A stretch of DNA of 64,000 nt. Source: a bacterium (GTDB lineage Bacteria > JAAXHH01). Within the stretch, counting starts at the first letter, position 1. Each line of letters opens with the position of its first letter. Shown here piece after piece: positions 1-64,000 of the stretch. The stretch is from assembly GCA_965117045.1 (NCBI GenBank), contig OZ220749.1, positions 1,896,105 through 1,960,104 on the forward strand, given 5' to 3'. The notes below the pieces were generated by a model, which ran no database searches, had not been told where the DNA came from, and was given only the letters and a program-made list of their open reading frames with translations. The translations under genes and the position numbers were made by a program.

Positions 1-743
1 CAAGTGCTTCGAACGAAAGCGTTCGTGCCGAAGGAGAATGGTTTCTCCAGAATTCGGTAACCGCAAAGGTGAATACACCAGACCCAAGAGATGGTTTGCG
101 GCCACGAACGAACCTTAGACCATGTTGGTCTTCACGAGACCTGATTAAACCGAGTTCTGTGAGTGGTGATTCCAGACTATCCTCGTGGCTGGCATTGCCT
201 TTCGGTCCGTGGGCAACATAGGTTCGTACAAAACACGCTACGTCGTTCTTGATCGTAGCCTGCGAAGCCCTGGACCATCCACGGTCATTGGCGAGCGCTG
301 AGATGTTTCTTACAAAAATGTCGCGATGAAAGGTAAGTGCAGGATAGTAGTTGAACGCCCAATACCAGGATGTCTTAGCCGGATGACTGCATAGTTTCCA
401 GTGAATCAACCAAGATGTATTTGGGTTTTCCATATAGGGGTCTAAGCCATCAGTGTCATCGAACAATACGTTCCCGAATGATGTAGTGATCGGCTGACCT
501 GATTTTTCTTCAATTATACTCGCAGCATTCGCCCAATGCCGCATTGAGGCGACCATGTTTTTTCCAACACCGAATCGAGCGATAGCGTCATCTGCCGAAA
601 ACACCGATACATCGTCTCCGGTGCTCTCGGCAAATTTAACGGCGTCGTAGGCTTTCTTGAGCCAGCCGTACCGTAGCGGGAACGTTTCGTGCCCGGAAAG
701 TTGTGGTCTATAAGTGTCATCGTAGAGCGGGCCTCTGTTCATT
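1..743 (-). CDS. DUF4007-family protein (SspB-like; family linked to DNA phosphorothioation modules). About 247 N-terminal codons are present; the C-terminus lies left of the window.
   Basis: My own minus-strand translation from the ATG at 743-741 reads MNRGPLYDDTYRPQLSGHETFPLRYGWLKKAYDAVKFAES...ARFGVGKNMVASMRHWANAASIIEE...NTSWLIHWKLCSHPAKTSWYWAFNYY... It stays open to position 1 with no stop, so it is missing from the supplied ORF track. The GHETFPLRYGWLKK and GVGKNMV motifs match my memory of the DUF4007 (PF13182) consensus. Confidence 0.6.
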
Positions 744-823
744 TGTATCTTTCAAAAGAGAGAATTCGATCTGGCCTACCACACAACCTTTAGGGACCGA
801 ATTCGTGAGCGGAATGTCGCGAA

Positions 824-852
824 TTGACAATACATATGTGTTGTAGTATAGT
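824..852 (+). promoter_or_regulatory. Near-consensus sigma-70 promoter upstream of the cysteine desulfurase
   Basis: TTGACA (824-829), 17-nt spacer, TATAGT (847-852). About 100 nt upstream of the ATG at 957, in the AT-rich divergent intergenic region. Confidence 0.6.
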
Positions 853-956
853 AGGTATTATACACTGTCGATTTACTTGGACAATCTAATTCCGAATCGA
901 ATCTCCATAAAGTGAAGTTTTGTCGGTTTGTTGCTGAATCATCGTAGTAATCTGGC

Positions 957-2129
957 ATGCAAAACTCAGACACCATATACACAGACTACCAGGCAACCAC
1001 CCCGGTAGACCCACGGGTCTTGGAACGGATGGCCCCTTTTTGGGGGGAATCCTTTGGAAACCCCCACTCAAGTGACCATGCCGTCGGTTGGCACGCGGAG
1101 AGTGCAGTCCGAGAAGCGGCCGGGACCATTGCGACAATGATTGGTTCCGATGACGACGAAATCACCTTTACCTCAGGTGCGACGGAAGCGAACAACCTGG
1201 CACTCCTGGGATTGGCACGCCACACTACCGGTACGCGTCGACGAATCCTAGTCAGTGAGATAGAGCACAAGTGTGTTTTAGGTGCCGCCAGAGAACTGTC
1301 CACGAATGAGGGTATTATTGTTGAGACCATTTCGGTCGACAGTGATGGATATCTCGACCTCTCTGAATTGAAGGCACGCATCGCAGAAGATGTTCTTCTT
1401 GTTTCTGTGATGGCAGTCAATAATGAAGTGGGGACAATACAGGACATTCAGTCAATCTCCGAAATAGTCAAATCGTACGGTGCTCTTTTTCACTGCGATG
1501 CCGCACAGGCGCCCTGTGCCATGAACTTAGAGGACCTATCCAACTTCGCTGATCTCATCAGCCTCTCCAGTCATAAGATGTACGGACCTCAAGGTATTGG
1601 GGCTCTCTTTATTCGTCGTGGCGTACATGATCGCATTGAACCCTTGTTTTATGGCGGAGGGCAACAAGATGGCCTGCGATCCGGAACAGTTCCATTACCT
1701 CTTTGTGTCGGCATGGCTGCGGCATCAGAGATTATCGTCGCCGATGGAGAGGAAGAACGAATTCGGATTGCTTGCCAACGGGATCTATTCATCGCACTGC
1801 TGAAAGAAGCTGATCTTCACATTGAGATTAACGGGCCTGTGACCGGCCACCGACATCCAGGCAACGCCAACATTCGCTTTGATGGATTCGACGCCCGTGA
1901 CATCATTGCCTCATTACAGCCCAAACTGGCCGCGTCTACTGGCGCTGCCTGTTCTTCGGGGATTCCCGAACCGTCCCATGTACTTCGAGCTCTCGGCTTG
2001 ACCGCTGAACAAAGCGACGCCTCCATCAGGTTTAGTTTCGGACGTTTCACAACCGATTACGAAATAGAGAAGGCTACTGAAATGGTCGGAAATGCCCTTA
2101 CGAATCTTGCAATTGTCCACGCTTCCTAA
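957..2129 (+). CDS. Cysteine desulfurase, class V aminotransferase (NifS/IscS/DndA/SspA-like)
   Basis: 390 aa. PLP-lysine motif SSHKMYGPQG and active-site Cys loop STGAACSSG. N-terminus YTDYQATTPVDPRV is typical of IscS/NifS. Codon usage and GC are clearly lower than the rest of the window. Confidence 0.9.
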   Translation: MQNSDTIYTDYQATTPVDPRVLERMAPFWGESFGNPHSSDHAVGWHAESAVREAAGTIATMIGSDDDEITFTSGATEANNLALLGLARHTTGTRRRILVSEIEHKCVLGAARELSTNEGIIVETISVDSDGYLDLSELKARIAEDVLLVSVMAVNNEVGTIQDIQSISEIVKSYGALFHCDAAQAPCAMNLEDLSNFADLISLSSHKMYGPQGIGALFIRRGVHDRIEPLFYGGGQQDGLRSGTVPLPLCVGMAAASEIIVADGEEERIRIACQRDLFIALLKEADLHIEINGPVTGHRHPGNANIRFDGFDARDIIASLQPKLAASTGAACSSGIPEPSHVLRALGLTAEQSDASIRFSFGRFTTDYEIEKATEMVGNALTNLAIVHAS

Positions 2130-2149
2130 CTTCGAAGTAGCCGAAGCCC

Positions 2150-2857
2150 TCACTTCCCAAACGCATACCGGAACGTCACCCACAGGATCTTCACACCCGC
2201 CCGGACCGCGCCGGACAGCGTGCCCGTAATCTTCGAAATCCCGACCCGGCGCCGGTAACTGACCGGCACGTCGAGCGTCCGGTATCCCTGCTGCGCCGCC
2301 TTGATCTGCATCTCGACCGTCCAGCCGAAGTCCTTGTCCGCCATTTCCAGCGCGAGCAGCCGGTCGTAGCGTATGGCCCGGAAGGGTCCCAGGTCGGTGT
2401 ATCGATGGCCGTAGAGCCACCGGATGATCCGCGGTACGAGGACGTTCCCGATGACGGCCTGGACCGGCATGGAGCCCGGCGCGCGGCGGCCCAGCATCCG
2501 CGAGCCGATCACCAGGTCGCACCCGTCCTCCACGATCGGCCGCACCAGGTCCGCCATCTCTTCCGGGTAGTCGCTGAAGTCGCCGTCCAGGAACACGATG
2601 ATGTCCGGATCGAACCGGGCGGCCTCGGCTATGCCCCGCAGGCAGGCCGCCCCGTACCCGCGCCGGGGCTCCCGCACGACGACCGCGCCGCCCTCCGCGG
2701 CCACGGCTGCCGTCCAGTCCGTCGACCCGTTGTCCACCACGATGACGGCCGCGGCCATCCCCGCCGGGATATGCGCCAGGACCGGCCCGATCGAATCCTC
2801 TTCGTTCAGGACCGGAATGATGACCACGATGTTCCGACCGTCCGCCGACCGCGCCAT
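2150..2857 (-). CDS. Glycosyltransferase family 2
   Basis: 235 aa. VVIIPVLNEEDSIGPVL...VVDNGSTD...FLDGDFSD (DxD) is the characteristic GT-A/GT2 fold signature. High GC3. Confidence 0.85.
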   Translation of the reverse strand: MARSADGRNIVVIIPVLNEEDSIGPVLAHIPAGMAAAVIVVDNGSTDWTAAVAAEGGAVVVREPRRGYGAACLRGIAEAARFDPDIIVFLDGDFSDYPEEMADLVRPIVEDGCDLVIGSRMLGRRAPGSMPVQAVIGNVLVPRIIRWLYGHRYTDLGPFRAIRYDRLLALEMADKDFGWTVEMQIKAAQQGYRTLDVPVSYRRRVGISKITGTLSGAVRAGVKILWVTFRYAFGK

Positions 2858-2941
2858 ATCTGGCCCCGCAAAATCCCTTTCGATCCGTGTTTATCGTGGT
2901 TTCCGGCGGTTCCCGCCCGCCGTACATAGTGTATAATTCGC

Positions 2942-2969
2942 TTGACAAGCCCCCTACATATACTAATAT
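2942..2969 (+). promoter_or_regulatory. Putative sigma-70 promoter for smc
   Basis: TTGACA (2942-2947), 16-nt spacer, TAATAT (2964-2969), in an AT-rich patch between the divergent GT2 and smc genes. Confidence 0.5.
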
Positions 2970-3062
2970 ATCCCCTTAACAGTCTCCTGAAACCCATTTT
3001 CAACCCGATCTGACTTTACCGTATTTCAAAAAGGCCGATTTCGCCATCAGGATCCGTGTCCG

Positions 3063-6000
3063 ATGCGTCTGTCCCATCTTGAAATGATCGGTTTCAAGTC
3101 ATTCTCCACCCGGCTGAAGGTGAAGTTCAGCGACGGCATTACGGCCGTGGTCGGTCCGAACGGCTGCGGCAAGTCCAATATCGTCGACGCCATTCGCTGG
3201 GCGCTGGGGGAGCACCGCGCGACTTCGCTGCGGGGCGACCGGATGGAAGACATCATCTTCAACGGCACGGCCGCCCGCAAGCCCCTCGGCATGGCCGAGG
3301 TGTCGCTGACGATCGACAACAGCGAGCAGATGCTGCCCGTCGAATACAGCGAAGTCACCATCACGCGCCGCTATTTCCGCTCGGGCGCGAGCGAGTACCA
3401 GATCAACAAGGTGCCCTGCCGCCTCAAGGACATCACCAACCTCCTGCTGGACACGGGCATGGGCGCCCACGCCTACTCCATCATCGAGCAGGGCATGGTG
3501 GAATCGGTGGTGAACGGCAGCCCGCTGGAACGGCGCCAACTCATCGAGGAAGCCGCCGGCATCAACAAGTACAAGACGCGGCGGCGCCTGGCGCAGCGCA
3601 AGCTCGAAGGCACCGAGCACGACCTGGTCCGCATCGCCGATCTCCTGGACGAGGTCGAGCGCAGCGTGAGCACGCTGCGGCGTCAGGTGCGCAAGTACGA
3701 GCGGTACGAACGGCTGATGCAGCAGATGAAGGACGTGGAGATCGTGGTCGCCTGTCACGCGTTCCAGGACCTGCGGAGGAAGACCGAGCCCGTCCGCGAA
3801 CGGATCCGGCAATTCGCCGAGCGGAGGGAAGCCATTCAGACCCGCATACGGACCGCCGAGGCGGAGGTCGAGAAGAGCAAGGCCGTCCAGCTGGAAAAGG
3901 AAGAAAAACTCCAGCAGCGCCAGGACGCCGTCAACCAGATCGACGACCAGATCAGGGCGCTGGAAGAGGAACTCCTGGTGAGCAAGGAGCGCCGTACCGG
4001 CCTGGAGCAGCGGGCCACTTCCGCGTCGGGGGAAGCCGAGCAGGCGGAGGCCGAACTGGAAGGCATCCGGTCCCAGCTTGCCCGGATCGGGGACGACCGG
4101 AGGACGCTGGAGACGGCGCTGGAGCAGGCGCGCGCCACCTTCGCGGAGCGGGACGAGGCGTCCCGGACCTATGCCGGCCGGATCGCCGCGCAGAAGGAAG
4201 CCACCCAGGCGCTGCGGGACCGCAGCATGGCGGTGATTCAGCAGCACTCGAGCGAGCTGGCGGAGATCAGTTCACTCGAAGCCCGCGAAGCGTCCCTTCG
4301 CGGCAGAAGCGCCGAGGTGGAGACCGCCCGGAAGAAACTCGGCGAAGAACTGGTATCGAAAAAAGCGGCCGTCGAGGCCGTGCAGAAGGAGCTGCGCGCC
4401 GTCCGGGGCGTGGTTGAAGAAAACGCCTCGCTGCATGCGAACCTGACGGAGTCCGTCCAGGATGCGCAGCAATGCATCGCGTCGGCCCGGGACGAGTTGA
4501 ACGGCCTGGAATCGACGATTACCACGGCGGAAAAGGAATGGACGCTCCTCGATCGCATGCACCGGCAGTACGAAGGATACGGCCAGGGCGTCCGGACGCT
4601 GCTCACCAACGGCGCGGACGTCGATGGGCTGCGCGGCGTGCTGGCGGACGGGATCACGATCGACAAGGCCTACGAAACGGTGATCGCGGCCTACCTGGAC
4701 GACATGCTGCAGTACGTCGTGGCCGGCCGCACGGAGGATGCCGAGGCGGGCATGGCCTACCTCCGGGAACAGGAGGCCGGACGGGCATCCTTCATCCTCC
4801 TGGACCGGATGAAGTCCCGACCCGCGCCCGCGGACCTGCCCTTCGAGGACGACGGCATCATCGGCCGCGCGAGTACCATGGTCACGGCCGACAAGACGCT
4901 GGATCCGGCGGTGACCCACCTGCTCTCCAGGGTCGTGCTCGTGAAGGACGTGGAAACGGCCCTGCGGCTGTCCCCGTTGTTCGACACCGACCAGGACTGG
5001 AAACTGCTGACGGCAGGCGGCGTGGTCGTGGACCCGGCCGGCGTGCTCACGGGCGGTTCGTCCGGTCCGTCCAAGGCGGGCGAGTCGGACCTCCTGCGCC
5101 GCGCGGAGCGGATCGCCGAGATCGAAGGGGAACTGGAGGAAGGCCGTGCACAGCGGGATAAAGTCGCCGGCGAACTGGAAGGCCTCGAGACGGAACTGGC
5201 CGCGCTGGCGGAACGGCAGGCTTCCGTCGAACAGGTCCTCGGCGAGTCCCGGCGCAAGTTGATGGAAACGGAGTCCCGGGAACGTCAGCTGGATTTCGAG
5301 CGGACCCGGATGGCGGAACAGGACGAAGAACTCGCGCGGGAGGCAGAGTCTCTGGCCGAGGGCGCGAAGGCTGCGGCCGGGGACCGCGAGAAACGCAAGA
5401 AAGCGATGGAGTCCCTGGCCGGCGACCGGGTGTCGGCCGAGGAAGAAGAGCGGACCAACCAGCAGACCCTGGACGAGATGGAGGAGGAGCGCCAGCATCT
5501 GGCCGAAGCGGCCAACGAAGCCCGGGTCGCCCTCGTGTCCATGGAAAGCCGGAGCAACGAGCTGAGCACCACCGATGAATTTCTCACCCAGGAGAACGAG
5601 CGCCTGGCCAATCTCCTGTCGCAGCGTAAGACCGAAGCGGTGGAGGCCGGCAGCCAGTCAAAGGAACTGGAGAAGGCCCAGCGGCAGAACGAAAAGCAGC
5701 TGGAGACGCACTACACGACCCGGCGGGAGCGCGCGGTGGACCGCGACGCCGTCCTCGAAGAGCACCAGAACCTGCAGGAAGCCGAACGCCAGTTGCAGCA
5801 GCACCTCGGCGAAAACCGGAACGAACTGACCCAGGTGCAGGAACAGGTCCACCAGGCGGAACTGGAAGACGCCGAACTGTACATGAAGAGCAACGAGATC
5901 CGGCGGCAGTTGATGGACCGGCACGACACCGATCCCGAGGGCATGGACGAGCTGCCTCAGATCGAGGAACTGGACGAATACTCGCCCGACGCCGCCCAGA

Positions 6001-6728
6001 CCCTGCGGGATGGCATCCAGCGCAAGGTGGACGACCTGGGTCCTATCAACATGGCGGCGGTGGAAGAGTACCGGGCGGGCAAGGAACGGCTGGACTTTCT
6101 CCAGCAGCAGCAGAACGACCTCATCGAGGCCAAGGACAACCTGGAGAAGACCATCATCAAGATGAACAAGGCCGCCCGGTCCCGCTTCATGACCACCTTC
6201 GAAGAGGTCCGGACCAACTTCATGACCACGTTCCAGACGCTGTTCGAAGGCGGCGAGGCCGACCTCATGCTCGAAGAAGGGGATCCCCTCGAAACGGGCA
6301 TCGAGATCATGGCGCGGCCGGGAGGAAAGCGGCTGCAGAGCCTGGCCCTGCTGTCCGGCGGCGAGACGGCCCTCACGGCCATCGCCCTGCTCTTCGCCAT
6401 CTACCTCGTGAAGCCCAGCCCCTTCTGCGTGTTCGACGAGGTGGACGCGCCGCTGGACGATGCCAACGTCCGCCGCTTCGCCAGCGCCCTGCGCCAGTTT
6501 ACAAGCGACACCCAGTTCCTGGTGGTCACCCATAACAAGCGGACCATGGAAGCCGCCGATTACCTCTACGGCATTACCATGGAAGAACCCGGCCTGTCCA
6601 AGATGGTTTCCGTGCGCCTCGAGGATGCCGAATCGGAGGCGCTGGAACCCGCGGCCGCTCCGGGCGAAGAGGCCAACGGCGCCGCTCCGGGCGAAGAGGC
6701 CAACGGCGCCGGACCGGTCGGGGTATAG
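3063..6728 (+). CDS. smc: Chromosome segregation protein SMC
   Basis: 1221 aa. N-terminal Walker A GPNGCGKSN, long coiled coils with a central hinge, C-terminal signature LLSGGETAL and Walker B FCVFDEVDAPLD. Confidence 0.97.
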   Translation: MRLSHLEMIGFKSFSTRLKVKFSDGITAVVGPNGCGKSNIVDAIRWALGEHRATSLRGDRMEDIIFNGTAARKPLGMAEVSLTIDNSEQMLPVEYSEVTITRRYFRSGASEYQINKVPCRLKDITNLLLDTGMGAHAYSIIEQGMVESVVNGSPLERRQLIEEAAGINKYKTRRRLAQRKLEGTEHDLVRIADLLDEVERSVSTLRRQVRKYERYERLMQQMKDVEIVVACHAFQDLRRKTEPVRERIRQFAERREAIQTRIRTAEAEVEKSKAVQLEKEEKLQQRQDAVNQIDDQIRALEEELLVSKERRTGLEQRATSASGEAEQAEAELEGIRSQLARIGDDRRTLETALEQARATFAERDEASRTYAGRIAAQKEATQALRDRSMAVIQQHSSELAEISSLEAREASLRGRSAEVETARKKLGEELVSKKAAVEAVQKELRAVRGVVEENASLHANLTESVQDAQQCIASARDELNGLESTITTAEKEWTLLDRMHRQYEGYGQGVRTLLTNGADVDGLRGVLADGITIDKAYETVIAAYLDDMLQYVVAGRTEDAEAGMAYLREQEAGRASFILLDRMKSRPAPADLPFEDDGIIGRASTMVTADKTLDPAVTHLLSRVVLVKDVETALRLSPLFDTDQDWKLLTAGGVVVDPAGVLTGGSSGPSKAGESDLLRRAERIAEIEGELEEGRAQRDKVAGELEGLETELAALAERQASVEQVLGESRRKLMETESRERQLDFERTRMAEQDEELAREAESLAEGAKAAAGDREKRKKAMESLAGDRVSAEEEERTNQQTLDEMEEERQHLAEAANEARVALVSMESRSNELSTTDEFLTQENERLANLLSQRKTEAVEAGSQSKELEKAQRQNEKQLETHYTTRRERAVDRDAVLEEHQNLQEAERQLQQHLGENRNELTQVQEQVHQAELEDAELYMKSNEIRRQLMDRHDTDPEGMDELPQIEELDEYSPDAAQTLRDGIQRKVDDLGPINMAAVEEYRAGKERLDFLQQQQNDLIEAKDNLEKTIIKMNKAARSRFMTTFEEVRTNFMTTFQTLFEGGEADLMLEEGDPLETGIEIMARPGGKRLQSLALLSGGETALTAIALLFAIYLVKPSPFCVFDEVDAPLDDANVRRFASALRQFTSDTQFLVVTHNKRTMEAADYLYGITMEEPGLSKMVSVRLEDAESEALEPAAAPGEEANGAAPGEEANGAGPVGV
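6654..6707. repeat. Perfect 27-bp x2 in-frame tandem duplication in the smc 3' tail
   Basis: gccgctccgggcgaagaggccaacggc occurs twice in tandem. It encodes AAPGEEANG AAPGEEANG just before the stop. Confidence 0.9.
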
Positions 6729-6735
6729 GTGAGAC

Positions 6736-7326
6736 TTGATCGTCATCGGAGTAGCCGGCGGCATCGCCTCGGGTAAGTCCACGGCAGCCCGGGTATTCGA
6801 GCGGCTCGGCGCCCGTGTACTGGACGCCGATGCCATCGGTCACGACCTGCTGCGGACCGAGGGGATGCGCGATGACATCCGGTCGGCCTTCGGCGAGACC
6901 GTCCTGACGGCCGAAGGGGACGTAGACCGTCGGGCGCTCGGCCGCCTGGTTTTCGGCGACGAGCAGGCCCGGCAGCGGCTGAACCGCCTGGTCAGACCCG
7001 CCATACGCGCGGAAATACGCCGCCGGATCGCCGGGATGCGCGGCGAAGGCTACGACGGGGTCGTCGTGGTAGACGCCCCGTTGCTGGTCGACACCGGACC
7101 CACCGACCTGGCCGACCGGGTCATCCTGGTCACCGCGCCCGCCTCCACCCGTAAAGAACGGATCATCCATCGCGGCCTCACCGGGGGCGAGGCCGAACAG
7201 CGTATCGCCGCCCAGGTGCCCGACGCGAAACAGGCCCGCTGGGCGGATTTTATTCTGGAAAACAACGGTACGCAGGACGAACTGGCCGAAAAAGCCGAAG
7301 CCCTCTGGAAACGCATCGTTCCCTGA
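6736..7326 (+). CDS. coaE: Dephospho-CoA kinase
   Basis: 196 aa. TTG start preceded by GGTGA. N-terminus MIVIGVAGGIASGKST (P-loop) is typical of CoaE. Confidence 0.9.
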   Translation: MIVIGVAGGIASGKSTAARVFERLGARVLDADAIGHDLLRTEGMRDDIRSAFGETVLTAEGDVDRRALGRLVFGDEQARQRLNRLVRPAIRAEIRRRIAGMRGEGYDGVVVVDAPLLVDTGPTDLADRVILVTAPASTRKERIIHRGLTGGEAEQRIAAQVPDAKQARWADFILENNGTQDELAEKAEALWKRIVP

Positions 7327-7417
7327 AACCGGGCCGTCTGGCCGCACCGCGCCAGCCGATCCGACCGGGCCGCCCATCCCTCGCGTGCGGCGCGCATTTC
7401 CTAACGTACAGCCCGCA

Positions 7418-8008
7418 TTACCTGTAAAGACCGCGTTCTTCGATGTAACCCGCCACTTCCTCCGGAACCAGGTGGGCTATGGGAAGCCCCGCGCCGGCGC
7501 GGCGGCGGATGTCCGTGGAAGAGATGTCGATCTCGGGAAGCTGGAGGGTGACGACGCGGTCCAGCCACCTCGGATCCAGCTCGGCGAGGTCTTTGCCGGG
7601 GCGAGGGACCGTCACGACCGTCGCGAGTTCGAATACCCGGTCCGGCGCATGCCAGGTGTCGATTTCGAGCAGGCTGTCGGCCCCGATGACGAGGTGGAAC
7701 GCACACGCCTCGCCGTATATCCGTCGCAAAGCCTCCAGCGTGTCCACGGTGTAGGACAGGCCGGGCCGGTTGATCTCAGCGTCCGACACCTCGAACCGGG
7801 GATCGTCCCGCGCGGCCAGCTGCGCCATGCGGTACCGGTCATCCGGCGGGGCGACGGCGTGTCCCCGCTTGTGCGGGGGGCGGGCGGACGGGACGAACAG
7901 GAGCCGGTCTAGGGCACAGTGTTCGACCACGCCCCGGGCCATGGCCAGGTGGCCGGCGTGTATCGGGTCGAACGTGCCCCCGTAGACGCCAAGCCGTTGG
8001 ATGTTCAC
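7418..8008 (-). CDS. nadD: Nicotinate-nucleotide adenylyltransferase
   Basis: C-terminal 196 aa of the 467-aa track ORF: LGVYGGTFDPIHAGHL...SSTDIRRR. A GTG start at 8008 overlaps the bamD stop. The upstream part of the long ORF is out-of-frame overlap with bamD. Confidence 0.88.
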   Translation of the reverse strand: MNIQRLGVYGGTFDPIHAGHLAMARGVVEHCALDRLLFVPSARPPHKRGHAVAPPDDRYRMAQLAARDDPRFEVSDAEINRPGLSYTVDTLEALRRIYGEACAFHLVIGADSLLEIDTWHAPDRVFELATVVTVPRPGKDLAELDPRWLDRVVTLQLPEIDISSTDIRRRAGAGLPIAHLVPEEVAGYIEERGLYR

Positions 8009-8895
8009 GGTGAGTTGCCGCTCTCGGATTCGGCCGGTGAGGATCCGTCCGTGGAAGCCGGGTCGTCCGTGGAGGGCGGGCCGTCCGTGGAAGCTGGGCC
8101 GTCCTCGGCCAGGGAAGGCGCTACATAACTGCTTTTCAGCTCGGAGAGACGCTTTCCGGCCTCCTCCGACCGTTCGTTTTCGGGATAACTCTGGATGAAG
8201 ATCTCGAACTGCTCGATGGCTTCCCGGTATTTCCCTTCCCTCGCGTAGCTTTCGGCGATTTCGTATTGCGCCCGGGAAGCCCAGTTGCTCATGGGGTAGG
8301 TTTCCAGCAGTTCTCCGAAATAGAGACGGGCCGCTTCCCAGTCCTTCAGCTTGTAGTAGAGGTTGCCGATCCGGTAGTCTTTCTCGGCCACCTTGTCGAA
8401 ACACTGCTGCAGCAGATCGTGGACTTCCGAACTCCATTCGCTGTCTGGGTACTCCTGGAGGAAGAACTGGAGTTCGCGGATGGCTTCGAAGGTCTTGTCC
8501 TGCGTGAGATGGGGCGGATTGGACTGGAGGAACGTGGCATAGGCCAGCTTGTATTGGCTTTCGTCGCTGTACGGGCTCTGGGGAAAGTCGCTGATCAGCC
8601 GGCGGAACACGAGCGTGGCCAGGGGGTATTCCTTCAGGTTGATGTGCATTTCCCCCTGGTGGTACAGGGCGTCGTCCACGATGTCGCTGCCGGAATGGCC
8701 GAGGGTGATGGCCCGGAAAGCGTCCAGGGCATTCAGCCAGTCTTCCTGTTCCACGCGCTCCATGGCGTAGTCGTAGAGTTCCTCCGCGGTCCAGTCGGAC
8801 TCGAAATCGGGCGGGCTGCACGCCGGAAGCACGAGCAGGGCGAGCAACAACCCCGTGACGGGGATCCTGTAGCGACGTAAGGGCGGGATGATCAT
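8005..8895 (-). CDS. bamD: Outer membrane protein assembly factor BamD (YfiO-like TPR lipoprotein)
   Basis: 296 aa. Signal peptide with lipobox LLVLPAC, TPR-like repeats (YYKLKDWEAARLYF, AQYEIAESY). 4-nt overlap with the rimO stop. Confidence 0.8.
   Translation of the reverse strand: MIIPPLRRYRIPVTGLLLALLVLPACSPPDFESDWTAEELYDYAMERVEQEDWLNALDAFRAITLGHSGSDIVDDALYHQGEMHINLKEYPLATLVFRRLISDFPQSPYSDESQYKLAYATFLQSNPPHLTQDKTFEAIRELQFFLQEYPDSEWSSEVHDLLQQCFDKVAEKDYRIGNLYYKLKDWEAARLYFGELLETYPMSNWASRAQYEIAESYAREGKYREAIEQFEIFIQSYPENERSEEAGKRLSELKSSYVAPSLAEDGPASTDGPPSTDDPASTDGSSPAESESGNSP
8045..8108. repeat. Imperfect 18-bp x3.5 tandem repeat in the bamD 3' tail
   Basis: ccgtccgtggaagccggg / tcgtccgtggagggcggg / ccgtccgtggaagctggg / ccgtcctcgg. 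It encodes the DGPASTDGPPSTDDPASTDGSS tail. Confidence 0.85.
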
Positions 8896-10298
8896 GCCGG
8901 TCTTCCGAATTGGGCGGGGAACGTCTGCGGGTTCAGCGCTCGCGGCGGATCCAGCTCACCGGGATGGGGGGCACCTGTCGAGACCTCGCCGACCAGGTCG
9001 TATTCCATGGCGTCGGTGATGTCCACGGAAGCGAAGTCTCCGGGGGCCAGGCCGTCGCCGGTGACCAGCACCTCGTTGTCGACCTCCGGCGCATCCGCCG
9101 CGGTCCGGCCGGTGTAGTGCCCTTCATCGGCGAGTTCGTCGATCAGCACGTCGACGGTCTTCCCGACAAAGGACCGGTTGCGGTCGAGCGATATCTCGCG
9201 CTGCAGCGCCATGAGCCGGTCGTGCCGCTCCTGCTTGACGGGCTCGGGGATCTGCCCGTCGTACCGGGCTGCCGGTGTCTGCTCTTCCTGCGAATACATG
9301 AACACGCCCATGCGGTCGAACCGCGTCTCCTCGACGAAGTCGTAAAGCTGATCGAAGTCTTCGTCGGTCTCTCCCGGAAAACCCACGATGAAGGTGGTTC
9401 TCAGCGTCGCCCCGGGTATCCGATCGCGGATCCGCTTCATTAATGCGCGCGTCTCCTTCGAGGTCGTCTCGCGGTTCATGCGGTCGAGCATGGGATCCGA
9501 TATGTGCTGCAGCGGCATGTCGATGTAATTGCAGACCCGTTCCAGGTCGGCGAAGGCATCGATCAGCGTGTCGGTGAACCGCACGGGGTGGTTGTACAGC
9601 GCCCGGATCCAGCGCACGCCCTCCACGCCGTTCAGAGCGGCGAGCAGGTCTTCCAGCCGGACCGGCTGTGCCAGGTCCTTGCCGTACCAGGTAGTGTCCT
9701 GCGAGATCAGGTTCAGCTCGACTGCGCCCTGGCCGGCCAGCGTCCGGGCCTCTTCCACGAGGGAATCCACGGTCCGGCTCCGCTGGCCGCCACGGATGGC
9801 CGGAATGATGCAGAACGTGCACCTGCGGTCGCACCCTTCGGCGATCTTGAGGTAGACGGTATGGCGGGGCGTGGTGATGACCCTCGGGTATGAATAGTCG
9901 GTGGGCAGGGGCTGCCTGCGTATCTCCCGCAGGGTCTCGTGCCGGTCGCGCAGGCGGTCCAGCAACTGGACGATGCGGGGGTATTGATGCACGCCGATCA
10001 CGGCGTCCACTTCCGGCATTTCGGCGACCAGTCCGTGGGCGTATCGCTGCGCCATGCATCCCGTGACGACGAGCGAATCGCACCGGCCGTCTTCCTTGAA
10101 CCGCGCGAGGTCCAGGATGGTTTCGATGGACTCCTCCTTGGCCGGACCGATGAACGCGCAGGTGTTCACGATGATGACGTCCGCGTCTTCGTGGTCGGCC
10201 ACCACGTTGTATCCGGCCCGGGTGAGCTGGCCCAGCATGACTTCGGAATCCACCAGGTTCTTCGAACAACCCAGGCTGGCGAGACTGATGTTGGGCAA
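8892..10298 (-). CDS. rimO: Ribosomal protein S12 methylthiotransferase RimO
   Basis: 468 aa. N-terminal MTTase domain LASLGCSKNLVDSE, radical SAM motif CDRRCTFC, C-terminal TRAM domain. TTG start. Confidence 0.9.
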   Translation of the reverse strand: MPNISLASLGCSKNLVDSEVMLGQLTRAGYNVVADHEDADVIIVNTCAFIGPAKEESIETILDLARFKEDGRCDSLVVTGCMAQRYAHGLVAEMPEVDAVIGVHQYPRIVQLLDRLRDRHETLREIRRQPLPTDYSYPRVITTPRHTVYLKIAEGCDRRCTFCIIPAIRGGQRSRTVDSLVEEARTLAGQGAVELNLISQDTTWYGKDLAQPVRLEDLLAALNGVEGVRWIRALYNHPVRFTDTLIDAFADLERVCNYIDMPLQHISDPMLDRMNRETTSKETRALMKRIRDRIPGATLRTTFIVGFPGETDEDFDQLYDFVEETRFDRMGVFMYSQEEQTPAARYDGQIPEPVKQERHDRLMALQREISLDRNRSFVGKTVDVLIDELADEGHYTGRTAADAPEVDNEVLVTGDGLAPGDFASVDITDAMEYDLVGEVSTGAPHPGELDPPRALNPQTFPAQFGRPA

Positions 10299-10328
10299 AA
10301 CGCTACTCCGCTTTCCGACCGGCGCCCT

Positions 10329-11060
10329 TCAGCGCAGGTCGACCCATTCGACTCCCTCGGGCGCCGTCATTTCAAACAGCCCGGGAGCGAGTTTCTCGTT
10401 CAGGCGGTAATCCATGAAACGCAGGGTGGTTTCAGACCCCATATCGTCCGTATACGTCACTTTCCGCGTAAGCCAGTTTTCCTCGTCCACCCAGATGCGC
10501 AGATCCGGAAGGCCATCGGCCGGTTCGACGGCCGTGAGCCTGAGCCGGGAGCACGGCATGTCATCGACCGGTTCCCTGCCCTCCAGCGCATAGAGGTAAC
10601 GGTTCGAGTAGTTGAATATGAAGTCGTCCGGTCGGCCTGGCCGGCCCGTACGCCCAGGTCCGGATTCCGTCCCCTCTTCCCCCGCCGGCGACACGATGAC
10701 CTGCCGGTTGCCGGGTACGTAGGTCCATAGCGTCTCGCCGTCTGAAACGATGGTCTGGCCGGCCTCTTCGAGGCGCAAGCGGTTCCGGTCCCTCTGCAGA
10801 TATAGGTTTCCCTCTGTCTCGCTTCGGCTTTCGAGCACGGCCGCATACGTCGTAACGGTATACCGGGCCGCCAGCGATCGCACGTCGTCGAGGCGCTTGC
10901 GCATCTTTTCGGTGACGGTTTCCGCCGAATGGATCTCACTCCGCGGTCCGACGTCCTGCAGCGGTCCGATTTCCTCCGGCGTCCCGACGCCACCCGTCGC
11001 GCCTACACCCTGCAGCGCCATCAGGCCGGTCAACAGGCCGGCCCAGAGATGCGAGGCCAT
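10329..11060 (-). CDS. LolA-like outer-membrane lipoprotein carrier/sorting family protein
   Basis: 243 aa. Signal peptide MASHLWAGLLTGLMALQG. Body resembles the LolA/LppX-fold family (YLQRDRNRLRLEE...TLWTYVPGNRQV). GGAGG lies 5 nt upstream of the ATG. Confidence 0.65.
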   Translation of the reverse strand: MASHLWAGLLTGLMALQGVGATGGVGTPEEIGPLQDVGPRSEIHSAETVTEKMRKRLDDVRSLAARYTVTTYAAVLESRSETEGNLYLQRDRNRLRLEEAGQTIVSDGETLWTYVPGNRQVIVSPAGEEGTESGPGRTGRPGRPDDFIFNYSNRYLYALEGREPVDDMPCSRLRLTAVEPADGLPDLRIWVDEENWLTRKVTYTDDMGSETTLRFMDYRLNEKLAPGLFEMTAPEGVEWVDLR

Positions 11061-11170
11061 GCCGCCTCCTCTCGCGGAAAACCTATGCGAATCACTACCT
11101 ACGCAAGCCTGGAAATATGCATCCTGATCGCGCCCGCGTCAAGTTCTACAGTGGATGGATTCCCTGATAT

Positions 11171-11212
11171 AAAGAACGGGGAAAGCCCCCGTGGGTTCCC
11201 TCCCCGTTCTTT
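11171..11212 (-). terminator. Strong hairpin downstream of the amidohydrolase gene (possible terminator)
   Basis: Perfect 12-bp arms aaagaacgggga (11171-11182) and tccccgttcttt (11201-11212) with an 18-nt loop. On the minus strand the 3' arm ends in UUCUUU followed by AUAU. Confidence 0.45.
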
Positions 11213-11263
11213 CCACTTCCGGTTGTGCTTCGACGCGCAACTGGACTGCTTCGGCCGGCCCCA

Positions 11264-12970
11264 TCACGGTATCGGGGCGCGTCCTCTCTCGTACCGCACC
11301 TTGCCGTCCACGACGGTATAGACGATTTCCGTATCCAGGATCTGGTTCTCGGGTACGGTCATGATGTCCTTCGACAGCACCGTGAAATCGGCGAGCTTGC
11401 CCTGCTCGATGGATCCGAGCACGTCTTCGTGAAACGAGCCGTAGGCGGCGTCCAGGGTATAGGAGCGCAACGCCTCCTGGCGCGACATGCGCTGGTCGCC
11501 GAACATCCCGCCTTCGGGCGTCCCGTCCGGCCGCTCACGGGTCACGCTGGCATAGAAGGAAGCGATGGGGCTGATGTCTTCGACCGGTGCGTCGGTCCCG
11601 TTGATGATCTTCACGCCATGCTGGAGCAGCTTCTGCCAGACATAGCCGCCCTCCGCCGTGCGGTCGCGGCCGAGCCGGTCCGGCGCCCAGGGAAGGTCCG
11701 AGGTGGCGTGTATGCCCTGCATCGACGCGATCACGCCCAACTGGGCGAACCGGGGGATGTCGGCCTCGTCAAGGATCTGGGTATGCTCGTCGCGGAACCG
11801 GTGGTCCTTCACGTGGGGGAATTCCTCCATCGCCTTCTCGTACATGTCGAGCATCATGCGGTTTCCGCGGTCGCCGATGGCGTGGGTGCACACCTGCCAG
11901 CCATGTTCCAGGCCGAAACGGGCGGCATCGTAGATCATGTCGGGCGGGGTCGTGGGGAATCCGGAATTCCCCGGGTCGTCTTCGTAGGGCTCCAGCAGCC
12001 AGGCGCCCCGCGAACCGAGCGCTCCGTCGCCGTACAACTTGACGGCGCGGACGGTGAGAAACCCGTCGGGGTGGGACCACGGTTTCTGCAGGGCGACCAT
12101 GGTATGCAGATTCGAGGCCATCACGTAGACGCGCATGTCCAGTTTGCCCGCGTCCGCGTACTCCTTGTACAGGTCGATCCCGTCCTCGCCGACCCCGGCG
12201 TCGTCGAACATGGTGATGCCGTTGGCCAGGCATTCCTGGATGCCGAGTTCAAGGGCCTGCCGCCGCTGGTTCTCGGTGAAGCCGGGGACGCGCACCAAGC
12301 CCATGGCCTTGTCCACCAGGATTCCCGTAGGGTTGCCGTCGGCGTCCTTGATGACGTCGCCGCCTTCGGGAGACTGCGTGTCCCGGTCGATCCCCATCAA
12401 TTCCATGGCTTTGGCGTTGGCAAAGGCGGCATGGCCGTCGGCCCTGCGCACGTAAACCGGGATATCCGGCACGGCCTCGCTCAACTTGTGGTGAGTCATG
12501 AACCCGCGGACCGTGAGCGAACTGCGGTCCGTCCATTTCTCCTCGTGCCAGCCGCGGCCGGTGATCCACTCGCCTTCTTCTTTACCGTCGGCCGCCGCAA
12601 GCACCCGTTCGATGAGTTCGTCGTAACCCGATATGCCGACCAGGTCCACCGTCATCTTGGCGATCCCGATGCTCATGAGGTGGCCGTGGCTTTCCTTCAA
12701 CCCGGGCACCATGGTCTGGCCTTCGAGATCGATTACCCGGGTATCGGGACCGATGAACGGCGCTACGTCCGCATCGACGCCCACGACGGCGATCCGGTTG
12801 CCGATGACGGCCACGGCCTGCGCCTTGGGCCGATCGGCGTCCATGGTGTAGACCATGCCGTTTTTCAGTACCAGGTCCGCGGTGGACCTGCGTACCTGGG
12901 CCTCGCCGCCCGCGGACCATACCAGGGACATCAATCCCGCGATGGCCACTGTAATCACTGACTTTCGCAT
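11264..12970 (-). CDS. Amidohydrolase family protein (amidohydrolase_3 / YtcJ-like metal-dependent hydrolase), secreted
   Basis: Likely start MRKSVITVAIAGLMSLVWSAGGEAQ (signal peptide) inside the 604-aa ORF. HGHLM..., HAIGD... and DAPVE motifs are typical of the family. Confidence 0.8.
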   Translation of the reverse strand: MRKSVITVAIAGLMSLVWSAGGEAQVRRSTADLVLKNGMVYTMDADRPKAQAVAVIGNRIAVVGVDADVAPFIGPDTRVIDLEGQTMVPGLKESHGHLMSIGIAKMTVDLVGISGYDELIERVLAAADGKEEGEWITGRGWHEEKWTDRSSLTVRGFMTHHKLSEAVPDIPVYVRRADGHAAFANAKAMELMGIDRDTQSPEGGDVIKDADGNPTGILVDKAMGLVRVPGFTENQRRQALELGIQECLANGITMFDDAGVGEDGIDLYKEYADAGKLDMRVYVMASNLHTMVALQKPWSHPDGFLTVRAVKLYGDGALGSRGAWLLEPYEDDPGNSGFPTTPPDMIYDAARFGLEHGWQVCTHAIGDRGNRMMLDMYEKAMEEFPHVKDHRFRDEHTQILDEADIPRFAQLGVIASMQGIHATSDLPWAPDRLGRDRTAEGGYVWQKLLQHGVKIINGTDAPVEDISPIASFYASVTRERPDGTPEGGMFGDQRMSRQEALRSYTLDAAYGSFHEDVLGSIEQGKLADFTVLSKDIMTVPENQILDTEIVYTVVDGKVRYERGRAPIP

Positions 12971-13092
12971 GTTTACCTCCTTGTCGCCGAGATCGGCGAC
13001 CGGCCTTCCTTCCCGGCTCAGGCCCGGGCTAGATCTCATCAGTGGGGGTCCATGCCCGGACTGAATCTCATCAGTCACGGTTAAGGCCCGGT

Positions 13093-13509
13093 CTATATCT
13101 CGTCCGCCACGCGGCGGCGGCCCACTTCCTCGTTGATGTAGGCGATGATGTCCCGCGTCGACGTACCGGGACCGAACAGCTTCCCCACACCGATTTCCAC
13201 GAGCTCCTCGGCGTCGGATTTCGGGATGATGCCGCCGCCGGTGAGGAGCATGTGTTCGACGCCCCTTTCCCGCAGCAGGTCCATGACCCGGGGGAAGATG
13301 GTCATGTGGGCGCCGGAGAGGATGCTCAGCGCGACCACGTCCACGTCTTCCTGCACGGCCGCTTCCACGATCATTTCGGGCGTCTGCCGGAGCCCGGTGT
13401 AGATGACTTCCATGCCGGCGTCGCGCAAGGCGGCGGCCACTACCTTGGCGCCGCGGTCATGGCCGTCCAGGCCCGGTTTGGCGACGAGTACCCTGATGTT
13501 TTCCGCCAT
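13093..13509 (-). CDS. Cobalamin B12-binding domain protein (methylmalonyl-CoA mutase small/C-terminal subunit-like)
   Basis: [37 protein letters not shown] carries the DxHxxG B12-binding motif. About 138 aa from the internal ATG. Confidence 0.88.
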
Positions 13510-13594
13510 GATCGCCTGTTCCCTCTCAATCCGCGCCGCCGCGAGGGCGGCACCACCTGGTCGATCCGCGCCACCGCGGGACGGCACCGCGTCG

Positions 13595-14533
13595 TCAGTC
13601 CGCCATCCCTTCCATCATCTCCCGGGCGGCCGCGAGAGGACTTAACTCCCTGCGGGCCACGCGTTCGGACAGGCGGTCCATCGTGTCTCCGGTATCCCGA
13701 AGCACCGCCAGCCTGCCCTGCCACCATTCTCCGAGCGCGCGCTCGATGGCCGAGCGCCCCTGGCGCAGCCGGCGAGCCTGCAGCCTGCCGGCTTCAGCGA
13801 GGTAATCGCTGTGGGCGTCCAGGTGCTCGTACAGGCCGTCGATACCGGTATCGTCCCGCGCACTGGCGCTGAGGACGGGCGGTTTCCAGCCTTCCTCCCA
13901 CCGCCCCATGTCCACGATCATCTTCAATTCCGAGGCGAACCGGTCCGCGCCTTCGCGGTCAGACTTGTTGACGACCAGCACGTCGGCGATTTCCATCAGG
14001 CCGGCCTTCATGGCCTGTATGCTGTCGCCCGATTCCGGCGTGAGCAGGACGACGGTCGTATCGCTGACGTCGGACACATCGAGGGTGGACTGGCCTACGC
14101 CTACGGTCTCCACAATGATAACGTCCTTGCCGAAGGCGTCAAGGGCCGTCATCGCGTGGGGCGTCGCCTCAGAGAGTCCGCCGGTATGGCTTCGGTCGGC
14201 CAGGCTGCGCATGAACACCTGCGGATCGTCCCACGATCCCTGCATGCGGAGACGGTCGCCGAGCAACGCGCCGCCGGTGAAGGGGCTGGTCGGGTCCACC
14301 GCGATGATGCCCACCGTGCGGCCGCTATTGCGAAACCGTGCGGTGAGGCGGTCGGCAAGGGTGCTCTTTCCGGAACCGGGCGGGCCCGTGATCCCGATGC
14401 GGCGGGCCTTGCCGGAACGGGGATACAGCCGGTCCAGGATCCGGGTCCGGCGGGGCCGGTCGTTTTCGAGCAGGGTGATGACGCGGGACAGGGCGGTCCG
14501 GTCGCCGGCAAGGAAACGGTCGAGTAGTTTCAT
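13595..14533 (-). CDS. meaB: Methylmalonyl-CoA mutase-associated GTPase MeaB/ArgK
   Basis: [24 protein letters not shown]..., P-loop GPPGSGKST and [19 protein letters not shown]. Only the last 312 aa of the 694-aa track ORF are coding in this frame. Confidence 0.9.
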
Positions 14534-14547
14534 AGCGGGATCGGAGG

Positions 14548-16257
14548 CTAAACCGTGCCGAGTTTTATGTCTTTTATTCTCAACTGGAGGCTGGTTTCGC
14601 CCCGAAAGGTGTTTTCCTCGAGCGTGTAGGCCAGGTCCAGGCGGTCCCGGCTGTCTTTCAGGCGATCGGCGAAGTGCGCCATGCCGAAACCGATCGCGTC
14701 CATTGTGCGGCCTTTCTGCCTGACCCTGAACTTCAGGTGTTTCTTTTCCATCCCGATGGTCCGGAGGTTTCCGATGACGCTCAGGTCGCGCGACACGAGC
14801 ACGGGGTGGTGGTTCGCCGGGCCGAAGGGCCCGATCATCTTCATGAGCTTGACCATGCGCGGGGTCACCTCGTCGAGTTCGATTTCCGAGTCGATTTCGA
14901 GTTTGGGGATGAAATCGGCCGGTGTCGCGCGCGCTGCGACCACTTCGTTGAATCGCCGCCTGAATTCGTCGATGCGGTCCTTTTCGATGGACAGTCCCGC
15001 CGCGTGGTGGTGGCCGCCGAACTGGATCAGCAGGTCGGAGCACTCCTTGATGGCGTTGTACAGGTGGAAATCGCCTACGGTCCGCGCCGAGCCGCGTCCC
15101 TTCTCCCCCGCGGTCGAGATCATCACGACCGGCCGATTGAAGGCCTCCACCATGCGGGACGCCACGATGCCGATGATGCCGGGATGCCAGGTTTCCGAAT
15201 CGAGTACGAGGCCTTTCGACTCCTTGAGTAGCGGATCCTTCTCCACGAGTTCCCGGGCCGCTTCGAAGGTGAGCATATCCTCCTTGCGCCGTCGCTTGTT
15301 TTCCACGTTCAACTCTTCGGCCAGTTGGGCCGCTCTTTTCTGGTCTTCGGTAATCAGGAGATCGACCACGCGCGTGGCGTCGCCCATGCGGCCGGCGGCG
15401 TTTATACGAGGCGCCAATAAGAATAGCATGTGGCCCGTGGACAGTTCCTTCTCCCGCAGTCCCGCAACGTCCAGCAGCGCCTGCAGACCCGATTTGTGCG
15501 TCTGCTGCATCATGTCCAGCCCGTACTTGGTCAGCACCCGGTTCTCGTCGCGCAGGGGGACGATGTCCGCCGTGGTGCCCAGGGCCACGAGGTCCATGTG
15601 CGTATACACCGTGTTCTCCGGCAGTCCCACGTGCTCGGCCAGCGCCTGCGCCACTTTGTACGCCAGGCCGACGCCGCAAAGCTCCTTGAAGGGGTATTCG
15701 CAGTCGTCCCGTTTCGGATTTAGAATGGCCACGCTGTTCGGAAGGGTATCGCCCGGCACATGGTGATCGATGATGACGACGTCGATGCCCATTTCGCGGG
15801 CCAGTTCCACTTCGGCGTTCGCGGTAATCCCGCAGTCGACGGCCAGGATCAGCGTCACGCCGCGGCTCCTGGCTTCCTCCAGGCCTTCGATGGACAATCC
15901 GTAACCGTCGGTCATGCGGTTGGGTATGTAGGAGGAAATCCGGTCCGTCAGCAACTTGATCGTCAGGTACAGCAGCGTGGTCGCCGTCGTACCGTCCACG
16001 TCGTAGTCGCCGAAGACCATGATGTGTTCCCCGCCCTGGATGGCGTCGTGAATCCGTTCCACGGCCAGGTCCATGTCCGCCATGAGAAAGGGACTGTGCA
16101 GGTCTTCGAGGGTGGGCTTCAGGAAATACCGGGCGTCGTCAAAGGTCGAAACGCCCCGGTTGAGCAGGATCTGCGCGATCACGCGCGGGACGTTGATCAG
16201 CTCCATCATCTGGGGAACCTGGGGATGTTCGTCTAGTAGGACCCAGCGGCTGTTCAT
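14548..16257 (-). CDS. recJ: Single-stranded-DNA-specific exonuclease RecJ
   Basis: 569 aa. DHH family motifs VFGDYDVDGTT, AVDCG, IIDHH, and a DHHA1 domain. Confidence 0.95.
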   Translation of the reverse strand: MNSRWVLLDEHPQVPQMMELINVPRVIAQILLNRGVSTFDDARYFLKPTLEDLHSPFLMADMDLAVERIHDAIQGGEHIMVFGDYDVDGTTATTLLYLTIKLLTDRISSYIPNRMTDGYGLSIEGLEEARSRGVTLILAVDCGITANAEVELAREMGIDVVIIDHHVPGDTLPNSVAILNPKRDDCEYPFKELCGVGLAYKVAQALAEHVGLPENTVYTHMDLVALGTTADIVPLRDENRVLTKYGLDMMQQTHKSGLQALLDVAGLREKELSTGHMLFLLAPRINAAGRMGDATRVVDLLITEDQKRAAQLAEELNVENKRRRKEDMLTFEAARELVEKDPLLKESKGLVLDSETWHPGIIGIVASRMVEAFNRPVVMISTAGEKGRGSARTVGDFHLYNAIKECSDLLIQFGGHHHAAGLSIEKDRIDEFRRRFNEVVAARATPADFIPKLEIDSEIELDEVTPRMVKLMKMIGPFGPANHHPVLVSRDLSVIGNLRTIGMEKKHLKFRVRQKGRTMDAIGFGMAHFADRLKDSRDRLDLAYTLEENTFRGETSLQLRIKDIKLGTV

Positions 16258-16305
16258 GAAAACTATCGATATTTGAGGGTGATCGTGTCGCGAGGTGCTG
16301 TAAAA

Positions 16306-16692
16306 CGTCCAAGCCGACCGTAAGCCGAGTTCTGTGCCTTCGCGATGAAGGTGGCGATCATCTATCTGGGACGGCTGTCGCCAGCCGCCTCGTGCGACCT
16401 TACCCGAGAGTCTCCGGTTTCCCGGCGGTCGAGACGGGCCGTCTCTCCTCTCCTATTCGGTCTTGCACCAGATGGGGTTTGTCCTGCCGGACCGGTTACC
16501 CGGACCGCGGTGAGCTCTTACCTCGCCATTTCACCTTTGCCTCCCCGAAGGGATCGGCCGTGTGTTTTCTGTGACACTTTCCGTGGCATCACTGCCCCCT
16601 GCCGTTAGCAGGCATCCCGCCCTGCGGTGCTCGGACTTTCCTCGTCCGCCTTGCTTAGCGAACGCGATCGCCTGGTCGACTTGGGACGTTTC
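16306..16692 (-). ncRNA. rnpB: RNase P RNA, bacterial type A
   Basis: The reverse complement reads ...CAAGTCGACCAGGCGATCGCG...GAGGAAAGTCCGAGCACCGCAGGGCGGGATGCCTGCTAACGGCAGGGGG...GGTAAGAGCTCACCGC...ACAGAACTCGGCTTACGGTCGGCTTGG. This contains the universal GGAAAGTCCG, GTAAGAGC and ACAGAAC-CGGCTTA blocks, with P1 pairing between the two ends. End coordinates are approximate (+/- 10 nt). Confidence 0.9.
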
Positions 16693-16700
16693 ACCTATTC

Positions 16701-16729
16701 AATATAACAAAGGTCGCTGCGTGGTTCAA
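16701..16729 (-). promoter_or_regulatory. Putative dedicated promoter of rnpB
   Basis: On the minus strand: TTGAAC (16729-16724), 17-nt spacer, TATATT (16706-16701). This places a start site a few nt before the RNase P RNA P1 stem. It overlaps the 3' flank of the COG1579 gene. Confidence 0.55.
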
Positions 16730-16741
16730 CCCCGGCGGGTT

Positions 16742-17458
16742 TCAATGCTCCAGCCCTTCTTCGAGGATCAGGATCCGGCCGCAGCTCTCGCAGGATATCA
16801 GCCTTTGCTGCTGGCGGATCTGCATGACGACCTGCAAGGGGATCACGTGAAAACAGCCGGAGCAGGCGCCCTTCTTCACCGGGACGACGGTCATGCCCCG
16901 CAGGTTCCGCCGAATCCGGTCGTATACCTTCAGGACCCGGTTCTCCACGCGCATGGCCATCCGCTTCCGCTCGTCCTTTTTGACGGCGACGTCCTCGTCC
17001 ACCGCCGACATCCTGGTCGCGAGCGCCGTGCGTTCCTCGCCGAAACGCTCGATGAGCGATTCGGTCTCGCCGCGTATGGTCTCCAGCGTCTCCTGCTCGG
17101 TCTCGGCCTCGGTTATCAACTGCAGGATCGCGTCTTCGAGTTCGGAGATGAGGTTTTTCTGCGCCTGGATCTCCGCCTGGAGGGCATCGTACTCCTTGTT
17201 GGTCTTCACACTGTAAAGCTGACCCTGGTACTTCTTGACCTGTTCCTGCGCGGCCTGCAGGTCCCGTTCGTACTGACGCCGGTTCTTATCGATGTCCTCG
17301 ACCTTCGTCTCCTGGTCCGCAAGCCTGGTTTCCGCCTCTGCCTGGGCGGTTTCCATCGTCTTCAGCTGGTTGGGTATGTCTACCTTGAATTGTTCGAGCT
17401 CGTGCAAGTCCTGATCCGTCTTCTGCAATTCCAACAGCGCTCTCAAGCTTTCCTGCAT
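16742..17458 (-). CDS. Coiled-coil / C4 zinc-ribbon protein (COG1579; HP0958/CT398-like)
   Basis: 238 aa. Long heptad-rich N-terminus and C-terminal CSGC...CESCGR zinc ribbon. GGAGGG lies 10 nt upstream of the ATG. Confidence 0.85.
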   Translation of the reverse strand: MQESLRALLELQKTDQDLHELEQFKVDIPNQLKTMETAQAEAETRLADQETKVEDIDKNRRQYERDLQAAQEQVKKYQGQLYSVKTNKEYDALQAEIQAQKNLISELEDAILQLITEAETEQETLETIRGETESLIERFGEERTALATRMSAVDEDVAVKKDERKRMAMRVENRVLKVYDRIRRNLRGMTVVPVKKGACSGCFHVIPLQVVMQIRQQQRLISCESCGRILILEEGLEH

Positions 17459-17494
17459 GCGGCTTCAGCCCTCCACGGAAATGAAAAGGCGGAC

Positions 17495-17523
17495 AAAAAA
17501 AAATGCACGCTGACCGTGCATTT
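17495..17523 (-). terminator. Rho-independent terminator (minus strand)
   Basis: On the minus strand: AAATGCACG-GTCAG-CGTGCATTT followed by six more T (a run of nine U). It lies 37 nt upstream of the COG1579 start codon. Confidence 0.7.
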
Positions 17524-17650
17524 CCCTTCGCTTCAATCTGGTTTTGCCGTGCCCCGGGTCCGAGGAGGAAACTGCAGTCGGACCGTACAGACAATAGGGC
17601 ACATTGACATATCCGTCCTTTTCCCGATACTACTTGATTTTTTGATCATA
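17495..17650 (-). ncRNA. Candidate small RNA or transcription-attenuating leader (about 155 nt) between a promoter and the intrinsic terminator
   Basis: Bounded by the promoter at 17658-17686 and the terminator at 17495-17523. No ORF. Nested stems: GUGCCC (17602-17597)/GGGCAC (17554-17549) enclosing GGUCCGA/UCGGACC (17557-17584), with a 14-nt loop CUGCAGUUUCCUCC. Confidence 0.35.
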
Positions 17651-17657
17651 GACGATA

Positions 17658-17686
17658 AAGATAATGCCGAAGGCATGTAGTGTCAA
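17658..17686 (-). promoter_or_regulatory. Putative sigma-70 promoter (minus strand) driving the candidate RNA/leader
   Basis: On the minus strand: TTGACA (17686-17681), 17-nt spacer, TATCTT (17663-17658). The spacer contains the palindrome ATGCCTTCGGCAT. Confidence 0.5.
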
Positions 17687-17707
17687 CCAAAATCAGGGGA
17701 GGATATC

Positions 17708-18226
17708 ATGAGCTCGACCATACGTATCCAGGGCGGTAGAAAGGAAGAAAGTTTCGAGTTGAACATCGTGGTTTCCAAGTGGCTGTTCGCCGGCCTTACG
17801 GCGCTGATCGTCGCTGCCGTTTCGCTGGGATACGCCGTGCTGCCCGCCCAGTCTCAGGACGACCGGGGCCGCAAGGCGGTTAACCCGGGCCAGAACTACA
17901 GCGAGGCCATCGAGGCGGGGGACTTCGTGTTCCTGTCCGGCAAGATCGCGGCCGTCCGGGGCCGGATCATCCCCGGCGGTATCGAGGCGGAAACGAAGAT
18001 GGTGATGGACAACCTGCAGACGGCGCTGGCCAAGTCCGAGCTGACCATGGACGACGTGGTCAAGGCCACGGTGTTTCTCAACGACCTGAACGACTTTTCC
18101 GCCATGAACGAAGTGTACCGGTCCTATTACACGGGCGATCCGCCGGCCCGGTCCACCATACAGTCCGGAGTCGTCCTGAACGCCGGCATCGAGATCGACC
18201 TGATCGCCTACCGCGGCGGCAAGTAG
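17708..18226 (+). CDS. RidA/YjgF/L-PSP family protein with an N-terminal signal/TM segment
   Basis: 172 aa. Core YSEAIEAGDFVFLSGKIA...DVVKATVFLNDLNDFSAMNEVY... is typical of RidA. It is preceded by the hydrophobic stretch WLFAGLTALIVAAVSLGYAVLPAQS. GGGGAGG lies upstream of the ATG. Confidence 0.85.
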   Translation: MSSTIRIQGGRKEESFELNIVVSKWLFAGLTALIVAAVSLGYAVLPAQSQDDRGRKAVNPGQNYSEAIEAGDFVFLSGKIAAVRGRIIPGGIEAETKMVMDNLQTALAKSELTMDDVVKATVFLNDLNDFSAMNEVYRSYYTGDPPARSTIQSGVVLNAGIEIDLIAYRGGK

Positions 18227-18277
18227 ACGGCAAGCGGTCGACTAGAAGTCGGCAAGTAGTCGGCAAGTTGTCGGCGG
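18216..18277. repeat. About 11-bp repeat family that reiterates the RidA stop-codon region
   Basis: gcggcaagTAG (CDS end), acggcaagcgg, then tcggcaagtag, tcggcaagttg, tcggcgg. The GGCAAGTAG terminal motif recurs downstream. Confidence 0.8.
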
Positions 18278-18296
18278 ATCATAACAGCAGAATCGA

Positions 18297-19316
18297 ATGA
18301 GCGAAAAAACGACCGCCGGCGTGATCGGACTGGGGCTGGGACGGGCCCATCTCGCCGGTTATCTCGCGGACGAACGGGTGGAAGTCGTCGGTTTGGCCGA
18401 CCTGGACGTCGGGCTGGCCGAGCGGACCGCGTCGGAACACGGCGTGCCCCACGCGTTTTCCGCCTACCGGGACCTGCTCGCCCTGGGCCCCGATCTCGTC
18501 AGCGTCTGCCTGCCGAATTTCCTGCACGCGCCCGTGACCATCGACGGCCTGGATGCCGGCGTCCACGTGCTGTGCGAGAAGCCCATGGCGCTGAACGCGG
18601 TCCAGGCGCGCGACATGGCCGCCGCCGCCCGGCGCAACGGCCGTTTCCTCATGATCGCCCTGAACAACCGGTTCCGCGCCGAGACGCAGATCCTGAAGAA
18701 ACTCGTCGAGCAGGACGTGCTGGGAGAGATCTACTACGCGAAGACCGGGTGGTTGAGGCGAAGCGGCATTCCGGGCGCCGGGACCTGGTTTACGCGCAAG
18801 GCCCAGGCCGGCGGCGGGCCTTTGATCGACCTGGGTGTCCACATGATCGACCTGGCGCGCTGGCTCATGGGCAATCCGCGGCCGGTGTCCGTGGTGGGCG
18901 CCACCTACGCCCGGCTTAGCGATTCGGTGGAAGGCGTATTCGACGTGGAAGACCTCGCCGCGGCCTTCATCCGGTTCGAAAGCGACGCCACGCTTGTCGC
19001 GGAGACGAGCTGGGCCTCCCACGTGCCTTCGGAAGGCTCCTACGTCAAGCTCATGGGCACCCGGGGCGGCGCCGAGATCACGGGCAACGATCTGACCGTC
19101 TATACCGACCTGCACGGCGAACAGGTGGATATCACGCCCGCCTACGCACCGCGGGAATGGTCGGACTGCATCGCGGCCGAGATCGCCCATTTCGTGGACT
19201 GCATCCGGGCCGGCCGCACGCCCATGTCCACGGGCGAGCAAGGCGTCGAGATCATGCAGATCCTGGATGGTATTTACGAATCGGCCGCGGGCAACCGGAT
19301 GGTCCGGATCGATTAG
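18297..19316 (+). CDS. Gfo/Idh/MocA family oxidoreductase
   Basis: 339 aa. N-terminal Rossmann AGVIGLGLGRAH and the family motif CEKPMA. Confidence 0.88.
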   Translation: MSEKTTAGVIGLGLGRAHLAGYLADERVEVVGLADLDVGLAERTASEHGVPHAFSAYRDLLALGPDLVSVCLPNFLHAPVTIDGLDAGVHVLCEKPMALNAVQARDMAAAARRNGRFLMIALNNRFRAETQILKKLVEQDVLGEIYYAKTGWLRRSGIPGAGTWFTRKAQAGGGPLIDLGVHMIDLARWLMGNPRPVSVVGATYARLSDSVEGVFDVEDLAAAFIRFESDATLVAETSWASHVPSEGSYVKLMGTRGGAEITGNDLTVYTDLHGEQVDITPAYAPREWSDCIAAEIAHFVDCIRAGRTPMSTGEQGVEIMQILDGIYESAAGNRMVRID

Positions 19317-20341
19317 TGGGCCTCGGGGAGTCCGAATGCCCGGCTGTTGACCTGGATTGTCCGGTCGTCGGTGCTCGCCGCGAGCGCGTTACGGTAGGCG
19401 GACGCGGCATCGGTCAGACGGCCAGACCGTTCATAGGCGATCGCAAGGTTGTTCCACGCCTCCGCGTTGTACGGATCCATTTCCACCAGGCTTTCCCATA
19501 TCGCCACCGCGCCGGACCAGTTCCCTTCCCTTGCCGCCGAGACCCCCGCGCGATTGCCGGCAGGAACCAGCCGCCGCGTAACCTGGACTTCCTCCTGGAC
19601 GATGGCGGCCATCAGGCGGTCCACGATGCGCCTTGCGATTACCTCGGTCAGCATCGGCGAAACGATTTCTACGGCAACGGCTCCCTCCGGAGGCGCCGTG
19701 ACGGGCTCAGGCAGCACCGTGCGGTAGGTTTGGGATTCCGTTATCGAAAAGCTACCGAGCAGTTCTTCTGAACCGACGTCGTAGGCCCTGAGCGTAACCG
19801 TCATAACCGCCGTCTGATCGATATGCGGTACGATATAGGACTTGTTTACAAACCTGATATCTGCTCGGCCGAGTTCCACCTCTAACGCTTCTTCCTCACG
19901 AAAGACTTTAACCTCCCCATACGCTTCCGTGTATGCCCTTTCGAGATCGCCGACGAGCGTGACATCGGCGTTGATTTCCCTTCCTACAATCAGCGCGAGA
20001 GAATCTGGAATCCGACCGGCCTCGTGAGGGTGGCGGGACAGCGTCCGGAGCACCGGTCTCATTTCGATGGCCGTCAGCGTGGAATCCGAAACGAGGGCGC
20101 GGGCGAACAGGAACCCGGTCAGGTTATTCAGGGCCAGGTCGGTGCCGTTGAAACCGAGCAGGGCGATCGTTTCTTCTTCGCCGGGGAGACCAAGCAGGGG
20201 CGAACGATAGACATCGAACCGGACGGTGAGGGACGAAGCCGCGCATCCGGGGACATGCGCCAGGAATGCCGCGGCAAGGAACGGCAGGACCGTTCTGTAG
20301 AATGAGGCGGCCATGGTATCTGAATAGGTACGCCCTTTCAT
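19313..20341 (-). CDS. Hypothetical lipoprotein with C-terminal TPR repeats
   Basis: 342 aa. Possible lipobox AHVPGC. C-terminus AIWESLVEMDPYNAEAWNNLAIAYERSGRLTDAASAYRNAL is TPR-like. High GC3. Confidence 0.6.
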   Translation of the reverse strand: MKGRTYSDTMAASFYRTVLPFLAAAFLAHVPGCAASSLTVRFDVYRSPLLGLPGEEETIALLGFNGTDLALNNLTGFLFARALVSDSTLTAIEMRPVLRTLSRHPHEAGRIPDSLALIVGREINADVTLVGDLERAYTEAYGEVKVFREEEALEVELGRADIRFVNKSYIVPHIDQTAVMTVTLRAYDVGSEELLGSFSITESQTYRTVLPEPVTAPPEGAVAVEIVSPMLTEVIARRIVDRLMAAIVQEEVQVTRRLVPAGNRAGVSAAREGNWSGAVAIWESLVEMDPYNAEAWNNLAIAYERSGRLTDAASAYRNALAASTDDRTIQVNSRAFGLPEAH

Positions 20342-20401
20342 CCCGGTGTGTCAAGCCGATTCGGGGCGGACGGGTGTCCGCCGGAACCCCCCCGAAAGAG
20401 G

Positions 20402-20430
20402 TTGACAACCGGACCGGTGATCCTTAATCT
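20402..20430 (+). promoter_or_regulatory. Putative sigma-70 promoter of the Rieske/cytochrome b operon
   Basis: TTGACA (20402-20407), 17-nt spacer, TAATCT (20425-20430). About 30 nt upstream of the Rieske start. Confidence 0.55.
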
Positions 20431-20462
20431 ACGCATGACCAGAAGCCACGTCATTACGGGTA

Positions 20463-20963
20463 TTGTACATGTCCTCGTCACAGAAGCCACCCGGGCCTGC
20501 CGTACCCGGAAACAAGCCGGAAAAAGCACCTCGGAAGACGCGTCCCGACCCGGTCCGCCGCCGTCGATTTCTGCAGAAATGCCTCGGCGCGCTGGGCGGC
20601 ATCGGTTCCCTGATGGCCGTCTATCCGCTCATCCGCTATATCGAACCGCCCCCCGAAGCCGAAGGCGGCAACCGGATTGAAATCGACCGCGCGTCCCTGC
20701 CTCCCGGCACGTCCATGACGGTGATCTACCGGGGCCGGCCGACCATCGTGGTCAACACTTCCGACGGTTATATCGCCTACAACGCCGTGTGTCCCCACCT
20801 GGGTTGCGTCGTCAAGTGGGAGGGGGGAACGCAGAGCCTGATCTGTCCCTGTCACGGAGGCATATTCGGTACGGACGGCAGCGTCCAGGGCGGACCGATT
20901 CCCGGCCCCCTGACCGCGGTTGAACTGTCCGTCACCGACGACAAGATCATCGTCGGCGTGTAA
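20463..20963 (+). CDS. Rieske [2Fe-2S] iron-sulfur subunit of a cytochrome bc-type complex
   Basis: 166 aa. Tat-like RRRFLQKCLGALGG and the cluster boxes CPHLGC and CPCHGG. Confidence 0.9.
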   Translation: MYMSSSQKPPGPAVPGNKPEKAPRKTRPDPVRRRRFLQKCLGALGGIGSLMAVYPLIRYIEPPPEAEGGNRIEIDRASLPPGTSMTVIYRGRPTIVVNTSDGYIAYNAVCPHLGCVVKWEGGTQSLICPCHGGIFGTDGSVQGGPIPGPLTAVELSVTDDKIIVGV

Positions 20964-20969
20964 CCACCG

Positions 20970-22214
20970 GTGTCCGGACGTTCCTTAATCACGCGAAGCA
21001 CGAAACCAGCCACCATGATCAGACGCCTGTCCAACGAGGTGTACAACTGGCTCGATGATCGCACGGAGATATCGGTCATCATCGATTTCTGCCGCCGCCA
21101 GCTGACCAAGCCCGTGCCCCGCCATCTCAACTGGCTGTTCTCCTTCGGCACGGTCACCCTGATGTTCTTCCTTACCCAGGCCGTCTCGGGCGTCTTCCTG
21201 ATGATCTACTACGAGGCGTCGGCCGATACGGCCTACGAGAGCGTAAAGTACATCATGGAGCAGGTGCGCTTCGGCTGGCTCATGCGCCAAGTGCATACCT
21301 ACGGCGCCAATTTCATGATCGCCTTCCTGCTGCTGCACTCGGTGCGCGTGTTCTTCTACGGCGGTTACAAGAAGCCCAGAGAGCTAACCTGGCTCTTCGG
21401 GTTCGGCCTGCTGGTCGTGACCCTGGCCTTCGGCTTTACGGGTTATCTCCTGCCCTGGGACCAGCTTTCCTACTGGGGCACGACGGTGGGTACGGAGATT
21501 GCCGCCGCGACCCCGCTCATCGGCGAGTATCTTCTGATTCTCATGCGGGGCGGTGAAATCATCTCCGACGTGACGCTCACCCGCTTCTTCGTGCTGCACG
21601 TGGTGCTGCTGCCGTGGGCCTTCATCGCCCTGGTTACCGTGCACCTGGTCCTCATCCGGTACAAGGGCATCTCGCCGCTCGAAGGAACGGACGTGCCGGA
21701 AAAGACGCCGGATGAACTGAAGCAAGCCGGCGGCAAGCCTTTCTATCCCCAGCACGTGATGAAAGAAGCCATCGTGGTCCTGCTGGTCCTGGCGTCGATG
21801 ATTTTCATGATCATCTACTACCCCCTGCCGCTTCACGAAAAGGCCGATCCCTTCAACACGCCGGTAGGCGTCAAGCCGGAATGGTATTTCCTATCCTCCT
21901 ACCAGGCGCTGAAATACCTTCCGAAAACCATCGGCATCATCGGCTCCGGCCTGGTGGTCCTGGCCATCTGCCTGCTGCCCTTCTGGGACCGGACGCCGGC
22001 ACGCACGCCCGCGCGCCGGCCCCTCGCGACATCCCTCGGCATCCTGTTCATCGTGCTGAATATCGCCCTAGCCCTGCTCGGAAAGATCTCGGAAACGGAG
22101 ATGACCTTCATGGGCACGAGGTATCATTTCGACATCTACGGATGGCCCCACGCCATCGGGACGGTCGAGGAACCGGCTGTCCTGCCGGACACCGGCGGCG
22201 AGGGAACCGAATGA
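20970..22214 (+). CDS. Cytochrome b (fused b6-like N-terminal part plus subunit IV-like part)
   Basis: 414 aa; the start may instead be the ATG at 21015. Helix B His pair is spaced 13 residues (HTYGANFMIAFLLLH). Helix D His pair is spaced 14 (HVVLLPWAFIALVTVH). PEWY Qo motif present (KPEWYF). Confidence 0.9.
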   Translation: MSGRSLITRSTKPATMIRRLSNEVYNWLDDRTEISVIIDFCRRQLTKPVPRHLNWLFSFGTVTLMFFLTQAVSGVFLMIYYEASADTAYESVKYIMEQVRFGWLMRQVHTYGANFMIAFLLLHSVRVFFYGGYKKPRELTWLFGFGLLVVTLAFGFTGYLLPWDQLSYWGTTVGTEIAAATPLIGEYLLILMRGGEIISDVTLTRFFVLHVVLLPWAFIALVTVHLVLIRYKGISPLEGTDVPEKTPDELKQAGGKPFYPQHVMKEAIVVLLVLASMIFMIIYYPLPLHEKADPFNTPVGVKPEWYFLSSYQALKYLPKTIGIIGSGLVVLAICLLPFWDRTPARTPARRPLATSLGILFIVLNIALALLGKISETEMTFMGTRYHFDIYGWPHAIGTVEEPAVLPDTGGEGTE

Positions 22215-23122
22215 GCGGACTGTCGGCATATCGGGGACGGGCGGCACACCGGGTGCGGGCAGCACACAGGTCGCTGGCGGTATGCCGGGCGCGGGCGCCA
22301 TACCGGGCGCGGGCGGCCCTCTTCCTCCTTCCGCTGCTGATCCTCTCCTGGACGCCTGCGGGTTCAGCGGAAGCGCAACAGTCTTCGGCAACCAACAATT
22401 GCGTCGGCTGCCATGCCGGCCTGGACGACGAGGACATGAGCCTGCCGGTGGCCGAATGGCGGCGGAGCGCGCACCGTCCCGCGGACATCTACTGCCAGGA
22501 TTGTCACGGCGGGAACGCCTCCACCATGGTGGAGGACGAAGCGCACGACGTCGAAATGGATTTCGTGGGCCTGCCCGACCCCTACGTCGTCCATGAACTG
22601 TGCGGTGAGTGCCACCAGGTCCAGATGGAGAATTACGTGCCCAGCCCCCATGGCCTGGAGGGGGATTTCTGGCCCAACTGCGTGGATTGCCACGCGAACC
22701 ACGAAGTGGTCTTTCCCCAGGCCTCCCTGATCTCCATACCCGACAACTGCGAGGACTGTCACGAGCAGGCGATCATGGACGATTTCATCGCCCTGACCGA
22801 CCGGGGACTCGAGCCCGTCGCCGAGTTCCAACGTGCCGCGGAGGAGATCCGCTCGGCCGGGGTCCCGGTCGACCAGATCCTGGCCCAGGCCACCCTTGCG
22901 CGGAATGCCTATATCGAGCAGGCTTCCCACGTCTTCGTACTCGAGAAAATGGTCGCCGTCGTCGATTCGCTGGAACAGGTCTACCCGAACATCAAAAAGG
23001 AAGTGGAAACAGCCCGCACCGAGGTCGATACCCGGCGCAGGTTCGGCTGGATGTTCATCGGCCTCTTCCTCGTGGTGGCGGGTGTGATCTGGCTGTACCG
23101 AAGGTCGCTGCCGGACGTCTGA
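22211..23122 (+). CDS. Membrane-anchored pentaheme c-type cytochrome
   Basis: The ATG at 22211 overlaps the cytochrome b stop (ATGA). Five CxxCH motifs: CVGCH, CQDCH, CGECH, CVDCH, CEDCH. Signal-like LFLLPLLILSWTPAGSAEA and C-terminal TM FGWMFIGLFLVVAGVIWLY. The upstream part of the 413-aa track ORF overlaps cytochrome b out of frame. Confidence 0.85.
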   Translation: MSGLSAYRGRAAHRVRAAHRSLAVCRARAPYRARAALFLLPLLILSWTPAGSAEAQQSSATNNCVGCHAGLDDEDMSLPVAEWRRSAHRPADIYCQDCHGGNASTMVEDEAHDVEMDFVGLPDPYVVHELCGECHQVQMENYVPSPHGLEGDFWPNCVDCHANHEVVFPQASLISIPDNCEDCHEQAIMDDFIALTDRGLEPVAEFQRAAEEIRSAGVPVDQILAQATLARNAYIEQASHVFVLEKMVAVVDSLEQVYPNIKKEVETARTEVDTRRRFGWMFIGLFLVVAGVIWLYRRSLPDV

Positions 23123-23170
23123 TCGAACCGACTGTCGATGCCGGACGCCCGATCGAACCGGAGCCCCATC

Positions 23171-25969
23171 ATGTACACTCGTTTACTCCTCTGCCTCCTG
23201 CTCGCCCTCTCCGCGCCGCCCGTCGCCGCCGTCACGGCCGGCGACATCCGTCCGGTGCCCGACGGCAAAGGCACGTCCACCCTGGCCCAGGCCGTGCTGC
23301 GCCTGCCCGTCGTGGCCAGCATGCTGCACACCGGCGCCCATCCAGACGACGAGAACAGCTCCCTGGTCGCCTACGTGAGCCGCGGGTTGCACGCGCGGAC
23401 CGCCTACCTTTCCCTCAATCGCGGAGAAGGCGGACAGAACCTCATCGGCCCCGAGCTCTACGACGCCATCGGCGTGATCCGGACGGAAGAACTGCTGACG
23501 GCCCGGCGATTCGACGGCGCGGAGCAGTTCTTCACGCGGACGTACGACTTCGGGTTTTCCAAGTCGGCCGAGGAGGCCCTGGAATACTGGAATCATGATG
23601 AAATGCTGCTTTCGGACGTGGTGCGCGTCATCCGCCGCTTTCGTCCCGACGTAATCGTATCCGTGTTCGCCGATTCTCCCCGCGACGGCCACGGACATCA
23701 CCAGGCAGCCGGGAGGATCACCCGCGAAGCCTTTCTCGTCGCGGCCGACCCGGAACGCTTTCCCGAGCACCTGCGGGACGGCCTGCGTCCCTGGCAGGCC
23801 CGCAAGCTGTACATCAACAACACGCGGGCATCCTTCGACAGCATCGACTCCCTGGTGGTCGACATAGGCACCTACAGTCCCGTGCTGGACCGGTCGTACC
23901 GCGAACTCGGCCTGGCGGGCCGCAGCATGCACCGCTCCCAGGACATGGGGACCCTGCAGCCGAAGGGTCCGGCGACCACGAAAATCAAACTGGTCGCGCG
24001 CGCGGGCATGGCGAACGCGGGCATGGCGCGCGCGGGCATGGCGGACGCGGACGGAGACGCCCACCTGTTCGACGGCCTGGACACGACTTTCATGCGCTTC
24101 CATGCCATGGCCGGACCGGACGCCGGGAGGATCCCCGGGTTCGCCGGCCGGCTCGAGCGGCTGGACGCGCTGGCCCGCGAGGCCGTGGACGTTTACCGTC
24201 CGCTCGACCCTCCCACCGTGCTGGATCCCGTGTTGGAGGGCCTGCGGAAGATCCGGGCGCTCCGGAGAGACCTTGAACAGGGCGGCCTGCCGGCCGACGT
24301 CCTCGCAGATATCCTCTTTCTGCTCGATCAGAAGGAAGAAGACTTCGCCAATGCGGCGGTACTGGCGCTCGGCATGGCCTTCGAAGTGCTGACCAGCGAC
24401 GACCGGGTCGTCCCGGGCAACCTGCTCGGCGTGCACCTGGTGTTGCTGAACCGCAGTGCCCGGCCCGTCCGCGTCACCGGCCTGGCGCTGGACGTTCCGG
24501 AGGGTTGGACCGCGGCCCCCGATCCGGTCCCGGCCAGACCGGCCAGACCGCTTGGCCGGTTCGGAGCGGCTGGACCACCAGGGCCACCTGGACCGCCGGG
24601 TTCGCCCGGTTCGCCCGGATCGCCCGGATCGCCCGGATCGACCGGTCCGTCAAGGCAGACCTCGGACATCGGCTACAACGAAAGCTTCGCGGAGAACTGG
24701 CGGGTCGACGTACCGCCCGACGCCGTCCTCACCCGGCCGTACTGGCACCGCCTTTCCCTGAACGACCCGAGGGTCGTGGTGGACGACACGGCACTGATCG
24801 GGCTTCCCTGGCGACCGCAGCCCGTAGTCGGACGGGCGCGGTTTCTCGTAGACGAGGTCGAGATCGAAATCCGCCGGCCCGCGCAGTACCGCTTCGCCGA
24901 CCGGGCCTTCGGTGAAATCCGCCGCGAACTGCAGGTCGTGCCCGCGCTATCTGTGACTATGGACCCGCAGGTGGTGGTCGCCCCTTCGGGACGGGAAAGC
25001 CCCTTGCGATTCAGCGTGTCCGTGGTCAGCAACGTGGACGGCGAAATCGAAGGGGGACTGTCCCTCGAGACGCCGGACGGTTGGGCGGTCTCGCCCCGGG
25101 AAGTTCCCCTGTCGTTTTCGGGAAGGGGACAGGCCGCCACGTTCAGCTACACGGTCGTCCCGGCAAGAGACGCCCGGGACGGGGCTTACGAGGTACGGGC
25201 GGTGGCGAAGGCCGGCGAAAACGAATACCGCGAGGGATACGAGGTGATCGCCTATCCCCACATCGAACCGAGGCACCTGTACCGCGGTTCGGCATCCGTC
25301 GTACAGGTGGCCCCGGTCGATCTGCCCGACGATCTGAGGGTGGGTTACATCATGGGAACGGGCGACCAGGTCCCGCTCGTGCTGGAGCAGATGGGCCTGC
25401 AGGTGCGGCTGCTGACGGGGGAGGACCTCGCCACGGCCGACCTGGGCGCCTTCGACCTGATCATCGCGGGTATTCGCGCCTACGAAGTCCGAGAGGATCT
25501 CATCGCCGTGAACCAGCGCCTGCTGGACTACGTGGAGGCCGGGGGCGTCTACATCGTGCAGTACAACAAGTACGCCTTCAACCTCGACCAATACGGGCCC
25601 TATCCCTTCCAGATCAACCGTCCCCATGACCGGGTGACCCGGGAGGACGCGCCGGTGGAGCTCCTGGTACCGGACCATCCCGTCTTCAACCGGCCCAACC
25701 GGATCACCGAAGCGGACTTCGAAGGTTGGGTGCAGGAACGCGGCCTGTACTTCCAGGGCGAATGGGACCCCCGCTACACGCCGCTCATGGCCTCGCAGGA
25801 CCCGGGTGAACCGCCCAGGGGCGGCGGGCTGCTCGAAGCCCGTTACGGCAAGGGGCGCTATATCTATACCGGCTACGCGTGGTTCCGGCAGCTTCCCGCG
25901 GGCGTGCCCGGTGCCGTGCGGCTCTTCGCCAACCTGATCGGCCTGGCGGCCGAAAGCCGGACTCCGTAG
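23171..25969 (+). CDS. Large secreted PIG-L/LmbE-family deacetylase domain protein with extended C-terminal domains
   Basis: Signal peptide MYTRLLLCLLLALSAPPVAA. PIG-L motifs GAHPDDEN and DGHGHHQA. About 930 aa. The C-terminal part resembles a ThuA/class-I-glutamine-amidotransferase-like fold (low certainty). Confidence 0.8.
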   Translation: MYTRLLLCLLLALSAPPVAAVTAGDIRPVPDGKGTSTLAQAVLRLPVVASMLHTGAHPDDENSSLVAYVSRGLHARTAYLSLNRGEGGQNLIGPELYDAIGVIRTEELLTARRFDGAEQFFTRTYDFGFSKSAEEALEYWNHDEMLLSDVVRVIRRFRPDVIVSVFADSPRDGHGHHQAAGRITREAFLVAADPERFPEHLRDGLRPWQARKLYINNTRASFDSIDSLVVDIGTYSPVLDRSYRELGLAGRSMHRSQDMGTLQPKGPATTKIKLVARAGMANAGMARAGMADADGDAHLFDGLDTTFMRFHAMAGPDAGRIPGFAGRLERLDALAREAVDVYRPLDPPTVLDPVLEGLRKIRALRRDLEQGGLPADVLADILFLLDQKEEDFANAAVLALGMAFEVLTSDDRVVPGNLLGVHLVLLNRSARPVRVTGLALDVPEGWTAAPDPVPARPARPLGRFGAAGPPGPPGPPGSPGSPGSPGSPGSTGPSRQTSDIGYNESFAENWRVDVPPDAVLTRPYWHRLSLNDPRVVVDDTALIGLPWRPQPVVGRARFLVDEVEIEIRRPAQYRFADRAFGEIRRELQVVPALSVTMDPQVVVAPSGRESPLRFSVSVVSNVDGEIEGGLSLETPDGWAVSPREVPLSFSGRGQAATFSYTVVPARDARDGAYEVRAVAKAGENEYREGYEVIAYPHIEPRHLYRGSASVVQVAPVDLPDDLRVGYIMGTGDQVPLVLEQMGLQVRLLTGEDLATADLGAFDLIIAGIRAYEVREDLIAVNQRLLDYVEAGGVYIVQYNKYAFNLDQYGPYPFQINRPHDRVTREDAPVELLVPDHPVFNRPNRITEADFEGWVQERGLYFQGEWDPRYTPLMASQDPGEPPRGGGLLEARYGKGRYIYTGYAWFRQLPAGVPGAVRLFANLIGLAAESRTP
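24002..24046. repeat. 15-bp x3 in-frame tandem repeat inside the PIG-L gene
   Basis: gcgggcatggcgaac / gcgggcatggcgcgc / gcgggcatggcggac. It encodes AGMANAGMARAGMAD. Confidence 0.85.
24575..24649. repeat. 9-bp (Pro/Ser-Pro-Gly triplet codon) microsatellite inside the PIG-L gene
   Basis: ccaccaggg ccacctgga ccgccgggt tcgcccggt tcgcccgga tcgcccgga tcgcccgga tcgaccggt. It encodes PPGPPGPPGSPGSPGSPGSPGSTG. Confidence 0.85.
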
Positions 25970-26036
25970 AAATCCACAACCCACATTGAAAGTTGAAACG
26001 GTGGCCGGCCGGGACGGAAGGGTGAAGTCCCGCCGG

Positions 26037-26148
26037 CGTCGACTCGCGCTACGCGGGCTGCAGCGGCACGTCGGTGCGCCACTATGAGGAGCGCGGCGAC
26101 ACGTCGACTCGCGCTACGCGGGCTGCAGCGGCACGTCGGTGCGCCACT
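26037..26148. repeat. 47-nt direct duplication (period 65) spanning the ilvE stop codon
   Basis: cgtcgactcgcgctacgcgggctgcagcggcacgtcggtgcgccact occurs at 26037-26083 and again at 26102-26148. The second copy contains the ilvE stop (26114-26116) and its last roughly 32 coding nt. Confidence 0.9.
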
Positions 26149-27067
26149 CGGGAAAGCGTTCGTCGATCCCGCGGATGAGACCGTTGTAGGCCTCGCGGAA
26201 CTGCTGGGTGCCCGGGCCGATGGACCCGTCCCCGATGTCGTAGTTGTCGATCGAAGCGACCGGCGTGACTTCCGCGCCCGTCCCGCAAAGAAAGACCTCG
26301 TCGGCCGTATACAGTTCCGTGCGGTCAACCTCCCGTTCCACGACCGGCATCCCGATGATGTCCCGCCCGATCCTCAATATGGTATCCCGGGTGACGCTCA
26401 CCAGGATATCGGCCGTGACCGGCGGGGTGATAAGGACGCCGTCCTGGATCATCATCAGGCAAGCGCCGGGCGCTTCACAGACCTTGCCGCGGTTGTTCAG
26501 CATGATCGTTTCGTCGAAGCCCTTCAGCGTGGCGTCGGTCCACGCGATGGCGCTGTTGCGGTAGTTGGCCCAGCACTTGATGCGGGCCGGGAGCGTGTTG
26601 TCCGAAATGCGCGTCCAGGAGCTGACCGAGCACCGGGCGCCGTCCTTTCTGCGCAGGTTGGAGCCGTAGGCAAAGGTGTGGACGTAGACGTGGGCCGGCC
26701 CCGCCATCTTGTTGAGGTACACGTCCGGTGAGAAATACACGGTCGGGAAGATATAGACGTCCTCCCGGTACCGGTGGACCCGGCACAGCTCGAGGGAACC
26801 GTTCCACACGTCCTCCAGCGTGTACGGCGTTTCCATGCGCATCAGCTTGATCGACCGGTAAAGGCGATCCAGATGTTCCTTGAAACGGAAGACGAAGAGT
26901 TTTTCCTGGTCGTCGTTCCAATAGGCCCGGATCCCCTCGAAAATGGCGTGGGCGAATATATGTCCCTGCGTAACATGCACCGTACCCTGGTCCCAGGGGA
27001 TCTGCTCCCCGTCCAGCCAGATGTACTTTGAATGATCCTCGCCCCACATTTTCGTCTTCTTGGCCAT
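26114..27067 (-). CDS. ilvE: Branched-chain amino acid aminotransferase
   Basis: Start MAKKTKMWGEDHSKYIWLDGEQIPW... PLP fold-type IV signatures FEGIRAY, ...NRGKVCEAPGACLMMI..., LCGTGAEV. Confidence 0.9.
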   Translation of the reverse strand: MAKKTKMWGEDHSKYIWLDGEQIPWDQGTVHVTQGHIFAHAIFEGIRAYWNDDQEKLFVFRFKEHLDRLYRSIKLMRMETPYTLEDVWNGSLELCRVHRYREDVYIFPTVYFSPDVYLNKMAGPAHVYVHTFAYGSNLRRKDGARCSVSSWTRISDNTLPARIKCWANYRNSAIAWTDATLKGFDETIMLNNRGKVCEAPGACLMMIQDGVLITPPVTADILVSVTRDTILRIGRDIIGMPVVEREVDRTELYTADEVFLCGTGAEVTPVASIDNYDIGDGSIGPGTQQFREAYNGLIRGIDERFPEWRTDVPLQPA

Positions 27068-27130
27068 GCCCTTGCCCCTTATGTATAGTCGAACAGTCGA
27101 TTCGTGATCCGGAGCCACCGCGTCCCGCCG

Positions 27131-27222
27131 ATTCCGCCCGCGCCGGTTCCCCCGCGCCGACGACCGCGTCCGGCCAATTCCGCCCGCACCCGTTTCCCGC
27201 GCCGACGACCGCCGCTACGCCC
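27131..27222. repeat. Imperfect 46-bp x2 tandem duplication spanning the stop of the 96-aa ORF
   Basis: attccgcccgcgccggttcccccgcgccgacgaccgcg... (27131-27176) versus attccgcccgcacccgtttcccgcgccgacgaccgccg... (27177-27222). Confidence 0.75.
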
Positions 27223-27505
27223 GGTCCGGGCCGGGCCGGTCCCGCACCCCGGCATTCCGCATCTCGTCCACGCGCGCCCGCCAGGCGTATTCCTCCTGAC
27301 CGAGGACCTCCACCTGCCGGCACGACATGCACCACTGCAGGATCACCGGCTCGTCATCCCGGGAAACCGTGCGTATGGATACCCAGAACTCGACGCCGTG
27401 GGGGCAGCCCGCCCGGGTCCGCTGGAATTCGGGCAGGATGTGATGGACCTTGTCGCCCGCCGGCGCCAGGCCGACCAGGGTTTCATCATAGGGACGGATA
27501 GGCAT
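27215..27505 (-). CDS. Hypothetical small Cys/His-containing protein
   Basis: 96 aa. Strongly G/C-ending codons like the bona fide genes here. Contains GCPHG and CMSC (a possible metal site). No family recognised. Confidence 0.5.
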   Translation of the reverse strand: MPIRPYDETLVGLAPAGDKVHHILPEFQRTRAGCPHGVEFWVSIRTVSRDDEPVILQWCMSCRQVEVLGQEEYAWRARVDEMRNAGVRDRPGPDRA

Positions 27506-27726
27506 GCTCGTCGATCCGGAAATGGTGCAAAACGGACGTGAATACGGTGTACGTGAACGCTGTGTAATGTATGGATCCGGGCGGCGGTCCTGTCAAGGGA
27601 TATCCCGTCGCGAAGGGGCGGCGCGGGAACAACCGGATTCACCTTGACCGTACGCGCCGCCCATGGTTATTCTAACCGGCGGAACCAGGCCCTTGACACC
27701 GTCTTGATCAGCACAGGATTCCGGGA

Positions 27727-28701
27727 GTGAAAATGGTCCACCACTTCGAACCCGTTCGCTATCATACCACCATGGGATCCCATGAACCCGTCCTGCGCGT
27801 GAAGGACGGGGATACGGTCGTCACGTCGACGGTCGACGCCCGGGGGAAGGACCGCTCCGACACGCCCGTGACGCCTCGGGGCAATCCGCAGACGGGACCC
27901 TTTCACGTCGAAGGCGCCGAACCGGGCGACACGCTCGCCGTGCACCTGGACCGGCTTGCGCCCAACCGCCCCTGCGGCTGGACCCGCCCGCTCGTGGCGC
28001 CCAACGTGCTCGATCCCGATTACGTGCGGGAGACCGCGGGGGAGATCGAAAGCCGGGACGACCTCTGCCGCTGGGAGGTGGACGTCGAGCAAAGGACGGT
28101 CACGCTGGTCGAACCGGACGACACCCGGCTCGGACGGATGTCCCTGCCCCTGGCGCCCATGACGGGTTGCTTCGGCGTGGCGCCGGACAAGGGCCAGTCG
28201 ATCTCTACGGCCACGTCCGCCAGCCACGGCGGAAATATGGACTACCGGGGATTCGTGGAAGGCGTCACCGCCTACTTCCCCGTATTTACTTCCGGCGCCC
28301 TGTTCCACATCGGCGACGGCCACGCGGTGCAGGGGGACGGAGAGATCGTCGGCACGGGCGTCGAGATCTCTTTCGACGTGCAGTTCACCTTCAGGGTGCT
28401 CAAGGGAAAGCCAAGCGCATGGCCCCGGGGCGAGAACGCGGAGTATATTTTCACGGCAGGCAACGCCCGGCCCCTCGACCAGTGCGTCCAGCACGCGACC
28501 ACCGAAATGCTGCGCTGGCTGCAGGCCGACTACGGTCTCGATCCCAGGGCGGCGCACACGCTGCTCGGCCAGTGCGTCGAGTACGACATGGGAAACGTGT
28601 TCGATCCCGCCTATACCATGGTGTGCAAGGTCAGGAAAGACCTGCTCCGCGGCCTGGGTATCGACACCCGGTCGGTACACGACGAGTTGGCGGGAGCCTG
28701 A
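27727..28701 (+). CDS. Acetamidase/formamidase family protein
   Basis: 324 aa. GPFHVEGAEPGDTLAVHLDRL..., GGNMDY and GDGHAVQGDGE are typical of the FmdA/AmdA family. The start may be GTG 27727 or ATG 27733. Confidence 0.88.
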   Translation: MKMVHHFEPVRYHTTMGSHEPVLRVKDGDTVVTSTVDARGKDRSDTPVTPRGNPQTGPFHVEGAEPGDTLAVHLDRLAPNRPCGWTRPLVAPNVLDPDYVRETAGEIESRDDLCRWEVDVEQRTVTLVEPDDTRLGRMSLPLAPMTGCFGVAPDKGQSISTATSASHGGNMDYRGFVEGVTAYFPVFTSGALFHIGDGHAVQGDGEIVGTGVEISFDVQFTFRVLKGKPSAWPRGENAEYIFTAGNARPLDQCVQHATTEMLRWLQADYGLDPRAAHTLLGQCVEYDMGNVFDPAYTMVCKVRKDLLRGLGIDTRSVHDELAGA

Positions 28702-28755
28702 CCAGCGGACGACAAGGACAATTGCGAAGCCTGACCGGACCGGCCGACTGAACGG

Positions 28756-28789
28756 CCGGCTGACCGGCCCGACCGGCTGACCGGCCCGA
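28756..28789. repeat. 17-bp x2 tandem repeat just downstream of the formamidase stop
   Basis: ccggctgaccggcccga occurs twice in tandem, embedded in a wider ctgaccgg-rich tract (28720-28800). Confidence 0.8.
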
Positions 28790-28833
28790 ACAGCCCGAGG
28801 CGCGCCGGCCAATCGCATAGAACGGAGCGTATC

Positions 28834-29582
28834 ATGATCAGACTCGAGGGACAGGTGGCCTGGATCACCGGCGCGGGCACTGGCATCGGACGCGGTATTG
28901 CGCTGGCCCTGGCCCGGGAAGGTGCGGACGTGATTCTTTCCAGCCGGCGGCGCGAGCCCCTTGCAGATGTCGCCGGAGAGGTTGAGGCCGCGGGACGTCG
29001 TGCGGCGATTGCCCCCATGGACGTGACCGACCGGGATCAGATCGACGCGGCGATGGCCCCAGCCGTCGATCAACTGGGTACCGTGTCGATCCTGGTCAAC
29101 AACGCGGGCGTCAATACGCCCCTGCGCACGGCAACGGAAATGGCGGTGGAGGATTGGGACCGCGTGGTGGACATCAATCTCACGGGCGCGTTCAACTGTT
29201 TCCGCGCGGTCTACGAATCCATGAAGGCGCGGGGCGCAGGCACCGTCATCAACGTCGCGTCCATGGCCGGACGCCAGGTGTCCCTCCTCGGCGGGGCCGC
29301 CTACTGCGCGTCCAAGCACGGCATGGTGTCGCTGACCCATTCGATCAACCTGGAAGCCGCCGATTCGGGCTCCGCGCCAGCGCCATCCTGCCCGGCGAGG
29401 TGAAGACGCCCATCCTTAAAAACCGGCCGCAGCCCGTTTCGGAGAAGCGCCTGTCCCTGATGCTCACCCCCGAAGACATCGCCGACACCGTCGTTTTCGT
29501 CCTGTGCCAGCCCGCCCGCGTGGTCATACCCGAAATGTGGGTCATGCCCGCCTACCAGGTATCGGCCCAACCCCTTCCCTGA
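28834..29582 (+). pseudogene. SDR-family oxidoreductase interrupted by a 1-nt frameshift near 29371
   Basis: Frame A (28834-29403) has TGAGTGIGRG, NNAG and YCASKHG, then ...NLEAADSG followed by garbage and a stop. Frame B continues with (I/L)RASAILPGEVKTPIL... through 29582. Joining the two needs one extra base between 29370 and 29373, which would restore the SDR GIR..I.PG block. Confidence 0.8.
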
Positions 29583-29687
29583 TACCACCGGCCGGTGCGC
29601 CGAAGAACCTCACCGGGACGCCTCGGCGCGGCATGCCGAGACACAGCGGCACGGCGCTTCAGGACGCCCGGATGCCCGGTTTAACGT

Positions 29688-29716
29688 TTGACAGCAACCG
29701 GGCCCTGGCGTAATTT
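29688..29716 (+). promoter_or_regulatory. Putative sigma-70 promoter upstream of the first sigma-54 activator gene
   Basis: TTGACA (29688-29693), 17-nt spacer, TAATTT (29711-29716). Confidence 0.55.
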
Positions 29717-29806
29717 CGAGTGGACGCCGAATCGGAAGAATATCCGGAAGCGGCCGCCCGGCATGAAGCCCCGTCAACCTGACCCTTGCCTTTCGACCCG
29801 CGTACC

Positions 29807-31462
29807 ATGAACAGTCCGACAGAATCGGTCATCCTGCTGGTTGAAGGTTCCTCCCGCGGCCGGCACGAGAAACTCCACGGCCTGACCCAGCGGGATCACC
29901 GCGTGATCGCCGTGGAGAACAGCGACCAGGCGCTCAATGTCCTGGCGGCGGAATCTCCGAGCGTCATCATTTCGGATCTGAATGCCCCCGGTATAGACGG
30001 ACTGCGCCTGATGGGCATCGCCCTGGGCAGGAATCCCGAGGTGGGCGTCATTCTGATGACGGACCCCGGTTCCATGGGCCTGGCCGTAGCGGCTATGAAG
30101 GAGGGGGCGTACGACGTACTCGAGAATCCCGTGTACGTGGAGAAGCTCGCGGCGGAAATCGAGAAGATCCTGGACCGCCAGCGCATCGTGCAGGAAAAAC
30201 AGGAGCTGCTGCACCAGCTCGACACCCGGTACGGATTCGAGAACATCGTGGGACGGTCCGCGTCCATGCAGCGCATCCGGGAGCAGATCCTCCAGATCGC
30301 CGATACCCAGTCCACGGTACTCATCTTCGGCGAGAGCGGCACGGGCAAGGAACTGGTGGCCCACGCCCTCCACCACGGAAGTTCCCGGCGGAATAGTTCC
30401 TTTGTGCCGGTCTTCTGCAATGCCCTGTCGGAAGGGGTGATCGAGAGCGAACTGTTCGGCCACGAGAAAGGCGCCTTCACGAACGCGGTCAAGACCTACC
30501 GGGGGCGGTTCGAACTGGCCGACGGCGGCACGCTCTTCCTCGACGAGGTGGGCGAACTCTCGCCTTCCACCCAGGTGAAGTTGCTGCGCGTCCTCCAGGA
30601 ACGCAAGTTCCAGCGGGTAGGCAGCGGGAACTGGCTGCAGACCGACACCCGGGTCGTCGCGGCGACGAACCGCGACCTCGAAGCCGAGATCGAAAGCGGA
30701 CGCTTCCGGGAAGACCTCTATTACAGGCTGCGCGTGGTGACCCTTTCCCTGCCGCCCCTGCGGGAACGGAAAGAGGATCTCCCCCTGCTGATCGACCACT
30801 GCATCCGCCGGTTCGGCGAACGGGAGAAGAAGCCGATCGAGCGTATCGACCCGCAGGCCCTGGAACTGCTGTCCACCTACCACTGGCCGGGGAACGTGCG
30901 TCAACTGGAGAACTGCATCGAGGGCATGATCGTCATGGGAACGGGGAAGGCCCTGACCGTGGCGGACGTCCCGGAGTTCATACGGCATACCCGGCCCGAA
31001 CAGGCGGCGGTCCCGCTGAACGAAGAACCGGACCGGCCGGACGACCTGTCGCCGGACTTCATCCGCTACCTGGCCGGGAAAATCGCCGAACAGCGCAACG
31101 TGCCCGTTCGGCCCATCACCGACCGGGCCCTGGACGTACTGGCCGCCATAGACTGGTCGGCGGACGGCGCGTCGCTGCGACGCTGCCTGGAAACCATGGT
31201 ATTGCTCGCCGACGGGGACGGGCTGGACGTGGAGGACATCCCCGCGGAATTCCTGCCGGAACGGTCGGGCCATTCCGCGCCGGACGGCGAGGACGAAGAC
31301 GGGGTGGACATCCGGGTGGGCATGACGATGAAGGAAGGCGAACGGAGACTGATCGCCGCGACCCTGGCCGCCTGCGGACGGAACAAGGCGCAGACCGCCC
31401 GGGTCCTGCGGATCGGACAGCGCACCCTCTTTCGGAAGATCAAGGCCTATCACCTGGAGTAG
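29807..31462 (+). CDS. Sigma-54-dependent response regulator (receiver + AAA+ + Fis-type HTH; NtrC family)
   Basis: Receiver domain with VIISDLNAPG. AAA+ domain with GESGTGKE, ESELFGHEKGAFTNA and an R-finger region. C-terminal HTH AQTARVLRIGQRTLFRKIK. The ATG at 29807 is preferred over the TTG at 29786. Confidence 0.9.
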   Translation: MNSPTESVILLVEGSSRGRHEKLHGLTQRDHRVIAVENSDQALNVLAAESPSVIISDLNAPGIDGLRLMGIALGRNPEVGVILMTDPGSMGLAVAAMKEGAYDVLENPVYVEKLAAEIEKILDRQRIVQEKQELLHQLDTRYGFENIVGRSASMQRIREQILQIADTQSTVLIFGESGTGKELVAHALHHGSSRRNSSFVPVFCNALSEGVIESELFGHEKGAFTNAVKTYRGRFELADGGTLFLDEVGELSPSTQVKLLRVLQERKFQRVGSGNWLQTDTRVVAATNRDLEAEIESGRFREDLYYRLRVVTLSLPPLRERKEDLPLLIDHCIRRFGEREKKPIERIDPQALELLSTYHWPGNVRQLENCIEGMIVMGTGKALTVADVPEFIRHTRPEQAAVPLNEEPDRPDDLSPDFIRYLAGKIAEQRNVPVRPITDRALDVLAAIDWSADGASLRRCLETMVLLADGDGLDVEDIPAEFLPERSGHSAPDGEDEDGVDIRVGMTMKEGERRLIAATLAACGRNKAQTARVLRIGQRTLFRKIKAYHLE

Positions 31463-31483
31463 CGTCAGCCAAGGAGTCCCGGT

Positions 31484-33127
31484 TTGGAAGGTCGGTCGAT
31501 ACTGGTCGTCGACGGTGAAACGGACAGCCGGCGTCACGCGGCGGACATCCTGCGGAATGCGGGATACGACGTGATGGAGACCGTCGCCGCGGCCGAGGCG
31601 TTGCGCGCGGCGAGGACGGACCCGCCTGATGTCGTCCTCGTCGATCTCGCCCTGAGCGACGCCGATCCGGAGCAACTGATACGCACCCTATTGGCGAAGT
31701 ACCCCGACACCGACATCATGCTCACCACCCGGCAGCACGAGCCACCCCGGCCGTACCGCCAGCTGGACGTCAGCGACTACATCGAAAAGCCCGTCGACGC
31801 CGGGGAACTGCTCACGAAAATGCGCATGCTGGACCTCCGGCGGGAGTTCCAGCAGCGGTTCCAGCTCCTGGGAAGGGACGAGCGCTTCATCGCCGCCATG
31901 GAATCCGTGCTCCAGGTGGCGCCCACGGGGATCCAGGTCCTGCTCACGGGAGAAAGCGGCACCGGCAAGGAGGGATTCGCCCGGGCGATCCATCATTTCA
32001 GCGACCGGCGCGACGGTCCGTTCATTCCCATCAACTGCGGCGCCATCGCCGAAGGGGTGCTGGAGAGCGAACTGTTCGGCCACGAAAAAGGCGCCTTCAC
32101 GGACGCCAAGGGCCAGCGGAAGGGATACTTCGAACAGGCGAACGGCGGCACGCTGCTCCTCGATGAAATCGGCGACATGCCCCGTGCGACACAGGTAAAG
32201 CTGCTGCGCGTCCTGGAGCAGCAGGAGTTCATCCGCGTCGGCGGTTCGACCCCGGTGAGGACCGACGTCCGCCTCATCGCGTCCACCAACCGGGACCTGT
32301 CCGGAGACATCCAGGACGGTACGTTCCGCCAGGACCTGTACTACCGGCTCAACGCCGTGCACATCCATCTGCCCGCCCTGCGGGAACGCCGCGACGACAT
32401 CCCCCGGCTGATCAGCCACTTCATACGGAACGCCCCCGGGAAGCCCGGCGCGCCGCCGCCCTTGTTCACGGAGGAAGCCCTGGCGGCCCTCTCCGATTAC
32501 GCGTGGCCGGGCAACATACGGGAACTGCGTCACCTTGTCGAATCACTGGTGGTGACTTCCGGCAAGGCCAGGGTCGACGCGGAGGACCTGCCGGACAGCA
32601 TCTACACGCCGCCCATGGCGAACCGGACCCTGCCGGTCCCGCAGAACCGCAACCCGCAGGACATGGACCGCGAGATGTTCTACAAGATCCTCTGGCAAAT
32701 CCTGACCGCCATCCACGAACTCCCGTCCAAGATCTCCTCGGCCCTCGGACGGGGTCCCGAACCGATTCCCGATCGATTTCAGCTTCCGCCCCCCTCGGAC
32801 GCGGAGCAGGACCTTGAAACGCCCTCATCAGCGGCCGCACAGTACTTCGACCCGCCAGCCGTAGACACGACACCGCATGTCGAGCCGCCCCACGACGAAG
32901 CAGGGCCGGGTTTCGAAGGGCCGGACAAGGTGGTGACGGGCAATGCGGAGACGGGCACCGATGATCTGGACCGGCTGCGTTCCATGGAAGACTGGGAGCG
33001 GGAGGCCATACGGCGCGCGCTCGAGCGGAACGGAGGACACCGTGGCAAAGCCGCGCAGGAGCTCGGTATCAGCGAGCGGTCCGTCTACCGCAAGATCAGG
33101 GACTACGGCCTGGACGAATACGCCTGA
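31484..33127 (+). CDS. Sigma-54-dependent response regulator (second, paralogous NtrC-family activator)
   Basis: 547 aa. Receiver (VVLVDLALSD), AAA+ (GESGTGKE, ESELFGHEKGAFTDA), long low-complexity linker, C-terminal HTH AAQELGISERSVYRKIR. TTG start. Confidence 0.9.
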   Translation: MEGRSILVVDGETDSRRHAADILRNAGYDVMETVAAAEALRAARTDPPDVVLVDLALSDADPEQLIRTLLAKYPDTDIMLTTRQHEPPRPYRQLDVSDYIEKPVDAGELLTKMRMLDLRREFQQRFQLLGRDERFIAAMESVLQVAPTGIQVLLTGESGTGKEGFARAIHHFSDRRDGPFIPINCGAIAEGVLESELFGHEKGAFTDAKGQRKGYFEQANGGTLLLDEIGDMPRATQVKLLRVLEQQEFIRVGGSTPVRTDVRLIASTNRDLSGDIQDGTFRQDLYYRLNAVHIHLPALRERRDDIPRLISHFIRNAPGKPGAPPPLFTEEALAALSDYAWPGNIRELRHLVESLVVTSGKARVDAEDLPDSIYTPPMANRTLPVPQNRNPQDMDREMFYKILWQILTAIHELPSKISSALGRGPEPIPDRFQLPPPSDAEQDLETPSSAAAQYFDPPAVDTTPHVEPPHDEAGPGFEGPDKVVTGNAETGTDDLDRLRSMEDWEREAIRRALERNGGHRGKAAQELGISERSVYRKIRDYGLDEYA

Positions 33128-33233
33128 TCCTCGCCGGTGATTCGCTTTGCGAAAATGCTTGACAAATCGCCCGTGAAACACCGAATTTGGCTGGGAGCGA
33201 ATTACATACATCACCGTGAAAGGAGCAGAGATA

Positions 33234-33557
33234 GTGGGACAGCCTACAGCGATTACGGACGATCAATTCGAATCCGAGGTCATTAACAGCAGCACGCCGG
33301 TACTGGTCGATTTCTGGGCGGAATGGTGCGGACCCTGCAAGGCCGTCGCGCCCACGCTGGTGGAGCTCGCGGGCGATTACGACGGACGCCTGAAAGTCGT
33401 CAAGGTCGACGTGGACGAGAACCGGGAAGCGGCCACCCGATTCGGCATTCGGAGCATTCCGAGTCTCCTGATCTTCAAGGACGGCGCCGAAGTGGACCGG
33501 ATCATCGGTGCGCTCCCCAAGCAGCAACTCGCCGAAAAGATCGACGGCCACCTGTAA
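33234..33557 (+). CDS. trxA: Thioredoxin
   Basis: WAEWCGPCK active site. The GTG at 33234 is preceded by AAGGAG at an 8-nt spacing and gives a 107-aa protein. Confidence 0.92.
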   Translation: MGQPTAITDDQFESEVINSSTPVLVDFWAEWCGPCKAVAPTLVELAGDYDGRLKVVKVDVDENREAATRFGIRSIPSLLIFKDGAEVDRIIGALPKQQLAEKIDGHL

Positions 33558-33656
33558 TCAGGCGGGCCGGGCGGACTGGCCGGACCTGGCGCTACCATCC
33601 GTCGCCGGGCGGGCCGGGCGAGGCTTGATGAACGTGGGACGGACATTCGACGAAAG

Positions 33657-33690
33657 CCGGGAAGGCCGATCATCGCTCTCCCGGTTTTTT
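33657..33690 (+). terminator. Possible intrinsic terminator after trxA
   Basis: CCGGGA (33657-33662) pairs with TCCCGG (33679-33684) and is followed by TTTTTT (33685-33690). The stem is short and the loop is long. Confidence 0.35.
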
Positions 33691-33762
33691 GTATGGGTTC
33701 CGGCCGGGTATCCGGCCGGCGCCGGACAGCAGGCCGACACCGGGGAAACCGGAGACCAGGGC

Positions 33763-34674
33763 ATGTTAGGTGTCGTACGCAGACTGAGAGATGGACTTGC
33801 CAAAACGCGGGACGGGCTGGCGCGCCGGATCCACCAGGCCGTGGGCCGGTATGACCGTATCGACGAGGACCTGCTGGAGGAAATCGAAGCCATCCTGCTG
33901 CAGACCGACGTGGGCGTGGAAACGACCCTGCGGATCATCGACGGACTGCGGGACCGCGCGGTCGACCGACGGACCCGGAATCCCGAAGACCTCATGGATC
34001 TGCTTCGCGAGGAGATGACGGGCATCCTGGGCGATACGCAGGCGCCTGATTCGGAAACGCGGCCCCGGGTCATCATGATCGTGGGGGTCAACGGTTCGGG
34101 CAAGACCACGACCGCCGGGAAGATGGCGGCCCGTTACGCCGGGGAAGGGAAGAAAGTCCTGATCGCCGCGGCCGATACCTTTCGGGCGGCGGCGATCGAC
34201 CAGCTGGAAGTCTGGGCGCGACGCGCGGAGGCGGACTTCATCCGGCACCAGCATGGATCCGATCCCTCGGCCGTGGTCTACGACGCCATGCAGGCCGCCG
34301 CAGCCCGGGAGGTGGACGTGGTCATCATCGACACGGCGGGCCGGCTGCACACCAGGGACAACTTGATGGAGGAACTGAAGAAGATCAAGCGCACCGCGGG
34401 CAAGCAGATGGACGGCGCGCCCCACGAGGTGCTGCTCGTGCTCGACGGGACCACGGGCCAGAACGCCCTCTCCCAGGCCCGCGTCTTCAGCGAAGCCCTG
34501 GGCGGCCTGACGGGTATCGCACTGACGAAACTGGACGGGACCGCACGGGGCGGCATCGTGTTCGCCATCGGCGTGCAGCTGGGCATCCCCGTCAAACTCA
34601 TCGGCGTGGGCGAAAACATCGAGGACCTGCAGGATTTCGACGCACCGGCCTTCGTGGACGCCCTTTTCAACTGA
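33763..34674 (+). CDS. ftsY: Signal recognition particle receptor FtsY (NG domain only)
   Basis: Start MLGVVRRLRDGLAKTRDGL. GVNGSGKTTT, DTAGR and TKLDGTARGG motifs. The upstream part of the 388-aa ORF is not FtsY-like. Confidence 0.92.
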   Translation: MLGVVRRLRDGLAKTRDGLARRIHQAVGRYDRIDEDLLEEIEAILLQTDVGVETTLRIIDGLRDRAVDRRTRNPEDLMDLLREEMTGILGDTQAPDSETRPRVIMIVGVNGSGKTTTAGKMAARYAGEGKKVLIAAADTFRAAAIDQLEVWARRAEADFIRHQHGSDPSAVVYDAMQAAAAREVDVVIIDTAGRLHTRDNLMEELKKIKRTAGKQMDGAPHEVLLVLDGTTGQNALSQARVFSEALGGLTGIALTKLDGTARGGIVFAIGVQLGIPVKLIGVGENIEDLQDFDAPAFVDALFN

Positions 34675-34689
34675 TTACGGGAGTATGCC

Positions 34690-35925
34690 ATGCCCCGATT
34701 GGCGATAAACGGCGCAGCGCCGGTACGGACCGAACCCTTTCCGTCCTGGCCCATGAACCTGGAGGCGAGCGCCGGGGCCGCCGGCGAAACCGTGCGCTCC
34801 GGACAGTGGGGCAGCATCCAGGGCGAGAAGGTGCGCAGTCTCGAACAGCGCTTCGCTTCCTTCCAGCACGCCGCCCACGGCATTGCCGTCTGCAACGGCA
34901 CCACGGCCCTCTGCCTCGCGCTGCAGGCGGTCGGTATCGAACCCGGCGACGAGGTCATCGTGCCGGCCTATACCTTCATCGCATCGGCCAGCTCGGTCGT
35001 GATGTCGAACGCCGTGCCCGTGTTCGTCGACATCGATCCCCTTACCTACAACCTGGACCCGGACCGGGTCGAGGAAGCAGTCACCCCTCGGACGAAAGCC
35101 ATCGTGGCCGTGCATTTCGCGGGGCTGCCCGCGGACATGGACCGGCTCGGTGAAATCGCCGGCCGCCACGGCCTTGCGGTCATCGAGGACGCGGCACAGG
35201 CCCACGGCGCGCGGTGGGGAGGCCGGGGCGTGGGCGCCATCGGTTCGATCGGCGCCTTCAGCTTCCAGTCCTCCAAGAACCTCAACGCCGGCGAAGGGGG
35301 CATCATGCTCACCAATGACGACGATCTGGCGGCGGCGGCGCGGTCCCTCGCCGACTGCGGGCATGCCGAGCAGGGACCGCGTTACAACCACTTCCGCATG
35401 GCCGGCAACAACCGGATGACCGAGGTACAGGGCGCCCTGCTCCTGGTCCAGATGGATCACCTGGAGGCCCAGGCCGACCTGCGCCACGCGAACGGCGCGT
35501 ACCTGACCGAACGCCTCGGGGCGATTCCGGGCATCGTCCCGGTGGCCACGCCCGCGAAAGCCGACCGCCACGCACGGCACATCTACATGTTCAGATACAG
35601 CGAGGAGTCTTTCGGAGGCGTCCCGAAGACACGGTTCATCGAGGCCCTGCGCACCGAGGGGATCCCCGCCAGTCCGGGCTACTCCATCCCCCTGTACAAA
35701 CAACCGGTCTTCACGGAACGGAACTATGGCATTTACCAGAGTGCGGCGTTGTCGTCCATAGACTATGACGCGATGGATCTGCCGGTCACGGAGCGGGCCT
35801 GCCGTTCCGAGGCCGTATGGTTCTCGCAGAATGTGCTGCTGGGGGGCCGGGACGACATGGATGACATCGTCCGGGCGGTCGCGAAGATCGGGGAACATCG
35901 CGACGAGTTGGGGGAAACCGGCTGA
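34690..35925 (+). CDS. DegT/DnrJ/EryC1/StrS family aminotransferase
   Basis: 411 aa. CNGTTALCLAL, DEVIVPAYTFIAS, and the PLP-Lys block FSFQSSKNL. Confidence 0.88.
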   Translation: MPRLAINGAAPVRTEPFPSWPMNLEASAGAAGETVRSGQWGSIQGEKVRSLEQRFASFQHAAHGIAVCNGTTALCLALQAVGIEPGDEVIVPAYTFIASASSVVMSNAVPVFVDIDPLTYNLDPDRVEEAVTPRTKAIVAVHFAGLPADMDRLGEIAGRHGLAVIEDAAQAHGARWGGRGVGAIGSIGAFSFQSSKNLNAGEGGIMLTNDDDLAAAARSLADCGHAEQGPRYNHFRMAGNNRMTEVQGALLLVQMDHLEAQADLRHANGAYLTERLGAIPGIVPVATPAKADRHARHIYMFRYSEESFGGVPKTRFIEALRTEGIPASPGYSIPLYKQPVFTERNYGIYQSAALSSIDYDAMDLPVTERACRSEAVWFSQNVLLGGRDDMDDIVRAVAKIGEHRDELGETG

Positions 35926-35989
35926 CATGACGCGGTGCCCGGCGGCAAGCGCGGCGCGGTGCCCTGTCTTCCCGGGCGGGGATACTGCC

Positions 35990-37111
35990 TTAGCGGCGCG
36001 TACTGCACGCACCCGCCGTACAGGCCGCGTCCTTCACCGTGGAAACCAGGTGGGCCGGCTTCCCGCCGGACCGCCGGAATTCGATCAGTTCGGCCATGAT
36101 ACTGACGGCGATCTCTTCGGGAGTATCGGCGCCGATCTCCTTGCCGATGGGCGCGTGCACCTGGTCGAGCAGGTGCCGGGGCACGCCTTTCTCTTCCAGG
36201 TTCTTCCACATCAGGGCGATCTTGCGCCGGCTGCCGATCATGCCGATGTAGGCAGCGCCGGTCCATACCGCCTGCTCGATGACGGGCTGGTCCCACTGGT
36301 GTCCGCGGGTCACGGCGACCAGGTAGGACGAGCCGTCGATGGGCAGCTTGCCCACGACCTCGTCGAAGGCGTCCACGACCACCTCGTTGGCCTCGGGAAA
36401 CCGCTCATGGTTCGCGAAGGCCGGCCGGTCGTCCACCACGATGATGCGGAACCCGACGGTATCAGCGAGCCGGGCGATCGCCCGGGCCACGTGGCCGCCG
36501 CCGAAAAGGAACAGCTGCGGGGCCGGCCAGATGGACTCCAGGAAGATCCGGGTCTCCACGCCTTCGTGCTCCAGCGTGACCACCCGCAACAGGTTCTCGG
36601 TGATTTCCAGGTTCGAATCCAGCCGGATCCGGTCGTCCAGGGCAGGGTCGCCGAGCGTCCCGACGGTCTTGCCGGTATCGGTGAGCAGCATCTTACCGGC
36701 TTCCGTTCCGGCCCGGCCCGACACCAGCGTGGCGAGAAGACCGATGCCCCGTGCGTCGTGGAGCCCGCGGATCGCCTCGAAAATCTCCTGCATGGGGCCC
36801 GTCCGGATCGGTTCCGTGAAGATCTCCACGTTGCCGCCACAGTTCAACCCCTCGTCGCCGGCGTGCTTTTCAGTCAGGATGAAGTGCTGCAGCCTGGGGG
36901 CGGACCGGTCCATGACTTCGCGGGCCTCGGCCCAGACGTCGGCTTCCAGGCAGCCGCCGCCCACCGTGCCGGTGAACGTACCGTCCCCTTTGACGAGCAT
37001 TTTAGCCTTCTTGCTCATCGGCAGCGATCCCTTGCTCGACACGATGGTGGAAAGCGCCGCCTTTTCACCCCGCGAAAGGACGTTCACGACCTCGTCGAAA
37101 ACTTCTTTCAT
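35990..37111 (-). CDS. XdhC/CoxI family accessory protein (molybdoenzyme maturation chaperone family)
   Basis: 373 aa. N-terminal XdhC_CoxI domain (ALSTIVSSKGSLPMS...GTVGGGCLE) and C-terminal Rossmann-like LFLFGGGHVARAIARLA. Confidence 0.85.
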   Translation of the reverse strand: MKEVFDEVVNVLSRGEKAALSTIVSSKGSLPMSKKAKMLVKGDGTFTGTVGGGCLEADVWAEAREVMDRSAPRLQHFILTEKHAGDEGLNCGGNVEIFTEPIRTGPMQEIFEAIRGLHDARGIGLLATLVSGRAGTEAGKMLLTDTGKTVGTLGDPALDDRIRLDSNLEITENLLRVVTLEHEGVETRIFLESIWPAPQLFLFGGGHVARAIARLADTVGFRIIVVDDRPAFANHERFPEANEVVVDAFDEVVGKLPIDGSSYLVAVTRGHQWDQPVIEQAVWTGAAYIGMIGSRRKIALMWKNLEEKGVPRHLLDQVHAPIGKEIGADTPEEIAVSIMAELIEFRRSGGKPAHLVSTVKDAACTAGACSTRR

Positions 37112-37132
37112 GCGTCATTCTCCGCTGGCGTA

Positions 37133-37675
37133 TCAAACCAGTTCAACGGACGACTCCTCGAAACCCGTCTCATCATCCACCCACCGGAACATCTTGATAT
37201 CGCTTACCGCGTCCTTCGTGACGGAAAGGACCAGGTAGCCGGGTTCCGGGTCCAGCCAGCCGGTCAGGGCGTCCATCCGGTCCTTCTCCGAGAAATACGC
37301 CGGAGCATCCGGATGGGAATGATAGAATCCCTGGACCCGCGCGCCCGGAGGGTCGAACTTGCCGAAGAACAGCCGCTCCATGTCCGCCCGGCTGAACGCG
37401 TACGCGGTCCGTGCGTCCCGGGGATGTTCCGCCGGGTCTTTCGCGTGCAGCTCGTCCTGGATGTTCCTGCACCGGTGTACCCGCCAGGATGCCGGGTCTA
37501 CCGAGTTTGCTGGTCCGCCTGGTCCGCCTGGTCCGCCTGGTTTGGCAGGGCCGTCCGGATCTTCCGGATCGCCTATACCATCCGTACCGGTCAGGAACCC
37601 GCAGCACTCCCGTGGATATTCCGCCACGGCATGGGCGGCCATGCCTTCAAAGATAGTCCGGGGAAGCCGCAGCAT
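37133..37675 (-). CDS. JAB/MPN (JAMM, M67 family) metalloisopeptidase-like protein
   Basis: 180 aa. EYPRECCGFL (catalytic Glu region) and HSHPDAPAYFSEKD (the H-x-H-x7-S-x2-D JAMM motif). Confidence 0.85.
   Translation of the reverse strand: MLRLPRTIFEGMAAHAVAEYPRECCGFLTGTDGIGDPEDPDGPAKPGGPGGPGGPANSVDPASWRVHRCRNIQDELHAKDPAEHPRDARTAYAFSRADMERLFFGKFDPPGARVQGFYHSHPDAPAYFSEKDRMDALTGWLDPEPGYLVLSVTKDAVSDIKMFRWVDDETGFEESSVELV
37511..37537. repeat. Perfect 9-bp x3 in-frame repeat inside the JAMM gene
   Basis: tggtccgcc x3. On the coding strand it encodes the PGGPGGPGGP insert between the two catalytic motifs. Confidence 0.9.
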
Positions 37676-38499
37676 CAGGTGCTTACCGGACCGGGCAGCG
37701 GCGTCGGCTGGTTCTCGATCTCGGTCTCGACGGCCGCCCGGACGTGCTTGAAGGCCGCCGTTTCGTCGGCGTTCCCTGCCGCGAGGAAGATCGGTTCCCC
37801 TGCGTCTCCTCCCGCGCAGACGGCCGGCGAAAGAGGAATTTCTCCCAGGAAGGGCAGGCCCAGTTCATCGCTCAACGCAGCGCCGCCTCCCCGGCCGAAG
37901 ATGTGGGTCCGTTCACCCGTCGCGGCGTTGAGGTAGTAGCTCATGTTTTCGACGATGCCCAGCACGGGGACCCGCAACCGCTGGAACATGGTGATTGCCT
38001 TGCGCACGTCCGACAGGGCGACCTGCTGGGGGGTCGTGACGATGACGGCCCCGGTGAGTTCGACCGACTGGGCCAGGGTCAGCGACGCGTCGCCGGTACC
38101 GGGCGGCAGATCGACCACCAGGTAGTCCAGCTCCCCCCAGGAAACGTTGCCGAGGAAACTCTTCACCATCTTGCCGACCAGGGGACCCCGGTAGATCACC
38201 GCGTCGGCCGGCCCCGCGACGAAACCGACGGAGACCAGGCGGATATCATGCTTGACTACGGGTTGGATGCTGCCGGAAGGATCTTTCTCGAGGGACCCTG
38301 TAACGCCCATCATCTGGGGCACGTTCGGGCCGTAAATATCCGCGTCGAGCAGGCCGACCGCATGGCCTGATTCCGCGAGGGCGAGGGCCAGGTTGACGCT
38401 TACCGTCGACTTGCCCACGCCGCCTTTGCCGCTGGCAATGGCGATGACGTGGCGGATACCGGTCAGCGCATCAGGGAGGTTTTCGGTTTCCGCAGCCAA
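37675..38499 (-). CDS. apbC: Mrp/NBP35/ApbC family Fe-S cluster carrier ATPase
   Basis: 274 aa. IAIASGKGGVGKSTVSVNLALAL (deviant Walker A). Its stop overlaps the JAMM start by 1 nt. No N-terminal DUF59 domain. The TTG start is uncertain. Confidence 0.85.
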   Translation of the reverse strand: MAAETENLPDALTGIRHVIAIASGKGGVGKSTVSVNLALALAESGHAVGLLDADIYGPNVPQMMGVTGSLEKDPSGSIQPVVKHDIRLVSVGFVAGPADAVIYRGPLVGKMVKSFLGNVSWGELDYLVVDLPPGTGDASLTLAQSVELTGAVIVTTPQQVALSDVRKAITMFQRLRVPVLGIVENMSYYLNAATGERTHIFGRGGGAALSDELGLPFLGEIPLSPAVCAGGDAGEPIFLAAGNADETAAFKHVRAAVETEIENQPTPLPGPVST

Positions 38500-38562
38500 A
38501 GTGCTCGATCCGCGTTTACGGACTGCCTGGGATGCGCGGTTCCGATCCCACGCCTTTCCGAG

Positions 38563-38886
38563 CTATACGTAAAAGGACTCTCCGCAGCCGCAGGAACCCT
38601 TGGCATTGGGATTGTTGACTTTAAACCCTGCGCCCATCAGTCCTTCTACATAATCCAGTTCCGCACCCATCAGGTAGATGGCGCTCTTGTTGTCGACGAA
38701 AACCTTGATACCGTTCTGCTCGATAATCTGGTCGGCGTCGGTCGCGTTTTTGTCGAAAGCAAGCTTATACTGAAAACCGGAACATCCACCGCCGGCAATC
38801 ATGACGCGCAGGCCGATATCCGGACTGCCCTGGTCCTCGATCATGGTTTTAATCTTGTCGGCGGCTACGTCCGTCACGGTGACCAT
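38563..38886 (-). CDS. erpA: Iron-sulfur cluster insertion/A-type carrier protein (ErpA/IscA/HesB family)
   Basis: MVTVTDVAADKIKTMIEDQG..GLRVMIAGGGCSGFQY...CGCGESFYV, 107 aa from the internal ATG. The promoter at 38985-39014 argues against the longer 146-aa reading. Confidence 0.88.
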   Translation of the reverse strand: MVTVTDVAADKIKTMIEDQGSPDIGLRVMIAGGGCSGFQYKLAFDKNATDADQIIEQNGIKVFVDNKSAIYLMGAELDYVEGLMGAGFKVNNPNAKGSCGCGESFYV

Positions 38887-38984
38887 GGTGTCCAACCCCC
38901 TAGCGAATGGCGTAAGTAATACTGTTTGTACTGACTTGTATCCGTCTTTCACAACCGGTAACACGTACGGTATGATGCTATGGC

Positions 38985-39014
38985 TATATAAACCAGATCC
39001 CACATGGATGTCAA
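38985..39014 (-). promoter_or_regulatory. Putative sigma-70 promoter of the erpA-apbC-JAMM-xdhC operon
   Basis: On the minus strand: TTGACA (39014-39009), 17/18-nt spacer, TTATATA (38991-38985). AT-rich 5' UTR of about 95 nt. Confidence 0.55.
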
Positions 39015-39038
39015 CTTCTTTGTCGAAGCTCGCCGCCC

Positions 39039-41129
39039 CTATCGCAACAGCAGCATCTTGCCGCTCTCCTCGAACTCGCCCGCGATCATGCGGTACAGGT
39101 ACACGCCGCTGGGTACGGCGCGGCCGTCGCCGTCCTTGCCGTTCCAGATCCGCGCGTACCGGCCCGGCCCGGACGTTTCATCCACCAGCACCCGAATTCT
39201 TCTGCCGAGCAGATCGTAAATGGTCAATGTAACGTGCACCGGTTCGGTCAACTCGAAGCGAATATCCGTACTGGCGGCGAAAGGATTCGGCGCGTTCGGA
39301 TAGAGAACCGCCACCTCACCGGACACGCCGGGTTCGTAATCGATACGGATAACGACTGGTTCCGCCGTCAACACCAGTCCCGCGCGGCCCACGGGTTGCA
39401 ACCGGTACTCGTAGGACGTTCCCGGTTGCGCGGCCGTATCCGTGTAACTGTAAGCGTTCGAACGCTGTGATGGGTAACCGGACCGGTCTACCGGTACCGA
39501 GGTCAGCACTTCGAATGCCCCATCGGGGTAGTCTCTGCGTTCGATCCGGTAGGACTGCAGGTTGATTTCCAGCCCCGCGGTCCAGGCGAGAAAAACACCG
39601 CTCAGCCCGCTCTCGGACGTGAAGGACTGCACGGTCCCCCGCGATTCGGTCATCAGTGCGTTTAGCGCGTGGACGATCCCGTAGCCCATCAGGGTGTCCG
39701 GCGCGGCGGCCTGGCCCGCCGTCTGGCGGAGTACGCTTTGCACCTTCTCTGGCGTCCAATGGGGGTAGGCTTCGAGCAGCAGCGCGGCGACGCCCGCCAC
39801 CAGGGGCGCGGAGAAGGACGTGCCGTTGAGACGCTGATAGTTGTCGATGCGGAACGGATGCACGGTGTAGACCCCCTCCCCCATGGCCATCACATCCGGC
39901 TTGATGCGCCCGTCGAAGGTGGGGCCGATGGAGGAGGGAAGCCAGCGCGTTCCGGATGCATCGACGCCCCCCACGGAAATCACGCCTTCCGCGTCGGCGG
40001 GCGCCGCCATCTTTTCATAAGGGGTGTCGCCCAGGTTTCCCATGCTGTTCACGACCACGATGCCACGGCGCACCGCCATCGTGGCCGCCCGCGTGATGAC
40101 GGCCGTCTCTCCGTCCATGTCCGCATAGGTGTACCAGTCAGGATAACTGAGTGAACTGCTGATGATGTCCGCGCCCAGACTGTCGGCCCATTCCATGGCG
40201 GCCACCCAGAAGTCCTCCTCCACTTCCCGCTCGAAGGCCACGACCTCCGTGCTCGCGAGAAGGTAGCGGGCGCCGAAAGCCGGACCGATCAACTCACCCG
40301 GCGCGTATCCGCCGACCGTGCCGAGTACCGCCGTACCGTGGCCGGTGTCCTCCAGATCGGTAAAGCCGTTTTCGTCCCGAAGGAAGTTGCGCCGGGCTTC
40401 CACCCGGGTTCTAAGGCTGTCAAGCGCCACGTGATCCAGGCTGAATCCCGTGTCGAAAAGCGCCACCAGCACGCCGTTTCCGGTGAGTCCCAGATCATGA
40501 AGTTCCGGTACGTGCAGCTGATCCAGCTGGACGAAGGAAGGACCGTAATCGAGACCAGTGGGCCGGACGGTCCGAAGCCTGGTGTCCGTTCGTGGCCGGC
40601 CGGAAGGTTGCACCGTATCGGGGCGCGGAGGCCGGAAACTGGCGACGGCGTCGATACGCTGCACAAAGGACTGGCCGGCCAGGCCATCGATCTCCCCCGC
40701 TGGAATGGACACGCTCACCGCGTTCAGCCACCGGGACACCTGGAGGATCCTGCCCCCTGACGCTTCGATGCGCTCCAGGTAGGGGACGTGGACGTGTATA
40801 TCCTCCCATCCCGCCAGCCGGTCGCTTCTCGTCGACAACCGGCGGCGGGTACGGGGCGACAAGCGGTCTTCGGCAGCCGCCAGCGCGGCGTCGAATCCGG
40901 CCCCCGGGTCAAGTCCCTTGTCCGCCAGGTAAACCCATACCTTCAGCATCTCGTCGGGCGTCCGCGTGGCGAGTTCGTTCCGAAGGCGGTCGGAAATCCC
41001 CGGTTCAACGCCGGAAATCCCCGGTTCAACGCCGGGGACGGTACCCCGCACCGGCTGCTGATCGGGCGGCGGGCTGCCGTGAGCATAGGATGCAACGAGA
41101 ACGAACAGGAACGGCAAGCATCGTTTCAT
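39039..41129 (-). CDS. S8 (subtilisin) family serine peptidase with a T9SS-type C-terminal sorting domain
   Basis: Start MKRCLPFLFVLVASYAHG (signal peptide). Triad regions ALFDTGFS, GHGTAVLG, NGTSFSAPLVAG. C-terminus YPNAPNPFAASTDIRFEL...LTIYDLLGRRI is like the Por/T9SS CTD (TIGR04183). Confidence 0.88.
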   Translation of the reverse strand: MKRCLPFLFVLVASYAHGSPPPDQQPVRGTVPGVEPGISGVEPGISDRLRNELATRTPDEMLKVWVYLADKGLDPGAGFDAALAAAEDRLSPRTRRRLSTRSDRLAGWEDIHVHVPYLERIEASGGRILQVSRWLNAVSVSIPAGEIDGLAGQSFVQRIDAVASFRPPRPDTVQPSGRPRTDTRLRTVRPTGLDYGPSFVQLDQLHVPELHDLGLTGNGVLVALFDTGFSLDHVALDSLRTRVEARRNFLRDENGFTDLEDTGHGTAVLGTVGGYAPGELIGPAFGARYLLASTEVVAFEREVEEDFWVAAMEWADSLGADIISSSLSYPDWYTYADMDGETAVITRAATMAVRRGIVVVNSMGNLGDTPYEKMAAPADAEGVISVGGVDASGTRWLPSSIGPTFDGRIKPDVMAMGEGVYTVHPFRIDNYQRLNGTSFSAPLVAGVAALLLEAYPHWTPEKVQSVLRQTAGQAAAPDTLMGYGIVHALNALMTESRGTVQSFTSESGLSGVFLAWTAGLEINLQSYRIERRDYPDGAFEVLTSVPVDRSGYPSQRSNAYSYTDTAAQPGTSYEYRLQPVGRAGLVLTAEPVVIRIDYEPGVSGEVAVLYPNAPNPFAASTDIRFELTEPVHVTLTIYDLLGRRIRVLVDETSGPGRYARIWNGKDGDGRAVPSGVYLYRMIAGEFEESGKMLLLR
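40991..41032. repeat. Perfect 21-bp x2 in-frame duplication near the 5' end of the S8 peptidase gene
   Basis: cggaaatccccggttcaacgc occurs twice. It encodes GVEPGIS GVEPGIS. Confidence 0.9.
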
Positions 41130-41668
41130 GATGGCTTTCTTCCCCGTTGGCGGGTACGGATCAGCCAAAAGTACAGCAGGGCCACCAGGACAACCAGAAA
41201 TAAGGCGCCGCCCAGTATCAGGGACCCGTCCACGCCCAGCACATCCGCCATCCGGCCGCCCAGGTAGTACCCCAGCACCCCGCCGATCCTGAACCTGAGG
41301 TACTCGGGAATCACCGGGACCAGACTCCCCGTGGAGATTCCGGCTACCACGAGGACCAGCAGCCAAGTGGATTGCGCGAGCAGTCTCAACGGATGCTGCC
41401 CCCGGATCCGGTTCCAGGCCAGCAGGCCGATGAGGACGGGGACGACGTATCCACCGTATCCAAGGGCGAGCATCACGCCATAGGATACCAGGGCGCCGGG
41501 AAGGCCGCCCAGGTTGGCGACTTCATCCGGACTTCGGCTCGAATTGGGGTAGTCGGTTTCGGCGTGGGTGACAAGACTGAGCAGCACGAAGAGCGCGACG
41601 GGGACCAGCAGGATCCCGATCACGTACATGCGGCGTTCGATGGCTCGGGTGAAGGGAGGGAAGCTCAT
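41126..41668 (-). CDS. Stand-alone FtsK N-terminal 4TM-domain protein
   Basis: 180 aa. NLGGLPGALVSYGVMLALGYGGYVVPVLIGLLAW... closely parallels the FtsK 4TM region (E. coli NLGGMPGAWLAD...). It has four TM helices and no motor domain. Its stop overlaps the peptidase start (ATGA). Confidence 0.75.
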   Translation of the reverse strand: MSFPPFTRAIERRMYVIGILLVPVALFVLLSLVTHAETDYPNSSRSPDEVANLGGLPGALVSYGVMLALGYGGYVVPVLIGLLAWNRIRGQHPLRLLAQSTWLLVLVVAGISTGSLVPVIPEYLRFRIGGVLGYYLGGRMADVLGVDGSLILGGALFLVVLVALLYFWLIRTRQRGRKPS

Positions 41669-41690
41669 TCAAGTGCGCCCCCATCGGCAG

Positions 41691-42503
41691 CTACTGGGCC
41701 CCGCGGACATAGTTCACGGCGTTCCGGAAGATATGCAGGCCGTCCGGTTCCCTGCATCCTTCCCGGGTCCACCTGGGATGATGGGTGGGGTGGGTGTAAC
41801 GCTCCGGATGAGGCATGAGCCCGAAGATCCGTCCCGTGGCGTCGCAGATCCCGGCTATGGCGTCCACCGAACCGTTGGGACTCCAGGGATAGGCCGTCTC
41901 CGCCGATGCCTCCCCGTCGCCCACCCAGGGCGGGTTGACGTACTGCAACGCGACGTGGCCGCCCGGTCCCAGCCGCTTCCGCACTTCCTCCGACGCCAGC
42001 ATGACCTTGCCTTCCCCGTTCGCGACCGGAATGTAGATGGTCTCGGGCATGTCCCGGGTAAAGACGCAGGGACTGCCGGGGTTCCTGCGCAGGTAGACCC
42101 AGCGGCACTCGAATTTGCCGGAGTCGTTGTAGAACACCGTCGCTTCCTGCCGCCGGCCGCCCGGTTCCGTCTGGGGCAGCAGCCCCATCTTGACCAGTAC
42201 CTGGAATCCGTTGCAGATGCCGAGGATGAGTTTTCCTTCCCCGATGAACGTTTCCACGTCCTCCATCAACTTGCACTGCATCTCGTTGGCGAGCACTTTG
42301 CCGCCGGAGAGATCGTCGCCGTAGGAAAACCCCCCGGACAGGACCAGCACGTCGTATTCGGACAGGCGCCGGCACCCCTGGATGAAGGCATTGATGTGGA
42401 CGGGGTCCACCCGCTCCGCGCCGGCGAGGCGGAAGGCGTGGGCCGTTTCCTCGTCGCAGTTGATCCCCGCGGCGCGCAGTATCAGGACCGAGACGTTGGA
42501 CAT
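41691..42503 (-). CDS. purQ: Phosphoribosylformylglycinamidine synthase I (glutaminase subunit)
   Basis: Start MSNVSVLILRAAGINCDEE. Nucleophile block LGICNGFQVL. The upstream 39 codons of the track ORF are a repeat-rich intergenic region. Confidence 0.9.
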   Translation of the reverse strand: MSNVSVLILRAAGINCDEETAHAFRLAGAERVDPVHINAFIQGCRRLSEYDVLVLSGGFSYGDDLSGGKVLANEMQCKLMEDVETFIGEGKLILGICNGFQVLVKMGLLPQTEPGGRRQEATVFYNDSGKFECRWVYLRRNPGSPCVFTRDMPETIYIPVANGEGKVMLASEEVRKRLGPGGHVALQYVNPPWVGDGEASAETAYPWSPNGSVDAIAGICDATGRIFGLMPHPERYTHPTHHPRWTREGCREPDGLHIFRNAVNYVRGAQ

Positions 42504-42636
42504 GGATGCTCCCGGGTCGAAAAGGAACGGTATGGTGGAATGGCAGCCGCCGAACCGCTGGCAGACGGGCCACTGGTCGGGCCGCCACTGGCCGGGTCGC
42601 CGCCGGCCTGGCCACCGCACCGGCCGCCGCGCGGCC

Positions 42637-45066
42637 TCACCATCGCAGGGGCCGCTGCCATGCTTCCTTCAATATGGACAATTTAGTAGAAACGATCTCA
42701 TCGCCGCCGAGCCCGCGCACGCGGAAGCGGTCCTCCCCGGTCACGGTCCCCGCGCGGCTGAACGGGCTTCCTTCCATCTGCGCTTCGAAGTCGGCTTCCC
42801 GGCCCGCGGGCACCTCCACCACGAAACGGCTGTTCGACTCGGAAAACAGGACGGTGTCGTCGCGGTCCGCTTCCGGGTCCCGGGGCACGGCTTCCAGGTC
42901 CAGGGCCATGCCGTATCCGCCCGCGAAGGCCATTTCCGCCGCGGCCACGGCGAGGCCGCCCTCGGAGCAGTCGTGACAGGCGGCCACGAGGCCTTGCGAG
43001 ATGGCCTCGTGCAACCGGTTCATGATCCCGATCCCGGCCGCCGCGTCCACCGTCGGCACGTTCCGCCCGACGAATCCGAGCATGCGGTAGTACCGCGAAC
43101 CGCCCAGCTCGTCGCGCGTGCGTCCCACGACATAGATGCTGTTTCCCGGCGCCTTGACGTCCATGCTGACCGCCTTGCGCACATCGTCCATCACGCATAT
43201 GGCCGAAATGAGCAGCGTGGGCGGGATGGCGATGGTCCGTTCGCCGTGGGAGAACTCGTTGTAGAAGCTGTCCTTCCCTGAGATGAAAGGCGTGCCGTAG
43301 GCTACCGCGATGTCGTAACAGGCTTTGGCCGCGCGGACCAGCGCGGCGAGGCGGTCCGGCTTGTCCGGATTGCCCCAGCAGAAGTTGTCCAGCAGCGCGG
43401 TCCGGTCGATACGCCCCCCGACGCAGGTGACCTGGCGAAGGGCCTCGTCGATGGCCGAGGCGGCCATCCAGTACGGATCGAGGTCGCCATAGGATGGGTT
43501 GATGCCGTTGGCGACGATGACGCCCCGGTCCGACGAGAGCACGGGACGCATGACGGCGGCGTCGCCCGGGCCGTCGTTCCGTGCGCCCTGCAGCGGTTTC
43601 AGGACGCTTCCGCCCTGCACCTCGTGATCGTACTGGCGGACGACCCATTCCTTGCTCGCCACGTTCCAGGACGACAGCAGCCGGACCAGGCTCTGCGCGG
43701 GACCGGGACGGCCGGCCACGGGAGGCTCGGGATGGTCCGGAGGATCCCACCGGGCCGTCCGGACGATGCGAGGCACCCCCTGGTGCAGGAACGCCATGTC
43801 CAGGTCCGCGACGGTGATCCGGCGGTCCGCCGCACCGGGCTTGTGGGTGACCCTGAGCCGGCGGTCGCCGGTGAATTCGCCGATCACCGAGGCCTCGACA
43901 TCCTCGCTCGCGCAGAGTTCCCGCAGGGCCTCGATGTGCTCGGGGGGAACGGCCAGGATCATGCGTTCCTGGGATTCCGAGAGAAAGATCTCCCACGGTT
44001 TCAGGCCGCCGTATTTCAGGGGGGCCTTCTCCAGGTGCACTTCCGCGCCCGTGTTTTCTCCCATCTCGCCGATGGCCGATGAAAACCCGCCGGCGCCGCA
44101 ATCGGTGATGTTACGGTAGAGCTTGCGGTCCCGCGCCTGCATCAGGACGTCGAGGATCTTCTTCTCCTCGATGGGATTCCCGATTTGAACGGCCTGCGTG
44201 GCGGTGGATTCCGAAGCGTCGGTCAACTCGATGGACGAGAACGTGGCCCCGTGGATGCCGTCTCTGCCCGTCCGCCCGCCGATGGTGACGACAAGATCGC
44301 CCGGCTCGGCTGATTTCTCGCACCGGTCGACCGGGATGATGGCCGCCGTGCCGCAGTATACCAGCGGATTGCCCAGGTACCGCTCGTCGAACAGGATGGC
44401 TCCGTTGACGGTCGGTATGCCCATGCGGTTGCCGTAGTCGCGGACGCCGGCCACGACGCCCTTGAAGACGCGTTTCGGGTGCAATACGCCTTCCGGGAGA
44501 TCCTCGTAGGGGAAGTCGGGCGGCGCGAAGCAGAAGACGTCCGTGTTGAATATGGGCTTGCCGCCCAGGCCCGTCCCGAGCGGGTCGCGAATGACCCCGC
44601 CGATGCCCGTGTTGGCGCCGCCGTAGGGATCCAGCGCCGAAGGATGGTTATGGGTTTCTACCTTGAAGACGAGATGATAGTCGTCGTCGAATTCGATGAT
44701 CCCGGCGTTGTCGACGAACACGGATACGCAGCGATCGTTCGGTCCCTGGGCCCGGCGGATATCCTCGGTCGCCTTTCGGATGGTGCGGGCGAAGAGGTTG
44801 TCGATGCGCTCCGTCTTCCGGCCCGATACGTAGTCGATGACCCCGTTGAAGACCTTGTGCTTGCAGTGCTCGGACCAGGTCTGGGCGAGCGTCTCCATTT
44901 CGACGTCCGTCGGGTCGCGACCGAGCACGCTGAAGTGTTGCCGGATCGACCGCATTTCCTCCAGGTTGAGCGCCAGCATGCCGTCCCGGCTCAGCCGCGT
45001 CATTTCATCGTCGGTCGCCTTCAGCAGGGAGAAGGTCTCAACCGTGTCGTCGGGCTCGAAGGTCAT
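42637..45066 (-). CDS. purL: Phosphoribosylformylglycinamidine synthase II
   Basis: 809 aa. Typical smPurL blocks ETHNHPSA, GGAN/TGIGG, and duplicated AIR-synthase-like domains. Confidence 0.95.
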   Translation of the reverse strand: MTFEPDDTVETFSLLKATDDEMTRLSRDGMLALNLEEMRSIRQHFSVLGRDPTDVEMETLAQTWSEHCKHKVFNGVIDYVSGRKTERIDNLFARTIRKATEDIRRAQGPNDRCVSVFVDNAGIIEFDDDYHLVFKVETHNHPSALDPYGGANTGIGGVIRDPLGTGLGGKPIFNTDVFCFAPPDFPYEDLPEGVLHPKRVFKGVVAGVRDYGNRMGIPTVNGAILFDERYLGNPLVYCGTAAIIPVDRCEKSAEPGDLVVTIGGRTGRDGIHGATFSSIELTDASESTATQAVQIGNPIEEKKILDVLMQARDRKLYRNITDCGAGGFSSAIGEMGENTGAEVHLEKAPLKYGGLKPWEIFLSESQERMILAVPPEHIEALRELCASEDVEASVIGEFTGDRRLRVTHKPGAADRRITVADLDMAFLHQGVPRIVRTARWDPPDHPEPPVAGRPGPAQSLVRLLSSWNVASKEWVVRQYDHEVQGGSVLKPLQGARNDGPGDAAVMRPVLSSDRGVIVANGINPSYGDLDPYWMAASAIDEALRQVTCVGGRIDRTALLDNFCWGNPDKPDRLAALVRAAKACYDIAVAYGTPFISGKDSFYNEFSHGERTIAIPPTLLISAICVMDDVRKAVSMDVKAPGNSIYVVGRTRDELGGSRYYRMLGFVGRNVPTVDAAAGIGIMNRLHEAISQGLVAACHDCSEGGLAVAAAEMAFAGGYGMALDLEAVPRDPEADRDDTVLFSESNSRFVVEVPAGREADFEAQMEGSPFSRAGTVTGEDRFRVRGLGGDEIVSTKLSILKEAWQRPLRW

Positions 45067-45551
45067 TGGCCCCCTTCATAACATGCGTATCGTTCGATCA
45101 CGTCGTTGGCCAGCAGGCGACGGCAAATGGTGTCGACCTGCGACCGGATGATCGAACCTGCCAGGATGTAGCCCCGCCCGGTGTCCACCGATTCAATCCC
45201 CGCGACGCCCAGGTCGCGGCTGCCTTTCAGCGCCGTTTCGCCCACGGCGTCGGTTACCCCGGGCCTGAACCACACTTCCACGCCCCACTCTCCGGGAGCG
45301 ACCGGCAGGTCCGCGTCGGCGATTTCGAGATGTTCCTGGGTGACCGGATCGGCGAGCAGACCGGTGGTGATCCGGTCCAGTTCGGCGGCCGACAGGGCGC
45401 CGTGGAGCGCGTAGAGCCGGACGTGCCGAACGCCCTCGACGCCCCCGATGCCCAAGTCGAGGATATCGCCGCGGAGACTTTCGCCCACGGCATCCACCAC
45501 GTCTTTCCTGTTCACGACGGCAATACGTCGGGTCTTCGATTCCGCGGCCAT
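45063..45551 (-). CDS. purS: Tandem double PurS-like protein (FGAM synthase PurS-PurS fusion)
   Basis: 162 aa, about twice the normal PurS length. Both halves are PurS-like (…LLADPVTQEHLE and …LLANDVIERYACYEG). 4-nt overlap with the purL start. Confidence 0.75.
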   Translation of the reverse strand: MAAESKTRRIAVVNRKDVVDAVGESLRGDILDLGIGGVEGVRHVRLYALHGALSAAELDRITTGLLADPVTQEHLEIADADLPVAPGEWGVEVWFRPGVTDAVGETALKGSRDLGVAGIESVDTGRGYILAGSIIRSQVDTICRRLLANDVIERYACYEGGQ

Positions 45552-45617
45552 CCGCTGTTGTTTCCTCCGCGGGAAGGATCTCCGTTCGTGGGGTCGGCGT
45601 CCGATTTCGCGAGTGCC

Positions 45618-45646
45618 AATTTATCCACCGGCCCTTCGCCTGTCAA
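45618..45646 (-). promoter_or_regulatory. Putative sigma-70 promoter of the purS-purL-purQ operon
   Basis: On the minus strand: TTGACA (45646-45641), 17-nt spacer, TAAATT (45623-45618). About 60 nt upstream of the purS ATG. Confidence 0.55.
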
Positions 45647-45663
45647 TCCTAAAGGGAAAACAC

Positions 45664-45692
45664 TTGACTTGACGGGCGTTTCGGTGTAATTT
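45664..45692 (+). promoter_or_regulatory. Putative sigma-70 promoter facing the sigma-factor gene (long leader)
   Basis: TTGACT (45664-45669), 17-nt spacer, TAATTT (45687-45692). Back-to-back with the pur promoter, 17 bp apart. Confidence 0.5.
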
Positions 45693-46125
45693 GTTCACAC
45701 TGGGACCGTTCGCCCGGGCTATGCCTTGTCGATGGTCCGTGTGATCCGAGCATGTTTGGATTGCGGTCGTATACGACGGCGATCCTTCCCGGTTCCCACT
45801 GGCTTAAGCAACGACGCAATTACGATTTTAAACGCGCACCCGCCGGAACGTCCTTTCCGTCTGTCTGACGATGGCGTCTTTGCCGCTCGCATTTTCCGGA
45901 CCGTTTTTACAGGACCCTGTATGGCACGCATCGTTCAGCACACCGTTCACGCCACAATCGATCACGGGGTAACGGGAAACGGGCCCGTATAGGCCGGAGC
46001 GGACGGGACAGAAGCGCACTGCGCATGTCGCGAGGGGGAGGTGAAGCAACATCGGCACATCATACCAGGAATCCTATGGAAACGGGGCCAGGTACGAACA
46101 GGCACTGTACCGCTACCTGGCCGAA

Positions 46126-46926
46126 ATGTCCAAGTATCCCTTGATCACGGCCGAGGAGGAAGTGCGGCTGGCCCGGCTGATCAAGCAGGGCGACCAGAAT
46201 GCGCTGGACCAGCTGGTGAAGGCCAATCTCAGGTTCGTCGTCAGCGTGGCCCGTCAGTACCAGAACTACGGCCTGCCCCTGCTGGACATGATCAACGAGG
46301 GCAACATGGGCCTCATGCGGGCCGCCAAGAAATTCGATGAAACCAGGGGGTACAAGTTCATCTCCTATGCCGTCTGGTGGATACGCCAGGCCATCATCCA
46401 GTCCATCGCCAACCAGTCGAGGACCGTCCGCGTCCCCGTCAACCGCTCCGAAGAACTCCGCCGCATCAAACAGACCTCAAAGCACTTGCAGCACGAACTC
46501 GGCCGCAAGCCCGAAATCGATGAAATCGCCGAGGAAATGGACATATCGGTCGAAGAGATCAACGAGGCCCTCAGTTCGTTCAGCCACTGCATTTCCCTGG
46601 ACGTGCCCTTCAATCACGACGACGACCGCAGCCTGCTCGACCTCCTGCCCGATGAAATGCAGACGGCGCCTGACGAGAGTACCATGCTGCAGTTCCTGAA
46701 GTCGGACGTCGGCAAGGTGCTGGACACCCTGCCGCCCCGGGAGGCGGAAGTGATCCGCCTGTATTTCGGCGTGGGTTCGGAAAGGGCGCACACACTGGAG
46801 GAGATCGGCATCCGGTTCGGCCTGACGCGGGAGCGGATCCGCCAGATCAAGGAACGGGCGCTGCAGCGTCTGCGTCACGCGACCCGCAGCGGCAAGCTCA
46901 GCCCTTACCTCCGGGACGACGACTGA
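46126..46926 (+). CDS. rpoD: RNA polymerase sigma-70 family factor, short Bacteroidetes-like primary type. The coding region probably begins upstream at 46051 (see findings).
   Basis: Region 2 NLRFVVSVARQYQNYGLPLLDMINEGNMGLMRAAKKFD..FISYAVWWIRQAI, region 3, and region 4.2 LEEIGIRFGLTRERIRQIKERAL. Coordinates run from the first ATG. The in-frame upstream codons encode region 1.2 (ALYRYLAE-M). Confidence 0.9.
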   Translation: MSKYPLITAEEEVRLARLIKQGDQNALDQLVKANLRFVVSVARQYQNYGLPLLDMINEGNMGLMRAAKKFDETRGYKFISYAVWWIRQAIIQSIANQSRTVRVPVNRSEELRRIKQTSKHLQHELGRKPEIDEIAEEMDISVEEINEALSSFSHCISLDVPFNHDDDRSLLDLLPDEMQTAPDESTMLQFLKSDVGKVLDTLPPREAEVIRLYFGVGSERAHTLEEIGIRFGLTRERIRQIKERALQRLRHATRSGKLSPYLRDDD

Positions 46927-46961
46927 CAGGGCATGACCTTCCGTTTGAATACCGCACGCAA

Positions 46962-46997
46962 CCCCGGCGCGCATACGCTTGTCCGCCGGGGTTTTTT
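46962..46997 (+). terminator. Rho-independent terminator after the sigma-factor gene
   Basis: CCCCGGCG (46962-46969) pairs with CGCCGGGG (46984-46991) and is followed by TTTTTT (46992-46997). Confidence 0.75.
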
Positions 46998-47046
46998 CAT
47001 GAGCGAAAACAGCCCCGACCCGACCGTTCCGCCGCGAAGAAAAGAG

Positions 47047-47075
47047 TTGTCCCGGCCCGGCCGCTCCCTTAAGTT
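47047..47075 (+). promoter_or_regulatory. Possible promoter for secA
   Basis: TTGTCC (47047-47052), 17-nt spacer, TAAGTT (47070-47075). About 60 nt upstream of the secA ATG. Confidence 0.35.
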
Positions 47076-47138
47076 TCATGGTTGGAGTACAGGCTGGCAG
47101 CGCGCCAGCGGGACACCGAATACCAAGGATCAGAGACC

Positions 47139-50100
47139 ATGCTCACCCCGATCAAGAACCTGATCGCCAGCGCTTTCGGGACCAAGCACGACCGGGACGT
47201 CAAGCGGATGGAACCGCTCGTCGAGGCCGTCAATGAATGGGCCGACGAATACCAGACGCTCGACGAAGGGCAGTTCCCCGAAAAAACGCGGGAATTCCGG
47301 GCCCGGTGGGAGGACGGAGAGGAACTGGACGACCTCCTTCCCGAAGCCTACGGCCTGGTCAAGGAAGCCTGCAGGCGCATGCTCGGCAGGTCGTGGTTCG
47401 TCCCCGGCCAGGGCGACATGGTGTGGGACATGACGCCTTACGACGTGCAGATCATCGGCGGGATCGTGCTTCACGAAGGCAAGATCGCCGAGATGGCAAC
47501 GGGTGAGGGCAAGACGCTCGTTGCCCTTTTCCCCATGTATCTCAACGGACTGACCGGACGCGGCGCCCACCTGGTGACGCACAACGAGTTCCTCGCTACG
47601 CGCGACCGGGCCTGGATGGGACCGGTCTTCGAGTTCCTCGGGCTCACGGTCGAGTGCCTGCAGAACAACGATCCCGATATGGAGCGGAAGAAAGCCGGCT
47701 ACCAGGCGGACGTGACCTACGGGACCACCAACGAATTCGGCTTCGACTACCTCCGGGACAACATGAAGTGGCGCCTGGAGGACCGCGTGCAGCGGGGCCA
47801 CCCTTACGCGATCGTGGACGAGGTGGATTCCATCCTGATCGACGAGGCGCGCACGCCCCTCATCATCGCGGGCCAGGTAAGCGAGTCGAACACCGGCAAG
47901 TACGCCGAGTCGCTGCCGGACGTGCAGAAACTCGTGCGGGCCCAGACCCGCTTCGTGGCGAAGATCGTCTCGGAGGCGGAAGCGGTGCTGGACAACGAAG
48001 AGGACGACTACGACGCCGGGATCAAGCTGCTGCAGGCGCAGCGGGGCATGCCGAAGAACAAGAAGCTCCTCAAGCTGCAGCAGGAACCCGGCATCAAGAA
48101 GCTGATCCAGCAGGTAGAGGGGGACTACATACGCGAGAAGAAGATGCCCGTGCTTGACGACGAGCTTTTCTTCACGGTCAACGAGAAAAACCGCCATACC
48201 GAGATCAACGAGAAGGGCCGGGAGCTCCTTTCACCGGGCGAGCAGGAACTCTTCATCATACCCGACCTCGGCGAAGGCATCGTGGAAATCGAGTCGGACG
48301 CCGGTCTGAGCGAGCAGCAGCAGGACGAACGGAAAGCCGAGCTGGAGAAACTCTACGCCGAACGCAGCGAACGTATCCACAACATGCACCAGTTGCTCCA
48401 GGCCTACGCGATCTACGAAAAGGACATCGATTACGTCATCGAGAACGGGAAGGTAGTCCTGGTCGACACCTTCACGGGCCGGCTGATGTACGGCAGACGG
48501 CTGGCCGAGGGCCTGCACCAGGCCATCGAGGCCAAGGAAGGCGTGAAGATCGAGCAGGAAACGCGCACGGTCGCGTCCATCACCATACAGAATTACTTCC
48601 GCATGTACGGGAAGCTGGCGGGCATGACCGGCACGGCCGTGACGGAAGCGAGCGAGTTCTTCGCGATCTACAAGATGGACGTGGTGGAGATTCCGACCAA
48701 CCAGCCCGTCCGGCGCATCGACTACGACGACGTCGTCTTCCGTACCCGTCGCGAGAAGTATAACGCGGTCATCGATGAAATCGAGGAATTGAACGAAAAG
48801 CGCCAGCCCATCCTGATCGGGACCACCTCCGTCGACGCCTCGGAAACGCTGAGCCGCATGCTGAAGCGCCGGGGCATCAAGCACAACGTGCTGAACGCCA
48901 AGTTCCACCAGCAGGAATCCGAGATTATCGCGAATGCCGGCCAGCCCGGATCGGTAACCATCGCTACGAACATGGCGGGCCGGGGCACCGACATCAAGCT
49001 CGGCACGGGCGTAGTCGATCTCGGCGGACTCCACATCATCGGGACCGAACGCCACGAAGCGCGGCGCATCGACCGCCAGCTCCGGGGACGCTCCGGACGC
49101 CAGGGGGACCCGGGTTCGTCGCGGTTCTACCTCTCGCTCGAGGACGACCTGATGCGGCTCTTCGGCTCCGAGCGCATCGCCTCCGTCATGGACCGCCTGA
49201 AGATTCCGGAAGGAGAAGTGATCGAGCACTCCATGGTGACCCGGTCCATCGAACGCGCCCAGAAGCGCGTGGAGGCCCAGCATTTCGACATGCGTAAGCA
49301 CGTGCTCGAATACGACAACGTCATGAACCAGCAGCGCGAAGCCGTGTACGACCGTCGCCTGCTCGCCCTGGAGCGGAAGAACCTCAGGGAAGACGTCGTC
49401 GAGATGATCCGCGGCGTGGCTGAACGGAAGGTGGCGGAATACACCGATCCCAAGACCTATCCCGAGGACTGGGACCTGGACGGCCTGAGCGGCGACCTGG
49501 CCCGGAACTTCCACGTGGCCGTGGCCGTGGCCGAAGAGGAAATGGCGGATCTGAACGTGGAATCACTGGAGGAACTGGCCAACGAGAAGATGCTCGAATC
49601 CTACGAGCGGAAGGAAACAACTCTGGCGCCTTCGCCGGAACTGATGCGCGACCTGGAGCGCTTCGCCACCCTGCACGTCATCGACAACGCCTGGCAGGAG
49701 CACCTGTACGAAATCGACCGGATGCGTGAGGGCATCGGCCTGCGCGCCTACGGCCAGTTGGATCCCCTGATCCAGTACAAGAAGGAAGCCTACGCCATGT
49801 TCGAGGAGTTGTGGGACCGGCTGGACGAGGAGATCGTCAAGACCGTCTTCAATGCCGAACTGGCCGAAACGCGGATGCCGCGCCAGGAAACCCCGACCAA
49901 CATGCGGGCGATTCACCAGGAAGCCCCGGCCATGGCCGGCATGGCCGGCGCGGCCACGGATGACACCGACGTGGACGCCGGCGTCCAGCAACGCGGGCGG
50001 ACCAGGCAGTCCAGGCAGTCCGGACGACGCGGCGGCCGTTCCGACGGGGACCCGTCCCGTCCGGTCAGGGTCGAACAGAAAATCGGCCGAAACGCGCCCT

Positions 50101-50156
50101 GTCCCTGCGGCAGCGGGAAGAAGTACAAGAAGTGCTGCGGAGCCGGCGTCGCCTGA
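47139..50156 (+). CDS. secA: Preprotein translocase ATPase SecA
   Basis: Start MLTPIKNLIASAFGTKHDRDVKRM. MATGEGKTLVA, DEVDSILIDEARTPLII, TNMAGRGTDI. C-terminal zinc motif CPCGSGKKYKKCCG. Confidence 0.97.
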   Translation: MLTPIKNLIASAFGTKHDRDVKRMEPLVEAVNEWADEYQTLDEGQFPEKTREFRARWEDGEELDDLLPEAYGLVKEACRRMLGRSWFVPGQGDMVWDMTPYDVQIIGGIVLHEGKIAEMATGEGKTLVALFPMYLNGLTGRGAHLVTHNEFLATRDRAWMGPVFEFLGLTVECLQNNDPDMERKKAGYQADVTYGTTNEFGFDYLRDNMKWRLEDRVQRGHPYAIVDEVDSILIDEARTPLIIAGQVSESNTGKYAESLPDVQKLVRAQTRFVAKIVSEAEAVLDNEEDDYDAGIKLLQAQRGMPKNKKLLKLQQEPGIKKLIQQVEGDYIREKKMPVLDDELFFTVNEKNRHTEINEKGRELLSPGEQELFIIPDLGEGIVEIESDAGLSEQQQDERKAELEKLYAERSERIHNMHQLLQAYAIYEKDIDYVIENGKVVLVDTFTGRLMYGRRLAEGLHQAIEAKEGVKIEQETRTVASITIQNYFRMYGKLAGMTGTAVTEASEFFAIYKMDVVEIPTNQPVRRIDYDDVVFRTRREKYNAVIDEIEELNEKRQPILIGTTSVDASETLSRMLKRRGIKHNVLNAKFHQQESEIIANAGQPGSVTIATNMAGRGTDIKLGTGVVDLGGLHIIGTERHEARRIDRQLRGRSGRQGDPGSSRFYLSLEDDLMRLFGSERIASVMDRLKIPEGEVIEHSMVTRSIERAQKRVEAQHFDMRKHVLEYDNVMNQQREAVYDRRLLALERKNLREDVVEMIRGVAERKVAEYTDPKTYPEDWDLDGLSGDLARNFHVAVAVAEEEMADLNVESLEELANEKMLESYERKETTLAPSPELMRDLERFATLHVIDNAWQEHLYEIDRMREGIGLRAYGQLDPLIQYKKEAYAMFEELWDRLDEEIVKTVFNAELAETRMPRQETPTNMRAIHQEAPAMAGMAGAATDDTDVDAGVQQRGRTRQSRQSGRRGGRSDGDPSRPVRVEQKIGRNAPCPCGSGKKYKKCCGAGVA

Positions 50157-50218
50157 CCAGACCGAGGCACGCGTCAGCTACCTTAAGCGCTTGAATTCGA
50201 TCCCACCGGAAAACCGTT

Positions 50219-50995
50219 CTATTCCTCTTCGGCGCCAATCTGGCCCAGGTCCAGATCCAGTTCGTCGCGCCGCTGGTTCTTCGTGATCCTTCCGTCCTGC
50301 ACCCACAGGATGCGGTCTGAAACGTCCAGCATCTTCAGATCGTGGGTCGCCGAAATGATCGTCACCTGCTTTTCCTGGTTCAGCTCCCGCAACAGCTCGA
50401 TGATCTCCCGTCCCGTTTTCCGGTCCAGGTTGCCCGTGGGTTCGTCCGCGAGGACGATGGCCGGGTCGTTGGCCAGGGCGCGGGCCACGGCGACACGCTG
50501 CTGCTGCCCGCCGGACAGTTCCAGCGGCTTGTGCTGGACCCGTTCGCCGAGCCCCACCAGCGTCAGCAGGTCGACGCCCTTGTCGATGGCCTCGTCCGTC
50601 GCCAGGCCGGCGAAAATCATCGGCAGGGTGACGTTCTCCAGGGCGGTCATGACCGGAATCAGGTTGAAGGTCTGGAAGATGTAGCCGATCTTGCGGCACC
50701 GCAGCCAGGCCAGTTCGTAGGCGTCCAGCTGGGCGACGTCGACCTCGTCGATGTAGACCTTGCCCTCTGTGGGCTTGTCCAGCGCGCCGATCATGTTGAA
50801 CAGGGTGGACTTGCCCGAGCCCGACGGGCCCATGATGGAGATGTACTCCCCGCGCTGGACCTCCATGTCGATACCCTTGAGCGCCTCCAGGGAGAGCTTG
50901 CCCATCTGGTACACCCGCTTGACCCCGCGCGTGCGCACGATATTCTGGGTCTCGGTATCCGGCGCGTCCATTACCGCGGTCTGCTCTTCAGTCAT
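50219..50995 (-). CDS. ABC transporter ATP-binding protein (MacB/LolD/FtsE-like subfamily)
   Basis: 258 aa. GPSGSGKST, LSGGQQQRVAVARAL, LADEPTGNLD. Confidence 0.92.
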   Translation of the reverse strand: MTEEQTAVMDAPDTETQNIVRTRGVKRVYQMGKLSLEALKGIDMEVQRGEYISIMGPSGSGKSTLFNMIGALDKPTEGKVYIDEVDVAQLDAYELAWLRCRKIGYIFQTFNLIPVMTALENVTLPMIFAGLATDEAIDKGVDLLTLVGLGERVQHKPLELSGGQQQRVAVARALANDPAIVLADEPTGNLDRKTGREIIELLRELNQEKQVTIISATHDLKMLDVSDRILWVQDGRITKNQRRDELDLDLGQIGAEEE

Positions 50996-51043
50996 TTCCC
51001 GCCCCTTTCAGGTCTACTTTCCGGTTTGATGCCATCCAGCAAA

Positions 51044-51080
51044 GTGTTCCGGTGGTACGGTGTTCCGGTGGTACGGTGGT
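51044..51080. repeat. 16-bp x2.3 tandem repeat between the FtsX-like permease stop and the ATPase start
   Basis: gtgttccggtggtacg x2, then the partial copy gtggt. Confidence 0.85.
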
Positions 51081-51089
51081 ATGCCCTCG

Positions 51090-51752
51090 TCAGACTTCCG
51101 TGCGCATGGCGTCGGCCGGCGGCATCTGGGACGCCCGGTACGCTGGGTACAGCGCGCCGATGATGGCGAGGCCCAGTCCAGCCCCCAGCGAATACAGGCC
51201 GCTTTGGGCCACCTCCAGCACCGGGAACAGCACCAGGGGATCCCATCCGTAAGAGGTCATCATCGAGACCAGCATGAACAGGCAGCCCAGGATGACCCCG
51301 CCTACCGATCCGACCAGTCCCTGGAAGGTGGACTCCAGCACGAAAAGCTGAATGATAAACTTGTCCAGGGCGCCCAGGCACTTCATGGTGCCGATTTCAC
51401 GGTACCTTTCGGTTACCGACATCAGCATGGCGTTGGTGATGCCGACGACGCACACGAGCAGAGAGAGAGAAACAAGCCATACCTGCTGCGTCGCCGAATC
51501 GCCGTCCGCGCCTTTCTGTTCCAGCAATGCCCGGACCTGGGGGGAACCGCCTTCCACGAGCGCCTCGTTGATGGAGGCGCTGGTCAGGATGGACATGAGA
51601 AAGGCGATGCCGAAGAAGATGCCTCCGATCGTGATCAGCGACCGCCAGAACCGGATCCTCAGGCTGCGGAAACTGATCTCGATCGCCTTGGACAGGGGCA
51701 GCGATATCTGTTTCTCCGTCGTGCCGGCCGTCGCGGCCGATTCCGTCGTCAT
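51090..51752 (-). CDS. Minimal FtsX-like ABC permease (4 TM, very short extracytoplasmic loop)
   Basis: 220 aa. TM1 LITIGGIFFGIAFLMSILTSA, then a loop of about 30 aa, then the FtsX domain NAMLMSVTERYREIGTMKCLGA...YPAYRASQMPPADAMR. Confidence 0.85.
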   Translation of the reverse strand: MTTESAATAGTTEKQISLPLSKAIEISFRSLRIRFWRSLITIGGIFFGIAFLMSILTSASINEALVEGGSPQVRALLEQKGADGDSATQQVWLVSLSLLVCVVGITNAMLMSVTERYREIGTMKCLGALDKFIIQLFVLESTFQGLVGSVGGVILGCLFMLVSMMTSYGWDPLVLFPVLEVAQSGLYSLGAGLGLAIIGALYPAYRASQMPPADAMRTEV

Positions 51753-52144
51753 GCGTTCCTTTCTCCTTTTCTGTTTGCCACGGCCAGTCCGATCAACCCC
51801 TTCTCCGTGAGTTGTTTCAGGTAGGTCAGCGTGGAGACCTCCGCTTCCTTGCGTTCCAGCTTGTATTCGGTCCGGATCGTCGATATGACGTGATCCACCG
51901 TGTTCTGCCCGTCACACAACCCCCAGAGGAACGAACCGATACGGTCCAGCACTACCGTCCGCCGGCTCGGTACGTAGAACATCCGGGACATGGTGTTGAT
52001 CCACCACGTCTTGCGCCTCGGGATGCCCAGTACGATCTCCCCGTCGGAGTTCGTCTCGCAGGTCAGTTTCTCATTGCGAACCGGCTTCGCGCGCAACAAC
52101 TCCCTTCGGGGCAGCGGGGGCGGCTTCTTTCGAAACATCTGCAT
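51749..52144 (-). CDS. PqqD-family protein (RiPP recognition element-like peptide chaperone fold)
   Basis: 131 aa. ...DGEIVLGIPRR...VVLDRIGSFLWGLCDGQNTVDHVISTIRTEYKLERKEAEVSTLTYLKQLTEKGLI matches the PqqD (PF05402) pattern. Its stop overlaps the permease start by 4 nt. Confidence 0.8.
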   Translation of the reverse strand: MQMFRKKPPPLPRRELLRAKPVRNEKLTCETNSDGEIVLGIPRRKTWWINTMSRMFYVPSRRTVVLDRIGSFLWGLCDGQNTVDHVISTIRTEYKLERKEAEVSTLTYLKQLTEKGLIGLAVANRKGERNA

Positions 52145-52181
52145 GATGACGACCCTTGGGAAAATTCCCGGTCATGGACGC

Positions 52182-52258
52182 GGACCCGTCTTCGCCCGAG
52201 CCCGTCTTCCCTCGGACCCGTCTTCGCCCGAGCCCGTCTTCCCTCGGACCCGTTCTTC
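52182..52258. repeat. 32-bp x2.4 tandem repeat (built of 16-bp subunits) immediately downstream of the hypothetical gene stop
   Basis: ggacccgtcttcgcccgagcccgtcttccctc x2, then the partial copy ggacccgttcttcccc. Confidence 0.88.
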
Positions 52259-52265
52259 CCCGTGA

Positions 52266-53210
52266 TCAGTGGCAGACCACCGTCCCGGCTATTTCGTCCA
52301 GGAACTCGGTCCGGTGCGATCCGTCGAGGTGCCGCAGCACGTATATCCTATTGCCATCGATACAATGCCAGCCGCGACAACTCAATGGTTTTTTTCGCGG
52401 GCGGCGCCACGGCAGCCACGCCATGCGGCTGTGAACCGTCTCGGGATCCACGCCCTGGCCCGTCCCGCCGATAGACGGATGGCCGCCCGTGAGACCGGCA
52501 TCGTCGATCCAGACGTCGATTTCGCTGCCATAGGTGTCCTGGAACCAGTCCGGGAACGTCCGGCCCTCCAGGTGCATTTCGGCAAGGCTCATCCTCAACA
52601 GTTCCAATCTGGCGTTGCCGCGCTGGAAAGTCAACTCGATACGGCCCGTCATGAAGGAGTGGTGCTTCAGGGCGCAGTCGGCCGGCAGCTCGAGGCGCAG
52701 CCCGTACACGGCCCAGGTGGCGGTGTCCCCGCGGGCGTGATCGTCCAGGGTATTGAGCAGTCTCGAGGCCCGGGTCATCATGGACTCTCCCCCGCGTCCA
52801 AGGACCTGGGCGAAGATCGTGCGGCCGCAGGTTTCGCACATCCACAGGCAGCCGTAGGCCTGCAGGGGCTCGGGTCCTTCCGTCCGCCAGTGAAACCCCT
52901 CCACCGTCCGGTCCGCAAGTACGGTCTCGTCCTTGATGAGCGCCAGGTCGCGCCGGACCTTGACGGGCGGCGCCTTCTTCCCGCCCTTTCCGGCGAGATT
53001 CTTGAGATACCTTGCGACCACCTGGTCGGCCGACTCCCGGCCGCGCGTGCGCTCCCATCTCAGCTCGAAACGGGGCATCTCCGAATCGTCGAGCCGCAGG
53101 TAGCCCGTCGAGAAATCACCCGATACCGCGCCGATGCTCCAGTCTTCCGGCCGCTCGAACGACAGGTGATGCCAACCGGTGACCACCCATTTCGATGCCC
53201 CGCGATTCAT
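52266..53210 (-). CDS. Hypothetical protein, two-lobed, with Cys motifs (CETCGR; CRGWHC...CH)
   Basis: 314 aa. High GC3. ATGA overlap with the pgsA stop. No family recognised by eye. Confidence 0.65.
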   Translation of the reverse strand: MNRGASKWVVTGWHHLSFERPEDWSIGAVSGDFSTGYLRLDDSEMPRFELRWERTRGRESADQVVARYLKNLAGKGGKKAPPVKVRRDLALIKDETVLADRTVEGFHWRTEGPEPLQAYGCLWMCETCGRTIFAQVLGRGGESMMTRASRLLNTLDDHARGDTATWAVYGLRLELPADCALKHHSFMTGRIELTFQRGNARLELLRMSLAEMHLEGRTFPDWFQDTYGSEIDVWIDDAGLTGGHPSIGGTGQGVDPETVHSRMAWLPWRRPRKKPLSCRGWHCIDGNRIYVLRHLDGSHRTEFLDEIAGTVVCH

Positions 53211-53767
53211 GTGACCGATCTTTCCCGCCGCTTAAATTCCAGGATGTAATGCAGGCCCGATCCGACCACGCAGCAGAGGGCCGCCCAGAGGGCCCACGTA
53301 CCGTACGGTTGCCACTCCACGAGGTACAGGGCCAGCGCGACGCCCATGGCCAGGGTGGTCAGCTTGCCGACCCGGTCGGCCGGCAGGACCACGTTCCCGG
53401 GCTTGAGATACAGGTACGCGCCCACAATCAGAATGGACAGGTCGCGGGCAATGATCAGCGCGGCCGCCCACAAAGGGAATTCCCGGAAAAGGACCAGGAA
53501 TACCGACAGGCTGCCGACCAGGATCTTGTCGGCGAGCGGGTCGAGCACGAGCCCCCACCTGGATGACCAGCGGAAGCGGCGCGCCAGGTAACCGTCGGCA
53601 GCGTCCGTCAGAAAGGCCCACCCGACCAGCGCGTACAGGACCAGTCGCGCATCCCCGGCGATACTCCAGTAGATGAACGGAACAGCGGCGATGCGCGAAA
53701 GGGACAGCACATTGGGCGGCGTCCAGAACCGTCCCGTTCTTCCGTTCCCTAAGGAATCCGGACTCAT
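53207..53767 (-). CDS. pgsA: CDP-alcohol phosphatidyltransferase (PgsA-like)
   Basis: Start MSPDSLGNG... Motif DAADGYLARRFRWSSRWGLVLDPLADK (D-G-x2-A-R-x8-G-x3-D-x3-D). The longer 236-aa track ORF runs through the duplicated recN tail. Confidence 0.85.
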   Translation of the reverse strand: MSPDSLGNGRTGRFWTPPNVLSLSRIAAVPFIYWSIAGDARLVLYALVGWAFLTDAADGYLARRFRWSSRWGLVLDPLADKILVGSLSVFLVLFREFPLWAAALIIARDLSILIVGAYLYLKPGNVVLPADRVGKLTTLAMGVALALYLVEWQPYGTWALWAALCCVVGSGLHYILEFKRRERSVT

Positions 53768-53771
53768 GCCG

Positions 53772-53879
53772 CCGTCCTTCGCGGGATCACATGGTTCATA
53801 CGGCCGCCGTGCGCCGGAGCATCTCCCGTCCTTCGCGGGATCACATGGTTCATACGGCCGCCGTGCGCCGGAGCATCTC
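53772..53879. repeat. Perfect 54-bp x2 tandem duplication spanning the recN stop codon
   Basis: ccgtccttcgcgggatcacatggttcatacggccgccgtgcgccggagcatctc occurs at 53772-53825 and 53826-53879. The second copy holds the recN stop (53850-53852) and its last 27 coding nt. Confidence 0.95.
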
Positions 53880-55571
53880 GCGGGCGTGGGAGAGGGCCAT
53901 GTCGTCCACCGTTTCACCGGCCAGCATGCGCGCGATCTCCCTGACCCGGCCGTCCTCGTCCAGGTGATCGACCAGCGTGACCGACCTGCCGCGGGCCGAT
54001 TGCTTGTGCACGGTAAAATGCGTACGGCCCCAGCAGGCCACCTGGTGAAGATGGGTGATGCACAGCACCTGGTGGTCCCGGGACAGCAATTTCAACCGAT
54101 GCCCGACCGATTCGGCGATGCGTCCGCCGATCCCGATGTCCAGCTCGTCGAAGATCAGCGTGGGCATGCGGTCGGATTCGGCCAGGATCACCTTCAGCGC
54201 CAGCATGATGCGGGAGATTTCACCGCCGGAAGCGATGCTCGCCAGCGGCTTCAGCGCCTCCCCGGCATTGGGCGATATCAGGAATTCGATCCGGTCCATC
54301 CCGTGGGCGTCCACGCGGTAGCCGCACCCGTCGATCCGCAACGGACCGTCGTCGGACTCCTGCCACGCGATCCCCACCTGGAACCCGGTCTTCCCCATGC
54401 CCAGTTCCGCCAGTTCCGCCACGACCCGGCCTTCCAGCTTGCGGGCAACCTGTTTACGCCGGTCCGACAGCGCCTTCGCTTTTTCGGCCAGCTCCTGCCG
54501 GGCCGTTTCCACCTCCCCACCCAGGCGGTTCCGGCGTTCGTCGGCCGTGTCCATCCGTTCCAGTTCTCCGGCTATCCGTCCGCGGTGGGCCGCGACCTCC
54601 TCGATCGTGGCGCCGTATTTCCGCTTGAGCCGCCCGATGAGGTCCAGCCGGTCCAGCACCTCTTCCAGACGCGCCGGATCGTATTCGACGCGGTCGCGAT
54701 ATCGCCGCAGGAAATCGGTGCAGTCGTCGAGCTGGTAGCGCGCGGTGCGCACGCTTTCGAGGGCTTCGCCGAGTGAGGGGTCGATACGTTCCGCTTCCTC
54801 CAACGCGCGGATGACGCGGACCAGTCCGTCGACGTGCGCACCCTCTCCTTCGGAGAGTGCCTCGGAAGCCTCGGAAGCGATGCGGATCAACTGTTCCGCA
54901 TGCTCCAGGACGGCCCGCTCCCGTTCCAGTTTCTCGTCCTCCCCCGGCGTAAGGTCCGCCTGGTCGAGTTCGTCGAGCTGGAAGCGATAGAGCTCCTCCC
55001 GTTCCCGGGTGGCGGCGAGTTCCTCCTCCAGCAGCCGCAGGGCCTCGGACCGTTCGGTGAACCGGCGGTAGGCTTCGGCGACTTGTTGCTTCGGCGTCCG
55101 GACGTCCTCGAATCCATCCAGGAAGTCCAGGTGCGTCCGCGGGTTCAGCAGCGTCTGGTGATCGTGCTGTCCGTGCAGGTCAACCAGCAGTACGCCCAGT
55201 TTCCTGAGGACGGAAACGGTGACCAGGCTGCCGTTTATCGTGCAACGGTTTCGCCCGTCGCGGCCGACCTCCCGCCGGATAATCAGTCCATCCTCCTCCG
55301 GGTCCACGCCGATCTCAGACAGCAGGGCCCGCAGCTGCGGGTCTCGCTCCCCTTCGAAGAGCCCCTCGACGACCACAGACCCCGCACCGCCCCGTATGGT
55401 GTCCGACGCGGCCCGGCCGCCGAGAATGAGCCCCAGCGCACCGATCAGGATGGACTTTCCGGAGCCGGTTTCACCGGTGAGCACGTTCAGTCCGGGGGTG
55501 AACTCGATGTCCACCTCGTCCAGGAGCGCGTAGTTTCTGACCCTCAGGTTCGCGAGCATAGGCTGCAACAT
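53850..55571 (-). CDS. recN: DNA repair protein RecN
   Basis: 573 aa. LRVRNYALLDEVDIEF..GLNVLTGETGSGKSI, coiled coil, C-terminal ASGGEISRIMLAL and IFDELDIGIGG. Confidence 0.95.
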   Translation of the reverse strand: MLQPMLANLRVRNYALLDEVDIEFTPGLNVLTGETGSGKSILIGALGLILGGRAASDTIRGGAGSVVVEGLFEGERDPQLRALLSEIGVDPEEDGLIIRREVGRDGRNRCTINGSLVTVSVLRKLGVLLVDLHGQHDHQTLLNPRTHLDFLDGFEDVRTPKQQVAEAYRRFTERSEALRLLEEELAATREREELYRFQLDELDQADLTPGEDEKLERERAVLEHAEQLIRIASEASEALSEGEGAHVDGLVRVIRALEEAERIDPSLGEALESVRTARYQLDDCTDFLRRYRDRVEYDPARLEEVLDRLDLIGRLKRKYGATIEEVAAHRGRIAGELERMDTADERRNRLGGEVETARQELAEKAKALSDRRKQVARKLEGRVVAELAELGMGKTGFQVGIAWQESDDGPLRIDGCGYRVDAHGMDRIEFLISPNAGEALKPLASIASGGEISRIMLALKVILAESDRMPTLIFDELDIGIGGRIAESVGHRLKLLSRDHQVLCITHLHQVACWGRTHFTVHKQSARGRSVTLVDHLDEDGRVREIARMLAGETVDDMALSHAREMLRRTAAV

Positions 55572-55677
55572 GAACGGTGGGACCGCACGTGACCGGTCAA
55601 GGAAGGACGGGACCCGTCGCGACCGCGCGAGACCCGTCAGGTGCGGGACCGGGCAGATCCGTCCGGGACCGGGAGGT

Positions 55678-56601
55678 TCAGCGTTCCCCCCATTTCAGCT
55701 TCGTGCGCAGGACATCGTAAAAGGAACGATCCGTGAACCGGATCAGGTGTATGGTGTGGTCCGCCCGGCAAAGCTCGACGGAGCATCCCGGTTGGATCAC
55801 CACGTTCTCCTGGCCGTCCACGGTGAGCAGGAGATCGGGATGGTCCGCCCGGACTTCGATCCGGACCCGGTCCCGCGCGGCGAGCACCATGGCACGGTTG
55901 GAAAGCGTATGCGGACAGATGGGCGACACGACCATCGCTTCCATGTCGGGCGCCAGGATCGGGCCGCCCGCCGCCAGTGAATAGGCCGTGGAACCGGTCG
56001 GGGTCGACACGATCAGCCCGTCGGCCATGACGTCGTTGACGTATTCGTCATTTACATAGATGCCCAGTTCGATGACCCGGCAGATCGCGCCCTTGTCGAT
56101 TACGATATCGTTCAGTGCCGAAAACGTGCCGGCGGCAACCTGGTCCGCACCGGCCGACGCCGCGCCCGCGCCGGACGCGTCCAACAGCGTCCCGTTCGCG
56201 ATCCGTCCCTGCAGGACCAGCCGCTCGTCCAGCGTGTACCGCCCCTCGAAAACGCGTTCGAGGGCGTCGCCGAGGTCGTCGGGCGTCGTCTGCATCATGA
56301 AACCGAGCTTGCCGGAATTGACGCCGAGAATAGGCGTGCCGGAAGCACCCACCAGGCGCGCGGTCTTGAGCAGTGTGCCGTCCCCCCCGATGGCGATGAC
56401 CCAATCGACGTCCTCCACAGCGCGGTCGTCCGAATCCACGACCACGCATTCCCTTCGGGCTTCCGCCTCGCTTACCGTGGCCGCCAGGCCGGCCGAGAGC
56501 GTCGGCTTTCCGGACCGTGACGAGATCAGCCGAACGAGTTCCGGTATCAGGCCGGCGACGACGGGCCGGGCGGGATTGGCGATGATGCCCACGCGTTGCA
56601 T
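55678..56601 (-). CDS. nadK: NAD(+) kinase
   Basis: 307 aa. VIAIGGDGTLL, and the NDIVI and STPTGSTAYSLAAGGPI motifs. Confidence 0.92.
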   Translation of the reverse strand: MQRVGIIANPARPVVAGLIPELVRLISSRSGKPTLSAGLAATVSEAEARRECVVVDSDDRAVEDVDWVIAIGGDGTLLKTARLVGASGTPILGVNSGKLGFMMQTTPDDLGDALERVFEGRYTLDERLVLQGRIANGTLLDASGAGAASAGADQVAAGTFSALNDIVIDKGAICRVIELGIYVNDEYVNDVMADGLIVSTPTGSTAYSLAAGGPILAPDMEAMVVSPICPHTLSNRAMVLAARDRVRIEVRADHPDLLLTVDGQENVVIQPGCSVELCRADHTIHLIRFTDRSFYDVLRTKLKWGER

Positions 56602-57698
56602 CAGAAGGTCCTTCCGATCAGGTACTCCGCCCAGTTGACCAGGTATCCCTTATAAGAAGAGTCGGGAATCGCATCGAGATTTCGAATGGCATCGGCCACG
56701 CGGCGTTCCATGAGCGTCCGGGCGTGTTCGAGACCGCCGTGGGCCAGGATGAGGTCGCGTACCTCCGCGATCTGCCCGTCGGTAGCCTCCGGTTTTCCGA
56801 CGACGTCCAGCAAAAATCGGCGCTCGGCGGCCGAAGCCTTTTGGTAGGTGTGGACGAGCAGCAGGGTACGCTTGCCTTCCCGGAGGTCGGAGCATACCGG
56901 TTTCCCCAGCGTGGCCTCGTCGGCCGTGAGGCCCAGGATGTCGTCCTGCAGCTGGAAGGCCACGCCGCATTGCCCGGTGAACGATGATATCGCCCGCACC
57001 ATGGGGTGGTTCCGGTCCGGTGTATTCAGGCCGATCATCGCGCCGGCCGCGCCCGCGAAGGCGTAGAGCGCGCCGGTTTTTCGCCAGAACATGTCGATCA
57101 CGGACGCTTCGTCCAGGCTGTCCATGGGCGCCTTGGCATACTGAATGTCCAGCGCCTGCCCGCCGACGAGGGCAAGGAGGACTTCCGTCTCCAGGTAGTG
57201 GATGAGTTCGATCACCACCTCGCCGTTGTCCGCGTCCGCGTCGTACAGTTCGGTCAGGAGCCCGGTGGCCCACCCGTGCTGGACCTCGCCGGTCATGATC
57301 CCGATACACAGGCCGTAATGGGCGGCTTCCCTTTCGTCGAAAGCCCCGCCGGCCAGCGCCCGCCTCCGGAAGGCCTCGTGGACCGTGGGCGTGCCGCGCC
57401 TCAGGGCGTCCCGGTCCATGATGTCGTCATGCACGATGGTCCAGGTGTGGAACAGTTCCACCGCGACCGCCGCGGGTGTTGCGGCCTGCTCCTTGCCGCC
57501 CACGGCGCCGCAGGAGAAGTAGAGCACGCAGGGACGAAGCACCTTGCCGGACGCCTTCAGGTAGCTGAACACCCCGTCGTGTATGTCCTCCGGGACGAAC
57601 AGGACTTTGCGGCGGTCAGCTTCCAGGTACGCGCGCACCCATTCCTTGCGCACGGCCAGCGCGTCGAGGAAGTCCTGCATTCCCGGGGTATCGGTCAT
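56601..57698 (-). CDS. Polyprenyl diphosphate synthase (trans-IPPS; GGPP/FPP synthase-like)
   Basis: 365 aa. First and second Asp-rich motifs IVHDDIMD and QLQDDILG. Confidence 0.9.
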   Translation of the reverse strand: MTDTPGMQDFLDALAVRKEWVRAYLEADRRKVLFVPEDIHDGVFSYLKASGKVLRPCVLYFSCGAVGGKEQAATPAAVAVELFHTWTIVHDDIMDRDALRRGTPTVHEAFRRRALAGGAFDEREAAHYGLCIGIMTGEVQHGWATGLLTELYDADADNGEVVIELIHYLETEVLLALVGGQALDIQYAKAPMDSLDEASVIDMFWRKTGALYAFAGAAGAMIGLNTPDRNHPMVRAISSFTGQCGVAFQLQDDILGLTADEATLGKPVCSDLREGKRTLLLVHTYQKASAAERRFLLDVVGKPEATDGQIAEVRDLILAHGGLEHARTLMERRVADAIRNLDAIPDSSYKGYLVNWAEYLIGRTF

Positions 57699-57735
57699 AT
57701 AAGAAGCCTGTCATCTGGATGAGGGTCGCCGGAAA

Positions 57736-58002
57736 CTAGAACTGCAGGTCGTTGTCCTGGCTGGGTGGCGATTCCGGCTCGAAGGGCTCGATGACGAACC
57801 GGCCGTTCTCCACGCGGACCAGCTTGCGCACGTGTTCGTCCGCCGCGTTCAGCTGCCGGGTGCAGATCCGGGAAAGCTCGATGCCCTCCTGGAAGAGTGC
57901 GAGTGATTCATCCAGCGGCAGATCGCCCTTTTCCATGCGTTCGACGATGTGCTCGAGGCGCTTCAACGCCTCCTCGAAATTCGGTTTTTCCTTTTCGTTC
58001 AT
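57736..58002 (-). CDS. xseB: Exodeoxyribonuclease VII small subunit
   Basis: 88 aa. FEEALKRLEHIVERMEKGDLPLDESLALFQEGIEL. Confidence 0.92.
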   Translation of the reverse strand: MNEKEKPNFEEALKRLEHIVERMEKGDLPLDESLALFQEGIELSRICTRQLNAADEHVRKLVRVENGRFVIEPFEPESPPSQDNDLQF

Positions 58003-58019
58003 CTTCGGTATCCCGTCGG

Positions 58020-59363
58020 TCAGGATGGTTCGGTGGTATTCGATTCATCGAACAGGCCGAAGGTGGCCGGCGCTTCCTCGCGCCGTTTCCCCCGGGCGGC
58101 GGTTCCGGAGGTCTCCGCCCCGTCATGCAGGTGCTCGACCCGGCAGAACGCTTCGCCCTTGCGCAGGCGTACGTTCACGCGGTCGTCGACGCTGAGTTCA
58201 TCGGCGTCGCGGACGATGCGCCCGTCCGACGCGCGCTGGCAGACGGCGTAGCCCCGTTCCAGGACCGAGAGCGGGCTGAGGGCCTGGAGCCGTCCGGCCA
58301 GTCCGCCGACCAGCTGGGCGCGTGTTTCGTGGTCGTGGAAGCACCGGTCGGCCAGGCGGCGGGTCAGTTCATCGGTGAACTGGGCGTACTGGCCGATCTG
58401 GTCGACGGGCCGCCTGAGTCCGTAACTGGTCAGCGCCGTTGCGACGCGCTGGCGGGACAGGTCCAGGTACCCGGTCATGCTGCCGCACAGCCTTCTCAAC
58501 ACGGCCTCCGACCGCTCCTTCAACTCCCGCAGGTCGCGGACGACGATTTCGGCCGCGCCCGACGGCGTGGGGGCCCGCAGATCGGCCGCGAAGTCGGTCA
58601 GCGTGTAGTCCGTTTCGTGTCCCACGGCCGAGACCACCGGGATTCGGGACTGGAACACCGCCCGGACCACCGCCTCTTCGTTGAACGCCCACAGGTCCTC
58701 TGCCGATCCGCCGCCACGGCCGACGATCAGCACGTCCACCGCGCCGTAGTCGTTCATCTCTTCGATGGCGGCCGCGATCTCGGCCGCGGCGCCTTCGCCC
58801 TGCACGGGTGCCGGCCGGAGAATGATCGAGACCCACGGCGCGCGCCGGCGCAGGACCTGGATGATATCCCGGATCGCGGCGCCGGACCCGGAGGTGACCA
58901 CGCCCACCCGCTCCGGGAAGGAAGGCAGTGCCTGCTTGTGTTCCTCGCGGAACAGGCCCTCTTTCTCGAGCCGGGCCTTGAGCCGCTCGAAAGCCGCCTG
59001 GAGCGCGCCCGCGCCCACGGGCTTCAATTGCCGGGCAACGAGCTGGTACTGTCCCTGCACGTCGTAGACGGAAAGGGCGCCCAGGGCCAGCACCTCCATG
59101 CCGTCTTCGGGTTCGAAAGTCAACTTGCTGTTCGCCGATCGCCACATGACGCAGCGCAACTGGCTGCGGTCGTCCTTCAGCGAGAAGTAGGCATGGCCGG
59201 ACGAGTGCCGCTTGTAGTTGGAGATTTCACCGGATACCGTAACGTAGGGGAACGCTTCTTCGAGGAGCGTCTTGATCCCCGCGGTCAGTTCGGTAACGGT
59301 CAGCACGCCGTTGTCGCCCTCGTTCACCAAGCCTGGCCTTCCTCCCCGGTCTGAGCCGGCCAT
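58020..59363 (-). CDS. xseA: Exodeoxyribonuclease VII large subunit
   Basis: 447 aa. LTVTELTAGIKTLLEEAFPYVTVSGEISNYKRHSSGHAYFSLKD (OB fold) and the catalytic core IIVGRGGGSAEDLWAFN. Confidence 0.93.
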   Translation of the reverse strand: MAGSDRGGRPGLVNEGDNGVLTVTELTAGIKTLLEEAFPYVTVSGEISNYKRHSSGHAYFSLKDDRSQLRCVMWRSANSKLTFEPEDGMEVLALGALSVYDVQGQYQLVARQLKPVGAGALQAAFERLKARLEKEGLFREEHKQALPSFPERVGVVTSGSGAAIRDIIQVLRRRAPWVSIILRPAPVQGEGAAAEIAAAIEEMNDYGAVDVLIVGRGGGSAEDLWAFNEEAVVRAVFQSRIPVVSAVGHETDYTLTDFAADLRAPTPSGAAEIVVRDLRELKERSEAVLRRLCGSMTGYLDLSRQRVATALTSYGLRRPVDQIGQYAQFTDELTRRLADRCFHDHETRAQLVGGLAGRLQALSPLSVLERGYAVCQRASDGRIVRDADELSVDDRVNVRLRKGEAFCRVEHLHDGAETSGTAARGKRREEAPATFGLFDESNTTEPS

Positions 59364-59367
59364 ATCG

Positions 59368-60945
59368 CTACCGGGCGATTTCGACCGCGCGGGTCTGCCG
59401 GATGACCGTCACCTTGACCTGGCCCGGGTATTCCATCCGGGCCTGGATTTTACGGGCGATTTCCGTGGCGAGCTGGACCGCGCGGAGGTCGTCGACTTCC
59501 TCGTGATCGATCATGACCCGCACTTCTTTCCCCGCCTTCATGACGAAGGCCCTGGATACGCCTTCGAAGGAACTCACCAGCCGTTCCATCTCCCGGAGCC
59601 GGCGGACGTACTTCTCCAGCGGTTCCCGGAGCGCGCCGGGTCTGGACATGGACAGCGCGTCGGCGGTTCGGACCACCACGGCCATGGGGCTGACTTCTTC
59701 CAGGTTCTCGTGGATGGCGTCTATGCATTCCAGCACTTCGTGCGGTTCGCCGTACTTCCCGGCGGCCGATCTTCCCAGTTCCCCGAGCGCGCCTTCCGGG
59801 CCGCCTTCCACGGCCTTGCCTATGTCGTGCAGCAGTCCGCAGCGCCGGGCCAGGGTCACGTCCAGGTCCAGCTCCTGCGCCATGATACCCGCCAGCTCAG
59901 CCACTTCGCGGCTATGATGCAGCGCGTTCTGCCCACCGGTCATGCGGTACTTCAGTTGCCCGAGCAGCATGGCCAGTTCGGAACGGACGCCGGTAATGCC
60001 CAGGTCGAAGAGCACCTGTTCACCCGTATCCTGGATCAGGTCGCCGATTTCCTCCTGGGTTTTGGAGACGACCTGTTCGATGAATCCGGGATGGATTCTC
60101 CCGTCCTGGATGAGCTTCTCCATGGAGAGCTTAGCGATTTCGCGGCGCATGGGGTTGAACCCGGAGAGGACGACGGCATTGGGGGTGTCGTCGACGATGA
60201 CGTCGATCCCCGTCGACATTTCGAACGCCTGGATGTTGCGTCCGTCGCGCCCGATGATGCGTCCCTTCATTTCATTATCGGGCAGGGATATGACCGACGT
60301 CGTCGTTTCCGTCACGTGATCCAGCGTGTACTTCTGCATCGCGTGCGTGATGATTTCCCGGGCTTCGACCTCCGCGTTCTGGCGGGCTTCTTCGATGATG
60401 CTGCGGGCTTGCTGGCCGGCTTCAGCGCGTATGCGGGCGTCGATGTTGCTGAGCAGCGACTTTCTCGCTTCCTCCGTCGTCATGCCGGCGGACTGCTCGA
60501 GTTGTTCCGTCTGCCGCTTGATCAGCTGATCCAGGCGCTCTTCGGATTCCACCAGCTTCTCGTCCCGCTCCTGCAGCGACTGGAGGTGCTTCTGAATGCC
60601 TTTTTCGCGCTTGGCCACGTAGTCGGCCTTGCGCTCCAGGTTCTGCTCCCTGATCGCGATCCGTTTTTCGACGCGCTGGAAGTCCTGGCGGGTCTGGTTG
60701 CTTTCTCGCTCGAATTTCGCCTTGGCCTGGTAGGATTCCTCCTCCATTTCGATCCGGGCCGTATTCTTTATCGTGTCAGCTTCTTCCACCGCCTCTGCGA
60801 GGATGCTCTCTGCCAAGCGCTCCATACTGTCCGTCTTACGTTTTTCGACACGCTTTCGAATGTACCATCCGAAGAGAAACATGATCAGGGCGGTGCCGGC
60901 GTGGAGACTGATCGTCACAAGCATAGTGGCAGCCACCTTCTTCAA
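59368..60945 (-). CDS. rny: Ribonuclease Y
   Basis: 525 aa. N-terminal TM, coiled coil, KH domain (GRIIGRDGRNIQAFE) and HD domain (LLHDIGKA). Confidence 0.95.
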   Translation of the reverse strand: MKKVAATMLVTISLHAGTALIMFLFGWYIRKRVEKRKTDSMERLAESILAEAVEEADTIKNTARIEMEEESYQAKAKFERESNQTRQDFQRVEKRIAIREQNLERKADYVAKREKGIQKHLQSLQERDEKLVESEERLDQLIKRQTEQLEQSAGMTTEEARKSLLSNIDARIRAEAGQQARSIIEEARQNAEVEAREIITHAMQKYTLDHVTETTTSVISLPDNEMKGRIIGRDGRNIQAFEMSTGIDVIVDDTPNAVVLSGFNPMRREIAKLSMEKLIQDGRIHPGFIEQVVSKTQEEIGDLIQDTGEQVLFDLGITGVRSELAMLLGQLKYRMTGGQNALHHSREVAELAGIMAQELDLDVTLARRCGLLHDIGKAVEGGPEGALGELGRSAAGKYGEPHEVLECIDAIHENLEEVSPMAVVVRTADALSMSRPGALREPLEKYVRRLREMERLVSSFEGVSRAFVMKAGKEVRVMIDHEEVDDLRAVQLATEIARKIQARMEYPGQVKVTVIRQTRAVEIAR

Positions 60946-60986
60946 TTATTACGGGTGTTCCGGACATGGTCCGTTCCTCAACAAGA

Positions 60987-61328
60987 TCAGGCATGGTCTG
61001 CTTTCTCTTCATCCTGTTCAGGAAGAGGGTTTTCCAGCAACTCGTCCATGCGCCGGATCATCTCAGCGATCCGTTCTTTATGCACGGACTCCGATTCGAC
61101 CTGGGTCTGCTGTTTTTCACGTTCCTTGTGCAGTTCGTCGGCGATCCTGATCGCAGTGAGGACCGCCACGCTGGTGAGGGACTGCATGGTCACGCTGACG
61201 GGTACCTCGCGCATGCGTTCGTCGACATAGGCGGCGATGCGCTGGATGTACTCAGCTTCCTCTTCCGCCTGGATCGGATATTCGGTCCCGCAGATGTTGA
61301 CGCGTACGGTGACTTTCTCGTCATCCAT
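60987..61328 (-). CDS. zapA: Cell division protein ZapA
   Basis: 113 aa. VRVNICGTEYPIQAEEEAEYIQRIAAYVDERM...AVLTAIRIADELHK. Confidence 0.85.
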   Translation of the reverse strand: MDDEKVTVRVNICGTEYPIQAEEEAEYIQRIAAYVDERMREVPVSVTMQSLTSVAVLTAIRIADELHKEREKQQTQVESESVHKERIAEMIRRMDELLENPLPEQDEEKADHA

Positions 61329-61422
61329 AAAGGGTCCATCCCGGTGAGCAATCGGCCTGGAAACGCATGCCGGACGCCAGGCGAACTGCGGCGGACAAAA
61401 CAGGGACTGATCCGGACTGATC

Positions 61423-61686
61423 TTACTCGATGACGTCCAGGCGCGACAGCATCGTGTCTATGCGTGCCTTGATGTCGTCCTGCTTGACGCGCAACGCCTG
61501 GTTTTCCTGTTCCAGTTCTTCTTTCGAGGTAACCGACTGCTCCTGCTGCTGCTGCAGTTCCTGAATCTGCGTCTCGAGGTTCTGGTTCCGGCCCCGCAGA
61601 TCCGCGTTCTCGTCCTTCAGCTGCTGGATCAGGTCGATCATTGTTTCGATCCGGCCCAGCAGCAGCTCGATGGATTGTTCTTGCAT
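61423..61686 (-). CDS. Coiled-coil protein, ZapB-like / DUF904-like
   Basis: 87 aa, entirely heptad-rich (LIQQLKDENADLRGRNQNLETQIQELQ). Sits in the conserved position next to zapA. Confidence 0.6.
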   Translation of the reverse strand: MQEQSIELLLGRIETMIDLIQQLKDENADLRGRNQNLETQIQELQQQQEQSVTSKEELEQENQALRVKQDDIKARIDTMLSRLDVIE

Positions 61687-61728
61687 GAATCCCTCCGCAA
61701 AGGTGTATTCCTTCGCGCCTCGACGACG

Positions 61729-64000
61729 CTAGGAGCGAAGTTCCGCCCGGTACCGGCTCACCAGCCGGCGCAGCACCTTGTCCTGAAGCCGCGTGACTTC
61801 AGCGTCCGTCAGCGTCCGTTCTCCGGACCTGAACCGCATGGCGTACGCCATGCTCTTGCTCTGGGCCGCGATCTGCGTCCCCCGGTAGACGTCGAACAGT
61901 TCGACCGCTTCCAGGAGATCACCGCTACACGCGCGGATTTCTTTCAGTATGTCCCGATGAGTAACCTCTTCGGGCACGACAATGGCCAGGTCTCTCTCGA
62001 CCGCGGGGAACTTGGGCGGCGCGCGATAGGTCCTTCGATCGGACGCCTGGCCGAAGAGGACACCGCAGTCGATTACCCCCATCCATACGGGTTCCCGGAT
62101 CTCGTAACGGCCGAGGACCCGTTGCGCCACCGCGCCGATTCGGCCCGCCCGCACCCCGTCCGCGAGCAGTTCGCCGGTCCGGTCGGCGTCGAACAATGGA
62201 TCGACTTTATCATACGAGACGGTTTCGACCCTGTCAAGTCCTAACCGGCCGAGCAAAGCTTCCGCCAGACCCTTCAAATCGAATAAATCGAAAGCCTCCT
62301 GAGGGCCGTCCCAGTGCGGGCTGTGGCGCTGCCCAGTGACGGCGATACAGAGTTGTTCGGGTTCGTCGGGAAGGCCTTCTTCTTTCGCCCAGAACACGCG
62401 CCCGGCCTCGAAGATCCGGATGTCCCGCACCTTGCGATTGGCGTTCCAGCGCACGACGCCCAGTACGGAGGCCGCCAGGCTCGTGCGCATGGCGGAGAGT
62501 TCGGGGCTCAGGGGATTGTCGATCATGACGCTGGGACGGGACGGATCGATGAGCCGGTTCAGGTCCGGGTGCAGGAGACTGTGGGTGACCACCTCCGTGA
62601 AGCCGAACCCGGTCATCGCGTCGCGCAGGCGCCGCTGGTCGTCCTGCTTGCCGCGGCGGGCCTCCTCCCGTTCCCGGGCTTCAGCCGAATCGTCGCGGGC
62701 CGGCGCAGAAGCCGCCGGTTCGATCTTGTCGTAGCCATAGAGACGGGCGACCTCCTCGATCAGGTCCACTTCGCGGAACACGTCCCGCCGGAACGACGGC
62801 GCGACGACCTCGAGGTCCACGTCGTCGGGCCGCACGTCGAACCGCAACCGGCGCAGCAGCGCGGCGATCTCGTCGCGGTCCAGGCCGGTGCCCAGCAGTC
62901 CGTTCACGCGGCTCAAGCGCAACCGGATCACCGGGTCGGGCACGGCCGGGGTCCGGACGTCGATCATGCCTTTCGCCACCACCCCCCCGGCCACATCGGC
63001 AATCAGTCCCGCGGCCCGGGCTACGGCCTCGCCCTGAAGTTCCGGGTCCATGCCCCGCTCGAACCGGCGCGACGCGTCCGTCTGCAGCTGCAGCGCCTTC
63101 GAACCCCGCCGCACCCGCACCGCGTCGAAACAGGCGCCTTCCAGGAAGACCCGGTCGGTCTCCGGGGTGATCTCGGTATCCAGTCCGCCCATTACGCCGC
63201 CGACGCCGATGCCCGTTTCGTGGTCGGCGATCATCAACACCTCGCCGTCGAGGGTACGATCCACCCCGTCCAGGGTGGTGAAGGCCTCCTCCTCCCCGGC
63301 GCGGCGGACGACGATGCCCCGGCCCGCCAGCCGGTCCAGGTCGTAGGCGTGCAGCGGCTGTCCCATTTCGAGCATGACGTAGTTCGTCACGTCGACCACG
63401 TTGCTGATGGACCGGATCCCGGCGGCTTCGATCCGCCGCTTCAGCCAGTCCGGCGAAGGTCCGATGCGGACGCCGGTGATCACGCGGCCCACGAACCGGG
63501 GGCAGTCATCGGGGGCGTCGACGCGGACGCTGGCCAGGGTGTCGACGGGAGGACCCGTTTCATCGACGACGCCGGGGGGCATGCGCAATTCGCCACCCGA
63601 CAGGGCGGTGATCTCCCGGGCCACGCCGACCAGCGAGAGGCAGTCGGGGCGGTTGGTGCCCACGTCGATGCTCAGCACCGTTTCCGGTCCGCCCACGATG
63701 TCCTTCAGGGGCCGTCCGGGCTCGATTCCGGCTTCGAGCACCATGATGCCTTCGTGATCGTCGGACAGGTTCAGTTCGGCCTCGGAGCAGATCATCCCGA
63801 AGGACTCCACCCCGCGGATCTTCGCTTTCCGGATCTCCATCCCGCCGGGCAGCGTCGCGCCGACCCGCGCGACCGGCACCTTCTGGCCGGCGGCCACGTT
63901 CGGCGCCCCGCAGATGACCTGCAGGGACTCGCCGCCCACGTCCACAGTGCAGAGTGAGAGCCGGTCGGCGTTGGGATGGCGGTCCACGCGTTCCACGTGT
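61729..64000 (-). CDS. pheT: Phenylalanine--tRNA ligase beta subunit (N-terminus beyond the window end)
   Basis: tRNA-binding domain HPNADRLSLCTVDVGG, then B3/4, B5 and FDX-ACB C-terminal domains. The reading frame stays open to position 64000. Confidence 0.95.
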   Translation of the reverse strand, partial: HVERVDRHPNADRLSLCTVDVGGESLQVICGAPNVAAGQKVPVARVGATLPGGMEIRKAKIRGVESFGMICSEAELNLSDDHEGIMVLEAGIEPGRPLKDIVGGPETVLSIDVGTNRPDCLSLVGVAREITALSGGELRMPPGVVDETGPPVDTLASVRVDAPDDCPRFVGRVITGVRIGPSPDWLKRRIEAAGIRSISNVVDVTNYVMLEMGQPLHAYDLDRLAGRGIVVRRAGEEEAFTTLDGVDRTLDGEVLMIADHETGIGVGGVMGGLDTEITPETDRVFLEGACFDAVRVRRGSKALQLQTDASRRFERGMDPELQGEAVARAAGLIADVAGGVVAKGMIDVRTPAVPDPVIRLRLSRVNGLLGTGLDRDEIAALLRRLRFDVRPDDVDLEVVAPSFRRDVFREVDLIEEVARLYGYDKIEPAASAPARDDSAEAREREEARRGKQDDQRRLRDAMTGFGFTEVVTHSLLHPDLNRLIDPSRPSVMIDNPLSPELSAMRTSLAASVLGVVRWNANRKVRDIRIFEAGRVFWAKEEGLPDEPEQLCIAVTGQRHSPHWDGPQEAFDLFDLKGLAEALLGRLGLDRVETVSYDKVDPLFDADRTGELLADGVRAGRIGAVAQRVLGRYEIREPVWMGVIDCGVLFGQASDRRTYRAPPKFPAVERDLAIVVPEEVTHRDILKEIRACSGDLLEAVELFDVYRGTQIAAQSKSMAYAMRFRSGERTLTDAEVTRLQDKVLRRLVSRYRAELRS

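Follow-up and report, generated by a model that had tools for sequence, protein, structure and literature searches.

The first 2138 positions of the window, by which we mean the whole 64-kb stretch of DNA analysed here, very probably belong to a laterally acquired island for SspABCD single-strand phosphorothioation (PT), of which they form the right-hand end. By analogy with its relatives, the whole island would measure ~13–14 kb and lie on a Gemmatimonadota chromosome with a glycosyltransferase gene on one side and a rhodanese gene on the other. The part visible in the window consists of an intact sspA, codons 1–247 of sspB, the control region shared by the two genes and the exact junction of island and host; the gene content of relatives suggests that sspC, sspD and at least one effector lie just left of the window. 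A sequence-only reading had proposed that an Ssp-type PT island, gained horizontally, has its right-hand end here, and the matches of SspB, the break in G+C content, the genes of relatives and the existence of empty sites all speak for that proposal. Ssp phosphorothioation, by which a bacterium incorporates sulfur into the backbone of its own DNA and so distinguishes self from virus, is well known as a kind of system; the host in this case is a Gemmatimonadota bacterium that has not been cultured.

Composition and the junction with the host

The AT-richness of the first ~2.1 kb had been noted from the letters alone and proved correct: the G+C content is 0.500 in window positions 1–2149 and 0.643 in 2150–64000, and the illustration offered at the time, 27 G+C among the 60 nucleotides of 781–840, is exact by count. 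Among 299 other 2149-nt windows, the mean G+C is 0.642 (standard deviation 0.021) and the minimum 0.587, and the segment 1–2149 falls ~6.8 standard deviations under that mean. The G+C of third codon positions (GC3) is 0.494 in the sspB fragment and 0.504 in sspA, against 0.903, 0.862 and 0.797 in the host genes for the family-2 glycosyltransferase (GT2), SMC and CoaE, respectively. The lack of a discontinuity at about 2140 had been named as grounds for abandoning the island; a discontinuity is present, the maximum-likelihood change-point in G+C having a support interval of 2116–2202 and a log-likelihood gain of 85.7. This interval includes the junction 2138|2139, which supports the foreign origin of the sequence to its left.

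The junction itself was located by comparison with two genomes in which the site is empty, L085 and L086. The host GT2 gene (2150–2857, minus strand; Glycos_transf_2, E=7.3e-19) is found at 90–96% identity in island-free strains; it is conserved, borders the insertion hotspot and lies outside the island. Between the desulfurase stop at 2129 and the start of the GT2 open reading frame at 2150 there are 20 nt, as the sequence-only reading had it, and the boundary runs through this gap. Homology to the empty-site genomes extends 11 nt beyond the GT2 stop and then breaks, placing the island/host boundary at 2138|2139: in the junction alignment, the 11 nt of host DNA at 2139–2149 (reverse complement GGGCTTCGGCT) are common to the island-free strains, and the homology ends at the island's last 9 nt, CTTCGAAGT (2130–2138, no strand assigned). 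The complete island assembled from L091 and L088 has neither an integrase nor direct repeats at its junctions. The 64-kb window holds no tRNA gene, and our searches of it returned no second desulfurase and no other Ssp, Pbe or SspE homologues. A dip in G+C at 60–62 kb, considered as a possible second island, coincides with the gene for RNase Y and the sequence upstream of it and is ordinary.

Relatives with filled and empty sites

The same chromosomal site is filled in the window and in L081, L083, L084, L090/L088 and L092, and empty in L085, L086 and L087. The latter three carry no ssp genes, sspA included, and their GT2 and rhodanese genes are 10 bp apart. Their SMC proteins are 99%, 99% and 94% identical, and their GT2 proteins 96%, 95% and 90% identical, to those of the window (L085, L086 and L087, respectively); as near-identical strains do without the island, the island is an insertion. 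The segment thus shows the two hallmarks of a genomic island: its composition deviates from that of the host, and at one fixed site bordered by conserved genes it is present in some strains and absent from others.

Where Gemmatimonadota relatives share the CoaE-SMC-GT2 flank, sspB leads on to sspC, sspD and PT-linked effectors, and the islands end at rhodanese. A left flank made up of isc housekeeping genes only had been singled out as evidence against the island; in the relatives that share the host flank, the place of such genes is taken by SspC, SspD and the PT-linked effectors. L081, whose GT2 gene sits at the same junction, encodes SspC (1256.8 bits) and SspD (E=1.3e-136), followed by a helicase, a GHKL ATPase and a PLD nuclease. 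A complete island of 14,291 bp and 46% G+C, ending at rhodanese, is obtained by joining L090/L091 to L088, and encodes SspC, SspD (PADLOC SspD E=1.8e-135 in L090), PbeA (644.6 bits), PbeC (170.8 bits) and SspE (710.2 bits). L092 is likewise complete, from rhodanese to GT2, and contains sspABCD, helicase, GHKL and PLD genes, a 160-aa ORF and a gene for a DndB-family protein; it was the only contig that the 27-nt promoter core matched in a metagenome scan and, at 77–85% nucleotide identity, comes from another strain. L083 has SspC and SspD, and then decayed genes, among them a 90-aa helicase fragment, and the only transposase seen among the site relatives. L082, a contig at only 4x coverage, has sspA split into two ORFs and retains the helicase-GHKL-PLD genes. 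Finally, L084 is a 9.4-kb contig of the same strain from another sample, with a 100% identical GT2, and stops inside sspA. The SspC proteins of the hotspot relatives score 1250–1257 bits against PADLOC SspC, and the best match in a scan of genome contigs was 89% identical. In the wider set of 83 related loci, SspC, expected as an ATPase of ~1,100 aa right after sspB, is present in 82 and SspD in 81.

The identities of the island proteins roughly track those of the host. This would fit an old acquisition followed by losses, though GC3 has not moved closer to that of the host.

The two genes of the island

The 5' part of sspB occupies 2–742 on the minus strand, with its ATG at 742–740, and comprises 247 of ~312 codons, the 3' end being cut by the window edge. 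An open minus-strand frame of 247 codons including GVGKNMV had been reported previously; the frame, which starts MNRGPLYDDTYRPQLSGHETFPLRYGWLKK, exists as described, while its coordinates, given as 743 to 1, had to be moved to 742 to 2, reading from 743 giving stops. Identification of the product as a DUF4007 protein of the SspB family was confirmed by the profile and PADLOC searches that had been recommended for it: Pfam DUF4007 matches with E=6.7e-71 over profile positions 1–228 of 288, the PADLOC model SspB PDLC02769 with E=8.8e-85, and ten SspB models match in total. The solved SspB structures PDB 6JUF/6LB9 also match, with E=1e-26, and full-length SspB relatives of 310–312 aa are 92–93% identical to the window protein. 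SspB is a triple winged helix-turn-helix (wHTH) protein and SspC an Orc/Cdc6 AAA+ ATPase (PMC10853773); the stand-alone DUF4007 protein with triple wHTH that marks an SspABCD module is found here on the first 247 of ~312 residues.

The second gene, sspA (957–2129, plus strand), encodes an intact 390-aa class-V PLP-dependent cysteine desulfurase (Aminotran_5, E=3.4e-73). The expectation of a DndA/SspA-like desulfurase in this interval was borne out, and the enzyme is of IscS/NifS type, with the motifs SSHK (Lys207), GAACSSG (Cys332), HCDAAQ and IRFSFGR all present. Its placement within the family is less straightforward. PADLOC scores it at 426.9 bits as SspA and 416.4 bits as DndA, and the protein is nearer IscS/NFS1 (315 bits) than the solved Vibrio SspA (195.5 bits). 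It stays under the NCBIfam cut-offs for IscS, DndA and NifS: the IscS equivalogs TIGR02006 and NF010611 give 382.3 and 375.6 bits against cut-offs of 643.2 and 548, and TIGR03235 for DndA 351 against 480. Sequence alone does not separate this SspA from DndA or IscS and, given its nearness to IscS/NFS1 and the family cut-offs, its assignment to Ssp rests on context. The motifs for the PLP lysine and the catalytic cysteine, together with the adjacency to sspB, are those of the dedicated desulfurase of an SspABCD module. An exact look-up returned no identical sequence on record.

Divergent layout and the control region

The two genes are separated by an intergenic control region of 214 bp and 39% G+C (743–956, no strand assigned). 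The sequence-only reading considered their divergent arrangement unusual, and here it was mistaken: the order sspA(−)/sspB(+)-sspC-sspD is found in 82/83 related loci of this SspB clade, spread over many phyla. Published accounts agree, describing the three genes sspBCD as an operon and sspA as its neighbour, as a gene located elsewhere or as one whose place iscS takes (PMC12914056).

The near-consensus promoter-like site that had been spotted between the genes, TTGACA-17-TATAGT, is present at 824–852 on the plus strand, matches at 11/12 positions and is predicted to serve sspA. The opposite strand holds a second promoter-like site, absent from the earlier account, which reads TTGTCC-16-TATAAT from 884 to 857 (minus strand), matches at 10/12 positions and is predicted to serve sspB. 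The two sites face each other, and with only 4 bp between their predicted −10 boxes RNA polymerase is probably unable to occupy both at once; sspA and sspBCD may be transcribed from this pair of near-consensus promoters. A core of ~70 bp is nearly invariant in all five subclade loci and the flanks diverge: the −35 hexamer TTGACA is invariant in 5/5 of them, with an A+T-rich −10 region containing a 2-nt indel, and the TATAAT of the sspB-facing site is invariant in 5/5 as well.

Across phyla, the sspA-sspB control regions of related loci share a conserved 17-bp palindrome, CTGGA-N7-TCCAG. We considered whether it also occurs upstream of effector genes and rejected this, 71/74 strict occurrences falling in the sspA-sspB spacer. 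The palindrome is a candidate operator in the related loci and not in this window, whose own sspA-sspB intergenic region has no CTGGA-N7-TCCAG; apart from short AT-rich palindromes such as ACAATACATAT/ATATGTGTTGT at 827–844, that region has no inverted repeats.

The probable effector left of the window

Among 80 surveyed loci, the partner was the helicase-GHKL-PLD trio in 28 and SspE in 9; in 30, no SspE, Pbe or helicase-GHKL partner was seen within 10 kb. The trio is the commonest partner in this SspB clade and adjoins the closest SspB alleles, those 92–93% identical to that of the window. The effector left of the window would most likely be the helicase/GHKL-ATPase/PLD-nuclease set or, alternatively, a PbeABCD-like set with SspE. 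In L081, L082 and L092, which have the trio instead, there was no match to SspE, F, G or H. The trio is absent from the named families of PADLOC 2.0.0 and from the literature searched, in which we found nothing relevant that connected Ssp with GHKL or MORC ATPases, or PT with Gemmatimonadota or sponges. The helicase of the trio has a weak match (80 bits) to the helicase core of PbeA.

A tentative extension, to which we give appreciably less than an even chance, is that the unseen part of the island, as in the closest SspB relatives, carries the uncharacterised set of SF2 helicase, GHKL (HATPase_c_3) ATPase and PLD nuclease, joined in one relative by the DndB-family protein and the 160-aa ORF, in place of a characterised PT reader such as SspE or SspFGH. 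Together these might form a new PT-dependent restriction module, a split, GHKL-driven counterpart of PbeABCD. On the same reading, the subclade would have exchanged the clade's 17-bp palindromic operator for face-to-face consensus promoters, implying another mode of control.

Alternative explanations

The alternative that fares best is a modification-only or solitary SspABCD, making PT for epigenetic or redox purposes without a restriction partner and with no role in defence. The 30/80 loci with no recognised partner point that way, as does the finding that of 2,678 sspBCD modules only 7.3% are paired with sspFGH and 7.4% with sspE (PMC8092258). At this very site, however, four of the five other islands carry a partner module (L081, L090/L088, L092 and, in decayed form, L083), the fifth, L084, being cut inside sspA, and the closest SspB alleles adjoin the trio; we find a solitary system unlikely here.

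It is less likely still that the window holds a decayed remnant, with the rest of the island deleted or inactivated in this strain and no phosphorothioation. Decay does occur among the relatives, as seen in the helicase fragment and transposase after sspD in L083 and in the split sspA of L082 (at 4x coverage), and the locus has been gained and lost among near-identical strains. Yet the window shows two undamaged reading frames, an SspA with its catalytic motifs and a conserved promoter core, and sspB-sspC-sspD is intact in every hotspot relative where it is visible.

A DUF4007 gene could also belong to BREX type 4 or to the BREX-related HerA/FtsK system: the former has DUF4007 joined to its PAPS reductase, BrxP, and the domain is found in a HerA-centred BREX-related system as well (PMC12839542, PMC12914056), and the DUF4007, PAPS-reductase and BrxC/SspC-type ATPase modules of BREX type 4 and Ssp are homologous, SspC-like proteins also matching BrxC with 383.5 bits. 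We regard this origin as highly improbable. The DUF4007 of the window is a stand-alone protein, the domain starting at residue 15 with no N-terminal PAPS-reductase domain and the gene having its own predicted promoter; the neighbours in relatives score far higher as SspC than as BrxC (1256.8 vs 383.5 bits) and as SspD than as BrxP (452.8 vs 36.2 bits); and no PglZ, BrxL or HerA gene was called in two complete relatives' islands. The DUF4007-BrxP fusion accompanied by PglZ and BrxL that defines BREX type 4 is thus not what is seen.

Just as implausible is a housekeeping IscS/NifS gene lying by chance, within an AT-rich stretch, beside a DUF4007 gene unrelated to it: the best sequence matches of SspA are indeed IscS/NFS1, but the gene is missing from the closest strains (SMC 99% identical), resembles sspB and not the host in GC3 (0.504), adjoins sspB in 82/83 loci from many phyla and scores 382 bits against the TIGR02006 IscS cut-off of 643.

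Comparison with known systems

The closest parallel to the SspABCD island is SspABCD-SspE, reported from Vibrio cyclitrophicus FF75, E. coli 3234/A and Streptomyces (Xiong et al. 2020, as relayed in PMC8092258 and PMC9646914). The window's stand-alone SspB matches the solved structure, a dedicated desulfurase adjoins it, and the next genes in the hotspot relatives are SspC and SspD, one relative having a full-length SspE (710 bits). The differences lie in the uncultured Gemmatimonadota host, in an SspA nearer IscS/NFS1 than Vibrio SspA, and in an effector that differs by strain at one site, with SspE in only 9/80 related loci.

PbeABCD was described as a PT-dependent module with DndCDEA in Haloterrigena jeotgali (PMC6459918). 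One hotspot relative has a set of four genes of 703, 76, 708 and 152 aa, the large two being the PbeA and PbeC matches (644.6 and 170.8 bits) and the 152-aa gene having the same size as the published PbeD. This set, however, is paired with Ssp and not Dnd genes and lies outside the window; the trio has its PLD domain encoded by a gene of its own and, where the SMC-like PbeC would be expected, a GHKL ATPase. With DndABCDE, the island shares the mobilisation of sulfur by a cysteine desulfurase and a PAPS-reductase-fold enzyme, an SspA scoring nearly alike as DndA and SspA in PADLOC (416.4 vs 426.9 bits) and, in L092, a DndB-family protein. Unlike that system, it has no DndC, DndD or DndE; SspA falls short for TIGR03235 (351 < 480), and the relatives' PAPS-reductase protein scores 23.4 bits as DndC vs 452.8 as SspD. 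BREX type 4 differs as set out above, DUF4007 being unfused to PAPS reductase here and two complete relatives' islands lacking PglZ and BrxL.

By analogy with characterised homologues, SspA would take sulfur from L-cysteine as a persulfide, using PLP (on Lys207) and Cys332, and hand it on to SspD, an ATP pyrophosphatase with the PAPS-reductase fold. SspB, a DNA-binding protein with three winged-helix domains and a reported nicking activity, would select sites together with SspC (an Orc/Cdc6-type ATPase), and at these sites, 5'-CCA-3' in model systems, a phosphorothioate would be placed on one strand. In the systems studied, SspABCD makes 5'-CpsCA-3' and nicking by SspB is essential (PMC8092258). 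A neighbouring effector may then read the PT mark and separate host from phage DNA.

For the window alone, the outcome is an ordinary annotation, the edge of an Ssp island in a Gemmatimonadota genome. The site as a whole offers more: the same 10-bp gap between GT2 and rhodanese, empty or filled with different effector sets, is a clean natural example and, with SspABCD and varying effectors at one site, a ready-made comparison of which effectors work with Ssp marks. The palindrome of the related loci, for its part, could be a first handle on the regulation of ssp operons.

Boundary and Genes of the Island

G+C content is 50.0% in the first 2.1 kb of the window, against 64.3% in the rest and a mean of 64.2% (sd 2.1, minimum 58.7) in the 299 other windows of equal length. 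The difference is carried into third codon positions: GC3 is 0.494 in the sspB fragment and 0.504 in the 390-aa ORF versus 0.903 in the host GT2 gene, 0.862 in SMC and 0.797 in CoaE. The maximum-likelihood change-point interval is 2116–2202, in agreement with the AT-rich left segment proposed in the sequence-only reading, whose count of 27/60 G+C at 781–840 is exact. In nucleotide alignments with empty-site strains, homology runs 11 nt beyond the GT2 stop and then ends, and the island boundary is therefore placed between 2138 and 2139, 9 nt past the sspA stop. A second G+C dip at about 59300–62300 (58–61%) was considered as another island and rejected, as ordinary housekeeping genes are found there; the RNase Y gene (59368–60945, minus strand) lies within it and adjoins the gene for the exonuclease VII large subunit. 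The sole Rfam match in the window is a class A RNase P RNA (RF00010, 276.4 bits; 16306–16683, minus strand), and no tRNA genes were found in the window.

The minus-strand frame cut off by the window edge has the 247 open codons and the sequence first reported for it, and only its start needs correction, from 743 to an ATG at 742–740. The truncated protein matches Pfam DUF4007 (E=6.7e-71, profile positions 1–228 of 288) and ten PADLOC SspB models (best E=8.8e-85), and its sole solved-structure match is SspB (6JUF/6LB9; E=1e-26, or 2.4e-34 for a full-length relative); by these homologies it is assigned to SspB, as had been proposed. Because the complete SspB proteins of relatives are 310–312 aa long, some 65 codons would lie past the window edge. 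The 390-aa ORF (957–2129, plus strand) and the convergent 235-aa ORF (GT2; 2150–2857, minus strand) are both present in the ORF list. The former matches Aminotran_5 (E=3.4e-73) and carries the desulfurase motifs SSHK (PLP Lys207), GAACSSG (catalytic Cys332), HCDAAQ and IRFSFGR; on family and motifs, it is classified as a class-V PLP-dependent cysteine desulfurase, which bears out the earlier reading. Its PADLOC scores nearly tie (SspA 426.9 bits, DndA 416.4 bits), it stays below the NCBIfam curated cut-offs for IscS, DndA and NifS, and among PDB entries NFS1/IscS matches it better (315 bits) than Vibrio SspA does (195.5 bits). As the sequence leaves the desulfurase type undecided, the name sspA rests on gene context.

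That context comes from relatives, the nearest of which have SspB proteins with 92–93% identity to that of the window. L081, a 98-kb contig, has the same SMC-GT2-sspA-sspB order, with a further 5 kb inserted after SMC and before GT2, and the more distant L083, a 4.2-Mb contig, has the full CoaE-SMC-GT2-sspA-sspB order. After sspB, both encode a 1,129-aa protein (PADLOC SspC 1256.8 bits versus BrxC 383.5) and, after it, a 280-aa PAPS-reductase-fold protein (SspD 452.8 bits, BrxP 36.2, DndC 23.4); by analogy, sspC and sspD probably lie left of the window. At 82 of 83 loci from many phyla, sspA immediately precedes sspB-sspC and is read from the other strand, at 81 with sspD too; the divergent layout, called unusual in the sequence-only reading, is the rule in this clade. 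In the literature sspBCD forms the operon, whereas sspA may adjoin it, lie elsewhere or have iscS in its place (PMC12914056).

A Variable Insertion Site

Three island-free strains of the window's lineage, found through GT2 homologues (L085, L086 and L087), share 96, 95 and 90% identity with its GT2 and 99, 99 and 94% with its SMC. In all three, a convergent rhodanese gene stands 10 bp past GT2, followed by housekeeping genes, and no ssp genes are present at this GT2/rhodanese site. The left segment of the window is an insertion, and the named cluster members identify the host as Gemmatimonadota. A complete island of one relative, reached from the rhodanese side by joining contigs L091 and L088, measures 14,291 bp with 46% G+C and contains sspA, sspB, sspC, sspD, PbeA (644.6 bits), a 76-aa ORF, PbeC (170.8 bits), a 152-aa ORF and SspE (710.2 bits), in that order; no integrase or flanking repeats were detected in it. 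The second complete island, L092, was found by a scan with the subclade promoter core and reads rhodanese, DndB-family protein, 160-aa ORF, PLD, GHKL ATPase, helicase, sspD, sspC, sspB, sspA, GT2. Since some strains have nothing in the gap and others an island, it is a variable hotspot, with shared modification genes and differing effector sets. The 14.2-kb contig of L092, which is also L001 (MPMU01000094.1 = MKWU01005279.1), is filed in the MAG "Gammaproteobacteria bacterium bin55"; its end genes are of Gemmatimonadota type (GT2 85%, rhodanese 87% identical), almost all of it is low-GC island (48% G+C), and it looks mis-binned.

One gene away, the GT2-SMC spacer marks a second variable spot. 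The L081 insert there (L081:2637–7671, corresponding to about 2858–3062 of the window, which lacks it) encodes an N6 DNA methyltransferase, a GHKL ATPase, a 217-aa protein and a metallo-beta-lactamase-fold protein. In the window, this spacer is 205 bp long and locally AT-rich (about 51% G+C), and a promoter-like TTGACA-16-TAATAT (10/12) lies upstream of smc at 2942–2969 (plus strand).

SspB identity to the window is 92% in L081, 83–84% in L090 (a relative with the island at the same site) and 78–80% in L083, with SMC at 95, 89 and 76%. Since island identities roughly follow those of the hosts, the pattern fits early acquisition and later losses; yet the GC3 of the island is still about 0.50, that of the host about 0.86, and the pattern could instead reflect allele exchange that recurred by way of the conserved flanks.

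Control Region

The sspA-sspB spacer of the window is 214 bp long with 39% G+C and contains two predicted promoter-like sites, one toward sspA (824–852, TTGACA-17-TATAGT) and one toward sspB (884–857, TTGTCC-16-TATAAT). A gap of 4 bp separates the -10 boxes, and each site points through the other; it is unlikely that RNA polymerase would occupy both at once. A core of about 70 bp is near-invariant in the five loci of the window's subclade, and the surrounding spacer diverges.

More distant loci (L002–L080; e.g., L046, L036) carry a 17-bp palindrome, CTGGAnGnnnCnTCCAG, in one or two copies per spacer (67/83 spacers). The 83 spacers together contain 99 copies, where shuffled sequence would give 0.9, and of 74 strict matches across 1.58 Mb, 71 fall in the sspA-sspB spacer. 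The median distance from the end of the proximal copy to the sspB start codon is 12 nt; one copy sits just past a TTGACn-17-TAnnGT promoter and the other upstream of the -35 box. As the arms are invariant instead of covarying, the palindrome is likely a protein operator rather than an RNA hairpin. CCA occurs on both of its strands. The palindrome is found neither at 743–956 of the window nor in its subclade.

Effector Genes

Effector content was scored within 10 kb of sspBCD at 80 loci: a helicase and a GHKL ATPase, usually with a PLD protein, occur at 28, PbeA plus PbeC at 14 and SspE at 9, and 30 have none of these within view. The set of SF2 helicase, GHKL (HATPase_c_3) ATPase and, usually, PLD nuclease is the commonest sspBCD neighbour in the clade (L081:15243–19576; L082:6768–11234, in a related locus; L092:2846–7111; and 28 of the surveyed loci L001–L080). 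PADLOC matches to it are weak only (PbeA 80 bits, MzaB 55 bits, PLD to ZacB or DrmC), with none to SspE, F, G or H, and we found no literature linking the set to Ssp; it is a candidate for an uncharacterised phosphorothioate (PT)-linked effector.

A four-gene set resembling PbeABCD (703, 76, 708 and 152 aa; L090:15061–20027 with L088:11204–13510) lies directly past sspD and is followed by SspE. Pbe has been described with Dnd genes, whereas here it stands with Ssp, PbeA plus PbeC being found in 14 of L001–L080, and the pairing appears common in this clade. DndB is a regulator of Dnd systems. At the rhodanese end of L092 (L092:832–2585, minus strand) are a 424-aa DndB-family protein (PF14072 E=2.1e-34, DGQHR motif) and a 160-aa ORF with no Pfam match, in which a YVGKTERTLRERF stretch presumably resembles the GIY-YIG motif. 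The Ssp subclade of L092 lacks the palindromic operator. Related islands show signs of decay: past sspD, L083:16771–18653 holds a Transposase_mut gene and fragments of a helicase (90 aa) and of ParB_N, and two ORFs make up the broken sspA of L082 (L082:89–1260), which at the contig's 4x coverage may be a sequencing error.

Discussion

Overall, the compositional observation is confirmed, and its interpretation as the right-hand end of an acquired Ssp-type island is supported, except for the remark on layout, by the SspB matches, the G+C break, the sspC and sspD genes of relatives and the empty sites. In characterised homologues, SspA turns cysteine into a persulfide and binds SspD in a complex (PMC7188994). 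SspB is reported to be a nicking enzyme that single-strand PT formation requires (PMC8092258); its triple winged-helix fold is that of a DNA-recognition subunit, acting together with SspC, an ATPase of Orc/Cdc6 type (PMC10853773). In the model systems the product is 5'-CpsCA-3'. The window's system would presumably act as these homologues do, SspA delivering sulfur to SspD, and SspB and SspC recognising DNA.

Whether the island serves defence or modification only hinges on any effector genes left of the window; in all four hotspot relatives readable past sspD, a partner module or its remnants are present. Less probably, the locus is a decayed remnant, the window spanning only sspA and the first part of sspB, and some relatives showing decay; in the window, however, neither frame is broken and the catalytic motifs are all there. 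DUF4007 is also known from BREX type 4, where it is fused to PAPS reductase, and from a BREX-related system centred on HerA (PMC12839542, PMC12914056), but we reject such an origin: the window's protein is stand-alone with its own predicted promoter, the neighbours in relatives score far higher as SspC and SspD, and PglZ, BrxL and HerA are absent from the two complete islands. A housekeeping IscS is likewise rejected, the desulfurase gene being absent from the closest strains, island-like in GC3 and paired with sspB almost universally.

The window itself holds the edge of an Ssp phosphorothioation island of known type, and the more novel leads, among them the conserved palindrome and the helicase-GHKL-PLD set, lie in related loci and in the flank left of the window.
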